A stretch of DNA of 64,000 nucleotides. Origin: Fimbriosthenelais zetlandica. Its lineage: Eukaryota. The notes under the pieces were generated by a model. The model was not told the origin of the DNA, did no database searches, and saw only the letters and a program-made list of their open reading frames with translations. Shown here one piece after another: positions 1-64,000 of the stretch. The stretch covers positions 19,654,001 through 19,718,000 of the forward strand of contig OZ365118.1 of NCBI GenBank assembly GCA_977030845.1, written 5' to 3'. Each line of letters starts with the position of its first letter. The first letter of the stretch is position 1. The position numbers were made by a program, and so were the translations under genes.

Positions 1-145
1 GAGGGTAGAGAGAGGAGCAGGTTCAATAGATAAATCCTGGGCCTTCTTTTTTCTACCTTCACTCTCAATAACATTTAGCTTGGCAGATAGAATCTGAGGC
101 CGGGACCGGACCTGTTTAGAGGGCTGCCATTTATGGCCAGTCTCC

Positions 146-250
146 GAGCCGAACCCCGACCCCCCACCATACACCCCGCCCCCCCCCCCCCCACCATACA
201 CCCCGCCCCCCCCCCCCCCACCATGCACCCCGACCCCCCACCATGCATGG
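146..250. repeat. C-rich tandem repeat, about 4 degenerate copies of CCCCCCACCAT(A/G)CACCCCG
   Basis: Repeated ccaccatacaccccg / ccaccatgcaccccg units separated by poly-C runs, read directly. Confidence 0.8.
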
Positions 251-3200
251 TCTATTAACTCCCATTATGAAAACATTACCCCCTGCTTCATCACAAACCA
301 ACCACTTGTTTACATTCTACATTTTATAAAGACAGATTTCAACTGTCATTTGATGGAAAAGCCAACTAAACATTGAGCATCTTTCCTATCATCGACCAAC
401 AAAAACATTTTATGAAGGTTTGACCATATGATAGAGCCCTGGGCTATATATAGATACTTCTGTCATGTTTCAAACCTGTCTTGCTCGCGAGGAAGTTTTT
501 TAATCTGCACACAGGGAGAGTTGCCTTTGTGGTGAAATCTGCTCCTGAACCTAACGAGCTTTATGTCTGGTACTGACCTGTTTTTATTACAAATTATCAT
601 CCAGTACAAAGGTTGGCAGAGCAGCTCACAAAAGCTGGCAGATCTGCTCAAAAAAGCTGACGCTATGAGGGGATTAGATTCCCCATTATAAAGGTTCAGA
701 ATTCTTATAAAAGATTCATCATTCATAGTTCATAGGAATAATAAAACAGATCTAATCCAAGTGATGTAGTGGAGAAAGATTGGACCAATTTGGTGAGCAC
801 TATGTTGGTATATTGGAGGGCCTGGCTGACCTGTGAGCACGTACTGCTATACCAGACCTGGCCATGGTCAGGTCTAGATGTAATGGTTACAGTCACAGGC
901 CATACAATAATGTCCATGGTATAAACCGTGAGACCATGACCCTAAACTTCTCATTCATGGGTCCCCATCCAGGTCTTTATGGACGATAATGGGGGATTTT
1001 ACATGCTCTTCTACTGCACTCTCTTATCAATGTTCTGATATGGCGGCCCCATGCTGGATTTAACCGGGCCATACTGGTTAAATCGCCTGGACTAAAAGCA
1101 CGAGTCGAGCTTATTTAACTCAGCTAATCAATGAATGCCGCCCGGAGAAAGATGCCTCACTCAAAGATGCAGAATACCTGAGTCGGTGGGAAAGCCAGGC
1201 GCCATAAAGCCAATTGTAGAGCGCTTTATGTCTGTCCAGGCTTGCTGCTTCCTCCTGTCATCAGGGCCAGGCTTTTTATACCCAGCACCACGCTTTGATT
1301 GCAGTGATTTATGTCCAGGCCATGGCTATAACTGAAGCCTACCTTTTTTTTCATTACAATTAAAGATTATTTACTCCACTATCCAGAGCTATCCACAGCT
1401 CATAGCAGGTGCATTGCACTATGGCGATGTGGATTTTATTAGTCTTTTTGGAACATTTTCCTAATCATACAAATGCCTTGATTGTAATTTATGTCGCCCA
1501 TATCCCATTTCCAGCTGGAAGATTTACAATTACCAAATGGCCATTCATTATTTCCTCCTCATTTGACTGGGAGGAAAAGATTAAGCCTTTTCCATCCAGA
1601 TGACTGCTTTTCATTGTCCATAATCCTGAATGATAATCCGTGATATTAGCTACCTACAGTTAATCCTGTAGCAGGGGAAGTGTGAGGGGCGCTGAGGGAA
1701 TCTATAATTACCATTGTCTAATACAGCACACTCAGCTATAGATGTATACTTCATGTGGGCAAGAAATAGATTTGATTGCAGCAGGAGGCGGGAGGGCTTC
1801 CCCGGACTGGAGGGCAGGTGGTGGAGAATGCCGAGTCAGCAGAAATGTAGCTATAACTGGAGGAGAGGCGCCAGACGCAGAAAGACGCGTTAATATTACC
1901 CCATGCTGAGAGATTTAACAGGAAATTCAGTCAGAACTGTTAATATTCCTCAACACCTCAAAAGCAGCTCTTGTCTCCATGACCTTTTATGGCTTTGACA
2001 ATTGCGAATTCAATTCCAAACCGATATTCAAATGGTAAAATGGAAAATGAAAGCGGATGGATGGAGCTCTGAGGTGGCAGTGTTATTTATTGTGGGGATA
2101 GAGAGGTGTTTGTGAGAGTAGAGTGTCTAGTGTCATCTTCTTTATAAGAGGAGGAGGAGGAGGCAGGGTGTAGAGGGATAATCTACTGCCCCTACTAGAT
2201 CTCCATCTCATCCTGGATGTTCAAACTTACTGCCTAATCAAAGTGCAGCTCTCACGGGATGCACACTGCCTCCCTGAGGGACGCCACAAGATAGAAGGCC
2301 AAGCCTGATATACAGCTATCTTATACCAGCCTACCTCCCTCTATCATCCACCATATTGCCTTGACATCTATTATTTTCCCATCTGTTATAATAAAGTGGT
2401 TTCCTAGAGTGAATATACAAGTTGGAATTCTCATATCTAATCTACCATTCAACAAATATACCATTTGTGCATTTGAGAACATATTTCGGTCCTCAGGAGT
2501 TTAGGAGCATTATATATGTGATACAGAAGTAGAAGGTCTTAAGGGGGAGAGATGCAGGGCCTGGCTGGTCGGTACGTGCCACCAGCTCCCCATATTAATC
2601 TCTACCTGATAGGCCAGCTTTAGCTATATGATTCCCCCCAGGGAGGTCTAGTATGAGTTCTAATCATCTCTACCTCATACATATACTGCTCTAATCTCCA
2701 CCCTGCCTCACCAACTCATGCATAGTCAATGTTAAGTCACATCCATGACTACCAGTACTTAGAGCTGCTCCCTTCAAAGTGATTGTCTGATACCAGGTTT
2801 AATGGTACTGGTCAAGGTTTGCTGACCATTACATCTGTCTACCAGGCCTGATTATAAGATGGTGACCAGTGGTCAGATGTGGGGGTGGGTGGTATGGGTG
2901 GTGGGGTTTATTGGTAGAGGGGATGATGGTGCAGGGAATAGATGAGTCGGACATAACGCTGTGCCTTCTTAACGGGTCATTCCAGCCGGCGAGCACAGAA
3001 AGGTTAGGCGAGGTATTCATTCTGCTTCAACACATACCAATAAGGCAGTAACTGCTCACAGGGCAAACCTATTACCGTCTAGCCTTCTCCACTCATATAA
3101 GACCTTCTGATATATTTTGTTAAATATATAAAATGTAAATAATTTTGTTAGGGAAATTACATTTTATCACCCGTCCGTGCTGCATCAACATAATTAAATC

Positions 3201-4257
3201 ATGAATTAATTTCTTTGATAAAACCCTTTGCCCAAGGCAGTCTTCAATAACATGCTCAGACTGAAAAAATTGAAATGTTAGGAGTAAGAGACATGTACGG
3301 AGATTTCATCTTGGGAATGTCAAGCTGTGAAGCCGTGATGACAGGGGAGGTCTTATTTAATTAGTATCCTGGAAACCTTAGGCGTCCACAGCCAAATATG
3401 ATAGAAAAGCTAATAATACGATGAGAGGTACACGGAGCAGATTATACATGGCGCGGCCTGCAGGCATTCTGGCTTTATGTTCCCCGGCCCGGCCACCGGC
3501 AAGCGATTCTTAATATTTCATAGGCTCATGGTAAAACGAGAGCTCGTATATATAAAACACTGTACCTCGTCTAAGGGCCTTTTGGCTCGAGCTTTACTTC
3601 TCATTTTACTGAGGTATACTTCACTCTCCATCACTTTCTCTAACTTTGTGCTTCATTGTACAATTCGCCTTACTCTACTCAATACGCTTTTCTGCTTATT
3701 TGTCTTTTATAAGGTGGGTTCTATATGTGCCAAAGGGCCTTCCATATGGTTAAATGTACCAGTAGCAAAGAATGCTATCAAATCTGAATCTCTTTCTCCC
3801 CAAGATGGGTATGTAAATACATTATATTGTAGATAAATAATGGGGATAACAATTGTAAACAGATTTATTATGCACTATGTAGTTGCATTAGACAGTAGGT
3901 TAAGATCTGGAAGGAATATATGAGGCATTAATCTCATGTATTGATTATGTGCATTGAGGCATTGCCCCCTCATGGTCTCTACTTGGATGGTACCATATAG
4001 CTTCATGTCACTCCATGCCCTTACTCCCATATATTCATCCTGTGTGCCATTCAGAATAGCCGGAGGAGAAAGAAAGGAATAGGACTAGGTACAGAGCAGG
4101 AGAGTAACAAAGATACTGTAAAAATAGAGGAAGAAAGACATGGTGGCAAGTGTGTAGAATCATTGCTCCCTGTGGTTTGCTCAAGTTGTGGTTTGAGAAG
4201 CCAGCAGTGAGAGAGATACATGTTGGTTGTCACGTTTTGGGTTTTGACTATGACCAT

Positions 4258-4380
4258 GTCTATGTGTGGGCATGTAGTGGTCCCAGTCTCTGGGCATGTA
4301 GTGGTCCCAGTCTGAGGGCTTGTGTGGGCATGTAGTGGTCCCAGTCTCAGGCCTTGTAGTGGTCCCAGTCTCAGGGCTTA
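4258..4380. repeat. Minisatellite with core TGTAGTGGTCCCAGTCT, 4 copies
   Basis: The core recurs four times at about 24-33 bp spacing. It explains the repetitive spurious ORFs at 4150-4414. Confidence 0.85.
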
Positions 4381-5169
4381 CAGTATTTGCCTCACACCGC
4401 AGTGATGGACACACATGGCTCTACAGTAGCAATGAAGCGTAAGGTGCGGATTGAGCCAGGACGGGCTGGCCGCCCAGCCTGTGCTCTGGGGCGTTTGAGA
4501 TATGACTGTACATTAAGGGGAGTGGCTGGCTGCCTAAACAAGACTAGGAGCTTGATGAATGCTCCATCCCTCTACCCACTATACCCACCATGCTATAAGA
4601 CCATTACCTCCACTAGTAGTATACTGAGACAGGAGTTCGTGCGCAAACAGTATTAACCATCTTTGTACATCGCATCTCCCAGTGAGCCTTTTCCCAGTCT
4701 TTATAGAGAGGGATCATGCATGGGTTCTGGACCGTGGTGGGATGGGGAAAATAAGCTCCCTGTCTGCGGGAAATTTGATGTGTTTCATACCCCGCCCTGG
4801 GGAGTGTAGTTAGTAGCGGGAGGGCGCGTGATGAGGGTTCTAATGAACCTTTCTCCACCTTTACTGTAGAAGGGCCTGACCCAGGTCTCACACACCACCA
4901 ATACCCTCACTCCCACACCCACCTCTCCCTCACTCATACACCCACCTCTCCTGAGATCTATTAACCAGACCTACCCCCACCCACAGCTTCTATAAATCCC
5001 GCCTAACATGGCCCGTTCAGACCCATACCCCAATGATATCGCTTTGCCCCTTGATGTCCCTTCTACATAGCGCCCCATCAGTTTTAATTTATCACCCTCG
5101 TGGGATTGGATTTATCGGCTGGCTTCAGCAACAGGAGCGGCCTGCCAGGATTTGGTAGCGCAGATATAA

Positions 5170-5661
5170 CTATCTGTGCTCTCCCTTGGTGGCCTGGATG
5201 GCCGCAGCCTTGACCTCCCACTGTTGGTACATATTGGTCAGCCCTGAGAGCGGTCACTGCTGGTAGAAGGCAGTGATAGTCATGATGAAATGTAAGAATT
5301 AGGTGTGATCTTAGAGAGAATCCCCGTCCTCAGACCTGCTCATTGCTAGAAAGACTGACGGCTAGCAGGTACAGTACAAGACCCACTACAACGTCCCAAG
5401 CAAATTACATTTGTCCTAATGTTCCAAACGGGTCCAGTCCAAGAGAAAGCCTAATGGGACTCAAGGGACAGGGAATTTAGAGCAATCTTAGGGCGAATGG
5501 CTGGCGTGGAGTGACGGGTGGATTCTGTTAGCATCTAGAGTGCCTCGTTCGCTTGCCTTACTCTGGCTGTATTTCTTACGTCGGTAGCTTTGCAACACAA
5601 GCTTTCTGAGTTCAATCAATGGTAACTTCAGTGCAAGGACTTTGATTCTCCTACCATTTCC
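5170..5661 (-). CDS. Probable last two coding exons of an unidentified gene (...GNGRRIKVLALKLPLIELRKLVLQSYRRKKYSQ-R-LTNMYQQWEVKAAAIQATKGEHR*)
   Basis: Exon 5661-5562 ends at a GTAAGG donor in phase 1. Exon 5243-5170 starts after ctctcag in phase 1, ends at TAG and has coding-like GC3-rich codons. The phases match, but I recognise no homology. Confidence 0.35.
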
Positions 5662-8600
5662 CTAATGAATGTCAAGCCTTCAGTCGGGACGATTGTTCAA
5701 TGTTGTGATCGATCCCAAGTATAAAACAGTCTGGTCACTGATTAAATGGAATTTTTGCAGTAAAACGTCCATCCACCTTCCCCCCTTTAGCAAATTGCAA
5801 GAACAAAAGAAACAGAAGATTTATTGTCTTAATTACAGTTTGCAGCAGGTTTACTTTGCCGGGGAGAAAATGAGGTTGGCCACCATTCCCGCCACGACAT
5901 AGAGCCATTTATTTTGGGCGGGGATCATTTTTTTCTCCTCCCACACTTGAAGTCGGGCAGAGCAACCAGTAGGGAATGAGTGTGAGTAGAGTCACCTCCT
6001 ACTGGTGGGTCAAAGTGCCGCCATAAACTAGATGGTAGATGACAGTCGCCTAAGTCGATATTAAGGAGGATATTGCCTGTTAGGAACCCTTCTATGATGG
6101 GGTATATTAGCTCTGTATCACCCTGCACGGACAGTATTGATGAAGTATATCACTCATTGTCTCTGACACCTTTCTCTCCCATAGACAGCCACCATATATA
6201 TATATCATTGTATTCAATGTCTTATTTTCCCTATGTCCATTAGAAAGGACACGTATGATTAAAATTTGATATTTTCAGACGATCTGCATCTGTCAATAGA
6301 GATGTGGAGATGACTTTACTGAGAGTATGAGGCACGGATTGATTGTCTTTCTGGCGTCTTCCTCTAGCAATACGTGGCTTATTTATGTTAATACAGCCGT
6401 GTACGATGACAATAGTATAAAAACCCTCCCTCATCGACCTTCCTCCATTATCATTCTAAATCCCCAGCCAGTGTCAACACCCCAGTATTTGTCTCCAGCC
6501 AGAAATCGCATTTTCATTTTGAAAGCCAAGTTGCTTTTTTTGGTGCAGAGCAAACTGACAGGAGTCGGTGGTATGTTTGGTGAGGTAGGGAATATCCGGG
6601 ATGTTACGTACGGGGCATGGGGAAAGGTGGAGGGAATCCAGCATAGTAAAGCCTTATCACCTCCTATCATGCTTCAATGCTACCATTAAATGAGAGTAAG
6701 AAGAACCGTGGAGCATTAGTAGGCTAATATTCACATCATGTTAGATTGTTCTCACTGCTCCTCACATCACCAGACTCCGTGTAGTGTCATGATTCACCGC
6801 TAGGTGATTACTGGTGAATTATAGTGAGATAAATACCCGGCCTGCAATATGCTGCCCATATAATCACCTGTATGCTGCCAGCTTCCCTCAACACAATGTG
6901 CTCGCCTCCAATCCCATATTGTACTTTGAATTTCAAATTACCTACTACCTTATTGCCTTTATTGGCAAGCCATATGGCCTTACTGCATAGGTATAGCGGT
7001 TTTGTCTCTCTCTCTTAATATCCATTGTGCATGATTCAAACTTATTTCATGTGTGGAATATACATACATGTATACCCCCCACACAGTTATAATTAAATGT
7101 TTTACGTTTTAAGAGGTGAGAAGATGTGACATTATTCATGACCGTAAAACCCCAGCTTAACACTAACCCTCACAAGTCACTTGTTCATCCCCTGATTATG
7201 CTCCCGCCGATATCCTCCCCCACCAGCCCTAACAAAAAATCCATCCCGACTAAGCTCTTATTTGTTTTATGTCCACCCTTGATACCTCGCCGCACCCCGG
7301 CCATTCCCCGGCCATTGCCCGCTCCTTCCCATGGGAAACAATGGCCGGTAAAGTGTGGACACGGCCAGCCGTGCATGTCAATGACATGCTATAACTCCCA
7401 ACCTATCATCAAAACGGCCGCCCATCTTAAGAGTTCATCAGGTTTTGGGGTCGCCCTGGCAGCAGCTTGAAGATTCCAGGATAGCATCTCCCTGCTGCTG
7501 GCCGATTGTCCAGACGCAATTTCCTCTGACAAATTGCTTCAGCATTGGTATCCGACTTTTAAGAGGCCATGCTCTGACTTGAGCTCAGCATAAAGTAGGC
7601 TCATGTAAATCAGTGAAAAAACCTCCAAGGCTGGGTGCTGGGCTGTCTGGCTCACCGAGCCTACACTTCCCACTGACTGATGTATGAAAAACCAGCTTCA
7701 TACATGTCTAATGCCATGCCTCATGAATAACACGTCCTCCACATTATAGACTGGTATCCCATTTATAATTGATACCATCACAGACTGCCTGCCAGCCATA
7801 TAATTGCTCTCTACTGCTATCTGTGTCATTTACTAAGCTTAGAGATACTTAATAGTCCCACTCAGTCAACCCATGCATTTCAATCCGCCCCTTGATCATT
7901 GATGTGACATTTACCATAGGCTTCTATAGGCTCTCTGTGTCTCTACAATAGCTCATGGCATCTATGTATGTAAAGTCCTGGCTGTGAGCAGCTCTTGGTT
8001 TGGCAGACAGTGGGACAGCACCAGCTCTGCCCAGATGTTAGAGACAGGAACCGCCCCAGGCTATCCCACTGATGGCCAGGCTGGGTATAGATACATGGTG
8101 AAGGGTGGAAGGACAAAAGCGTGTTGGCAAGCAGCTCCACATACCAGACTTTGAAGTCTAGTCAATGCTCAGGCTGTTTTCCAAACCATTAGGTCTAAAA
8201 CTTATATATAGAGCTTAATATCTGGATATTTTTGTACTTTTGACACATGTATGCCAGACTTGCCAAAAATGGGGAAAAGGACATAATATCACATGTAATT
8301 TGTGCTAGAAATCTACAGTGAATGCATCAGAAGTTGAAATTATTCTTGACTTTCTGAGTTACTCATTATTCCTAAGCATGCAAAATGCCAGAAGCTTCAT
8401 TATTGTAATAATGACCCCAGCCTCCTATAGGATGAATAGTACCTTGTGACTATTGCATAAATTGAGAGCCCTATAGAAACCCTAAAATAGCATGAATGAT
8501 GGTGGCACAAAAGTCCTGAGACCCATAAAGAGTTAGACCCATTCACTCCGTCTGCTCGGAGCAGAAAGCGCAGGAAAAAATGGGGGTAAAGCATGTGAGG

Positions 8601-8842
8601 GAGCGTGGACAGGGCATTGTGAGCGGATAAATCTACACACAACATGCACCACTATATGCTCAACCCTGGACAGACCAGCAAACAGCCAACGGCTATAATG
8701 CATTGTACAGTGGCCTATTGGGGACGGGGGGGGGGGGGGGGCGGGTGGGAGGGAAGCCCTTTCTAAAGGCCCTGTAGTGAAGGCAGAGAATGGAGGAATC
8801 CTAACGGAATAAGATCGTGTCTCACTCCAGGAAATACTTGAT

Positions 8843-8906
8843 GCGCATGTCACCGGAAGTGAGAGGAAGTGCCGCCATGTTGTGGCGTTACTATTGGGTG
8901 GGCGTG
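8843..8906. promoter_or_regulatory. Housekeeping-type promoter motifs: tandem ETS sites, YY1 site, partial NRF1 site, GC box
   Basis: CCGGAAGT 8853-8860, GAGGAAGT 8863-8870, GCCGCCATGTT 8871-8881, GCGCATG 8843-8849, GGGCGTG near 8900. On the minus strand the YY1 site overlaps aacATGGCG (ATG at 8878), followed by a GTGAGA donor at 8825. Confidence 0.55.
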
Positions 8907-11900
8907 ATTGAGTGTGTCTCTCCATTTTACCCCGTCACTGAGGTCAGACATGGAGTGAGAGAGTCACTGTCTATCACAGTTCAGACTTTAATGAAGTCCC
9001 TCTATAGCCCCGGACACACTAGGCCGGTTATACCAGCCTGGTCTTGAGTTGGCTCCTCAGCCTAGTGAAGCACTAACTGATTGACAGCTGATTGAATACT
9101 CTACTGATTGAATACCCATTGTACATGAACCCAACACTTTATCAAAAAGATATCGTAGATCCCATCAATCACAATGACTCAGTACAGTCTATGGAATAAT
9201 TGGTTCAATGTATTCAGGGCAGTATTTTCCCCTGTCCTTGAATGATAGAATCTGAGTCTGAGAGAAATAAATGAACTCGTCTCGTCTCGATTCGCCCTAA
9301 AGATGGAGGCAGTGATAGGCAATCATATCTGACCAGAAATCCAATGACAAGACCAATCATAGAGGGATGTCTGAGATAAGGGAGGCCGGATATTATGTAA
9401 TAATAATGCCAGCATGCTACATGCTTCCTTTGAGAGATTGAATCAAATCTAGAGTGTCAAAACCCATTAGCTTTCTGTCCATCTCAAAAAGAGGAAGCGA
9501 ACCAAGCATGCCAAGCTTGAGGCAGGGCAAGCTTCAGAGAGCGCCAGAATGATGATCGCCTTAATATTATGAATATTTCAATATTCAAATTTTGGGAAGT
9601 CATCTAAAAGTTGATATAAAGGAGCAGAATTCATTGCTATCCATTGTATCTAGAACGAAAGATTCTCAAATGCAGCGCCTTAAGATTGCACTGCTGGGAC
9701 CGTTAAGAAAAAACCAGATTGTTTTTACAGTGTGACAGTGTGAGCTCATGTAATATCAATAAATTGCAGGGACTTACTCTTATTGTACAAACATCTTTAG
9801 TGCTTCAATGAAAGTCAAACACTTGACTTGGGGAATACACAATATCTGAATGTGAAGACTATATATTCCCAGCCCTCCTTGACCATCATTTATCTCTGAT
9901 CCTGGAGACCAAATATTTATCAAATGTCTGTGAGTAAGGTCTGACATAAATCTTAGTGTTGTGATAGGGCCGGGATTGTTTGTGGGGAAGTGATAATGTA
10001 AGCATGGCCAGGCCGGCATGGCCAGATGAGCTGTGAGTCTCATTTAATATACATTACATGTCTCTAACACTTACATGCTGTTAACCACATTAAACTGTGT
10101 TAAATATTAACATTTATGTGGACATTTATACATGGATATATTTAATATTCACCCCTTTGTTTGGTCATTTCAATAATACCTGGTTTAAATTGAATGAGTG
10201 TGTTCCCATGAGGGAGGTGTAGATGAGGGTTTGGGGATTTGATGAGCTGCTCTCAGCATGTGAAACCATTACATTAGTAACATCATTCCCCTCACAGCTT
10301 GATTGACTCAGTCCTGCTCCCACACAGTAGACTGACCACGTCCCCCGCTGACCACAGTTATTCTTTATACAGACTAGCATATATCCTACCAAAGGGCTTA
10401 CAATAAGCCCCTTGATCCTTCTACAGGGATTATTTCTAGACCGACTATGCAAGTCTATTGTTTTGACTCGTCATGTGTTCTTGTTGCCTGTGTGGGGAGT
10501 TATGTCTGTTCTTGTTTCCAACTGTCCATTTCTGATAATTAGATAACTTCATAACTAAGTTTTACTTTTAGTAGAACCAATTTTAGTCCCACTTTACGAG
10601 GAAAGAAAGTACTTTGTAAAGTGGTCATGACTTATAATAAGTATTCTAGACTATAACGTTTAGACCAACAAGGTGCCTTGTCTGCTATATAACGAGCAGG
10701 GAGGGGGAAAGGTCACTTATTTTAGTCATCTGAAGGGAAACAATGAACGCACTCTCTCTCCCCAATTCACCCCTCAACGCAAACAAGGTGAGGGGTAACT
10801 CTAGTGTAACCGCCTTATCACCCCATGCTAAACACATGTAGAGGGTAGAGGCTATACCCTGAGACTATACAACATCATCAAAGGCCATGTAATGAACCCG
10901 GAGAATCCTCTAATTAAACAGAAATTAATCATGTGCTCCGGAGTGGAATATCATTCAATGGAAGGCAGTATTGAATTGGATTCTTATCAAAAACTGGGAT
11001 GTGAAAATGCCATGAATTAATGAACAATGAGTGGTCTGTCCTCTCATTGTGTAACGTTGACTGGCTGTAGGTGGGTGTAGGTAGAGGAGATGAGTAGAGG
11101 TTGTAGGCTGTGGCTGACTTGTTAGTTCAGGCAGTGTTCATTTCAGCCCCTGTAATTGTAACATATCACTCAGTTCCCCCTCCTACCACTCTGTCTACCC
11201 TCTCACTACCAGTCTCCTCCTCTCACTATGATAAACCTCCCTCCATGCGTTTACAATCCCTCTACACCACCCACTCTATGTATGTGGGCTGGATATTTAT
11301 ACAAATAATCATAGAGGTGGCTCTATCCCACGTTATGATGCATCCCCAAGTGGAGAAAGTTTAACTCATTAATTGACGTGAAAATTAGCTTAAGAGACAC
11401 TTGTAATAGGCTTCTAAGTTTTGGGACTTAGATCGTAGACTAGCATGGTACCCTAAACTTACTATAGTCTAGTAAAGTAACAACCATTTGATATGGCTTT
11501 CAGATCTGGATTTATAATTAGAAAAACACTGGCATATCCTGATATATTGACAAGATATCTACGATTCTATTCACATCTTACCTATAAGATAATGTTAATC
11601 TTGCACATCATGATCTAGCTTCTATTATAAAGATAATGACCTGTGCACGTCTATGCTGTAAGATGTGATATTCAGGTGGTGATCGTGGAGTGACAGTGTG
11701 ACCATTGTTGTATGTATTATACCAGCCATGCTCACGTCTACCACTGATCGCCCATCACACATGTTAAATATATACAGCCTATTATCCTTATCTCCCATGC
11801 AATATGACCAACCGTCACTGGTGTTAGAGCGGTGATTGATTCACGGGCGGGAGGGCTGGGGCAGTGGAGCTATCTATGCATGGAATGTGTCCATCCAATA

Positions 11901-13404
11901 TTTACCTCTAATAGCATCTCTAGCAGAGCAATCATCCAGACCTATTTTGGATCCATTAAGTTCAGCATTTTACCAATTTGCTAGACAATAAAGGTATCTT
12001 TGTTCTTGTGAATTGTAACGTTTAAAATGGTCGACCTTTCACAAACAGGTCCTTTGTTAGCTAGTTTATAGCTACTATGAGCTGCAACTATTAGGGTAGA
12101 TAGATTTAGGACCATTTGCTGTGAAACTTAAATTACAGAGCAATTTTGTGCTCTATTTTAAATGTTAGAGTTGGTAAAGCAGAAGAGAAACAGGGAATCA
12201 TTAGCTGAACAAATAAGTCCTTGTACCATTATCAAAGTACCATCCAGGGGATCTAAATGATTTGTAGACGATCTGACGTAATCGAGTGCACCAGTGTTTT
12301 TTAGATTAATTGCCTTTAATCAAAGAGTCAGTCTAGTAGGATGCGGGCCTCAGTGACCCAATGGGTGCCACCATTTGTCACAATCCTCAGCATGTCATCT
12401 CCAGGAGGAGGTAGCCACGGGAATACTCCATGAATCTGATTGAGAGTGAGAGGTCTGTAATATGGATTTTTGTCAGATATGGATGTTTCTCATGAGCTGG
12501 TGATCTTTCTGGTCGGGGGAATGTCTGATTATTGGACTCCGCTATACGCTTCATTGCTCGGGTTCTGGTAAAGAGTTAAATAGAGTGTTGGAGATGAACG
12601 AGTGGACTCGGGCCACGAGTGTTGTACGACTCTCTGATAACGTGTAATGATTTGTGGAAAGCCAATTTACATCCCCCCCATTACAACTCCCTCTGGGATG
12701 CACTTGGTTATTACAATTACACAATGATACATGAGTAATTACTGACAGGGAGAAGCTCTGATAGTCCTTTATAAACCCATTCAGACCTCTATAAAATATT
12801 AAACAATACTGAAGGAACTCATAAGCTTAGTTGGAAAAGCTGAAAGGGGTACCGATTGACCTAAATGAAAATCAATGAAAAACATGGCCTGCAGTTTGGA
12901 AAGGTCCAAAAATGCAATGATGGATGCATGGCGTGTAAAATTATAAGGAGGTTTTTGTTTAGGGGTGCCACCCATTCCTGGAGGCCTTCCCAAGCTTCAG
13001 ATCGCTCTTTGGTAAAAATGCATCCTTCCTGGAGTGGCCTGGTTCAAGTACCCATTTTTCTATTAGAAGAAGAAGGAGACATGGAACAGAGCTTTCAAGT
13101 TGTCAACATTGCTTTGACAAAGACATTGCATTGGACAGACATAGACATCACTGAGCTAGTGATGTATATGTTTATATGTCTGTCCCCAGAATTAGATCTT
13201 ATATACGTCTGTTGCTCTTTAGCTTAGCCAACCATCTTCACAGCGAGGGGGAGATGTGTGTGCTGCAGCAGGACCATCACATGTAAACACACAATCATGG
13301 ACACAAGAGCAAGGGACAGTAGAAGGAAGGTCCATCTCTAATATTCCCCTCAAATACATGAAATGAACATTGTAACGCTATTAGAGGCTGTTAGACATAC
13401 TCAC

Positions 13405-13730
13405 CCATGGTGGCAGCTGGCTGGCCTGGCCTGTCACTCCTTATTCTACTAGATGATATTGGTAAATGTAGAGGACAATTGTTCGGGAGGTGGAGGGAGG
13501 AATTGGCGCGCTTTCTCAGGCCTGATGATCCTGCTGCTCGTCCTCGTCTTGCCCACCACCACCACCACCACCAGCTCCAGCACCACTCTCTAGCACCACC
13601 ACCGCCACCACCACCACCTCACGTTGCTGATGCTGAGGTTACTTCACCATCAAAACAAACCAGTGTCCCAAACCCGAGTGCGCAGGCGTACCCACCACCA
13701 CCACCACTACATCTCTCCTCCTCCCGCCCT
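13405..13730 (-). promoter_or_regulatory. Promoter and first exon of a minus-strand gene; the exon ends at ATG-G|GTGAGT
   Basis: Minus strand reads GCTGCCACC-ATG-G|GTGAGTATG, a perfect Kozak context (ATG 13408-13406) followed by a consensus donor. NRF1-like TGCGCAGGCGTA at 13679-13690, GC box at 13723-13729, (GGT)n-rich leader. Downstream exons not identified. Confidence 0.55.
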
Positions 13731-14915
13731 TACTTCTCTTAAGCTAGAGATCCCAAACCCATATGGACGGTTTAAGATCATCTCCTACGATCATTCAACC
13801 CTTCTTGCCGACCTTACAGACTTGATTTTAACTATCTGAATCATAACTACTAGAAGTAACATTGTTGAGACCCACAGCACTATATTAATTGAGGAAATTC
13901 TAGAATTCTGTTAGAATTTTCTATATTAAGTCTCTATATGATTGGATGGATCTGTAGGCTCCTATAGAGGGACGGCTACATTACTTGTCCCCATTCCTCG
14001 AGGTGTCCAAGCAGGTTCAATGCTGGCAAAAAAAGAGATGAAGGCAGGCAGAATAATGAAGGGAAAGACCCAATCTATCACGGCGTCTGTATCTGGTCGC
14101 CCCATGCTCCCTCTAGCGGGATGTGGGCCAAGCTTTACGTCATCCACTTCCTCTTTACTGTGGTCGGGGCCTACCCTGGAGCTAACTCCTCCTTTTACAT
14201 TTTTCCTATATTTTATGTCGCTATATTCCCTTCATCTATTAACAACCCTTATCTCTCATATCGCACTAAGGGTTGACTCTCCCAATGGCAGATCCGGAAA
14301 TCCAGAATATTGTCTAGAAAAGTGATCAGCCATAGTCATGGATATGCCTATGAGCTAATTAAACCAACCCTGAGGTGTTTAAACAAATGGTTGTGCCCCC
14401 TGCCCCCCGCCCACCACCTACCCCAGTACTTGTAAAGGAGCGCCTCGTTTTGATCTTGTTCATGTTAGACGCTCTTGTAGCGTTCCTCAAGCTGAGGTCG
14501 CCAATAATCATTCACTGGTCATGGGTAGTCCTCACCCCCTCACCAGAGGGCGTCCCCTAAAACGATGGTCAGAGTCGGGGTTTATGTTGTGTTCATACTC
14601 GGCCGATTCTTATATTTCTTCATCTTGAAAAGTTGATTTATAATTTAGGTCCTACAATCATGTAAACTTAGTATATATTATGAGGAAGAGATTCTGAAAT
14701 GATTGTAGCAAGTCAGGGATTCCGTTATTGTAGAGGATTTATTTCACTTCAGTGTTTCACAGTATGAAATACTTCTTACAGAGTTAAACACATGGTACTC
14801 ACACTACAATAACAAGACAGAGCAGGATTATAACATGTGTGATTAGTTTAAGAATTAGTCCTAGATTACATTTATATCTGGACATACAATACTCAGCGTC
14901 GGCAACATATCAAGG

Positions 14916-17900
14916 TTAATAGTTACAAGTTGTTGAAGTATAATGACATGTTTTCAGGGAATCATCCCACACTGTACCCTCGGCACACATTTGCTCATAA
15001 AAGAGGCCGCCACCGCATGCCACATAGCCGTTACATCGCACACACGACTGATAGTTACCGTCAGGCCGTCTTGAACAACTTGGCGCACACACCGTCGCAC
15101 CCTCCTTTCCTGAATGCCCTCTCACTTCTGGTGCTTCAGTAGCTTCTGGTGCAGGTGCTTCAGTAGCTTCTGGTGCAGGAGCTTCAGTGTTTTCTGGTGG
15201 TGGAGCGTCAGTGTTCGGTGGCTGGGTGTCGGGTTGTTCTGGGGGAGGTGTAGTTGTTGGTCCAGGTGTCACAGAGCAAGTTGTTGATTCCCCAAGACAC
15301 GCTTTATCAGTATCATCCCAGAATGTGCCCACAGAGCAGTTAAATACATACGTCAGCTCGTTAGAACACATTAAGAATTGACTACAACTTTCACAGTATT
15401 GGTGGTTACCATTAGCCTGACCCTCGCACGACGAGATACAGTTGGCCCCTCTCTTCCCCGCTCTCAACTCATCAATTTTAGAGGTTTCTAAACATGTTTT
15501 GGAGATAACTTCACACCTTTTAGATGAATCATCCCAGACTAAGCCCGGTGGACAGGCCCTTTCAAACATTTGCCTGTTTGAACATTCTACATATAGACTA
15601 CAAGTATCACAGTGTTGATAGTGACCATCGTCCAGGTCCACGCATGATGAGACACAACTGCAAGTGGTCGAGGCAAATTCACACATTTTAGATCCATCAT
15701 CCCAGACTAAGCCTGGTGGACAGGACCTTTCATACATTTGCTTGTTTGAACAGTGTACAAATAGACTACAACTATCACAGTGTCGATACTGACCATCGTC
15801 CCGGTCCACACATGATGAGACACAACTGCAAGTGGTCGAGGCAAATTCACACCTTTTAGATCCATCATCAAAGACTAAGCCTGGTGGACAGGACCTTTCA
15901 TACATTTGCTTGTTTGAACAGTGTACAAATAGACTACAACTATCACAGTGTTGATAGTCACCATCGGCCAGGTCCACGCATGATGAGACACAACTCTCAT
16001 CTCTCTTATCCGCTCTCAACTCAGGTTCCTTACGCTTTTCAAAGCAAGTGGTGGAAATAGCTTGGCACCTTTTAAAATTATCATCCCAGAATAAATCTTT
16101 TGGACAGGGCCTTACATACATAAGACTGTCCCAACATGTCACATAGTGATCACAACTATCACAATCTTGATAGTCACCATTGGCCCTGCCCTCGCACGAT
16201 GAGACACAGATCTCAAAGCAAGTGGTCGAGGTAGGTTCACACCTTTTTACATTATCATCCCAAAATAAACCATTTGGACAGGGCCTTACATGCATCTCAT
16301 TGTCCCAACATGTCACATAGTTACTACAACTATCACAGTCTTGATAGTCACCATTGGCCAGGCCCTCGCACGATGAGACACAGATCTCATCTCTCTTACC
16401 GGCTCTTAGCTCAGCAGGTGCTTCAGTAGCTTCTGGTGCAGGTGCTTCAGTAGCTTCTGGTGCAGGTGCTTCAGTAGCTTCTGGTGCAGGTGCTTCAGTA
16501 TTTTCTGGTGGAGGAGCGTCAGTGTTAGGTGGCTGGGTGTCGGGTTGTTCTGGGGGAGGTGTAGTCGTTGGTCCAGGTGTCACAGAGCAAGTTGTTGATT
16601 CCACAAGACAAGCTTTATCAGTATCATCCCAGAATGTGCCCACAGAGCAGTTAAATACATACGTCAGCTCGTTAGAACACATTAAGAACTGACTACAACT
16701 GTCACAGTATTGATGGTTACCATTAGCCTGACCCTCGCACGACGAGATACAGTTGGCCTCTCTCTTAACCGCCCTCAACTCATCGATAGGACATGTCGAA
16801 GAAAAATAGAGACATTCCTTCGCTAAGCCATGCCAGACTGTGCCGGATGGACATTTTCTCTTATCATGTAAGTTCCCATTGCTACAGGTGGCATAGAACT
16901 GACACCCATAACATGAGTGATAGTCGCCATCTCTCATACCCACACATGAACTGACACACCATGAAGGCGTGTCATGTACAGCCCGTGTGTCAGAGTCCTT
17001 ACTGCAGTCAGGAGGGTTATATGTACACATAACATTCCTGTTATCCCACCGCAAACCTGCCGGACATCTACGTTCATAAAACACGCCACCACTACAACTC
17101 ACGTAAAATGTACAACCTTGACATGAGTAATAATGCCCATCATTCACATTATGACATGACGCCACGCAGAAAGGGGGGCGCTTCCTGGTTGACAGGGCCC
17201 GTGTATCAGGGTCCTCCATGCATTCTGGGGAGTCGTACGTACACCAGCCCCTGGACCCTTGCCATTCCAAACCAGCCGGACATCTACGTTGATAAAGCAC
17301 CCCACCACTACAGCTGACGTAGAAGGTACAGCCATAACAGGACGTATAATGACCATCAGGCATATTCTTACACGATGACACACAGGAAGGGGCTTGCTTA
17401 TGATGGCTTTTCTTCCCCAGCAGTGACAGTAGAGATGGTTTGGGAGGGGTTATAGGCACACCTTTGGGACAATTTCTGTGCCCACGTTGACATGATTGTG
17501 TGGTTTGATCCCAGAAGAGATCGTCAGGGCAGGCTCGTCTGTCATAGAGGTGACCGTTACTACACGTGGCGTAGTGTTGACAGCTGTAACAGGACGGGTA
17601 GTCACCCGACTCCAGCCCCTCACATGATGTGATACATTCAGGGCGTTCTGGTCTTCCTACAACAAAAATTAATATGGTCAATATTTGCCAAACTCAAACC
17701 TATAGTCCCACTCAAAGCTGTATAGTCCAACTCAAAGCTAGAGTCAAACTCAAACCTATAGTCAAAGTCAAAGCTACAGTCTAACTCAAACCTATAGTCA
17801 AAGTCAAAGCTATAGTCTAACTCAAACCTATAGTCAAAGTCAAAGCTATATATTCAAACTCAAATTTATCTATAGTCAAAATCAAAACTATAGTCAAACG

Positions 17901-18066
17901 CAAAGCTATACATTTTGATTGCATATAGTTTTGTATAAAAGAAAGGCGATGCTTTGCAATACAAAATTAACGTGTGGATATCAATGTCCTTATATAAAAC
18001 ATACTCACCAAACAAAATACCTGAAGTGGTGGCTGCAAAGAGTAGAACCAGCATCAACGGTGCCAT
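14916..18066 (-). CDS. Secreted chitin-binding protein with 12 peritrophin-A/CBM14-like domains, about 932 aa
   Basis: Exon 1 (18066-18009) encodes signal peptide MAPLMLVLLFAATTSGILF with a GTGAGT donor. Exon 2 (17656-14916) follows ttgtag and is phase-matched. Twelve repeats of C-x3-C-x5-G-x-Y/H-x2-C-x2-C-x2-Y/F-x2-C...C-x2-G/D-x2-W...C...C, plus two Pro/Thr/Glu/Ala mucin-like linkers. Confidence 0.9.
17690..17910. repeat. Intronic minisatellite, about 18 bp units (CAAACTCAAACCTATAGT / CAAAGTCAAAGCTATAGT)
   Basis: About 11-12 degenerate units in the intron of the chitin-binding gene. Confidence 0.85.
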
Positions 18067-21000
18067 GTTTCTCCCGTCTCTAATCCCACTAATCTCACGA
18101 TGATCGCTTAATCCCTCCACTCAGCTACTGATGCCTCATGTGTGGTCTCTCAACCCCTCCGTCCGTTTATGTACTGTTTTCCAATGACGCTATGGAGATA
18201 ATCTGATAAGAATTCTGATAGCTCATATCTTCAAATTCTCATATCTTCGAATGGTCTTCATTGTACTTGAGATTCTCTGTATTTATATGTACGGTAGTTA
18301 GTATGGAATCCGGGTGAGAGGTGCCAGTCTGACCCCAGACCACACCTCACGTACGACAACTTATTGTTTTTCTTTCTAATACGTCAGACGATTTGAGAGG
18401 AATCGATTGATTTAGTGTTTACAGTGATAATGTATTGACGTATATTGAAGATAAACTAGGGTGGGCCTGAAAGTGGGAAATATCAAAATCCCAACAGGTA
18501 TCATGTGAAAACAGGACCCGGAATTCCTGATTATCAATATCTGATTCTCTGAAAGACCTATAAGATACCGCAATGTACACTTATGTAAGTGTATACAGGT
18601 TTATATAATCTTACTTCAAGTGCAACTAACGAGTATAGAATGATATATTTGTTATCTCAAGATCATTATTTCTGTATAATATTTCTATATTAAAAGATGA
18701 TCAATTATTCATAAAGTGACTGTTACTGCCATCTTAAACATAGGTGTATAAAATGCAGTGGCAGTAGATGAGTAGATGAGTGGCAGTAGATGAGTGGATT
18801 TTTTTTTAGAGTTGGGATTATAAGACTGAGTTATCAGTGGTACCATGTGCCAGCCACAGATTACTGATAAGGTGGACCGTGAGGGAGATGTAGAGGTGGG
18901 TGTGGTCTCTCCCCACAACCTTCCTCTAACGTACCACTGATTAGTTATCACACTAAATGTGTAACTTCTAATTCTACTAAATACTCCCACACTGGGCTCT
19001 ACTAAATACCCCGCTCACTGGGCCTCATTCATAACTAAGATGCGTCTGCCAGGGCGTTCCCTCATCCTCGAATGTCCAGCCAACTCCTGGCGGAATCTAT
19101 CAGGCTTTAATTCATTCAAATTCAATACATTCTCGCCAGTTTCTCGCGGGATTATGCAACGGGCTTGATTCAAAACAAAATGCTTTAGTCCATTAGCAAG
19201 TGATTACACTGATCTATTGTAACGCTTCTCATGAAACATACCACAATAGAGTGGATCTTGTTGAAAAAACTAGTTCAGAAAGACTCGTCAGACAATATTA
19301 AGAGGTGCAGACAAGTGTCTGGGAGTCAGTAAATACAATGGGAATTGTGACATGGTTTTATCTTTTATTGATGTAGCAGTAAATCTCTGAATGACATACA
19401 AAACATCTAAGATAACTAAGTACTTATGTGGCAATATATCTCAGAATGAGTTTACATAAAACATCTTAGATAACTAAGCACTTTGTTGAGGCAAGGTGAA
19501 GGACCTAACAATCTGTTTATGTCAAATAATATGAAAAAAGAGCCCGACAAACTCAAAGTCTGTCATAGATTGATAATAAGTGCCATAAGAGAAAATCAAT
19601 ATTGGTAATCTACATATGTGTAGAAGTCAGTGACATAAAAAAGTGTGCTAAATATCCCAAGTTTACAAAGCATACATGTATTTTGCATGCAACTAAATTG
19701 ATATGTATATACATACATAAGACAATATAACATGATAATATAAGAAAGATAATCAGAAAATGTTAAATATAAATTGAAACTATTAATGTGACTTATTTAA
19801 TTTGTACATGTTATATATATGAGATATTATCTATCTGCAGATATCATGAGAGGCTGGAAGCTCAATCGTTATGTGATGACCGTCTCCTACCCTCCTTCCC
19901 TGACTACAGGAATTCTTTAACTTCCATGATGTGGACAACACCATCAGACCCATCAAACCGTATGCAGAACAAGATATTAACAGGTATAAAGTCATTTTAC
20001 TTGTGAGTTAGTGTTAAGTTTTATACATGTATTACAGGTCTCAGTTATGTTATTTCTTGTTATTCTTGTTGCCATGGCTGTCCTCTACCCCTGAGTTCTC
20101 CATGGTCCACCCTATCTGGGGTGAAGCCAGTCCTCCCTTCTCTCGTTTTTCTCTCATCTTCTCTCCTCCTCACCTCTGGCCGCCACCCTGGGCCATGCTG
20201 ATGATCGTTCTGCCACCTTCTCTTTGCTGTGTAATACTTTATATAACTCCCATGAGACCTGGCAGCCAAGTGTTAGCCCGACCAATTTGTGACTGGGTCT
20301 TCTCCCTATTCACAGTATGGATACTACCTTACTAAGATCTCGCGTATTTATAGCCTTTTCCCATTTCATTGGCTAATATACATCCACCCTGTGAAATTTA
20401 TCAACCATATCCTTCAATCATTATTAAAACCCATAGAAATATCAAAGACTGAATATCTGAATATGAAGATATAAACCTTCACAAATTACAATTATTTCGA
20501 GATTGACTCAATGATTTCCAATGTCATATCTGGGAGTTTGGACCCCCTACAGTCTCATGAGTGGGCCGTGTTATAGCTGATGTGGCATGCTGTCTCTAAT
20601 GGGGACATAACACTAATGCTTTATCATGTTCTTATATCAAGGGCAGGTTTCTTTAAACAAATCTGTCACTGTAACCCATAGACTTACTATAGGAAAGCTT
20701 GGTTGTGACACAAGCCCCTTGTAACATTATATACGCTTTTTACCACTCAGGTATCTCCCACTTTAGAGTACCTGCTTATATGTACAGCCATATGGCCCTG
20801 ACCCTAGTGATATCAAATGCCAGCCATGTTTCTCACTGTCTGTGGTGAGAGGCATGTAAGAAGCCAGCCATATTACCTCTGTGATACACTAGGTGGTGCC
20901 ACCAGCCCTCCCCAGGCTGGCATCTTAACAGTATTGTTATCCATTACCCGACTAAAACAAAACTAGCAACTTTAAATTATACAAATAATTCTTTATTTGA

Positions 21001-21900
21001 ATATATACAAAAATCGTCTGGATTTCATTCAACAGTCTATACATTAGATGATAAAATTAGCCATTTATTAAGTCTGTACCAGTATGAAAGGCATCTCCAA
21101 AATGTATGTATATGTGTCAGGAATATATAAAATATATATGATTGCATAAAACGATCTTAGTGTATGGATGGAAACTTCAACATACTTGTTTGCCGGTAAC
21201 TCAGTGAATATTATTAGGATCTTATAGGGACTTATGACCTGATGATTTACTAACATCACTTTATGATGGCTTGTTGATATTGGAATGGTGCGGGTCTCCA
21301 TACTGGAGTAGAATGTTAGAGTATAGCACGGGTACGTCCTGCGTAGATGTATGCAATGATTACCTCAATATTTACATCATAATTCACAAATATATGATAC
21401 TTGATATATTCCAGCAATGGAATGCCTTCAGTAAAAACCCATAAACAAAATAATATTATATTTAAGAAAATAGTCTACTCAGATCGTTATCTTATATTAT
21501 ATAATCCCAAAATATAACGTATCCCAGCGTGGAATGATTTCATTGATAAACAGCGGTTATAACATATAATATTATATAATCATTTACAAATAATCAAATC
21601 ACTCAGTTTCATTTTTGAACTCTTGTAAAATATTCTTATTTTTCTGAAGCATAGCTAGAACTACCTTGAGGAAAGAGCTGGTTCAGAATTACATTATGCG
21701 AATTCACTTAACTGATTCATATGTAAAGGGACTAAAAATCTAAATCTAAAACACATTCTAAAAGTATGTACATACAATAGTTTGATATTATACATGTACT
21801 CCCAAAGAAAGCAATTCCCAAACCAAATATACAGCGATGATCTAAAGCATCATTCATACCACAATAGAGCAGGCATTGAGTATCTCAAGCTCAGGAACTG

Positions 21901-21982
21901 TTATGAAACAGGCGCCTGTTTCACAATAAAAGATGAGCACTTTAGCATTGCCTAATGTCGCTTATCTTTTTATGAAACAGGC
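21901..21982. mobile_element. Small MITE-like element with GCCTGTTTCA(T/C)AA terminal inverted repeats
   Basis: Left arm gcctgtttcacaataaaagatgagc (21914-21938) pairs with right arm gcttatctttttatgaaacaggc (21960-21982). An extra right-end copy ttatgaaacaggc sits at 21901-21913. Confidence 0.55.
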
Positions 21983-22259
21983 TCCTGATATGACTAAACA
22001 TATTAACATGCGTCACCTTGACACATTCACTGCAGGAATGTATGTAGGATAAACTAATGTTAAAATAACTAATCCAAATTTTAAAAGAATCACACTTCTT
22101 TCACAAGTCCATTTTTGATATGAACATGAATACCTAACATGGTATTGGCCGGGGTGTGTATGGTCATGTAGATTCTGTATCTGTATTCCACCCTGGTTCA
22201 CCTGGGGCCTCATGACGTTATATAACAGTATGTAATGGGTGCCTGGTTCATGGTATATA

Positions 22260-25200
22260 TTACATGTAAGTTGTAGCATGGATGTAGCCTGGGTTGTCTT
22301 GTCCTGTCTTACCATTAGCAGTACTAGGACTGGGTCCATCATAACTGGGCGGCATCTCAAACGTAGGATTATAGCCTGTGTCTGCGTAGATACCAGTACG
22401 GTGCTTGGGCAGAGCTGGGCCCCATTCTGCTGTGGGCTGGATGGCCCGATGAAGAGTCTAAAACGATGATAAAATATATTTATTATCGTTATTTCAATAT
22501 TAGTAAAATGGAATATACAATAGAAAGATGCAGTAAATGTATTTTTTTAAATTTTACAAAAAACCGATCCCGCCATATCAACTATTATTAAACATAGTTG
22601 AAGTATAAAGGTACCGTAAATGTTGTAAAGTGTAGCTTACCTCAGTGTAGTGGTCTCCGGGTTTATGGTGGATAAAGAGAGCCACTATAGCCCAGAGTGG
22701 GATCATAATGAGTGCTATAGCCACCATGAACCAACCCATACCCTCAGCCCAGGCCGGGTACTCATAACTCTCATACTTCAGAGGTGTGTATTGTACAGCA
22801 GAGAAGATAATGACAAACTGAAATACAAATCATCATTATATTACTAAATAATGACTAAATAATGGCTGAAATATGCAGAATATATAGAGGTGAAAGGGAG
22901 CTGTGACTCTAGTCCTGTCATGGGGACGAGGGCTAGTCTCAGGTGGGAGGAGTGAGGGATTGAGGAGCTGTGACTCTAGTCCTGTCATGGGGACGAGGGC
23001 TAGTTTCAGGTGGGAGGAGTGAGGGACTGAGGAGCTGTGACTCCAGTAATTTAAGTTTTAAATGAGAGAATGTTGTAAACATACCAGGAGCATGGCAGGT
23101 GTGAGCAGGACCCAGGTGACCATCCAGTAGGGGTTGGGACGGAATCCAATCATCATAGAAAGATCATCCATAAAGCGGAACACGCCTGAAAAATACATTC
23201 ACTTTATTAGTAAATCAGTCAACCCTCTAATCATATTCCCTATTTATATTATATTTAGGATACATTATCGCTGTTTAGAGACATATACATAGGCAGTAAA
23301 ATACTGATGAACATTCAGAACTTAGATGTGAATTGTGATAAGAGTACGTACCATAGACCCAGGCGAGGGCTATAAGTTCTGTTAAAGCCACCACCATGAG
23401 TGAGAAACCGGCACTGTAGTTATCAAACAATGTCATCACGTAGATACCAGCCTGAAATAATGTAAAATGACACGCATAAATAACATGAAAATATAACCAT
23501 ACAGCCTGAGACAAAATAACACGCATAAATAACATGAAAATATAACCACACAATCAATCAAAAACATCAATCACTAAGGTAATAATAATTAATATACATG
23601 TGGGACAGATATATCTGGTTTTAGAATGGAATCGCTGAAACTGTAGATAGTAAATTTAATGTGAACATTAATATATTAATATAAATACTGACCCTGGAGC
23701 ACTGGGGCAGACCCAGGAGGAAGAAGACTATACAGCAGGTGAGTGTGAGTCCGATCTTCCTCCAGCCCTGGCGGAACCAGGCAAACTCATCCACTAGAGC
23801 TGAGATGACAGTCTCCATCATAGCGAACTGACTGTCAAGGCCCAGGGTGAACAACATGAGGAAGAATAGAATAGACCAGAATGGGGCGGCCGGCATCATG
23901 GCGATACCTTCAGGGTAGGCGATGAAGGCTAGGCCAGGTCCTGTAATGTAGAGGGAAATTATATTAAAATTACATAGAAATTAGATACATATATTGCGTA
24001 GAAATTAGATACATATATTGCAGAGAAATTACATACATATATTGCAGAGAAATTACATACATATATTGCAGAGAAATTACATCTATTATTGGCCCTATTG
24101 CATACAAATACCATCCATATTACATGGGAGTAACATTTTGCCTAGAAATGGCATGTCTAATACATATCAAAAACTTGTATTTTACATAAAAATGACATAA
24201 TTATATAGCATTATATAATGATATATAGTTGAACCTACCGCTGGCAGCGACATCTTGGACAGGCACTCCAGTCACGAACGACATGTGACCCATGACTGAG
24301 AAGATGACAAAACCAGCAAAAACACTGGTAGCACAGTTCAGCACGGCCACTATGAGAGAGTCCCTGAAATTAAAAACAAGAAATATTATATATTTATACC
24401 ATATCTACCTCTCAGTGGATCCATACATCTCTGTGATGCTCAATGATCATTGAATCATAGATCTCAGTTAATTCCATCTTCACTTGTTTATCATTCAATC
24501 ATGCTTGTTGAGAATTTCATGTCAGGTTCATGATAATCATGTGAGACTTTATACCTGTAGACGTTGTTGTTGAATCGGTTGTAGCTAGCCATGGTTTCTA
24601 AACCTCCGAAAGACACACCGAGCGAGTAGAAGATCTGAACGGCCGCACTGTACCATACCTGAAAATGAAATGGATCAAAAATTAAGTTTTTAAACTATAA
24701 GCACTTCTGAAATAGTTACTGTATAAGATAGAGTATTTATTGTAGAGTGTTAGCATTAGGGGGATCTAGGTGTTGTCCGCTTGTAATGGTCAACTGAACT
24801 CACTCACCCACCCACCCCCTCACTCACTCATTTCTAGCTACCCACACACACCTCCCTCCCTCGTTCACTCACTCATTCCTGAGCACACTCACACAGATCC
24901 AAACAGTGGGTGATCCAAGCTCTCTGACACCGCTGCTTTGAGATTAACCTTCAAGAAGTATTCCTTCTGGTGAGTGTTGATAGATTTATTACCTGTCTTA
25001 TCTTGTATTTATTGTATTTATTGAAAGCACTGAACAATGCAATGGTTTGTTTGTGTGCTGCCTTAGGCCTGTATGTGAATGACTATGTATAGAGTGAGAT
25101 TGACCAGAGCTGGTATGTGACATTAGAGATTGACCACAGCTGATTGTTTTGGGACATTAGATGGTTGCTATGATCAACTATAGTTCTCTCTCGTTGCTAT

Positions 25201-28200
25201 GACGTACCTTAGCGTCTGATAGCTTGTCCCAGTCAGGTATGACGTAGAACCTAACGCCCAGGTAGGCTCCTTCTAGAGTGGCGTTCCTGATGAGCAGGAT
25301 GACGAGTACAATGTAGGGGAATGTAGCTGTCACATAGACCACCTAAAACACATGACATTCACATTTAGTAACATTCAGCTACAATAGAATCATTGAGTTG
25401 TTGATTTCTCTAAGATTTCAATAATGATACTAAGTGACTTCCCATGATCTCTGAGATTTCAGTCAGGCATTATTATATGCTTTGATATATTTAAAATTGC
25501 CACATTCATTTTAAAATATGTTTGGCAATATGTGGAATGTCTCTAAAAAGATCAATGAATGATTGTGATTTGGTTTACCTTTCCTGAGGATTTGATTCCT
25601 TTGATGAGACATAAGAAGATAACGATCCATGCGAGGAGCAGGCAGAGAGCCAGCTGCCAGCGGATATCACCCTGTCCGTCATCAATACCCATAGAGATGT
25701 CTAATACCTCACGTCTATAAACATAATTAAACCATTAATAATCATTCACTGCCACTGAGCGGTAAACTTCATATAAGTGACTAAAACAGGGAAGAATTGA
25801 GCGCGTTTTATCATATGATTTTAACGCTAAGATATGAATGATCCTATAGATAATATGCTCAGTTATGCACATGTATATTTACAGTATGGGTTAATATACT
25901 TACTCCCAGTAGATTTCACTTGGCGTTTTCTTCACAGAACAGTTGCCGATGTACTCTGTTGTGTTAGTCATGTCCATACTCTTCAGATCTTCACAGTACA
26001 TTTCTAGAAAAATTAGAATATTCAAAACATTAGTAACGCTGTGGAAGTACAGAAAAATAGTGAAAAGCACTATAAGATCTCTTAGGAAATTAATTAGAAT
26101 ATCCTAGTAGTCAGGTCTATATGAAGGGCTTGTATTAAGCATATTGACCAGTACTTACTGGTGAGATTTCGCATGGTTTGGTTGAGGGCACTTCGCTCCT
26201 GACACCCATACTTCTCTATCCATTCTGGGCGACATTCCTGCCACGGTAGATGCGAGGTGAAGGAAGCGAACACATAGTAGAGAGTGTAGGCGATAATCAT
26301 GTTATAATAGATACACACCAGGCCAGAGATGACCACCATAGCCCAGCCCAGACCTGAAACACAAAATAGTTCATTAATAATAGAAAAATGGATATATTGG
26401 ATGTATGTCCCCATTCCCCGAATATTTAAGGGCCCACCCCTCTTTCCGACACCCATGGTCTGTCAAATAATGGCTGTTTTATAATCAAATATTTTCAAAG
26501 GGTGTTCAATAATATTAAGTATTGAAACGCAGTATTGATTTGGAGTATTTACCTTTGAAGATGGGTGCAGCCCTCCATACAGAGATGGGACCTAGCGATG
26601 CGAACTGACCCAAACCCATCTCCATAAAGAACAATGGTAGACCGGCCACCGATAACATGACCACGTACGGGATGAGGAAGGAAGCTGAAAATAATAATCA
26701 TAATAGTTAAAGAAATGTTCTTAAACTTTATCAAATCTCTTAGAAAAATTCATGCCAGTGAAAATCCTATACGAAAGTTGGATTTGATAGATGTGGTTCC
26801 TTCAAATGACAGCATTTAAACTGCTGGTTGAGGAATTTATGTCAATTTTTATTGCATATTAAGAACACACAACAATCTATACATTATTTTGCTCACCTCC
26901 TCCATTTTTGTAAGCTTGGTAGGGGAATCTCCACACATTGCCTAGACCCACAGCGTAGCCTATAGCTGAGAGGAGGAAGTCCAGCTTCCCCGACCAGTTC
27001 CCTCTCTCCTTATTCTCATCTCCTTCATCCTCAGGATCGCCAGTCACTCCCTCACTCTGAAACGTAGATACAGATCATTAACATTGGTTCATCATTAGAT
27101 CATAGAGGTATAAGAAGGATGGGTGATTGGGGCTTAATAATCTAGAAATTCCAGCTAGAAGTTCCAAGCTGAGTCATGGACGTTAAGACTTTTCAGTCAC
27201 GGTCGGTTGACATGATTTGACACTTGACAGAATGATCATCTGTGTTTAAATCAGCAAGAATTAGTCATCAGTCAGTATGGAACTTCCCACCTACACGATA
27301 AGACATAAATATATACCACCCATCTATATAGGCATCCATGAGCTTGGGGCTTTTTCTGACAACTTTGATGAATTTCTATAAGACAAGGTAGCTCCCATGA
27401 ATCACCTTGAGAACCTTAAAATGGTACTAGTATATGGAGGGATCATTTACTGTATACAGGATTACCCAGGATTATACTGAGCCATCCATATGACATGTTA
27501 CTTGTCTATTCATCTGCAATGATCCAGTGGTATAATCTCTGTGGAGGGAGCCCTCCGCCCTTAATCCCTTACCCCCAATTTACAATGATAAACCCGCTTA
27601 TCTCATGAACCCCTCCTCAAGGTTTTCCTGGATGTCATTAAGTCTAGTCATTTCATTATTTACCTCTCTATGTAACATATATTGGTATTTTCTCCAGAGA
27701 AGAGTCTAGGAAACCAGGACATGACCTGTGGGTAAATTCCTGGTGTGGAAGGTGCATATTTTATGTGAAGGTACCACACCTAGGTTATTTTATGAAACGC
27801 GCCCTTGTATAACGATGTACAGGTAGATACAGGTGTTTATAGATCTCCTATAAACCATTAATTGCACGTTTGATCTTTGAGTTTAACCACCAACTATTCC
27901 CACGCAGTCATACTCCAAACTTTCCAGCCACCCTCTGTGTTTGCGCTGCCTCACAGCTCGGCCATATTTTAGGTTATGTAAACTTATTTGAACATATTGG
28001 CATGTGAGAGAGAGCAGGGTCCTACCACAATAGTACCTGTTTGATTACTAGCATGTATATTGCCAAACACTTTTATATCCCTACCTGTGAATAAATCTAT
28101 TACACTGGAGTGGGATCTGGGGGTTTGGGATTTAGAAGTAGGGGAGTCTTTTCTGCCACCTTGCAGCCCGTCTATAGAGACCAATATACAAAATATGTCT

Positions 28201-29429
28201 ACAGTGTGTGTTCAGGCTCAGAGTGTACACACATCTTTTTACCCTGTAAGGTTTAATCACAGGGAGTAGACTCTAACACCTGAAAAACCACTTTTACTGA
28301 TGCCGGAATCTGTCCGCACACCATATAAATAATATTAGTCACTAAAAGATAGAATCCCTTGAGACATTTTTCGAACCAAAAACGAAATAGTTCATTCATT
28401 TTTACATTGACGGTCTGATATGGCACTGCGTATAGTTTTAAAAGTGAGTTAAAATAAATATTATCTTTACATGAAGTCAGACAGTGCTGAGTTTATACAT
28501 CTTTGATGGTATAACATTGAGTTGTGCGTAGTTGAATTTGATTTTCCCCCTTGAATCCACCTTCCCCTTGAATCCACCTTCACAGAGCACCCAACCATTA
28601 CTGTCATCTCTGGACCTCTATTCTCCTCATGTCTATAAGACCATACCATTTTCTTTTTTGTCAAATTCATATATGAATGCTCATGCACCAAATGTTGAAG
28701 CCTCATTTCTCGGGTGTGTATATTTGTATCTAAAGTTAAAAACTCTTTTACCCGATGTTTACTGATTTGTAATCGACTCAGGCCATCCATGTCGTGGCAT
28801 ACTTTGTCAAATTACCTCAGCTCTGATTCCATCTTTCAAAAGATAACTCCTTTCTCCTTAAACATGACCAAGAATGCCATCATTTCAGAATGGTGAATTT
28901 GTTGGAACTTTGTCGCACTAAGCCTGAGGCAGTAAACGTCTAGGACATGACTAAGAGACAGTCCTGAAATTTATCCCCAAGTCAGAACTTTTTAAGGCGT
29001 GGGTTCAGAACAATTAAGCATTCCTATAAAAATTGGACTTTCCCGAGAATAAGCCACCCACACCTGGCCGGGATGTTAGTCTGTAGGCGGGTGATTCAGG
29101 TATTCCCACTCACCTGAATACAATACATTTATCTCTATTTTATGTATATAGGCTGCGCTTTAACAAAGCTATTCTACATCCAAGGAATCTAAAAGATACT
29201 TGTCAAGCCTGGAGCGGTGTCCTCCTCATTATGTGTTCACCTCTGGGGGCTCTGAACCTATTATACTTACACTAAAACAAAAAAACAACTAAGCCGAGTG
29301 TCGATTGTCTTTCATAGGGACACTCACCTCATTTGCTGGGGCAGCTTCTTCAGCTGGGGCAGTTTCTTTAGCTCGGGCAGTTTCTTTAGCTGGGGCAACT
29401 TCTTCAGCTGGGGCAATTTTTTCAGTCAT
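22260..29429 (-). CDS. SLC6 sodium/chloride-dependent amino-acid transporter (proline/glycine transporter branch), 14 exons, about 670 aa
   Basis: Exons 29429-29328, 27056-26897, 26684-26553, 26353-26159, 26003-25904, 25714-25579, 25342-25208, 24658-24555, 24363-24239, 23940-23693, 23451-23352, 23185-23085, 22817-22641, 22457-22260; all GT-AG and phase-consistent, 2013 nt in total. Hallmarks: [52 protein letters not shown]. Confidence 0.95.
22897..23047. repeat. 67 bp tandem duplication (2.2 copies) in an SLC6 intron
   Basis: GGAGCTGTGACTCTAGTCCTGTCATGGGGACGAGGG... starts at 22897, 22964 and (partial) 23031. Confidence 0.9.
23975..24085. repeat. 24 bp minisatellite (AGAAATTACATACATATATTGCAG), about 4-5 copies
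   Basis: Directly visible tandem units in an SLC6 intron; source of the spurious ORF 24018-24200. Confidence 0.9.
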
Positions 29430-32400
29430 TTTTCCGAGTTCTGAGTCAATCTATTACCTGCCTTTCGTCTTTCTCTCTCACCCTGTGGCTACTTGTCAAG
29501 TCCACAGTGCCAGTATATATTAAAGTACATACAAATAAATGTACTCTATACTGTCAGGATTGTATGAGGCAGCTTTGGGCTGAATCTACCTGCTGCTATG
29601 ATTTTATATTCCCATCCAGTGAGCCAGTTGCCAAATGCTCACAACTTTTTACATCGCTATGGACTTTCCATTCTGATTTTAGTGTTGTTGTGTAAAAGTT
29701 GGCTGAGCATTTAACCTGTATAAATCCTATATTTGATCCCACCTTTTAACCTGATTATTCACAGTGTGCTTTACAGCTAAGCCTTGGATCAACTAATATT
29801 TGGTTCTTAGAACCTAACCCAGTCTTTAATATGAACTGTTAATGATGTTCAAATATATAATTACATGGTTGTAAACCTTTTTTCACCTGAGGACTGGGTT
29901 CATATTTAGCAGAAAGAAAGATTTCATATTTACTCACACGCTCTACAATGATCATTGAAATGATCTGTTTGAAACTTGAAACAAACTATTCAGTGAGTGG
30001 AGGTGAGCAGGTGCTTAACTAAGCATAAAATCAATTAAAGCAGATGATTAAACTTCAGTGGTACCGGTAGATATACGATACCTGGACTGTAGGCACCTTA
30101 ACACTGGCCACGTAATGGGGTGTCAGGTAGAGTGGGGGGGGGGGGGCAGAACCTAACCCAAACATATCTACACACAGGCACCAATAGTACAATACATAGT
30201 CTCAGGTACCCCCCCCCCCCCCCACCCACCCCCAAACCGTGCTATGTCACATCTCCATGTTTGTAAGGTAATCCTGTGGATATGTTATTTAAAGTTGGGT
30301 GACGAGAAACTGACATATCTAAACTAAAGACGATCCCAAAAGATTCACTCATTGTGCTGGTCCCTGACAAAAATAACATGGACTAGTGGGAATAATTTGT
30401 GTGGATGTATTTTTATAATACCGGGAAAGAAATGAAAGAACTTCTCCCAGTAGTGTCTAGAAAAACTAGAAATATGATGCACCCCCCTCTGTTGGATATT
30501 TTTCTTTCATTTTCTCTGACCAAAAAGATGAGGGGTATTAAATATCGCTCAAACGTGCTAGTGGTTGTGCAAGTATATGCCGAGAATTTTGATCAAATCT
30601 TTTGGGTCACTAAAATACACAAAAATTCACTATAATATGAATCTTAATTTGGAAATTGCTGGAATAATTGCACATTTCTATGTGTAATGTAGTGACTTTA
30701 CATGTTAAATCTGCTTGTAGCATCATGTATTTTATAATAGCACACCATGGTACATCCAGCATTAGGCTGTCTGTATGGAGGACCTCACTTGTAAGGTCAC
30801 CCGGGTCATACCTGACCCTGTGTTAGTTTTCCATTAAACCATCACCGTCCACAGAGGGCGTCTCAGGCCTATTGTCCTCAGAGGGCAAATAATGCCTTAC
30901 ACGGGCGGATGTGGATAGATTACATATAATGCTACCCGGCCAGTATCCGCCTTATACGCTATACTCATACCTCCAATACTCACTGGTGCTAAAATCCTAA
31001 AACTGGGGGTCCAAATGTATGATAAATACTGTATATAAGACTACATTATGATGCCTTCAAGACAATTATTATATATATTAATTGTAATATGACTAGTTTC
31101 AGTGCTGCGCCTCTGAAAACTAGTTAGAAGTTAGAAGTTGTATGATAGAAAAAAGTCGACATTGAGGGGGAATAGGAAGCTTTAGTGTAGGATGAAAAAG
31201 TGGATCAACAAACTGTTTGTCAGAACTGAGTTTGCTCCCTCCTCCTTACAAACACTTTAAAAAACCAGCGTCATATAATTGTGGGTGAGGTTGGTGTATG
31301 ATATGATATAGAATACCAAGTCAATATAGACCTGCTATAGACCACATCTAACCTAGAATCCCGCTCCTCTAGCTTTATACTACCCATCTAAACTTTACCA
31401 TTGCCCCTCATCTCAGTCCTTAACTCCTCTCAAATCTAGGTCCGCTTTTTTCTGGTCATAGAAAGTTTGCGGTAATTTTATGATTTAACTGGCATAATTG
31501 GCCACCTGTTCATTGTTTACGCTGCTATGCCTGTTTTAGTGACGGGACTATAGAGATCTATGTTTAATGTTGGAGTCGATCCAGTAATGATTTCCAACCA
31601 TGGGTTCTATTATACAATATTCTTGCTATTTCTATGCTATATACATATATTTCTCTCCCTCATTCCACACAAGGTGTTCTTTTCACCTGCCTGTATGTTA
31701 ATATGGCTGTATACAGCTAGAGGTTGAATGTGACCCGGTATATGTAGACAAGGCCTACTTTATAATGCTCAAGGCATCCTACTTCCACTGAGGCATGTAC
31801 AACAACTCCACCTCACAATTTATTTTTTAAATTTGGAAACATACAGTCCCCAGTCATGTATATATTATACAATGGTGAAAACTTTAAAGTTTCCAGCTTT
31901 AAAATCTTATGTATTTGTCCATTATTTGAGAGAGAAATTTGTGGGGACAGTTGGAGCCCATCCCACCCACATGTACACACTGGTGGAATGTGTCACTCCA
32001 GGGTTGCTCTGTGTGTGTGACTGTGTGTGTTAACAGGTATGCATACATCTACATGCACAAACCCTGGATGCCTAATCCCCCCACCTACACTGGAACACAA
32101 ACCAAGAGGATACTTTAACTGAAAAAAGATCCTCCAAATAATCCCGCTGGTATTCAAGCCCCATGAATGGCAAGGGCGGTCGATTAGGCAAATAGCAGTT
32201 TTATCAATAGCCAAGACCTTTTGTCCTTTGACTTTCAAATGTGTCCCCTCTGTCCTTGTTTAAAAGATCAAATTGATTTTAAACAAAATGAGACATTTTC
32301 TGGGTGAGATGGAAATTGTGTCAAGACTAGAAGTAGACCTCAGTAGCGAGTATAGGAGCAGGAAAGTTTGTACAAACAAGAAGACAAGGATCTAAGTCAA

Positions 32401-35400
32401 TATTTGAAACCCTTGTAGAGGAATTCATACGGGCCTGTGTAGGAACCATGTCCTATACCATGTATCATATCTACCAGTTTTACCTTTCAAAAAGAATACA
32501 AAACTGCGGGTCCAGACCCCGTTACCCTTAGATATGGTTCCAATTTATAACTCAGATATATATTAATGTGCACAGTCCCTATTATACCTGCCAATATACC
32601 AGAAAATATCTGACCATATTTTAACCTGATATATGATATAGATTGAGGGTGGGTGTTCTCTCGACTAAATCAATAGAATAAAATGTATTTTGGAAAATAT
32701 AATATTTTTCTAAATCTTTTTCTTACCTTGCATCTGGCGGGATTAAGCTGCCCGAAGAAAGCTCTGATATTCACCATGTTTCAAATGAATAATCGACTTG
32801 TTATAAATAGTATAAATTATTAATAAATTAAGTCCAGCTTGTTGATAATACTGTCAGTGAGGTGAGATCAATTGAGGTGCTATAGTGAGGACTGACTTCA
32901 CCACCTGTTGTGTGATTACTGGAGAAAGTCTGGGGTTTTACACTATTTATACCAATCTCCCTCACACAGGGCGATAATCTCATCATTCTCAGAATAATTG
33001 TAACTTTTCTTAACCACAAAATCTACTCATCAACTATCAAGGATGTGTATGACATCACTGGGGCAGCGAGGCGTATCCGCTCAGTTGATCCTAGCATCGT
33101 CAGAGATCATAGATCCCCGTCAGACTAGACTTGCTGAGGTTAACGGGGATCACAAGGTTAATCTCAGGCCCGATTAAGTACAGTTAATCCCCTCTAAGCC
33201 TTTAATATTTTAAGTTTCTTAGAAATGAGATCCCAAGTTTCCAAATGTTTGAAGAAATGGAGTTTTAAAAGTAGGCTTCAGTGGGATATTTTATATTTTA
33301 CGACAAAAAAAAGAGAACAAAATGTGTTTGTAACCAAGGTATTGATAGCTGGGAATAAGTAGGCCTATTCTTAAAGATTATTCAGGCATAGATAGGTAAC
33401 AATAGGCAATCAGAGTGCATAAATTATTATGAAATATGTGGAATATGTTAAAAATACATTTGTGCATAAATAAACTAATAGAAGGGGCCTGAGCTAGTCT
33501 GGGGCGTCATGGTTGGGGAGACCAGAGGGAAATGTGAATTTCCGGCGGCACTCTATCATAGTCCTTCTCCCGTTTTGTACCCATCAACAAGGAAAAGTTT
33601 CTTCGTCAACTGGGAAATATTCCGGTACATATTGAGCTTTATCCGGCTAATAATTTACCACTTCAATCAAGTTGAGATCTCTAAATATAGCTCAGAGCCT
33701 GTCAATGTTCCCAGTAAACATCCCACATACCTTAATCATAATTAACCTACATCCATATAATGTTCTCTATAGTGATTGTCAAACTGATTTTATAGTTTAG
33801 ATTAAAACAAAACTATTGATCTCTGATGAACTTTCACTTAATCAGTTGACCATTCTTACTTAATAGGTTAAAATTCGGAAAAGTCGCATTTTAATTTGTT
33901 CTAGATCTATCCTAATGTACATTCCAGTGAGGTATATTTTAAAGCATAAGTGCAAACAGTTAAAGAAAGAAAAAGTAGCATCTCTCTAAATGCGCCTTAG
34001 TTATAGAATGCCTGTTAGTTGACAGAATTCCCATCCTTATATCTGTGGCCATCATAACTTCCAAGAATATAATTATGAAACCAACATTTTATTTGATCAT
34101 TTTCCGAATTTGGAGTAAAAAATCACGGGATGTCAACCACGGGAAATAATAATGAAACTTGGTGACCTTTTCACCCAACCTGACTAGCTCTTAAACAAGC
34201 CCGTGAATTCCCCGTCACCAGTCACTCCTCCCGGACTAGTGGAGCCTGGCAATGTTGATGTTTACTTCCTGTGTTTTGATCTCGTCTCATCACGATCTAG
34301 GATCTGAGACTGAGCTTCTCATCTGCTCGTGTACTCAGAACACAGATTAATAACAATAAACAAAATCATACATGAAAGACCCCCGCCCTTCCTTATTTTC
34401 ACTGACCACTGCCCATAGCCCAATCCAGTCCCTTTACCAATCATCATGCTGATACATGTAGGACTTGTCTCTTATACACTGGCATTTATTGGCCGCCTAC
34501 ATGGACTATTAATTTATCAATCCACACTTTCACGAAGATCAATATTTCAAATCTAACTATATTTAGTATAGCGTGTACATGTACAGCATTAAATGATAAA
34601 CATCTCGTCTATCGGGTATTATAATTGATAGTCTCATCATTATTACATCTGAAATTCCCAGATAATCTTTAAAATAAACCTAGAAAATGTCCTTATGCTT
34701 TCATGGGAAGGCGAAAGTAAATAGATAGTCAATACGCATGTTTATCCCAAGTTTTATCACGCTCCCAAAAGTAAACCGTCTAAATTTGGATTTTGAAACG
34801 GAAAGATAAAATATTTCTCTTATTTAATGATCATATCCCCTGTATTGTCTGTGAGGGGTGTGAGTTGAGGCTTATCTCAGCTAGAAGCCGTGATTCATGT
34901 AGAATGAGGGGAGGATAGCGCGGGGGATAGGGTCCACTGAGCGGGATGGGGGAATCTCCCTGTGCGTGGGCACTTAGTCATTTGTAGGCGTTTGCTATAT
35001 TCACTTTTTTTAACAAATATTTTAAAATCTACTCTTTGGTTACGTAGATGGGTTATGGGCGGGTGTACATTTCTTTAGTACCATAAATACCTGTACGATT
35101 ATGATACCAATCGAAAGTTTTCTCCCAGATAGGCCACGATTTAGGATTCCTTTAAGCGTTAGTTTAGAACTATTGTAATCATGGCTTGCGGTAGTCCCTG
35201 CTCTAGCCTTTCTTTCAGTCTCCGTTCTTTCTATCAATAAATCTAACTAATATAACAATGCTAGTTGTTTAGTTAGTAGAGGGCGTGGTCTGAAGCCTAT
35301 ATGACAGAGGGATGTATCAAGAGAAATGAAGGGCGCTATCTGTCTGTAGTGGTCCCTGGACGTGGACATGTATTTTTATGAGATGGTATTCTGTGAGATT

Positions 35401-36454
35401 GACAATGAGGCCCTAGGCCGTCACTTCTGTATGCATGGCTCTAGGCCCTCCTCTACCTGTGACATCCACTCTCATTTACTGGACCTAGTTTTGGCAGTAC
35501 TTCATATAATGACTAACACAATAACAATCCCTCATTGACTTTTGATGTATTTAATATAAATAAAATACCGTCATGGACTATACCTTCACCAACAGAATCT
35601 TATACCAGGCCCGGTCCACCTCACAAAGTTTTTTTTAAAGTTTGAACAACTCTCTCAGTTGACAAACTCACCGAGACTTTTGCTTAAAATATTTTAAGAC
35701 GCGGTATACCAAGTAAAAAATGATTGGCAAAGTACCTTTCATTCCTTTTTTGAGTGGATCCTTTGAAGGATCAGAGATCCCTCGCAGCGTCTCACTTTTT
35801 CTTAACTTTTCACTTTTCTTTGTAACTGTTGATAATTTCGATTTTGGAAAGTTGTTTTAGAAAGAAACTTTTTGGCGAAAACAAAACTTACCTTTTCAAA
35901 GGGATACTTGTCCTTCTTACAACACTTGAAGAACTTGGCCATTTTTGCCTCTTATCAATATTCCTTCTGCGTCTCTTTAGTTCATTTGATTCGTCCCGCT
36001 GGAATGTTAGCAATTGTTGTAGCAATCTACAGGTATCTACCTATAAATGTGCTTGAGCTTTAAACATTCAAGTTTTTGACTATTCCCAGGGGAGGCAGTT
36101 TTTTGTGGGATGTTAAGGTAGGAAGTGTCCTGTCGCCTGGCCAGGTGAACGACAAGTGTGTAGATGGATGTGTTCACTTTATCCTCCCCTACCTGGTGAT
36201 GGGGGCCCAGGTACCCACCCACCCACTATACACACACATACACATTATACACACACACTCAGCCATCCACAAGTTACGTACACTTCCCCCACTAAGAGTC
36301 ATATAGGAGGGGGTGGGGGTGGGGATGATTTTGCCATATGGCCAGCGAGGTAAATGGAATGTTTAGTCTGATTTATAATAGATGATCAAATAGATATTTC
36401 TTGTTTAAATGGTTACTTTAGATCCGTGTACTTTTAGTAGAGAACCATTAGTCA

Positions 36455-36502
36455 GGGCTTGTTTCATAATATACGCGCTATGGGCATTATTATGAAACAG
36501 GT
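36455..36502. mobile_element. Second, shorter copy of the TGTTTCATAA-ended MITE-like element
   Basis: ttgtttcataat (36459-36470) ... attatgaaacag (36489-36500) form an inverted pair matching the element at 21914-21982. Confidence 0.45.
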
Positions 36503-37141
36503 ATTAGGCAGGCTGGGAGGTAGGTCTCAGAGATAGCATCTATTTTTCGTATTTGTGTATTTATTTGTCAATAAGGAGCATATATATACATGAACAAAAG
36601 TATCCATCAAAGAAAACTAGGACATTCTTATCAAAAAATGCAGATATCAGTTAAAGACGACATTGTGTAAGTCAGTGTAGCGGAGAGAACTGTTATCCTA
36701 GCCATTAAAACCTGAAGGCTCCAAGAACAGATAATTATCCTTTTATTAACCTAGAGGATTTTCTCTCTGTCGGTCCATTAGCCTTTTTACTAGGCCGATT
36801 ATATATGTGTTTATTTCTCAATTTACTTTTTACACGTGTAAATATTATTTTACCTCAATGACCTGGATACGGATAAGACGCAGTAGACTGGTATAATTCA
36901 TTAGGTGTATAATCAGACTTTTAGTTACATCTAAGCTAAGCCAAACCTCTAAGATTTAGTATTAGAGATTTTCCTTAATATTCCCATCCCCAATAATAGA
37001 CTCTTGCTTCCTTCAATGCCTGCAAGTCGTTGTATAGACTCGATCCCTCGATGTGAATTCATATTTATAATTTATTTATTATCATTAAGTGAAAACCTAG
37101 GATGAAATCTAAATTAGGAATCTTATATTGATACACAAGAA

Positions 37142-40100
37142 TCAGTAGCCTTTCGGACCTTTCCATTTTGTTTTGGCTAAGTCTTTAATTTCTCCGTGTG
37201 ACCTCACATAATCACCGGAAGTGGCTATGTAGTAGGAGGCGCCCTCTATCAGGCCGTCCTGACTATACACAGATCCCGGAAACGCTGACGTGATTTCTTT
37301 GTCACCTAACTTCTCAGAAATGACGTCATACTCGTTCTGTAGGTCGTCTAGCACGTCAGATGACGCGCTTGGATACGTCCAGACGATCTCTCCCCCTGAA
37401 GGAAATAACTTTCTTTAGTGATCTTCAGTTTTCTTGGCAATAGATTACAAAAAAAGTCTTATGTCCTTAAAACCAGACGATCCAGGACTCTAAATGAACT
37501 GAAATTTGACAGAAGTAAATCTAACCTTTGTAAAAGACGAGGTATTCTTCGTCGTCTACATTTTCTGACATCAGAAAATCAATGGGCGTTGATCCCTCAT
37601 AACCAAACGTATCCGTGAGACTTTTCTTGCTGAGATATTGATATAATTTACCATCCCCAGGCGTGGCTACATTAGCACTGTACTCGTACACACTATCCCC
37701 CTGAAAATTATATTAAAAAACTCTTTTGTGTGACTTTCATAGAAGCGTTTGTAGGGCAAAGACTTATTTTATATGGTCCTAAGAATTGTCAAAATATTTA
37801 TCTTGACGATTACATTCCTATGGGAAGAATTGCTAAAATGTTCACAGAAGCCTGTATAGAAGTACTCGGTGGTTACCTTGATGAGATAGACTGTGTCTGT
37901 ATCGTTGTAATACTCGGCAGCATCCACACTCTCTGGTCCATTATTAAATACTTCTGAAATATTCCCCAACTCAAAGGCCAGGTAGTCATGGCTGATCTCT
38001 CTGTACATTATATACACTGACTGACCTGCAAGACGAATGCTATCAGATGATTTTTTTGCCGATCATATATTAATCGGCCCCCAACCCGACCACCCACATC
38101 TTTCCAATATCCTGGGGGATATTTCATATAACTTGGAAATGTATATAGTTGAGAGGATAGATAATTATGCTCTCTCTAATAGAATAATTTTTGAGAATTC
38201 TAAATGTATACCTTTAAAGAGGTAATGTTCGCCCAGATGGCCCTGCATGACGGCATCTATCTCATCCAGGTGTTCAGTAGGTAATCCCAGCCCACACTGC
38301 TGTCTCAGTGGTACCGACAAGTTACGACCTCCTGTATAAATACATATTATATAGTTTTTTAATTTGATATTTTGATTCAATTATAAACAATTGAGGCATT
38401 TAGAAGGCGCTGCATTAAGACCATATTACATTAAACCATGTGTCTGTCATTGACTCCAAATGAACAGTAGTGAGTATAATGTATTGAGTGTAGAATACTC
38501 ACCATACATGGACTGTATAGCCAGCCTATCATCTGTACCTAGCGTGGGTACTATGAGTCTGAGATGGGGGTACATGATGAGAGAATCATCTAGTACATCA
38601 GTGTGAAGTATACTAAATACATGACCCAACTCATGCATTAAACTAAACACCAAGTTAGTCCGGTACTCTATGTGATCTACAATACAATAATTAATACTAG
38701 AAATTATAATTATTTTAGTTGCTTTTTATATCACTTGTGTAAGAAAACACTTGGTGAACTTAGTTTACTCAGAAACCACTTGGTGGCGACACAGAGCCGA
38801 TGATAAGAGTTGGTGTAGATCTGGCCAGATTTGCACTATTTATTCCATTTCAAACCTCAGAAATATTAATAGCGAAATAACTTTTATGACGATTCCATCC
38901 CTTGCTCTTACTGTCCATCTTTAGTCAGTAAAATGAGATAAAATGAGATAAAAATGAATGATATAAAGTTTAGAGACTCACAGTGCAGGCCTACTGTCCA
39001 TGTTTCTGCCCCGTCCATGTGTACATCACATCTGTATGGTGACGGGTAGAATGGCCAGATGGCGTGAGCGAGCACTGACCCCACCCCATCAAACACAACC
39101 CCCACTATACAGTCATGGTAGCCCTGAGAGAAGGTGATCTCTATCTCAGGCTGGTCAGAGAAACTCCTCACAAACACGGGTCTAAATGACAGGTCCGTCA
39201 CACTGCACCACGCCTACACACAAAATAATCACAACATTAATATTAAAAATGAATCAACCATAAATAGATAATAAACAGTTTCTTCCAATTCAATTTATGA
39301 AGCCTAAATCTAAGTCTCCATTGTGGGAAATAGTTTATTTATTTGCGTGTACATAGGTGGAAAATATCAAAATAATCATGGAAAATTCATTTCAAAAAAA
39401 TGCAGCAGGAATGGAGGTGTATTTGAACCTACCTGGAGGGCCAGGGCGGTGGTGTAGTAGAATACACCAGGCGGTAGATCAGGGTAGTTAGAGGAGTCCA
39501 CGTAGTAAGGTAGAACTTTAGATCCCTGCCACTTATACATGGGGTCATTCAGAAGCGACACTGCAACATTTTGTATTGAAAAATTCGAAATTTAGGCTAA
39601 TAATATTAAGCTGATTTGATCTATGTCAAAATTCCCCGTGAATGATATTGAAATTTATTATATTATAATATGTAATATTTTAACTAAGTTAATTTTCTTT
39701 TTGTAGAAAATCGTACCTAATATACATATATTTGATATCATATTGATGTATTTTAATATTTGTAATCAGAGTGTTAGTTTACCCAGTGTTTTGTACCGTG
39801 GTGACGGTGCCTCCTCATTCTCCTCCCCATTCAGCATGCCAAAGTCAGCCATACCACAGCGGGGGGACTTCATCATCTTTCTGGTGGCCTTGTCCAATTT
39901 ACCTAAATTTAACCCAATTTTAAAGTATATTTTATCATTTTTTCGATTAGTAAGAAACGATTATATACTTTCTGGTTTGAATTCCATACATATTGCATCG
40001 ATTTCCCACGCCCGCTTCATTTTTATCAATCGGTGAAAAAGCGTTAGCAGAGCGTGGTTTCGATCCACGGACCTCTGGGTTATGGGCCCAGCACGCTTCC

Positions 40101-41683
40101 ACTGCGCCACTCTGCTCTGGCTTCCTCTCTTCCTCAGTATTGAGCTTTATACCAGGCTGCCTGAAGCAGCACTACCAGACCATTGCTGATGCAATGACCA
40201 GGCCTGGCTGTACACTGCCTTCAGATGCTGACACATAGACTTGCCAAGACTATAATCCACACTTATTCCTGCACAGATTGATTGTTAAATCACTGTCATT
40301 GCAAAGACAAAACATACCATTTTATATATTGTCTTGGGCAATTCTATTTCTCATATGCAATTAAAATACCAATCAGTATACGTAGGTGATTAGTATGCTC
40401 GGGGCCTGGGATAGTCTAGTCTGTACCTGGACCATCAGGAACAAAGGAGGGAGAGCTTGAGGCGGGAAATGTAGGTGCGTTTATATATAGCCTGACCTAC
40501 ATGGGGGCTATATGCGGAATGCACGTGTGTGATATGTTGTGGTCTCTGCTGAGATTGATGGTAGAATGCCAGCTCAAGTTAGCCCCCACCCCCACCCATT
40601 AAAATTTATTGTTATAATGTAAACATCCAAGGATATAAATATTGTGATTTCAATCGTAAAATAACACTATGAAGAATAGTCTATATGAAACTCAGAGATG
40701 CTATAGGCCTAGCCTATATATTGTGTACAGATTTTGTGAACATCTAAATCTAATCTAGGCCGACAATTAATTAGTTAGAAATTCTAATAGTCATGTTGGT
40801 GTTCCATATAATTATGCCCCTGACATATTTTTGTCAGTGCCTAAATATATATTTTCAAATCTTCAATGGACTTCCTTCAGTCGAAGGTTTGGAAGTACCA
40901 GGCCAGTGGCATCTGGAATTTATTGGGAGAGGATATACCATCTGCGGGCTTGTGGCGCAATGGATAACGCGTCTGACTACGGATCAGAAGATTCCAGGTT
41001 CGAATCCTGGCAAGCTCGTCTTTTTTCTACCATGCTTTCTTACATGCAATATAAAGCCACACAGATACGAGGGTACATTGGCAAATAACTTCTTGGCAAA
41101 TATAAGAATCTATACCTCACAAATTCACTATATTGAGGCTTAGATTTGTAATACAATGTAATTAATTAAACAATAGCTAACCTGTCTTTGGTAGACCATG
41201 GAAGGTCTGGTATCTCTTGAGACCTTGGTTCAGACGCTCATCATCTGTCCTACCCCGACCATTTTCATAACCAAAACGACGAAGATAACCCTACATATAA
41301 CAGTTATAGGTTATTATAACGATTAACACAACACAAACAGAATCAAGATGATTATGTTTTATAAATATATGCTCACCAGGGCCTTCTGTTTGTCCTCCTT
41401 ATCTTTTTCCTCCTTATCCTTATTCTTGTTACGATTCTATAAGGGGAAATATACTGAATATTAATTCCAAACATGTTGGATGGAATCTTATTAATATAGT
41501 TCAAATTGCAATTAATCATCTAAATATTTAGATTCATAATTTAAGATAACAAGTCTTATATTATGAGAATGTTGTTGGTAAATGAATACTGACCCCTCCT
41601 CGGCCTGGTACTGGTATAGAGAGGCTTAGAGTGACCAGCACTATCAAAGTGACCACTAGTAGACATCGTCCAATCACCCCCAT
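37142..41683 (-). CDS. Matrix metalloproteinase (M10A): signal peptide, pro-domain, catalytic domain, divergent hemopexin domain; 11 coding exons, about 536 aa
   Basis: Exons 41683-41594, 41436-41377, 41290-41182, 39902-39783, 39560-39433, 39213-38982, 38676-38503, 38331-38212, 38025-37877, 37700-37526, 37395-37142; phase-consistent, 1611 nt. Motifs: YLRRFGY...YQTFHGLPKTG, cysteine switch PRCGMAD, structural-zinc motifs YHD/LAHA/DVHMD, HELGHVFSILH, Met-turn IMYP, hemopexin-like IDAV...HYLFKG and VDAA. Confidence 0.9.
40045..40116 (-). tRNA. tRNA-iMet-CAT: Initiator tRNA-Met (anticodon CAT)
   Basis: AGCAGAGTGGCGCAGTGGAAGCGTGCTGGGCCCATAACCCAGAGGTCCGTGGATCGAAACCACGCTCTGCTA, 72 nt. A1:U72 pair and the GATCGAAA T-loop of eukaryotic initiators; T5 terminator 4 nt downstream. 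Confidence 0.97.
40946..41018 (+). tRNA. tRNA-Arg-ACG: tRNA-Arg (anticodon ACG)
   Basis: GGGCTTGTGGCGCAATGGATAACGCGTCTGACTACGGATCAGAAGATTCCAGGTTCGAATCCTGGCAAGCTCG, 73 nt. Intact stems and A/B boxes; T6 terminator at 41021-41026. Confidence 0.97.
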
Positions 41684-41820
41684 CTAAACACAAAATCTTA
41701 TATTATTAATTACAGTATTATTATATTTATAGATCCTATAGCAATATTCTTATTCATTATTATCAGAAATCAGTCAATGATAGAATGAGATCTGGAATAG
41801 TAAGTGAGATGTACCCATAC

Positions 41821-41990
41821 CTTTACATAAACTGTCTGTCCCTGCCTTCACCTCTCTCTCCCGCTGTGTATGTTGAATTGTCATTAATCCTGGGATTATC
41901 CCGGGATTTGTGAGTGGTTTTAATGTAGAGTGCTTTATGTCTGATATGATGGCCCAGTGGCCTCACCTCCAGCTCTTTTATAAGGGACAC
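41821..41990 (-). promoter_or_regulatory. Putative TATA box and non-coding first exon of the MMP gene
   Basis: TATAAAAAG on the minus strand near 41975-41983 and a GTATGG donor at 41820. The MMP ATG is immediately preceded by a tgtttag acceptor, which requires an upstream exon. Confidence 0.45.
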
Positions 41991-43609
41991 AACTCTACTT
42001 TGTTGACTATCTCCCTGCTAGACTTGACCCTGGCATTATTTTCATTTTAATCCCCCTAAAATACAATTTAATCTCCTGTGCTTGGAATTGGTTTAATCGT
42101 GATTCATTTGCCCTGGCAGGACAACTAGAGATAATGATACTTTTCTAGGTAAGGATTATACCATTTTCAAACCTATTTGATTAATATTTGATGGTATATT
42201 ATGATTAATATATTTAATATAGAGGTGTCTAGGGTTTGTCTAGTTGACATCCGCTTGTCGTAGAGTTGTCAACATTTAGAGATATAGGAAACAAGACGCG
42301 TCAAACAGAGAGTGAGCTCTCAGTCTGTCTCAGATCTCTCATATACCGCTCTCTCATTACACACGCAGCATGTTGATGTAACAGTCACGGCCCATCAGCT
42401 CTATCCCATTGGCACCGTGCCTCTTTATTAGCTTCTTGTCCCCATTAATTGACAGCATTTATTATGGTAATTTATGCTTAATTAATACCATAGAAACACG
42501 ACATATTTGACCTCAAATCAAAGATTGGTTCCATCCTGCTTTTGGCTCGGATCACATTTAAACTCTTTAGAATTATAGGTCATATGTTGGGTTTAAGTTA
42601 GATAAAATTGATCATAAAATATATTGCATAATCGTTAAATATGTCCTCAATTGGTGTTGTTCTGTCCCTGCTGACCTTACGTGGAATGTTGAATGTATAA
42701 GGAGTAAGAGAAGGAGATGGTTTGTAGACTCAGTGTTATTAATATTTATCAACGTTTCCTGTTTCTAAGGAAAAACTCCGGAGGAAGGAAGTGGGTTCAA
42801 TACTCACTGTCGACCTGTGGTGTTTATTTGCGGATCAAAACCAGTAAAAAAAAACTATGAGATCATGTTTTAAATAGTCTGAAAACCTACAACCAATTCT
42901 GATGTGTATTCCGCAGTTGTAAAAGTAGTATCCCTGAAGTTGACAAACTTGTGGAACTCTACAAGTTATAGTTTGTATAGAAGAGACAAGCAGGTTTTAC
43001 AAGAAAGAGAGAGATCAAATATTTGACTGACTTTATTTCTGCATTCTGAAGTCATCACTGTTGGTGAGTGGCAGTAAAAGCCAGGCTCAATATGGCAAGA
43101 TATCTGAACATCTGAAGATATCTATATATACTGAACACAGATGGTAAATATGAGGTACTAACCTACACTCATACAGTCATATATACATGGCTAATACTAA
43201 TGTTAATACTAATGATAATACTAGGGTTAATACTACTATGTGATATGTGATACTATTTGTACTATGACTCAATTTCTATCACATTTTCTACTTTAGCAAG
43301 CACTCAAGCACAGTTTATAAGTACACTGATAACATAAATCAATTATCATGAAAAGTCCTTATATTTACATTAAATGATATTATACAAAAGATAAGAGTAC
43401 TCTAGGCGATCGTATCTAAAGTTATGTCTTATAACATCGATACTAGTCTTATTTGGAGAACTATTTTACTGTAGTACAAGGACACTGATTGCGACTCTGC
43501 AATGCACCTACCAATACTTAAGTTTCTATGAAGGGAAAATGCCATACGGTAGCGTAACTGACTAGAATGTAGATAGGTCTACAGGCTTTATTAAGTATAA
43601 ATGTTGGAT

Positions 43610-45019
43610 CTAACTCATGTTATAGAGTGGCATGGCGGCTATAGCAGCTATAACTCCCACCATTGTAAACTCTAGTAATCTCATGGCAGTCTGATAACCC
43701 AGCCAGTACCAGGAGTCAGCCACCCCGGACTCAGACTCACACACCCTGAGAGCAGCCAGGAGGGTGAGCAGAATGTTAGACAGTGACAGTAGGAAGAACA
43801 CTCCCGCTGAGAGTAACACTAGTTTAGCTGCTATAGGAACCTTAGCTTCCACCGGGTCCTTTATACTGGACAGTCGCCTCCTCATCTGCTGTTTCTCACT
43901 CAGTTCAAACTCTATCTTAAAGCTCTCGTCTGATTCCCCACCCTCTTCCTGCTCTGAGATGGCCGCCATCTTGGGGCAGGCCTCCTTATCGTTGGTGGGA
44001 CAGAAGGGCTTGGTGCTCTGGGTGGAGGTCTGAGAGTCAGTACTGCATCCACCTGGACTAGTCACTGTCACTGACAGCGGTGACTGTAGTCTGTCAGGAC
44101 TGTTCATGTTCTCCTCCATGCTCCCGTTCCTCTCTATCATGGCCACCTCACTCTGTTTGTCCATCATGTCCTCTGGTTTTGAACCAAACTCCTCCTTCCC
44201 CCCGTTCCCCAGTAGTTGGCCGTTGCTGCAGCCTACACCTTTACCCTTCCATATCACCTTACTCATCCTGTTAAGCTTAACCCGGGTGAGATAGATTCTG
44301 GAGAAGAGTCTGAAGAAGAGGAACATATAGCATCCTGAGGCAGCCAGGCCAAACACAATGAAGTAGAGTTGACATATGAACTTATACAGTGAAGTCCCCA
44401 TTACGTAACTGACTACAATATCTGTACTGACGACCACTAGAAAGTTGATAGTGATTAACGTGATTAAAAACACTGGGTGTAGTAGGTACTCTGATAAAGT
44501 CAGAGCCTGCATCCTGGTCACCTTCACCAGAGCCACATAGACGAGTAGAAAGGCGGACAAGATGAAGGGATCAAAGGTGTGGAGAGTGATGAGAGATAAC
44601 ACTAGTGGTATATTGCCTGTTGAATGGTACGGATCTGAGAAGAAGTGGATGGTCCGAGTTAACCCACAGCCCAGCAGTAATAACTGGAGGGCTAGGTAGT
44701 ACGGTTTAGCCACTGAATCCTTTATTCTGATCACCTTAATGAGGTGGATCAGGGATATAAGGAAGAGGAAGAGGAAGACAGTAGCTGTGGTGTAGTTATG
44801 TAATCCCCAGGGCACACCACAGTCTCTGACCAGCACAGTCCAGTTAGGTTCAGGTCGGAGGTACCAGGGTCGCTCTCCTACCATACCCATACCCTCAGCG
44901 AATGTCATCACATCATAGTTCTCAGTGGGGCTGAACATCTCAGGTTCTGATTCGGGTTCTGATGAGGGGTAGTCCTTAAGGGCCGTCTCCACTTCAGCCT
45001 CCCCCCGAGCGTCCTCCAT
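43610..45019 (-). CDS. Intronless multi-pass (about 7 TM) membrane protein, PRRT3/PRRT4-like, 469 aa
   Basis: Long ORF with good start context and seven hydrophobic segments. WGLHNY...; TRTIHFFSDPY; ...RLLEFTM resemble remembered PRRT3/4-family motifs. Long acidic/Ser-rich loop between TM5 and TM6. Confidence 0.75.
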   Translation of the reverse strand: MEDARGEAEVETALKDYPSSEPESEPEMFSPTENYDVMTFAEGMGMVGERPWYLRPEPNWTVLVRDCGVPWGLHNYTTATVFLFLFLISLIHLIKVIRIKDSVAKPYYLALQLLLLGCGLTRTIHFFSDPYHSTGNIPLVLSLITLHTFDPFILSAFLLVYVALVKVTRMQALTLSEYLLHPVFLITLITINFLVVVSTDIVVSYVMGTSLYKFICQLYFIVFGLAASGCYMFLFFRLFSRIYLTRVKLNRMSKVIWKGKGVGCSNGQLLGNGGKEEFGSKPEDMMDKQSEVAMIERNGSMEENMNSPDRLQSPLSVTVTSPGGCSTDSQTSTQSTKPFCPTNDKEACPKMAAISEQEEGGESDESFKIEFELSEKQQMRRRLSSIKDPVEAKVPIAAKLVLLSAGVFFLLSLSNILLTLLAALRVCESESGVADSWYWLGYQTAMRLLEFTMVGVIAAIAAMPLYNMS

Positions 45020-47711
45020 TATGGCTGAGGTTTTTTTGTCCTTGAATAAGAAAAGTGGAAATATTTAGGAGAAACCTTGACGCACTGTGACATTATATGA
45101 TCTTATTGCTAATGATATAAGGAGTTCTATAATAATAGGTGACATTTTCCCCTAAAGTTAAATCTAAAATATATTATTGACAGTGATCGACAGGCCCATC
45201 GGAATTTAACTATCCCTGCTTTGCTAATCTTTAAATGTGATTATAATATGTAAAATAGTCAAATAAGTTTGTGTTTTGTTTGAGAATTTTAAACTAACCT
45301 GTTGTCACTGCTGGCTGTGTTCAGGTGACTGAATGTTTTAGCTTCATCTTCCCGTCAGACAGGGGGCGAGTCGTCTACACACCCTATAGATAAATACAGA
45401 CATGTCATTAACGCATACCCTTTATCCATATTAATCTACGCTTAATGCTTATTATCTAAGCTTAAGCTAAGATTAAGACTTGTGATCTGAACTTAAGCCT
45501 TTTTTGATAAGCTCCTACATTGATAATCATTGATTATTATCTTAACACCAAAGATTACCACATTACATTGCAATTGCTGACATATATTATGAAATTATGA
45601 TGAAGAGCTTCCCAATGTACTGCAGCACACTCCCACACACCTACACACACTACCTCTTATCACTTATAGGATTCTCGGGAACAGATATATTCAGGTGTAA
45701 ATAAAACCAATTCTTGGCAATGTTTAACTTAGTCTACCTCTCCCTCACCTCAACAATCTTATCTCTCACACATCCTTGTATGTTTCTGGGATAAAAGATA
45801 CCCAAAATATAGTCAACAACCAACCTCCATGTTCAATGTTACATCCAAATACATGCCCTTATGAGGTAGGATCCTCTATATGGTAGGATCCTCTATATGG
45901 TATCCTATGGGTATATGACACTACCAGGTTCACCCCGAATGCCTCTGTGTACAAACGTTGTTTTGGAACTTGTAACAAGACACTGACTTATAATTAGTTG
46001 TAATCCTTTGTTTGTCATGCCATATGCCCTCCAAACACATGTCATGGAGAGCTTCCACTGGTAATTTTAGTGCTAAAATGGAACACTTTCAGTCTGTGAT
46101 TCCTTTTAGATTGATCAGTCTCACATATGGCCACTTGGTTTACATATTTACAGAGTTAGTAATCAACTAACTTTATATATAGTAGGGTCAGGGTTACCAC
46201 ACTCTCAGCTTTATTGGTGATACGAGCACCGTGTGTGAATGTTTGACATATGCGGGTCTGTTCCATATTCACAGATACCGTAAAACTACAAGTAGCAATT
46301 TTTTTTATACATTATATATTTATTTTTCCCCCTGTGTCTTTAAAGTGCACAGAAATACATCCTACATGTATCCTATCTATTTCCTTAAGGAAAATAATTG
46401 ATTGGGTTTAAACCTTTTTCAAGCAATTATCTTTGTCAATATTTGTGCAACTATATCAAGATTTACGGTAGATGTAATAGGTATTGCCCCACGCATCGTG
46501 CTATAAACACAAACACAATATCAGATGGCTGATATCAATGATTATTGATGTCATAAACTTTGTTACACTCCACCTACTGCGGTTTTTACAAATACTTACC
46601 AAGTTTTAGTATCTCCTTTAGTGGATATTCTATTTATATCTACAGTTCTGCAGTAATTCTCTGAATAATTCTGGTCCTTGACATGCCCCTGGTAGTTGTA
46701 CCTTTTCTACACTTCTTGTGAAGCTTTTTGTTCCACTTTCAAAGCTAATGACGCAGTTGTAGGTAATTAATGAAGCACCCCAGGCATTATATAATGTCTA
46801 TGATGATTAGTCTATATAACAGAGCATGACTAACCTGTTTTAGGGCTGTCGTCAGTAGAAGGTAATCCAACATGTGTACCCGGGTAAACTATTCCAACCC
46901 TCATCCACACAGCACCACAATATGGGTCATTGTTAAGCCCCTTCGTTAGAGAGGTGACATAAAGGGACAGGTGTGTTGAAGGCCATCCCCGCCCCCCTCC
47001 CCCCTCCCCCCTCCCCCCTCTTATACTCACATTGCCATGGCAACCATACCTGAGGGACACCTACTTTTTAAGACCTTTGTGTCAAAGTATGTCTTTTACG
47101 CATGAAAAACTAAATAGAAAATACAATGTTTTATGAATGGACTATCCATTTTAAACCTATACATTGTATTAATATGATTACATTATGCTAAATATCTTGA
47201 CAATATTAGGCAGCAAACCCGGAGGAATAATTGTCCCAGCCTCAAGACAGAATTTAGTGGAAGGTTCTCCCCTATAACAACAGAGGGCGCCACTGTCTGT
47301 CAGAGATCTCGTTATATGATTGTATTGATCATCAGTATTCATAAAAGCCGTGGGACCATGTTATATTGACCACCAGTAATATTGCACCAGGCCTGACAGA
47401 CGAGTTATTACCACTAAACACACACTAAGCCATTACACCTTATTAGTCTTTATTGATCTGAAATTTTCTGTTTAATTCTCCTCCTCAGATTACATATTAG
47501 TTCAAACATTAAAGAGTTGATCAAATCCCTGATCACAGCCTTTGTTGTGAAAGGTACATAGTTTCCTTGGACGGCTATACAATTTGATCCCTTCAAGGAT
47601 ATTACTCACTCAGGCAACCTGCTCAAGTTTGAAGCATTCAGCAAATACTATATATACCAGATAGACTGCCTATAACAACCAACTCAATCCCAGACCGATC
47701 ATTACATCAAA

Positions 47712-49700
47712 ATGACTTTAAAGTGTTGGACGCTTCTCGGTGCTTGGATCTTGGTGTTAGTAGATGGATATGAAGTTGAGATTTTAAATGGAAAGAAGGG
47801 CCAGGTGACATTGAAGGCTTGGGGCAGTGATCTGAGGTCTGTGTCTGATGTGAACATACCCAGTAATGTGACCAGCATTGTGATCAGTAGCACGTCTATC
47901 ACCTCTCTCATTTCTGGGTTGTTCAGCTCATCTAATGCAGACATTACATCTCTCAGTGTGATCAGGAATCGTCAGCTCTCTACTATAGATGACCGAGCCT
48001 TCACTCACCTCTCACACCTCACAGAGCTGAGACTGTCCCGTAATTCTCTCAATACCTTCCCTCACCTCTCCCAGTCCTGCTCTAAACTCACCTTCCTCGA
48101 TCTCTCCTTCAATGTCATAGACAAGGTCACATCTCACGCATTAAGTTCATGTAAACACTTAAAAACACTAAAGCTGAACAACAATAAGTTACAAACCTTG
48201 CCTGATCTCTCAGTCTCAGCCACTTCCCTCACCACCCTCCATATTGGATATAATCAGTTGTCTGATTTCTCTCAGTTTATCCGTGGTTTGAAACGGTTGC
48301 AAACTTTGGTTGCTGGTGGTAACCCATTACATTCGATCTCTGACTTCAGACTCAACCCCAGGCTGACAGCTTTCTCATGTTTCCCCTGTGACTCCCTCAA
48401 GACTTTCGATTACAGTTTTGTGGATGTTTCCACCTGGGTGTCTCTCTATCTTGATCTGAAGCAGGTTTCTATCGACTTCATGCCACAAAGCATCTTGGAT
48501 GCCACTCGTAAATCTCTCACGTATCTCAGGTTGGAGTATAATGGTAGTGTCACATTTCCTGGAGGTTCTCTGGATCTGATGGAGAAGCTTGACAATGTCT
48601 ACCTCCATGGTCTTATATTCGAGGCTGTCCCTTTATTCCTGAGAAGTCGACAATCAATGAGTCACTTGTACATCAGAGAGTCTGTGATAGAATCCTACAG
48701 CAGGTCATCATTTGATGGTTTTGCTCTGCTCTTTACTCTGGTCGTGTCCTCACCTCAGCTGACCATCCTTCCTGACGTCACCAAGTCTACCACATCCATA
48801 CAGACCCTCTCTCTAATGGACGGCAGCATCCGGGACATCCCAAGGTCATTCCTCTCTAAATTCAAGGTCATTAAAAAGTTCCTTGTACAGAAATGTTCCA
48901 TCAGAGAGGTCGGTGACTTGGGGGAATCATCTACTCTAGAGAACATTAATCTGGATGATAATTTGATATCCTTCATTGAGGTGGGAGCTTTCTCTGGTTT
49001 AACTAATCTGAGGACGATCAGTTTGAATGGTAATCAGTTACGGACCCTGTATAAGGTAGAGTCTACCCTGCTCACCAGCCTCTACCTGCTTGGTAACACC
49101 CTGACTTGTGATGCTGAGTTGATGTGGATGTTTGATTTGTTAGAGAGTAATCCACAGCTCCGTGCTCAGTTCTACTGTGGCTGGCCGTGGAATCAACTCA
49201 TGTCTAGTATGACTGAGGAACATCTAGCACCGCCATGTGAGTGAAAACTAACACAATCTTAAATAATACATTAATATTTATTCATCCTATTAATTGAATT
49301 ATACATATGAATTATATATTATGTATAATTTATCTTAATAATACCAGATTTTTTCCAACAATTGTTATTGTGACACCAAATCCTGCAACCTCAAGTCTTG
49401 CTTTGTGAATTACTTCAATATAGTTTCCCACAATTGTAAGAATATGTATGACTTTGTTCATTAACAGCTGGTTCATACAGGGATGTAGGAGGAGGTCTGT
49501 ATGTTGAGGCGACCCTCGCCCGCTTCCTGGTTCTCAGCTCGTCTAATATGAGTGTGACAGACTCTGTCACATCCCCCACCATCCTGAGCTGTGCCAGGAC
49601 CTGTCACAGACACACCACATGTCTGGCCTTCAGCTGGAGTGACAGGAGAATCTGCTCCCTGTATTCACCACCAACCCTCACTACAGTAGCTAGTCCATGA
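47712..49700 (+). CDS. Secreted leucine-rich-repeat protein with a C-terminal PAN/Apple-like domain, 2 exons, about 585 aa
   Basis: Exon 1 (47712-49236): signal peptide, more than 10 LxxLxLxxN repeats, LRRCT (GNTLTCDAELMW...CGWP). GTGAGT donor at 49237 and ttaacag acceptor at 49467, phase 1. Exon 2 (49468-49700) encodes SCARTCHRHTTCLAFSWSDRRICSLY, a PAN-type Cys pattern. No TM segment. Confidence 0.85.
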
Positions 49701-49930
49701 ACTCCATGACAATAGATGTGTATAACAATAGTTACAATAGATCATTGTACAAGTTTATAAATGGCTTCACTCTGCATATAAACCTCACTAGTACAATAGA
49801 TACCCTAGGTGTAGTTATTCGTTAATGGACTTTTATAGTATGTGGAAATATGAGTAGGGAAATGTCCGAGTTGAAATTGATTGAATTGTGATGATTTGTT
49901 CTATTGTGGTCCAGAGATGATAATGTCTGC

Positions 49931-52900
49931 TCATTGCCATCCTATGGCAGCATGGCAGATAAGGAGGTAGACCATGGCTATCATTACAGTCAGTATCATA
50001 GTAGGGAAGCCAATTCTGAAAAACAACAACATCTATCATAGAATATCCGCTGAGTACTGTCCTGAAGAAAGTGAATTGCGATAAGACAAAGCCTTACTTA
50101 AAGAAACCCCAGAAGGTGAACTTATGTCCATGAGTATCTGCTATTCCTGCACACACCACATTAGCTGAAGCACCAATTAATGTCCCATTCCCTGAAAAAA
50201 GTTCATAAAATGTTTGAAAATGGTGTCATTATTGAAGGATTCAGAAGGGAATGAATTTTCTCACCTCCTAAACAAGCTCCAAACGCCAGGGACCAGACCA
50301 GGGGTTGTACAGGTAGGTTCACAGCGGGGTCACCTGATAGCTTCACGATCACTGGTAACTGTGAGCAAAATAGTCACTAGTTTGTTAATATGATGATATG
50401 AGGAAATCATTGGTTTATTAATTAAAATTTAAACCATTCCTTCCATGCCCACTACAATTGTTTCCCTGATCTTAAGCATGCAATCTATGAGTACTCATAC
50501 GTACTGTCAGTACTCGTATTATTCTACAGTTGATAGTCTGAGTGTACTAAGTAGTAGAACTGACCATGGCTGTAGTGAATGGAATGTTGTCTATAAAGCT
50601 TGAACACAGAGCTGATGTCCACAGGATGACAATGATGGCTACAGCCAGACGCTGGCCTTCAGGGATTGACGTCACCCAGCCTGTCACCTGAGTCGTGATC
50701 CAGTCTATCAGGCCTAGCTGAGTTAGGGCCTGGGAAAAAAAAAACAAGCCTTAAATTAGATACACATTAAGCTGTTTCTATATGTCTTATTGATAAAGCA
50801 TTGCAGCAAGAAAGGCCAATGATTACGGTAGCAAAATATACAATGTTGTCTTGCTAAATTGATGACAGCCTACCTTCATTAAGACAAATAATGAGGAGAA
50901 GAAGATGAGAGTTGCCCACTCAATCCTGTGTAAAATACTCTCAAAATCCGAGTAGTCAGCAAGTATTACCAGACATAGCGCCCCCAGTACAGGGATCCAT
51001 CCTGTAAAGTACCATAGTATACAGTTAGAGCTTATAGTGATATCTTCGGAAATAACAGACAAATTCAAGCCGATCTTATCCTTCCTGACCTAGGCTGATA
51101 TAATTTGGTCCAACGATGGAAGTTATAAAGAAACCAATGATGACAGCGACAAGAACTGACATAGACTTCACCAGTAATACGGGGTCTCTTATCTTATACT
51201 GAAAATAGAGGGAAAAGGCTGTATTTTCATCCAAATTGTCAGAATGAAATTTGATTTCAATTAGATTGGAATGACCTTACCCGTCTCTCCATCTCTTCTA
51301 GCTGTAGCTTGTAGAACTCGCGCTCACTCTCACTCTGTTGTTTAAACTTCCTCTTGACACGTCGCTCTATGTTGGTGATCTTCTGTTCTAACATGTCCTT
51401 CACTTGCTTCTCTTCTCTGGAGGCGACTGTGATTTGAGACGATGCTCGCCTCCAGATCTCAGCCTCATGCTGCAAGTCTGAACGCAATCACAAAATGATG
51501 AGAAGTTAAGTCGAAACGAGTGAAATTTAGTTGAGAATCTAGCTCCAGATCTTGATGGTGAAGGCATTAAATATTAGGAGAAAATTTGGTAAATTTTAGT
51601 GGGAGAATTGATTTGTTATACCTGCTACTTCGCGAGGTACACCTCGATGAAGTAAGACTTTCCTCCTGTAGATGAACCTGAGCATAGCATAGGCTCCAAT
51701 AGCACAGAAGACACTCCCAATAAACATGTGGAGAGTAAAGTTACCAAAGCCTATACCCTGAAAATGGAATGAGTGGAACCTAAGACTGGTTTATCCATTT
51801 CCTGAAGTTTCAATGAACTAAAGCAGTCATATGTTGGAGATCTGATTGAGTTGGAAGTTTTAATGTAACTTACACTATCGATGATGTCTTTGTTGGACAC
51901 TATGAGAACATTAGGAGGGTCTCCTATAGCTGTGGCAGCGCCACCAATGTTGGAAAAGAGAACTTCTGCCATCAAAACGTGCTTTGGGTCGATGTCGAGA
52001 ACTTCACATAACCTGAGAGAGGATAAATGGCAGTGAATATTGTTGAAATTATGTTGAGAATGTTACTGAACTTACTGTCAAATATTTTACCTGATTGTGA
52101 CAGGAGAGAGAAGAAGTATGGTTGTGACATTATCAAGAAAGGCTGAGATAATAGCTGAGAAAGTACACAGAGTGGTGATGAGTGGCCATGTCTTCCCCTT
52201 AGCTAAACGATAAGCCTGAAATCACGAATAAATAATGTGACAGATGACAGATTACAATTTAATATTAGAAATGATGAAGCAGTTTAATATGTTTTATATA
52301 TTGATTGCACTGACCTGTAGAGCTAGCCAGTCAAAGACTCCCGTATCGACCAAGATGGCGACCAGTACCATCATCCCGAATAGTAAACACAGGGTCTCAT
52401 AATCCAGCCAGCTGATCACTCGGTCTAGAGGGGGTTTCTATAACAAATGAATGAAGACCTGGCTGTATTTGAGCAGTGTACCTTCATCAGGGATTTGGGA
52501 AGGCATAGTCTGTCTATGACAAATCGTAACACTATAGTCTAACAGAACATTGTTTAGACCAAAAATTTATTTTTGAGAAAAATGAATCATGATAATATAC
52601 CTCGTTCGTGGAAGCCAGTAGAGCTATAGCAACAAGAGCCCCCAACATGGCGGCCATAGTCCGGTGGATCAACTGAAAATAAGTCTCATACTTCATATCT
52701 TCCTTTAAATGCCATTGAAAGGTGTTAATTGCCATGATTTGTCTGTGTGAGGTTGTTATAAATACTCACATCAAATACAATGAGTACATAGACAGCCACT
52801 AGTGTACAGGCAGCAGCTATCACTCCAAATTCCACCTGGTAGGACAAGGGGACAAAGAAGATGGAGATGGGGCGAGGGTCGTCCGAGTTAGATCCTACTT

Positions 52901-53234
52901 CAACATTGTAAATCTCTGCTACCCTGAAAGAGTGGGAACACCTAAGTCAGACTCCTTCATATGAAAACCCTAAAGTCCCTACTGACTTTTAAATAGGGAT
53001 GCTATTGACAATATTAATTGGGATGTTTTGATATTGTTCACCCACATTTCGTCCTCAAAATCTATCTTCATTTCTTGTACGACTTCAGGGGCATCTTCTT
53101 CTTCATTTGCAAAGACTATCGCTCTTTCCTGAAAGTAGTTTCAACGTCTATATTCTTGCTCTTCACTTTTCACACTCTTCCTTACACATTCTCTCACTCT
53201 CTCATATCGCCTTTCTCTCTCACTCTCTCCTCTC

Positions 53235-53276
<42 letters not shown>

Positions 53277-54400
53277 ATCTCTCTCTCTAACTTACCCTGG
53301 TTGTATTTGTGGCGGGGTTAGTCACTCTGACGATCACATTGTTGGTGAGTCTATGAGGAGGTCTGTAGCTCAGTTTGCCTTTGATGAAGAATTTTAATAC
53401 CGGGTATCTGTTGTGGTTATCAACCATGAGATCTGTAAGAAGTGGGAGATAGATGGGAGACTAGATTGAGATTGAGACACGACCAGATTCACAACTTTAC
53501 GGACAGAGGTAGATGGGACAGAGAGTGGAGATTGAAAGCTTGAAGATCTCCCCATCTCTGGTCCTAAAGATAACCTGGATCTCTGTGACCAATGGTCAGC
53601 TGGTACCTTATTTCATCAAGTAAGCAACTGTTGAGTAATACTTACCATGACTTTGTGTGCTTGATACTGAGAACTGTTGCCATTCAAATATCATATCAGG
53701 ATAGCAGGAATAGACAATCTGAATGAAGAAAAATATATCATTTAATCTGATTTCAGCTTTACTTTGTGAATTGCATGTTATGGTATTCCATAGTGATATA
53801 GAAATTTACATTACTCACTGAGAATGAGAGTGCAACTGCAAAAAGAACTGCAATTTTCACGTTCTTTGCAATCCAAGTGATTTTCTCTTTTTTGCTACGT
53901 GATTGGGGAAATTGTTGGAAGTCGTCCTCAAACCATCCGGCTCTGTTTAATAAAAAGACACAACAATTGGAAAAACAATATTCCAAACTTGATATAGGCG
54001 TATATATCGCCTGCAGTGTATTAATTGATGCCTCCATGACCAGACTGCCAACGCGTCTGGTTGCTTGCAGTTTTCTTGTCATGCAACTTCAGAAACTTCT
54101 GAAAACGTGGTGCACAAGAAATTGATCAAGGTCAGATTAAATTACCAGGGCCGAAAAAACGCTCCAGTCTTATGCTCTAGGCATAAGTAATAATATTGCT
54201 TACTTGGTGGCAGGTAGTAGAGGCGTGTTCTCATCCACCCCGTGCTTCTTATACAGGGATTGCTCTGACATGCTTCTCTTCCTGGAGAATGGAGGACGGT
54301 GGGCGGGGTGGCCTGGAGGACTGTACTCTGTAGTCATCACCTGCACCTCACCCCTCCACTCCTCATCCTCCACACTGCTAGGTTTATTCTCCATCTCCAT
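49931..54400 (-). CDS. OCA2: P protein / OCA2 (ArsB/NhaD/CitM-fold anion transporter), 18 exons, about 744 aa
   Basis: Exons 54400-54204, 53942-53819, 53718-53646, 53432-53296, 53128-53046, 52923-52770, 52672-52601, 52437-52315, 52215-52091, 52012-51874, 51757-51622, 51477-51281, 51198-51090, 51001-50874, 50729-50565, 50358-50265, 50191-50098, 50015-49931; phase-consistent, 2235 nt. Motifs: [63 protein letters not shown]-terminal ENTPLL. Confidence 0.93.
53180..53290. repeat. (CT)n microsatellite in an OCA2 intron
   Basis: Long imperfect CT/TC run. Confidence 0.9.
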
Positions 54401-56102
54401 ACTGTAATTCTTTAGAAATTAATTAATTTAATTTAATTTTTTACCAGTAGACCATCATCTTGTCAACTTTAATCTAATCTCCTACTTGTGTGGTGATATA
54501 TAACTGGTATTTATTACTAGGGGCAGAGTTTAATTATACTCGTTGACATGCCTTTAGTCACTTCACACTTTATTTACATACTTTATGATTTAGGGCTTAC
54601 ATGATCGTACAGGTTCTTGTACATACTACTGACAATCCCATCCCCACTGGCACACTATATAACTGATAACATGGCAGTAAACTTAGGTGGATCCCTTTAC
54701 TTTCTATTAGAATCTTGTCTCATGATATCAGGGCATGCAGTGTATACATAACCTCTAAACACGGGTTTGCTTTTATTTGGTTTTGGTTCTCGTGGTTATA
54801 GCTCCGCTGTCCTTGATTCTGAACTCGAGATGATTTTAAGAATGAACGCCATGTCATGCCTGCATGAGGCTATAAATCTAATACAGCTTCCACGAAGACA
54901 AAAAACCATACTGTCACATGTGTCATATTTTATATAATGTATGCATTAACACAGACTGCACCCAGTCATTTTTACAATGAAATCTAGGCCAGGATCCGTA
55001 TAGGGAGCATGCTCTAAGCGTCTCACTAGTCACTTAATATTCACTACTATATTAACAAAAAGTCTCTACCGGTTTGAGTCTAGAGTCAAATCCCCCCTTT
55101 TGGTAATCAGAACATCTGTATTATTAATTACTGCTCATTAATATAAGATCCGACTCGTTAGTAATTTGCGTATGACAAGTATCAGATGTGAAAAATATCC
55201 ATGTAAATTATAGCGTACATGTAGATAGTGAAACTTGGTGAATGTAGTCAATGTTACTGATGTTCACCCACATATATAGGCCTATTTAATTGTCACCATG
55301 TCACTATATATTCCAGCCATTTTGTCTGTTTATAATCGGTTCCATCTCTGACATACCAACCTGATATAGCTTTAATGCCCCTTATCTTTCGGCTGCTGAT
55401 CAATGAGTCCTGCCAATATCCTTAATGGATTATCTCTCCAGTGGTAAGCATCAGATGAGTTAATCCATGATGGATTAGTGATGTACACATCCCTGCTGTT
55501 ACTTGTAGAGTAATATAGACACCAGTATTACACTATAGTAATATTAATGCCCTTATCTGTTAACGCGTTACATGTGATAGTGATAAGACAATGCTTGATA
55601 GAGCATCTGACCTCTTACACTGCTCCTTGACTCATCTCTCTACATACACACTGTGTACCATGTGTGAGTGAGTGTCTGTGTGTCCATGTGTGTCACATGC
55701 TCCATGCTAACACTCAGCCTTTCAAATTAACAAGAGACTGTGCTGTATTTTAAACCAAACTTCCCAAAAGTGAATGTTTGTCTGTCATAAATTAATACTA
55801 TACAGGTTTAGATCCTACTATTGATTAGCAATTTGAATCTGAATTTGTCTATAGATAGCTGCTATTGTTTCACATGGATGTTAAAGTCTAGAGTGGTTCA
55901 TGTTAAGCCATATAGAGCAAGATGTGTTGAATATATACACCTATATGTACACATTATCACGACTTAAGAAAACATGAATATAGTGATGTCTACGCCTGTG
56001 AGAGGGCGCCATTATCAGCGACACGAGCCTGTAGACACTATGTACATTATTGTAGATACACTTTGCGAACACAGGGTGTCACTACTGGCAATGAGCATTA
56101 TG

Positions 56103-58961
56103 TTATACATACCGTTGAAATGTTGCTCTTTTCACCACCAGTGTCATGAATGGCGTGCATTTCATGAGGTCTATTATAAAGGAGGTATCTTCCTTGGTTA
56201 AGTCTACTCCATTACACCACAGTAATGTGTCCCCCACCTCCACTTCCCCTGACCGTGCACACACTGATCCCTCAAATATAAACTTAATATAATGATATTG
56301 ATCACCAGGGTAGCGCGGTCTGTTCTTTCCAGAGACGAATTTCAGACCCCATCCCTCCTTGACGCCTCTCTGGAGACATACTGTCACTCTCCTTGTTAGG
56401 ATCCTACCTTGGGACCTGATTCCCATGGTCAGTTGAGTTCTGGAGTTGAGTATTTCCTGTATGGCTTCAGGGAAGGACATGTTGTCACAGGGTTGACCAT
56501 TGATGACAGAGATGTGTTCACCATGACACATGTTACCCTCCACCTCCGCTACACCTCCAGGTGTGACTTCAGTCACCTGGAATAAAGTTGATCCCGTCTG
56601 AGGTGCGAACTGGAAGCCGAAGGTGCTCCCTCTGGTGCTGAGAATGACGAACCTCGTACACAATCCCGGCTCCAGGACGGACTCTGTCAATACAAAATAA
56701 GAGTCCAGTTTTGAGGCCTTATTGAGATTGTAAAATGAAGTGAACATGTTGATTTTAAGTCTTTCTATGGGTTTTCTGGACATACCTTGGCTTGGAAAGT
56801 CAGACATTTCTCTTGGTTCATTCATTGTTGAACTTCTTAATCGAGGCATAACCTTTGGTTTTGCTTCTTCCCTATTAGCAGCTGAAAGAAGACCTTGACT
56901 TGGAAAGTCTGACATTTCTCTTGGTTCCTTCATTGAAGAACTTCTTAGTCGAGGCATAACCTTTGGTTTTGCTTCTTCCCTTCGATCAGCTGGAAATAGA
57001 TGTAACAATAGAAGAAGCCATGAAACAAGATTGATAAGGAGAATTGATAAACAATCCCTACACATCTTTCCTCAGAAATAGGAGAATGTTTAACCCAATA
57101 TACTGGAGTAAATAACGTTAGTGTGATTAGATAAACTGACCATTGTCCAGGCTGGAGTCCATTGACTTCATCTGTTTTACTCCGTCTGGTCGCCCCGTCT
57201 TTCTAACCTCTCTCTTTATAAAGTCTTTACTGGTACCGTCCATGTATAACACCTCATTAAGTCCACCCTCGTCTGTTGACCTGTTATCAGACATATACTC
57301 CCCATCTGACAGTGAATAGTAAGACATTTCCATCCCTGATCTCGCTCCTCTGGAGCAGAAAGACAACACATCAGAATTCTCCATAGCTGAGACATTACGC
57401 TTGAGTCTAAGTTCAGCATTGACATCTTTTGATCTTCTTGAAGATCTTCTTTGAACATTGTCACTACTTTCACTCTCACTCCTCATAACCACACTTGTCC
57501 TCGTTATCTCGTTTTTTGTATCGACCAGTTGAGCATCTTGATCATTCTCCTTGTCACTAAACTCAGCACTGACTCCTATATTACATTCGCACGATTGTAT
57601 CTCTGAAGTGCTCTTCTCGTCCGATGTGATATTTTTGAAGCCACAATCTGGCTTTGATTCTAAGTTTGACTTCATCTCATTTTTAGTTTCACCCAGTGTA
57701 GCATCTAGATCATTCTCCTTGTTGCTAAACTCAGCACTGACTCCTATATTACATTCACACGATTGCATCTGTGAAATGCTCTTCTCATTTGATGTGATAT
57801 TATTGAAGCCACAACCTGAGTTTGACCCTGGGTTTGACTCAGGGGTTGACTCTGGGGTTGACTCTGGGTTTGCTGGCCCTGGCTTTGATAGAGGATTGAG
57901 TTTACCATCGTCCTCACCAGACTCTAGTAAGTCTGTCTCACTGAGTCGCTTCTCTATGAAGTCAGTGTCTGACATCTCAACAGGCTGAGACTCATCACCA
58001 GCATCCAGCGCACACATTCTCTGTTTGGAGAATTTCCTCCGCTTTTCGCTGGCGATAGCATACTTGATTTTATCCACAATGAATCCATGTCTGAGGGAGA
58101 GAGCGTCAAAGAAATTCTGTACGAATCCTGGGCGATCAGATGTGATGATTTTATCAAGTAACCTGCAATTACAATACAACAAAATGTGAAAAAGAATGAC
58201 TTTTTCCTCCACTTTATGACTAAAGTATTTCTTTTTATTTCTGGAGGTGGTTTCTACCCATCAGATATTGCCAGTTCTCTGTATTAACCTCTACACATGT
58301 ATATATTCTGACATAAGCTGGCTATATGGACCTCATTGGTATTTGGTGCGTATCAAAGTAAGGTAAAATAGTAGTTTTATGTCAGTATTGCTGCGTAAGC
58401 ATGAAATTCTATACTCTCTGTCTCTATAGAGATTGTATCTATTATCTAAAATACGATCTAAACTAAGTACATATCAATTACACTTTGAGTTGTGAACTTG
58501 ATATGTAAGAGAGGTCTAAATTCAGGTGGTGCTACATCTAGCAAGTGAGGGTATATGAATGATATTATACCTTCTCACTTTCTCGGCTGTCGTATCACCC
58601 AGTCTGATACATTCCACCTCCTCGTAGCTGAGAGCATCGCATGAGATCAGTCTGTCTATGATGGGTCGTATCTCTACATTCTGTACGATGTAGTCGTACG
58701 ATCGCTGTAAGGCCTTACGTTCAGTGTCTTGTGCTGAAAAAGTATGCATAGAATATAGTGAACATGCTTTGTACATGTTTCGTTATTCATTTAAAAGTGC
58801 TCAGAAGTTGTCCAAATGTTTCTACGAATAGTCATTCCCGACCAAATGAAATATAAATATGACATCTAGCTGTTTGTATAGTTTATAGATATATGAGTGA
58901 AGCATGGTTTAGATATTAGTTATTTGTGAGAATACGTACATTTGTTCCAGCTGCAATCCAT
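56103..58961 (-). CDS. CARD (death-fold) domain + acidic disordered linker + two C-terminal PDZ domains, 5 exons, about 663 aa
   Basis: Exons 58961-58940 (accATGG), 58733-58571, 58162-57141, 56989-56786, 56683-56103; phase-consistent, 1992 nt. CARD: ALQRSYDYIVQNVEIRPIIDRLISCDALSYEEVECIRLGDTTAEKVRRLLDKI...FFDAL. PDZ1: TFGFQF...VTEVTPGGVA...HGEHISVING. PDZ2: GWGLKF...IFEGSVCARSGEVEVGDTLLWCNG. Confidence 0.85.
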
Positions 58962-59954
58962 GGTATCAGTGATTATAGCCTTCCTCCCCTCGTCTCTATC
59001 GTTTCTCTGGTTATACTTTAGTTCCCAGGACGCCCTCACATTAATGATACAACTATGATTGTGTCTTCCAGGATGAATGTCTTTCCTCAAAATCACAGAG
59101 CATGTCAAACACTCCCTGGAATAACCTCCAAAGCTTGATCCTTACTGATTCAAACGTTCAATAACAAAGAAATATCCCAACGTCTGAATATTTAGTATCT
59201 GCTTTCACGACTTGGGACAAGTTTGAACTGTTGGTAGTTGTAGATGATTCAAACTATGATGTCTTGTAAATCAGAGGGTGGGAGAGTCACGGTCCGAATA
59301 CGGTGCTCGTGACTGCTGGTATTACTCGACCGTAGACTTGATATACATTACTATAGCAAAAACTTAACCCACATAATTATATGTTACTAGGTGCGCAATA
59401 CATCGATCCTTTTCTTTTATTTCTGTGTCGTTCTCTCTAGTAGGGGACTGTCAGATAGAACTTGGACAATCTATACATATTTAACGCTAAAGATGATTTC
59501 GTTCAGTGCTACTTTACCACTGGTATTAGGAAATGTATTAATTTTTCTTTCCATGGTTTACTGAGGACTATGACTTGCAGGTTAAAGAACAGGGGGATCC
59601 CCTTCATAGTCATAAATTTATAATTATAAATACCATAATACCATAGTTCACTTAAAATCTGATGTTTCTATTTATAAATTCTAACATCATGCTTTTCTTA
59701 TAATTTGCCCTGCAGAATGGAAATTGGTCTAATGTTTTTCTACTCTCTTTCAATTGACATAGAATTAAAATGGGATGGGCTGGCCATATCCCAGCCATGC
59801 ATGCCTCCCACCACCCATGCATATCACTACAGGGAGTATATTGTTTTTATACATGTACATTTTATACCTTTATGTCATCTTTAATATATGACATCATTGA
59901 CTCATAGTTTGAAAGTTTCGATTCGAGGGAAAACCAGACTGGGAACTGGTGATT

Positions 59955-61736
59955 CTATATACTTCCTTGTTGCTCTACAGGGATCCATCCAGGCCTTGGA
60001 ACGGGGGCGGGGGGGGGGGGGGGTGGAGTTGTTGTGTAATCGATAACTTCAGAAAGTTTAAGCAATCTTTTCCCGCATTCTAATTGGATCTTAATGATAG
60101 AATAGGGAAAGTATAAAGGCATGTGAAATGCAATACAGACAGTGTATCGGTCTAATCGCCCCCCCCGCCTTTCAAAGCCCATCAAAGCTGATATCAGTTG
60201 ATCCTGCTCCAGATAGGACCTTTTTTAATGGAAAGTTCAATATTTTATTTTTTAAATCTGGGAATATTATATTAACACCCTGCTGGGGTATAGCCTATAC
60301 ATCACACCTCCTGTGTGAGGAGGACTATAGCGTCTACCTAAACCCAAGCTTTCTGACATATTGCACTTTTTTCTGGCTACCATGAACCCTCCTTCTACCT
60401 CAGGTGTTTATATTCTGAGCGTCCACCCATCACCTGCCAACACGGGTAAAAGGTCATATCACCGCAGAACGCCAAATATTTCTCATTTCTTCTTGTACCC
60501 TCATTTTTCTTGAAAATTATGTATGCGAGGATATTCTATTGGTTACCCATCCTCTTCAGATGTCCCTTTGGACATTCCTCCTTCTAAATTCAATTTAATG
60601 TCTATCCCAAATTTGTCTTCCTGGTCCTAGTTCCATGAAGCGCCGTTGAAGGCGCCACCTTACACCTCTCTCAGCCTTGCTGTGAATGGTTTAGCCACCA
60701 CTATTTCTGCCACCACCAGCCCCCACCACCTCCCACCTCCACTGCCACCACTCTCCCTGAGGGGGAGTGGTCCACTACCATTACACCACCGCTCACGACC
60801 GTGTCTTCTCTACTTCAAGACTCTACCATGACAACTATTAACCTGCACCTCTGTCTCTGCAAGTTGCGTCTGTAAAATGTATTCAACAGCAGACATTTAA
60901 CGCACTTGCTGGGCAGTGCTCGCTCCATTGCAGCAGTATTAGAGCATCTTTAAGCTGGGGTGGGAGGCTGGGAGGTATTACTAGCATCCTTCACTATAGA
61001 CAGGACCGTCAGTCTTCAAGATGGGTGAAGCGTCCTAACACAGGAGGACCAGAGCACGTGGGAAATCACTCACTCTGCCATTTATCTTGCCTGGAATAGA
61101 CCTACAGCAATGAGCTGCTCAATGCAAACAAGCATGGCAGGGTGAGTTACCCAAATACCGGATCAAATCATACTCATATGATTGTGTTGCCTTAGGGGAT
61201 TTTGTACATATTGGACATACACTTGTACAAATATTATTCATTGTAGACATATGTATGCTTGTTGAAAGGTGCTCATCCAAGCAAAAGCAACAGTTTTTAT
61301 CATTACAAATGTGGGATCGTGTTCTGAGAACCCATGTGTATGACTGATGTAAATGTTGCATTTCATCTTACAAAATATCAAAGACAGAGGACATGACACT
61401 GCCAGGGATCTTAATGCATCATAAAAAGGAATATTACTTAGAAAATATCAAGCAAAAATGAAGGCAGAAGAAAGCCCTGTGTGATGTATAGAACAGCTTT
61501 GTGAGGTGAAGCTAGAAGTTAAAGATGCGTGTATTAAGGATGGGAGGAGGAGGAGGAGGGGTATGGCCTGGTCCGCCTGGAGGAGACCAGGATGAGAGAC
61601 TGTGTAGTAGGCCTGTATGTAGGAGTATGGTGTGGAGGGGGAAGCACGTGTTGAAGGCCCACCTTACCCTACTCTCCCTGCTCGTCCTGGGGGTCGGCGC
61701 CAGGGTGGTGGTCGGGGCGGAAAAACCCAACAACAT
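59955..61736 (-). CDS. Tentative small multi-exon gene (about 128 aa) ending in a poly-Pro/PxxP tail
   Basis: Hand-built phase-consistent chain: 61736-61668, 60869-60843, 60626-60547, 60508-60463, 60337-60308, 60089-59955. Two donors are weak (GTGATA, GTGTGA) and I recognise no homology. Confidence 0.2.
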
Positions 61737-64000
61737 GACCAGGTGGGAGTCCCGAGGAATTACACTCACTCTTTTCTATTCCTAATAGTTAAACCAGAGT
61801 ACTCTCTTGTACATACTTACTTGAATTATCTGCTATTTTTATTAGAGTTTCCGCAATATTTCACTCGTATGCACAGGCTTAATTAGATTATACTTATTCC
61901 TATTTAGAAATATTCCATTTTTCACCCATTAGAGTATGATTTCCTTGCTCTTCCATTTTAATCTTCTTCAGGTAATTTAACTCGCTTCCTTTTTGTTTTC
62001 TCATCCAAATATATTGCAATATTAAGTTTCTGAAATTGTGACGGATGATCGACACTTTTCCCATAAGTTTCAATATCTCCATTTTAATTTCTCAAGAAAA
62101 CAGCTTGAGCTAATAAAAGCTGGAGTTTAATTAGGATAATTAACGGTAAAACCTGCCGTCTGTCACCTCAATTAACTCACGAAGAGGAAGTCAAGACCTG
62201 AGCTCATTCTAATTAATAATCTCTTCCTCGTTTTGCGTCTGGAACTCTGGATATTACTTTATTATTAAATCTGTTATTTCCATCAGATTCTTTCACCAGA
62301 GGCAGTTTTCATTGTAGTCTATGGAGGAGTATTAAGCTGTCTTTGGTATGCCCGGCGTATCAGCCACCGACCCACTCTCTATTCCATATTGCTATACAGA
62401 CAGATGGGGGAAGCCATCTACTCCAGTTTCGTCTTCGTAGACCTATACGACTCCTTAAATATTAAGTCTGGCTTCATTCCAGAACCAAATATGAAGCCAT
62501 ATCTGTATATGGCTTCGCTGTATATGGCTTCAGCAGCCATTTCAGCACCTCATACATATTAGACAGTTATAGCTTCATCCCAGTCCTATCTTCATCACCA
62601 GATCTAGGGAAGCCATGTTTTCTACACCTCTCCTAATGAAGTGAAGTGGTTAAGAGTTGTATTGTAGAAGCCAGGACAGAGTATGTAGGAGATTAATACC
62701 TTCACTTGCTCCCAGAGTAAGAAGGAACTCAGTAATGAGCTCCGAATAGCTTCACCGCCATCTTGATTGAATGCCTGTAATGTGGCTCACCTCTGACCAG
62801 CAGCTCTCAGCTGAAAGTCCGGGATTACCTCATCAATTCATCACAAGACATGTCTTCTTTAACGTTAATCTTTATCATTGATTTACAACCAGGACTAATT
62901 TCCTGTATGCTCCAGTCCAGGAAATTTATACTCCTATTGATATGGTTGTGTATGCAGTGACCATACATAGTTAGGGAGCGGTGTTTTCCACCAGGGTGGA
63001 TGTTATATAGACTTGATCTGATTTTGGAGGGAAGTGAATGGATCCAAGGCTAACAAGAGGCGGTGGTATGGGGGGGTAATAGATACAGGTTCTACCCTCC
63101 ACCCCGCTGTTATAGATTACCAGGGGCATTAGACAGGGGCCTGGAGTGTGAGCCTGTCTGGTCGGCGGCTAGGCCTGCTCTGGTGTGCCTAATTATGTAA
63201 TCAATTAAGACTTGTTTGGTCAGCTCTCAGGGCTTAACCAGAAATCATCATGTCTCACAGACCCTGATAAATATAACTCATGTTTATATTGCCAGGAATA
63301 TTGGTAACCTAGTACCTCTTTTACGGTCCAAAGTTTGAAAATCCGAAATATAATATTCAGACTAATAAAGCAGAATTGCAGCAAAGTAATTGCCGGAACT
63401 TTTTTCGGACATTCTGCTGGCAATCAACTACCCCTAGCTTATATAGGATCTATAGACCTGTATGATCCAAAAGATAACCTACATTTTCTGCTTGGGTAGG
63501 ACTTGGTAGGATCAACAATGTGCCTGTATAGGTCATTTACGTGTCATTTGGCCACATCTTGCCGTGATAACAGACACCATATTGATTTACAGGTGAATGC
63601 CTCTCAGCTATTTGACCATTGATTTTACATATCACCGGCCCTGGCAATACTCACATATACTGAGAGTACAATAGTTTATTCCAGCTCACAAGTATGATGT
63701 ATTGTATTCACTATCCCTACTCATCCCCCTATTCTGTCCCTTCATCCACCCAACCCATTCCTTCATCCCCTCTTCCATCACCCACTTTTTCCCTACATAT
63801 TTTCTCTTAAATCTTTTCATTTTCACAGCCTTTCCTCCCCTGACGATATATCTATCATACAGTAGCTGTATAGTGGTGGAGGCTGAAGTATCTAGAATTT
63901 TCCACCTCCTGACACTGTCTCAGTAAATGGCGATCATTTCCACCAGCAGCAGCCATACAAGGCCCGCTATATACGGAGAGACCATACAACATTTATACCC

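Follow-up and report, generated by a model that had tools for sequence, protein, structure and literature searches.

Gene structure and domain composition

The window (the whole stretch of 64,000 nucleotides analysed, from Fimbriosthenelais zetlandica) was shown to carry an intact two-exon gene on the minus strand, whose predicted product is secreted and about 932 residues long. A signal peptide, both splice sites and an AATAAA signal can be recognised, and exons 1 and 2, joined in phase 1, form an open frame of 932 aa in the sequence. Searches with the whole gene and with exon 2 as RNA listed no sequencing run. The features are listed below.

18009..18066, minus strand: exon 1, with the ATG at 18066 and the signal peptide (from the sequence and the phase-1 join)
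17657..18008, minus strand: intron, GT...AG
14916..17656, minus strand: exon 2, with 12 CBM14 domains, linkers, two mucin-like spacers and the stop codon TAA (14916-14918)
16791..17636, minus strand: domains D1-D4 (17636-17469, 17384-17220, 17168-17004 and 16958-16791)
16587..16751, minus strand: D5, of the acidic B type, 96% aa identity to D11
16416..16586, minus strand: mucin-like spacer 1, rich in Thr/Pro/Glu/Ala, with 24-bp repeats
16044..16382, minus strand: D6-D7, linked by only 3 residues (FEI), a 174-bp tandem duplicate
15492..15992, minus strand: D8-D10, one Ser between neighbours, a 168-bp tandem triplicate
15276..15440, minus strand: D11, a copy of D5
15132..15275, minus strand: mucin-like spacer 2, a copy of spacer 1
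14925..15089, minus strand: D12, then C-terminal Asn-Tyr
14738..14743, minus strand: AATAAA polyadenylation signal, about 175 nt past the stop codon

The signal peptide, as read from the sequence of exon 1, is hydrophobic and 19-20 residues long (MAPLMLVLLFAATTSGILF-G). The donor GTGAGT lies directly after 18009, and an alternative in-phase donor is found at 18021. The phase-1 intron includes an 18/36-bp tandem repeat at 17689-17910, and its acceptor AG precedes 17656.

CBM_14 (PF01607) was the sole domain type found by Pfam in the 932-residue protein, with 12 stretches (E 3.9e-82; 270.7 bits against a gathering cut-off of 22.1). Each domain contains eight Cys residues (C-x3-C-x10-C-x2-C-x5-C-x12/13-C-x13-C-x7-C), as the initial annotation had noted, rather than the canonical six. 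Alignment to Aplysia EHEP and other solved CBM14 chains placed the canonical register at Cys 2, 4, 5, 6, 7 and 8, and the extra residues are Cys 1 and Cys 3. All eight show little or no variation in 62 domains of the family; by this conservation and by elimination, we infer a fourth disulfide between Cys1 and Cys3. The near-invariant aromatic positions of CBM14 (Tyr30 and Trp58 of alignment A2) are also retained. In the AF2 model of D8 with its preceding linker, the domain has a pLDDT of >90, and the best PDB matches are all CBM14 structures: the chitotriosidase CBM14, Aplysia EHEP, Avr4, tachycitin and Der p 23. D8 is thus predicted to adopt the small, β-rich, disulfide-bonded CBM14 fold.

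The domains form blocks, each of which is homogeneous: D1-2, D3-4, D5 with its spacer, D6-7, D8-10, and D11 with its spacer and D12. The D1-D4 type is near neutral and richer in aromatic residues, in line with the aromatic character that had been ascribed to the N-terminal domains. The two spacers, of 57 and 48 residues, are rich in T, P, E and A; the second is followed by PEVRGHSGKEGATV at 15090-15131, which lacks K-R. Tandem chitin-binding domains with Thr/Pro-rich spacers are the architecture of intestinal mucins and peritrophic-matrix proteins. Judged from its sequence, the locus is a real multi-CBM14 mucin-like gene, and chitin binding is predicted for its product.

Lys-Arg motifs in the interdomain linkers

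Five linkers carry a Lys-Arg pair shortly before the next domain, and one of them has an additional basic cluster:

17178..17189, minus strand: T-R-K-R in the D2-D3 linker, followed by PPF and Cys1 of D3 (P1' is Pro)
16761..16781, minus strand: ELRAVKR in the D4-D5 linker, followed by EAN and Cys1 of D5
16392..16412, minus strand: ELRAGKR at the end of spacer 1, followed by DEI and Cys1 of D6
16029..16037, minus strand: additional K-R-K in the D7-D8 linker (FEKRKEPELRADKRDES)
16002..16022, minus strand: ELRADKR in the D7-D8 linker, followed by DES and Cys1 of D8
15450..15470, minus strand: ELRAGKR in the D10-D11 linker, followed by GAN and Cys1 of D11

All five motifs were located where the initial annotation had placed them, and in every case (four E-L-R-A-x-K-R and one T-R-K-R) the K-R stands exactly 3 residues ahead of Cys1 of the next domain. 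The range 16002-16022 does hold ELRADKR, but nothing beyond it, and the extra KRK is at 16029-16037. The linkers between domain blocks had also been described as ending in K-R; this holds for five, whereas the three other long linkers (D1-D2, D3-D4 and D11-D12) have no K-R. The D1-D2 linker carries other basic residues (GKKSHHK).

K-R thus occupies positions -5/-4 in five of the eight linkers of at least 10 residues, and none of 200,000 within-linker shuffles reached four or more K-R in register. The K-R register is not due to chance. Since the motif copies are related by duplication, it shows common descent and retention, not independent origin. The short linkers inside the blocks are without ELRAxKR; later tandem duplications (periods of 174 and 168 bp) multiplied the domains within blocks and did not copy the motif. 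The AF2 model gives the linker before D8 a pLDDT of 49-64, which falls below 50 at R-A-D-K, and the motif is predicted to sit in a flexible, accessible linker.

Homologues and conservation of the motif

The genome was searched with a 33-place degenerate DNA pattern back-translated from ELRAxKRxxxC. Only four matches were found in the 447-Mb genome, all within this gene. A [KR]R pair in register was found at none of the 31 paralogous domain starts of the same genome, and at one of 244 domain starts in 160 homologues, which are among the best matches of an exhaustive search over 1.84e9 representatives. ELRAxKR was also absent from the exhaustive phmmer matches (1268, at no more than 57% identity and over short stretches). 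Ahead of D5, D6 and D8, the six fixed residues do not vary at all; these domains are 49-62% identical, with 42% of their columns invariant (P ~0.001-0.005 for the fixed residues against the domain columns). The nucleotide differences at the fixed residues are all synonymous, and at the DNA level the motif copies share 76-90% identity. The sequence evidence supports an E-L-R-A-x-K-R motif that is specific to the gene and apparently constrained beyond its adjoining domains. The four ELRA copies come from one ancestor and two of them flank a block with 97% identity, so they amount to few independent observations.

No orthologue was found by word-based search with the whole protein (six matches, the best at 33-34% identity) or by search with the D6-D10 region (10 matches, the best at 43%), and the linker with D5 alone gave no candidate. 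The nearest collinear relative, P0025/L033, is 37% identical over D1-D5 and lacks the dibasic linker: at the homologous position it reads ...MEAMKG..., versus ...LRAVKR... here, with Lys-Gly for Lys-Arg. Other members of the family retain repeated linker motifs without a basic pair, such as the 22-residue linker of P0015, which indicates that a conserved linker need not mean a cleavage site. The paralogues, and the homologues elsewhere, consist of tandem CBM14 domains and mucin-like spacers, with linkers that contain no dibasic pairs.

Putative processing of the precursor and alternative explanations

A gene-specific and well-kept Lys-Arg linker motif points to possible cutting of the protein into six smaller chitin-binding proteins. 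The ELRAxKR and TRKR linkers would be cut endoproteolytically by a subtilisin-like convertase that acts on Lys-Arg in the secretory pathway, which the protein could enter by the hydrophobic N-terminus from exon 1. The genome has at least five P-domain convertase loci. Cutting would release at most six products of 12-20 kDa, each with one to three domains, in fixed stoichiometry, and one twelve-valent cross-linker would become several low-valency chitin coaters or organisers. By calculated pI, two of the products would be near neutral (6.7-7.1) and four acidic (4.0-4.6). The initial annotation had expected basic N-terminal and acidic central products; the N-terminal ones are the near-neutral pair, whereas the central ones are indeed acidic and so are the C-terminal ones (4.05-4.63). 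The conserved E-L-R-A at P7-P4 might serve extended recognition by the protease, or might have a role in the C-terminal tail left behind. We consider the processing into six products plausible but unproven, with a probability just short of even. The observation behind the earlier polyprotein proposal was confirmed, and its interpretation is partly supported.

The general rule for convertases is K/R-Xn-K/R with n = 0, 2, 4 or 6 (PMC6682551), and K[K/R] is the cleavage site of annelid prohormones (PMC3890597). The K-R of the five linkers agrees with the general rule (n = 0), as does its earlier reading as a convertase signal. The details of the site are less favourable. P4 is Ala in ELRAxKR or Thr in STRKR, so the sites do not conform to the furin consensus R-X-K/R-R; the upstream Arg of ELRAxKR stands at P5 instead of P4 or P6, which is an odd spacing. 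The candidate site would resemble the PC1/3, PC2 or Kex2 type more than the furin type. On the constitutive route, a matrix protein would usually encounter enzymes of the furin type, and a Pro at P1', as follows TRKR, is unfavourable for convertases. Furin was rejected as the likeliest enzyme because of the Ala or Thr at P4 (prototypical motif according to PMC6682551).

Two further readings of the motif were discarded. C-terminal amidation, proposed earlier from G-K-R, is not a conserved feature and would have no conserved part in the mechanism: Gly precedes K-R at two of the four E-L-R-A-x-K-R sites, where the residues are V, G, D and G, and the TRKR site has R. Sites of the S1P/SKI-1 type have the form R-X-hydrophobic-X, and this reading was dropped since three of the four copies have G or D where a hydrophobic residue is expected.

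Alternatively, the secreted protein might remain uncut and act as a twelve-valent chitin cross-linker or mucin, like the invertebrate peritrophic-matrix and tube proteins; this is a real possibility, though clearly below an even chance. ELRAxKR would then be an inherited linker, kept for its spacing, its charge or as a binding epitope, or maintained by gene conversion among linkers. Tandem CBM14 domains with mucin-like spacers are standard for uncut proteins of the peritrophin and intestinal-mucin type, and the paralogues and homologues share this architecture with dibasic linkers absent. The P0015-type relatives, which retain their linker motif with no basic pair, are consistent with this explanation, as are the nearest relative without K-R and the sites without Arg at P4; the 76-90% DNA identity between copies makes homogenisation possible. 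On the other hand, the motif has persisted between blocks with domain identities of only 49-62%, its fixed residues change synonymously only, and the short linkers within blocks do without it. Spacing alone is also insufficient to account for K-R at one fixed distance from Cys1 in five linkers, which include the dissimilar TRKR linker, and the predicted lack of structure argues against a packing role.

Cutting might also occur outside the cell, by trypsin-like digestive or matrix serine proteases, with the K-R linkers as labile hinges that release or remodel chitin-bound modules. Exposed, flexible Lys-Arg linkers do adjoin disulfide-locked, protease-resistant domains, the missing P4 Arg is irrelevant to trypsin-like enzymes, and the Jacob lectins of Entamoeba are cut at conserved spacer sequences by proteases other than convertases (PMC2698119). 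But a single basic residue, in any register, is enough for a trypsin-like enzyme, which leaves the conservation of the upstream E-L-R-A unexplained; the other basic linker residues, such as GKKSHHK between D1 and D2, would be cut as well. This explanation is considered unlikely. A ligand other than chitin, which would be compatible with a cut or an uncut protein, is very improbable. It is suggested by EHEP of Aplysia, a protein of three peritrophin-A domains whose ligands are algal polyphenols. Of the solved structures, EHEP (8in3/8in6) ranks first by sequence (E 8.2e-07) and is among the best fold matches; however, its identity is only about 25%, the near-invariant CBM14 aromatics are kept in the present protein, and family members were found in the chitinous tube matrices of annelids (PMC8476170).

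If processing by a convertase does take place, the protein might be the first CBM14 polyprotein, in which five cuts release six chitin-binding lectins of valency 1-3 and pI 4-7 in fixed stoichiometry by a motif restricted to one lineage. This fuller claim is tentative and less likely than not. A search of an incomplete body of literature found no description of a CBM14 protein that has several dibasic processing sites. Multi-domain CBM14 proteins are usually seen as uncut chitin cross-linkers in gut matrices, tubes, bristles and shells; a cut protein would supply the tools to organise a chitin matrix from one gene, with a dedicated E-L-R-A-x-K-R at four of its five sites. The valency and charge of chitin-binding modules could then be set after translation from a single gene. 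Because the paralogues and relatives are without such sites, the gene would also offer a clean natural test case for the origin of convertase sites between tandem disulfide domains. If the protein is left uncut, the gene would simply add to the lineage-specific peritrophin-like genes, with a linker whose conservation is odd.

Comparison with known systems

The Pif/BMSP proteins of bivalve nacre are likewise lophotrochozoan secreted matrix precursors with CBM14 (PMC11291548). Pif177 is cut at the dibasic RMKR into the CBM14-bearing Pif97 and Pif80, products of differing properties that act jointly on the chitin scaffold (PMC11291548); here the cutting is only proposed. Pif has one furin-type site with Arg at P4, whereas the present protein has five candidate sites and no P4 Arg; cutting would extend this single-site precedent to a true polyprotein. 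Pif also includes VWA and laminin-G-like parts. Membership in the Pif/BMSP family was rejected, since Pfam found CBM_14 only and no VWA domain.

The multi-domain pacifastin precursors of insects are similar in that a signal peptide is followed by tandem small disulfide-rich domains. Dibasic cuts release single- or multi-domain peptides from them, and the sites vary by lineage (PMC2689174); they occur in some lineages only, as they do here in comparison with the paralogues and relatives. The pacifastins have an unrelated fold and are serine-protease inhibitors, and their processing was proved experimentally in locust, whereas it is proposed here.

Intestinal mucins, peritrophins and the ChtBD2 proteins of annelid tubes share the CBM14 domains and Thr/Pro-rich spacers and are secreted into chitin-containing matrices (PMC8476170). 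They are generally described as uncut and have six-Cys domains, whereas the present protein has eight-Cys domains and gene-specific ELRAxKR linkers. The Jacob lectins also have tandem chitin-binding domains and are cut into smaller units at conserved spacers (PMC2698119). These are protist proteins with another family of chitin-binding domains, and their proteases recognise spacer sequences instead of K-R.

Tachycitin from the horseshoe crab also adopts the CBM14 fold (its structure, 1dqc, appeared among the fold matches), but it is a single-domain product with five disulfides. Its C terminus is amidated; the present protein has no conserved amidation signals. Tachycitin also shows that lone CBM14-type modules can function.

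Gene structure and domain composition

The two-exon gene and its architecture are solid. One long open frame lies on the minus strand (14916-17681), with no ATG in the frame ahead of the first domain, and the start is supplied by a short upstream exon.

Features of the gene (window coordinates)
18066-18009, minus strand: exon 1, with the ATG, a hydrophobic signal peptide (MAPLMLVLLFAATTSGILF-G) and a GTGAGT donor at its end
AG before 17656, minus strand: acceptor of exon 2, joined to exon 1 in phase 1
14918-14916, minus strand: stop codon TAA of the spliced frame (932 residues)
14743-14738, minus strand: AATAAA

The single intron is mostly an 18/36-bp tandem repeat (17689-17910; about 12 copies of CAAACTCAAACCTATAGT on the plus strand).

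The protein is a CBM14 family member, with CBM_14 (peritrophin-A) as its sole Pfam family (12 stretches, E 3.9e-82); membership of Pif/BMSP was rejected on that match. Splitting by a regular expression gave 12 domains (D1-D12) of 55-56 residues, all of which have eight Cys rather than the canonical six, as the initial annotation had proposed. Sequence alignments to solved CBM14 chains identified Cys 2, 4, 5, 6, 7 and 8 as the canonical set, and Cys 1 and 3 as additional. A fourth disulfide Cys1-Cys3 is likely, because the family alignment (62 rows) shows invariance or near-invariance at every one of the eight Cys. AlphaFold2 was run on FEKRKEPELRADKRDES plus D8 with this alignment; D8 was modeled with five short strands at pLDDT >90, and the linker at 49-64 (R-A-D-K <50). 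The top PDB matches of the D8 model in Foldseek were all CBM14 structures (human chitotriosidase CBM14, Aplysia EHEP, Avr4, tachycitin and Der p 23). Structure prediction, which the initial annotation had suggested for the fourth disulfide, yielded the CBM14 fold and a predicted flexible linker.

The 8-Cys subtype is also present in the molluscs Sinanodonta woodiana and Haliotis rubra. At NCBI the H. rubra members (P0030, P0172-P0174) carry the name "proprotein convertase subtilisin/kexin type 5-like" ("PCSK5-like"), probably a misnomer that was assigned automatically on account of the Cys-rich repeats.

Linkers and constraint on the motif

Four linkers carry the motif E-L-R-A-x-K-R, and a fifth K-R site is T-R-K-R.

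Interdomain linkers
D1-D2: 28 residues, basic, without K-R
D2-D3: MEDPDTRALSTRKRPPF
D3-D4: SKDSDTRAVHDTPSW
D4-D5: PIDELRAVKREAN
D5-D6: Thr/Pro/Glu/Ala spacer of 57 residues, then AELRAGKRDEI
D6-D7: FEI
D7-D8: FEKRKEPELRADKRDES
D8-D9 and D9-D10: one Ser each
D10-D11: LETSKIDELRAGKRGAN
D11-D12: second spacer, then PEVRGHSGKEGATV

Each of the five K-R pairs was found where first annotated, and exactly three residues separate the pair from Cys1 of the next domain in 5/5. Four or more pairs in register occurred in 0/200,000 shuffles of the residues within each long linker; the register is more than chance, but the copies are homologous and hence not independent. The Gly/Ala/Ser-rich plus-strand ORFs 16354-16692 and 15187-15381 run antisense to the mucin-like spacers; rather than being genes, they mirror the repeat.

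The block [IDELRAxKRxAN + D5 + spacer] recurs with D11; its two copies are about 97% identical in nucleotides, counted from the codon preceding Cys1 on. The 33 linker-coding nucleotides of the two blocks show five differences: two synonymous, two in the x codon and one in the P1' codon. Tandem duplication of the domain alone, without the motif, later gave rise to D6/D7 (period 174 bp) and D8/D9/D10 (period 168 bp). The domains directly after three of the motifs (D5, D6 and D8) share 49-62% protein and 64-76% DNA identity; 23 of their 55 columns are invariant (42%; 32% without Cys), in runs no longer than 5. The six fixed residues of the motif are invariant in 4/4 copies, with only synonymous nucleotide differences (TTG/CTA, AGG/AGA, GCG/GCC); the variable positions are the residues preceding the motif, x, and those after K-R. 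At the domains' own rate such invariance has P ~0.001-0.005 in a post hoc test with small numbers, and suggests that the linker is under purifying selection.

Paralogues and homologues

A degenerate DNA pattern for ELRAxKRxxxC gave seven matches in the 447-Mb genome. Four are the sites of this gene, and the other three encode Ser or stop at key places. Thr/Pro linkers separate the domains of the paralogous 8-Cys CBM14 genes, which lie on another contig; [KR]R was in register at 0/31 of their distinct domain starts.

Paralogous 8-Cys CBM14 loci
L021:4157-8575 (G000:C11, ~19.61 Mb), L022 and L023: dibasic linkers in none

One paralogue is a single 1472-residue ORF with about 20 domains and Thr/Pro linkers, another is a cluster with domains interrupted by introns, and a third is mucin-rich (580 residues).

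With phmmer, 1.84e9 representative proteins were searched exhaustively, giving 1268 matches. The best 150 and other fetched homologues formed a sample of 160 proteins with 244 eight-Cys domain starts. Within this sample, [KR]R occupied the same register at one of the 244 starts, no protein had two such pairs, and the ELRAxKR motif was absent; linkers in these proteins are acidic, rich in Gly or mucin-like. The motif itself is real, specific to this gene, constrained and exposed.

The nearest relative, P0025 (ENA assembly), was completed by the ORF L033:7908-9080 to 390 residues, comprising five domains followed by a short mucin tail. This protein is collinear with D1-D5 (37% identity), and shares the distinctive D4 end ..VWH..AK.C.YFSSTCP... 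Its homologous linker is ..RLEPMEAMKGQES-Cys, as against ..PIDELRAVKREAN-Cys here: the Ala and Lys of ELRAVKR are retained, ME stands in place of LR, and Gly in place of the second basic residue. In the D1-D2 linker of this relative, EQLRAVGG lies immediately ahead of Cys. Because of these two linkers, either an (E/Q)LRA-type element predates the K-R pair or P0025/L033 has lost the pair; one distant relative sets no direction. D12 starts with ..SCSRRPDGNYQSC.., a string that it shares with the first domain of P0025/L033; that relative closes with a B-position domain and a mucin tail. The stretch from D11 through the spacer into D12 (14925-15440) thus resembles the end of one P0025-like unit set against the beginning of another, and suggests fusion of tandem genes as the origin of the 12-domain gene.

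Putative processing and alternatives

Cleavage by PCSK1-7 follows K/R-Xn-K/R, with R-X-K/R-R as the prototypical motif for furin (PMC6682551). Within E-L-R-A-x-K-R, K-R occupies P2-P1, with Ala at P4 and the upstream Arg at P5; the sites thus do not fit the furin rule, but only the plain dibasic rule (PC1/3-, PC2- or Kex2-type enzymes), as exemplified by annelid prohormones (PMC3890597). In contrast, the Pif site RMKR meets the furin rule (PMC11291548). P1' is E, D, D and G at the ELRA sites and Pro at TRKR. E, D or G is acceptable to convertases at this position, and Pro is unfavourable. The amidation signal G-K-R is not conserved, because Gly precedes K-R at only 2/4 ELRAxKR sites. The convertase P domain is encoded at no fewer than five loci in the genome.

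Products predicted if all five sites are used
Product 1: residues 21-179, D1-D2, 17.4 kDa, pI 7.07
Product 2: residues 180-318, D3-D4, 15.3 kDa, pI 6.65
Product 3: residues 319-441, D5 + spacer, 12.6 kDa, pI 4.05
Product 4: residues 442-571, D6-D7, 14.8 kDa, pI 4.34
Product 5: residues 572-755, D8-D10, 20.2 kDa, pI 4.63
Product 6: residues 756-932, D11 + spacer + D12, 18.7 kDa, pI 4.20

The acidic centre agrees with the initial annotation; however, the supposedly basic N-terminal products are near neutral.

Putative processing into six products, in which a Lys-Arg-directed convertase would cut the five linkers, is the best single explanation, tentatively held at somewhat under an even chance and facing real counter-evidence. 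The Lys-Gly of P0025/L033 weakens this reading without refuting it; pacifastin precursors likewise have interdomain dibasic sites in some lineages and none in others (PMC2689174). Its chief competitor, a serious possibility, is that the protein stays uncut as a multivalent chitin-binding mucin whose linker is inherited. The P0015 group (P0015, P0162 and P0163; ENA assemblies) has 12-14 eight-Cys domains, and keeps between every pair a 22-residue linker (PYSSIKSQPxPIELxxTGTxGx) with no basic pair; therefore repeated conserved linkers are not per se processing sites. Cutting by extracellular trypsin-like proteases is a lesser alternative and unlikely. Among known systems, those most similar are Pif/BMSP, pacifastin precursors, peritrophin/intestinal-mucin proteins and the Entamoeba Jacob lectins (PMC2698119).

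Other frames in the window

43610-45019, minus strand: open frame of 469 residues, no Pfam match
8533-8925, minus strand: open frame of 130 residues, no Pfam match
47712-49244, plus strand: 510-residue frame of a leucine-rich-repeat protein

Follow-up and report, generated by a model that had tools for sequence, protein, structure and literature searches.

A predicted CARD-linker-PDZ-PDZ gene in Fimbriosthenelais zetlandica and two compact CARD-PDZ genes in the same genome

Vertebrate CARD signalling is, to our knowledge, coupled to PDZ scaffolds only within large MAGUK proteins (CARMA, DLG5). A stretch of 64,000 nucleotides (nt) of the genome of Fimbriosthenelais zetlandica, an invertebrate reported to be an annelid (contig OZ365118.1), designated here 'the window', carries a predicted gene in which a CARD would be joined to PDZ domains outside such a module. 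The question is whether this is one gene, what its product would do, and whether it stands alone in its genome. We conclude that a single protein-coding gene at this place, encoding a CARD, a long floppy linker and a PDZ pair, is very probably real.

Structure of the predicted gene

The gene is predicted on the minus strand, as are all parts of it described below, from 58961 to 56103. Its GT/AG-bounded exons join into one open frame of 697 amino acids (aa). They are separated by three introns of 206, 408 and 151 nt, each of the form GT...AG, and the G+C content is 41 to 49% in exons compared to 31 to 33% in introns. The putative exon 1 (58940..58961), predicted from the sequence only, consists of an ATG plus seven codons in an ACCATGG context, with the donor AAT/GTACGT; the ORF around it had no match in Pfam. 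Two in-frame ATGs of the CARD exon (exon 2), at 58776 and 58749, are alternative starts. Exon 2 (58571..58733) encodes the N-terminal half of the CARD, that is, helices 1-3 and the start of helix 4, and ends at a phase-2 donor (AG/GTATAA). Exon 3 (57141..58162) is a 340-codon open frame encoding the C-terminal half of the CARD and about 295 aa of linker, with a phase-1 donor (AATG/GTCAGT). Exon 4, the PDZ exon (56989-56103), is preceded by the 151-nt intron, and its first part, exon 4a (56786..56989), encodes two 36-aa repeats. The TAA stop codon (56103..56105) lies seven residues past the last PDZ strand, and the protein would end in ...ATFQRYV. A donor-like GTATGT overlaps this stop codon.

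The original prediction had read through 56785-56684 as coding sequence. We find that this segment (56684..56785) is probably a fourth intron, 102 nt long, in frame and stop-free, with the structure GTATGT...polypyrimidine-ACAG; its G+C content is 33%, as in the other introns, while that of the flanking exons is 41 to 48%. Once it is spliced out, the predicted protein is 663 aa long, and its retention would add 34 aa.

Exons for SH3, GuK or IL-1 trefoil domains were sought beyond the stop codon, and no ORF with a Pfam match was found. Similarly, the minus-strand ORFs from the stop to the next gene, and those upstream within the window, had no Pfam match and revealed no extra domain. The next gene past the stop encodes a CitMHS/OCA2-like transporter, and the intervening 1.7 kb contains no domain-bearing ORF.

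A CARD split over two exons

The complete CARD spans protein residues 12-92 (58072..58722) and is broken by the 408-nt phase-2 intron (58570-58163). For exon 2 alone, the Pfam CARD profile (PF00619) gave 20.7 bits (E 4e-4), short of its 23.9 cut-off, with a match to positions 2-50 of its 85, and the whole-genome Pfam scan gave 19.2 bits for this exon; a PDB search with exon 2 alone returned nothing meaningful. The second half is missed by Pfam on its own. An HMM was then made from CARDs of this genome that Pfam had verified, 11 in number. The spliced domain aligned to its positions 3-83 of 90 and scored 37.9 bits (the Pfam profile was applied to the exons separately), compared to 21.5 bits for exon 2 alone and 7.5 to 7.8 bits for the best shuffles. 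The rise from 21.5 to 37.9 bits shows that the second half completes the domain, and the earlier claim that the CARD is spread over two exons is thereby upheld. In the AF2 model of exon 3, helices run across the first 45 or so residues (pLDDT 71-81), which correspond to the C-terminal half of the CARD. By its match to nearly the whole of this profile and its helices in AF2, the domain is a CARD, of the death-fold class.

Among the CARDs of the genome, the one at locus L006 is closest to it (24% identity, BLASTP E 1e-8) and is also its sister in the tree (support 88/79). The L006 CARD (C37, 21.53 Mb) is followed, 430 nt downstream, by a NACHT-LRR ORF; it lies on the same chromosome as the CARD-linker-PDZ-PDZ gene, 1.8 Mb from it. 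When it was compared with the PDB, RAIDD (E 1e-3) and Apaf-1 ranked above CARD11 (E 0.2), every one of these similarities being weak.

The PDZ pair

PDZ1 (56418..56633; 37.7 bits) and PDZ2 (56112..56375; 26.0 bits) both exceed the Pfam cut-off for PDZ (PF00595), which is 23.2 bits, and with them the order CARD, linker, PDZ, PDZ and stop that had been proposed for the open frame holds. AF2 modelled the pair as two PDZ folds (pLDDT 91.9, and above 90 for PDZ1). Alignment to 51 PDZ tandems placed a carboxylate-binding loop TFGF and a Phe at alphaB1 in PDZ1; PDZ2 has a GWGL loop, an insertion between beta2 and beta3 like that of DLG (RPRYPGDQYHYIKFI), and a Thr at alphaB1. At this position both domains lack the class-I His. 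By profile score, GLGF-type loop and fold, both are PDZ domains.

PDB matches at E <= 1e-3 numbered 52, with DLG4, INADL, Scribble and DLG1 on top, and the best match of PDZ2 was PSD-95/DLG4 (PDZ1/2), with E values of 3e-14 to 2e-11. PDZ2 had been thought to recall both DLG and IL-16; the likeness to DLG PDZ1/2 is confirmed, whereas IL-16 accounts for none of the 52 matches. A paralogue of the PDZ pair was not found within the genome, and a Foldseek comparison of the PDZ-pair model with the AFDB clusters returned only tandems of the DLG/PATJ/MPDZ type, at 24% identity or less, none of which was named as containing a CARD.

A linker with internal repeats

The linker, of about 360 to 390 aa, had been described as acidic. 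It is there, but it is Ser-rich (15%) and just mildly acidic (D+E 17.7%, K+R 14.1%). In the AF2 model of exon 3, pLDDT falls below 50 past residue 48 or so, and the linker is accordingly predicted to be disordered. A coiled coil was looked for in the same model: no long helix appears past the CARD, the longest being 18 residues and of low confidence. Together with the lack of Pfam matches down to the next gene, this agrees with the earlier statement that coiled coil, SH3 and GuK are absent. The linker of exon 3 had no match in Pfam or the protein databases, and no usable one in the ESM Atlas; exon 3 exists as one copy in the genome.

Two sets of repeats are found within this region. In exon 3, two tandem repeats of 168 nt (56 aa) each (57506..57839) are 85% identical at the DNA level and have three conserved Cys per copy (CGF...SCEC). 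The 36-aa repeats of exon 4a share the motif REEAKPKVMPRLRSS[ST]M.EPREMSDFPSQG; the underlying 108-nt repeat (56784-56891 and 56892-56999) is 88% identical, its unit includes the 3' splice site, and the alignment extends into the intron. The pN/pS ratio between copies is 0.47 for the 168-nt repeats and 0.30 for the 108-nt repeats, both from small counts, and these values suggest that the reading frame of the linker has been maintained. As judged from these repeats, the linker has been lengthened recently through tandem duplication.

Two further CARD-PDZ genes in the genome

The original prediction implied that the architecture was unique, which is not the case: the CARD-PDZ pairing is unusual, yet at least three genes predicted in the F. 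zetlandica genome have it. In the genome-wide Pfam scans (63 CARD and 146 PDZ matches over 447 Mb), a CARD and a PDZ were found on the same strand and less than 3 kb apart at two loci, the gene described here (C37) and C29, where about 0.03 such pairs would be expected by chance. The third locus, C10, was found by the similarity of its PDZ and by a match of its CARD to the own-genome HMM. The C29 gene (G000:C29:10209222-10211236) and the C10 gene (G000:C10:30056095-30057963) are compact, encoding 224 and 237 aa, respectively.

All three genes have the same order, CARD-linker-PDZ-stop. In each, a phase-2 intron interrupts the CARD near position 50, a phase-1 intron comes ahead of the PDZ exon, and the PDZ carries a PR[WY]..D loop. 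They differ in that the compact genes have a single PDZ and a linker of 30 to 45 aa, whereas the gene described here has two PDZs and its much longer linker. The C29 and C10 PDZs are mutual best matches (37% identity), and neither is the best match of the gene described here; PDZ2 matches the C10 PDZ weakly (E 0.5, 36% across 56 aa). The CARDs of the three genes are not mutual nearest relatives, the tree pairing the present one with the NLR CARD, and the common gene plan may therefore be of convergent origin. The phase-2 intron at CARD position 50 or so is also present in many other CARD genes of the genome.

Relatives were also sought outside this genome. HMMER with exon 4 against 1.84 billion representatives retrieved no protein with a CARD: all matches were generic multi-PDZ proteins whose identity did not exceed about 30%, from choanoflagellates, a sponge and ENA contigs. 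Word-indexed protein searches retrieved nothing, whether the query was exon 3 or the aligned PDZ exons of the three genes. The protein libraries seem poor in close relatives, since a neighbouring single-exon gene had only two homologues, at 36 to 38% identity; around these two, synteny disclosed neither conserved neighbours nor an orthologue. In the literature, no CARD-PDZ protein without a MAGUK module was found, only work on CARMA, DLG5 and MAGUK proteins.

Alternative explanations

We considered whether the locus could hold two genes, a CARD-plus-linker protein ending five codons past 57141 and a PDZ-PDZ protein with a transcript of its own. RNA sequencing runs that might link the two parts were looked for and none was listed, the frame of exon 3 indeed closes shortly after the proposed donor, and Met codons are present early in exon 4. 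However, the predicted exon 3-exon 4 junction combines a GT donor with a polypyrimidine-AG acceptor of matching phase, the 151-nt gap is intron-like in G+C, a poly(A) signal sought within it was not found, and the PDZ ORF has neither an upstream exon nor a promoter of its own. The junction gains support from the exon plan of the two compact genes, in which a CARD followed by a PDZ recurs with identical intron phases. This makes two genes an unlikely explanation. We attach a similarly low probability to a young product of chance exon shuffling, unexpressed or functionless, that is, a nascent or dying gene. Such a product would hardly be expected to keep about 2.1 kb of intact, stop-free frame, two PDZs with their binding loops and confident AF2 folds, and fewer non-synonymous than synonymous changes between repeat copies (small counts), even though the gene is single-copy, no orthologue was detected in the protein libraries, recent tandem duplications are remodelling the linker, and odd CARD fusions are many in this genome.

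Descent from the CARD-MAGUK lineage, by divergence or truncation of a DLG5/CARMA member and loss of its coiled coil, SH3 and GuK, appears very improbable. CARD and PDZ are otherwise known from DLG5 and CARMA, and PDZ2 is most like the PDZs of the DLG family, but none of the three modules is present, the PDZ pair has no paralogue in the genome, and the closest CARD in the tree is an NLR CARD for which RAIDD and Apaf-1 come before CARD11 in the PDB. Moreover, PMC5978004 places the origin of the CARD-MAGUK fusion in jawed vertebrates and assigns only CARD-CC to invertebrates. Hardly any more credible is a precursor like pro-IL-16, from which a caspase recruited via the precursor's own CARD would free the C-terminal PDZ module. 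IL-16 is missing from the PDB matches, neither a trefoil nor any other exon follows the PDZs, and the whole protein has only two DxxD motifs (DAGD at residue 115, DNAD at residue 401), a motif count that alone is no evidence either way on cleavage. The position of the PDZs, C-terminal and behind a long disordered region, would suit such a precursor, and there is an invertebrate precedent in PDZ-bearing cytokine precursors cut by CARD caspases, though these consist of PDZ plus IL-1 trefoil (PMC13736523). Taken whole, the best explanation is that a gene of four to five exons probably encodes a cytosolic scaffold composed of CARD, disordered linker and PDZ pair, a function read from the identity of its domains.

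Comparison with known systems

The predicted protein resembles CARMA (CARD10, CARD11, CARD14) in having an N-terminal CARD and PDZ on one chain with a regulatory linker between them, and in being, presumably, a membrane-proximal scaffold for CARD signalling. It differs from CARMA by lacking the post-CARD coiled coil that marks CARD-CC/CARMA proteins (CARD9, CARD10, CARD11, CARD14), SH3 and GuK, by having two PDZs instead of one, and by a CARD that is closer to the NLR type (similarities weak). We infer that the gene lies outside the CARMA family and arose through separate domain shuffling, and that its function would resemble that of vertebrate CARMA. With DLG5 it shares a CARD, several PDZs and, in PDZ2, the DLG-type beta2-beta3 loop; DLG5, however, comprises a coiled coil, four PDZs, SH3 and GuK, compared to CARD and two PDZs only. 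Pro-IL-16 and PDZD2 also have C-terminal PDZs behind a long, poorly structured N-terminal part, but no CARD, and the PDB search gave no sequence relation to the IL-16 PDZ. Possible functional analogues are the NLR CARD adaptors RIPK2 and ASC, in which an NLR-related CARD is likewise combined with a second interaction module, this being a kinase or a PYD there and a PDZ pair here.

Proposed role

The gene product is likely to be a scaffold joining CARD signalling to PDZ ligands. Its CARD would enter homotypic CARD-CARD assemblies, and CARD-bearing NOD-like receptors or CARD caspases are suggested as partners because a CARD-NACHT-LRR gene of this chromosome has the closest CARD in the genome. 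The PDZ pair would bind membrane or cortical proteins at their C-terminal tails, and CARD signalling would thereby be positioned at, or concentrated in, particular places; the linker may act as a phospho-regulated tether (RRSSRRSK, RLRSS[ST]M). A bolder proposal, which we offer tentatively and hold to be rather unlikely, is that annelids evolved a small set of CARD-PDZ adaptors independently of vertebrate CARMA, tethering NLR/caspase CARD signalling to membrane-protein tails. The gene described here would then be the elaborated one of the set, by its second PDZ and a linker under regulation, and its partner would be the CARD-NACHT-LRR receptor that lies 1.8 Mb from it.

The gene is a well-supported prediction rather than a demonstrated pathway. 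Since the vertebrate link that we know of is confined to MAGUKs, and the CARMA fusion is placed in jawed vertebrates, the minimal CARD-PDZ design shared by three genes of a single invertebrate genome would, if true, represent a second, independent way of anchoring the death fold to membrane proteins. The CARD-PDZ genes may offer a simple system for learning what PDZ anchoring contributes to CARD assemblies, and they would be further examples of the intense shuffling of death-fold domains in the immune repertoires of invertebrates.

Structure of the probable CARD-PDZ gene

The gene lies on the minus strand, in what reads as animal-type DNA with short GT...AG introns, and its exons, joined by script, give an open frame of 697 aa ending at a TAA (window positions 56105-56103). 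A putative exon 1 (58961-58940) consists of seven codons, its ATG being in good context (ACCATGG). Exon 2 (58733-58571) encodes the N-terminal half of the CARD, exon 3 (58162-57141) its C-terminal half and the linker, and exon 4 (56989-56103) contains PDZ1 and PDZ2. The introns are 206, 408 and 151 nt long, with a G+C content of 31-33%, compared to 41-49% for the exons. Within the last exon, an in-frame stretch of 102 nt with 33% G+C (56785-56684) starts with GTATGT and ends with a polypyrimidine tract and ACAG; we think that it is a fourth intron, whose removal would leave 663 aa. Alternative in-frame ATGs are present inside the CARD exon, at 58776 and 58749. The gene is single-copy in the genome.

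Exon 2 alone matched positions 2-50 of the 85 of the Pfam CARD profile, slightly below the cut-off (20.7 bits, E 4e-4; cut-off 23.9), and the first 46 residues of exon 3 alone had no Pfam match. We also used a profile (own-genome CARD HMM) made from 11 CARDs of this genome, all of them full-length and over the Pfam cut-off. The spliced CARD scored 37.9 bits against it (positions 3-83 of 90), compared to 21.5 bits for exon 2 alone and at most 7.8 bits for some 1,450 shuffled sequences; exons 2 and 3 together therefore form one complete CARD, split over two exons as the original prediction held. AF2 modeling of exon 3 gave helices across its first 45 or so residues (pLDDT 71-81).

The two adjacent PDZs followed by a stop were likewise recovered. 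PDZ1 and PDZ2 scored 37.7 and 26.0 bits with Pfam (cut-off 23.2 bits, for this and all PDZs below), and AF2, given 51 aligned PDZ tandems, produced two PDZ folds with a short connection (mean pLDDT 91.9). The GLGF-type loop is intact in both (TFGF in PDZ1, GWGL in PDZ2), while at helix position alphaB1 a Phe (PDZ1) or Thr (PDZ2) takes the place of the class-I His. PDZ2 had been likened to both DLG PDZ2 and IL-16. The first likeness stood, the top PDB matches being PDZ1 and PDZ2 of PSD-95/DLG4, then INADL, Scribble and DLG1; the second did not, IL-16 being absent among the 52 PDB matches, which leaves the pro-IL-16 analogy without sequence support.

A transporter gene of the CitMHS family (OCA2/P-protein-like), with several exons, lies downstream (50500-54400, minus strand); a gap of 1.7 kb separates the stop codon from its first exon, in which there is an ENTPLLP dileucine-type motif. 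Minus-strand ORFs in this gap, and in the 5 kb of the window upstream of the gene, had no Pfam match. Within the limits of the window, the gene therefore lacks SH3, GuK, extra N-terminal domains and an IL-1-type trefoil, which PMC13736523 had suggested might accompany a PDZ. A single-exon gene at 43610-45019 (minus strand) encodes a 469-aa multi-pass membrane protein, whose sole database relatives (36-38% identical, with Pfam PF25987, PRRT3) both come from one ENA assembly. Stretches with Gly/Pro runs in translation (GGGGG, PPPPP) recur at 46830-47060, 59888-60185 and 61512-61886, and at 5811-5931 and 7863-8015 of L033, a stretch of contig C10; they are probably an interspersed repeat.

The linker

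The linker between CARD and PDZ1 is about 390 residues long, or 356 without the optional intron, in keeping with the 380 or so predicted. It is rich in Ser (15%), and with D+E at 17.7% and K+R at 14.1% it is no more than mildly acidic, so that its description as acidic has to be toned down. It had no match in Pfam, Atlas or sequence databases. In single-sequence AF2 its pLDDT was below 50 and no long helix appeared, hence no coiled coil was seen; with the lack of Pfam matches in the flanking ORFs, this upholds the predicted absence of coiled coil and SH3-GuK.

Two recent tandem duplications were found in the linker. The unit of one is 168 nt long and encodes 56 aa, with three conserved Cys. 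The other (56784-56999) has a 108-nt unit, the copies of which carry the last intron bases, the splice acceptor and the first donor bases. This amounts to an exon duplication turned coding, with former intron bases now translated (GLLS). The inner copy retains an acceptor-like TTTCAG, a potential alternative splice site that is in frame. The pN/pS between copies, based on small counts, was 0.47 (168-nt unit) and 0.30 (108-nt unit), which suggests that the reading frame is maintained.

CARD-PDZ genes elsewhere in the genome

Genome-wide Pfam scans, yielding 63 CARD and 146 PDZ matches, were cross-read. A CARD match at most 3 kb upstream of a PDZ match on the same strand occurred at only two places, the present gene and C29:10209243-10211205; chance alone would give about 0.03 such pairs (own arithmetic). 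The best match of the C29 PDZ was a PDZ at C10:30056127 (37% identity), 1 kb upstream of which the own-genome HMM found a CARD. Both are compact minus-strand genes with three-exon models: the C29 gene (L032:3220-5236, G000:C29:10209219-10211235) encodes 224 aa as CARD, linker and PDZ, and the C10 gene (L033:6095-7963, G000:C10:30056094-30057962), with the same intron phases, 237 aa. Their PDZs scored 25.8 and 25.6 bits, and their spliced CARDs 39.7 and 38.2 bits against the own-genome HMM. With Pfam, the first half of the C29 CARD reached 33.8 bits; exon pieces of the C10 CARD had no match. Both models begin with an ATG inside the CARD exon, like the alternative starts of the present gene.

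All three genes have a phase-2 intron at about CARD position 50, a phase-1 intron ahead of the PDZ exon, a PR[WY]..D motif in the PDZ beta2-beta3 loop and a stop shortly after the PDZ. The phase-2 intron is also present in many other CARD genes of the genome, and the three CARDs are not mutual nearest relatives; common descent of the present gene with the other two is therefore unproven, and the shared plan may have arisen by independent shuffling. CARD then PDZ is nevertheless a gene plan that recurs in this genome and is clearly not random, which gives more confidence in the fusion considered here.

As exon 3 holds both CARD and linker, the sole junction decisive for the architecture is 57141|56989. 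This predicted junction has matching phase, GT and polypyrimidine-AG signals and intron-like composition. No poly(A) signal was found in the 151-nt intron, nor any upstream exon belonging to the PDZ part alone. The junction draws its strongest support from the other CARD-PDZ genes. The CARD-linker-PDZ-PDZ order is confirmed by the open frame, the profile matches and the GT/AG signals, with this junction predicted, and we consider it probable that the gene is real as one unit, from CARD through PDZ.

Affinities and relation to known families

The closest CARD in the genome (C37:21529743, 1.8 Mb off) is 24% identical (BLASTP E 1e-8), and the two are sisters, with 88/79 support, in a tree of poor resolution. 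A 756-aa ORF that contains NACHT (57.5 bits) and an LRR-like tail lies 430 nt downstream of this related CARD, which therefore belongs to a NOD-like receptor. The best PDB matches of the related CARD were RAIDD and Apaf-1, ahead of CARD11. These similarities, although weak, point away from the CARD-CC/Bcl10 type and toward NLR/apoptosome-type partners. Directly upstream of this CARD exon and the NACHT-LRR ORF is an ORF with a DZIP3-type HEPN (79.7 bits); the whole (L035:1529-5751, G000:C37:21528528-21532750, plus strand) may be a single HEPN-CARD-NACHT-LRR receptor gene. Nearby, a 683-aa open frame (L035:7932-9983, minus strand) has about eight repeats, F(S/T)TASGK.V.(V/I)SE..L, which we take to resemble the BRC repeats of BRCA2.

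The known CARD-plus-PDZ proteins are the CARMA proteins and DLG5, which are also defined by coiled coil, SH3 and GuK. In contrast, these three were looked for here and not found, and membership of the CARMA family is rejected. Invertebrates have only CARD-CC without MAGUK, the CARMA fusion having arisen in jawed vertebrates (Staal et al., PMC5978004). "CARD-PDZ" or variants of the term appeared in no paper found by our literature search. No orthologue was found in protein libraries, where close relatives of this animal are scarce, in AFDB clusters or by synteny. Contig C1 also has an unusual death-fold fusion, a single 370-aa open frame (L012:1459-2568, about 35.771 Mb, plus strand) in which a CARD (25.3 bits) precedes a Bcl-2 family domain (70.9 bits).

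From domain identity, an adaptor mechanism can reasonably be inferred, and by analogy with CARMA the protein may act as a CARD scaffold close to the membrane, with the linker in a regulatory role. It differs from the CARD and PDZ combination known within CARMA and DLG5 in its CARD-linker-PDZ-PDZ plan. Other death-fold fusions in the genome include CARD-Bcl-2, a Z-alpha domain with tandem CARDs, and CARD-NACHT; the gene is one of many such lineage-specific fusions in this animal.
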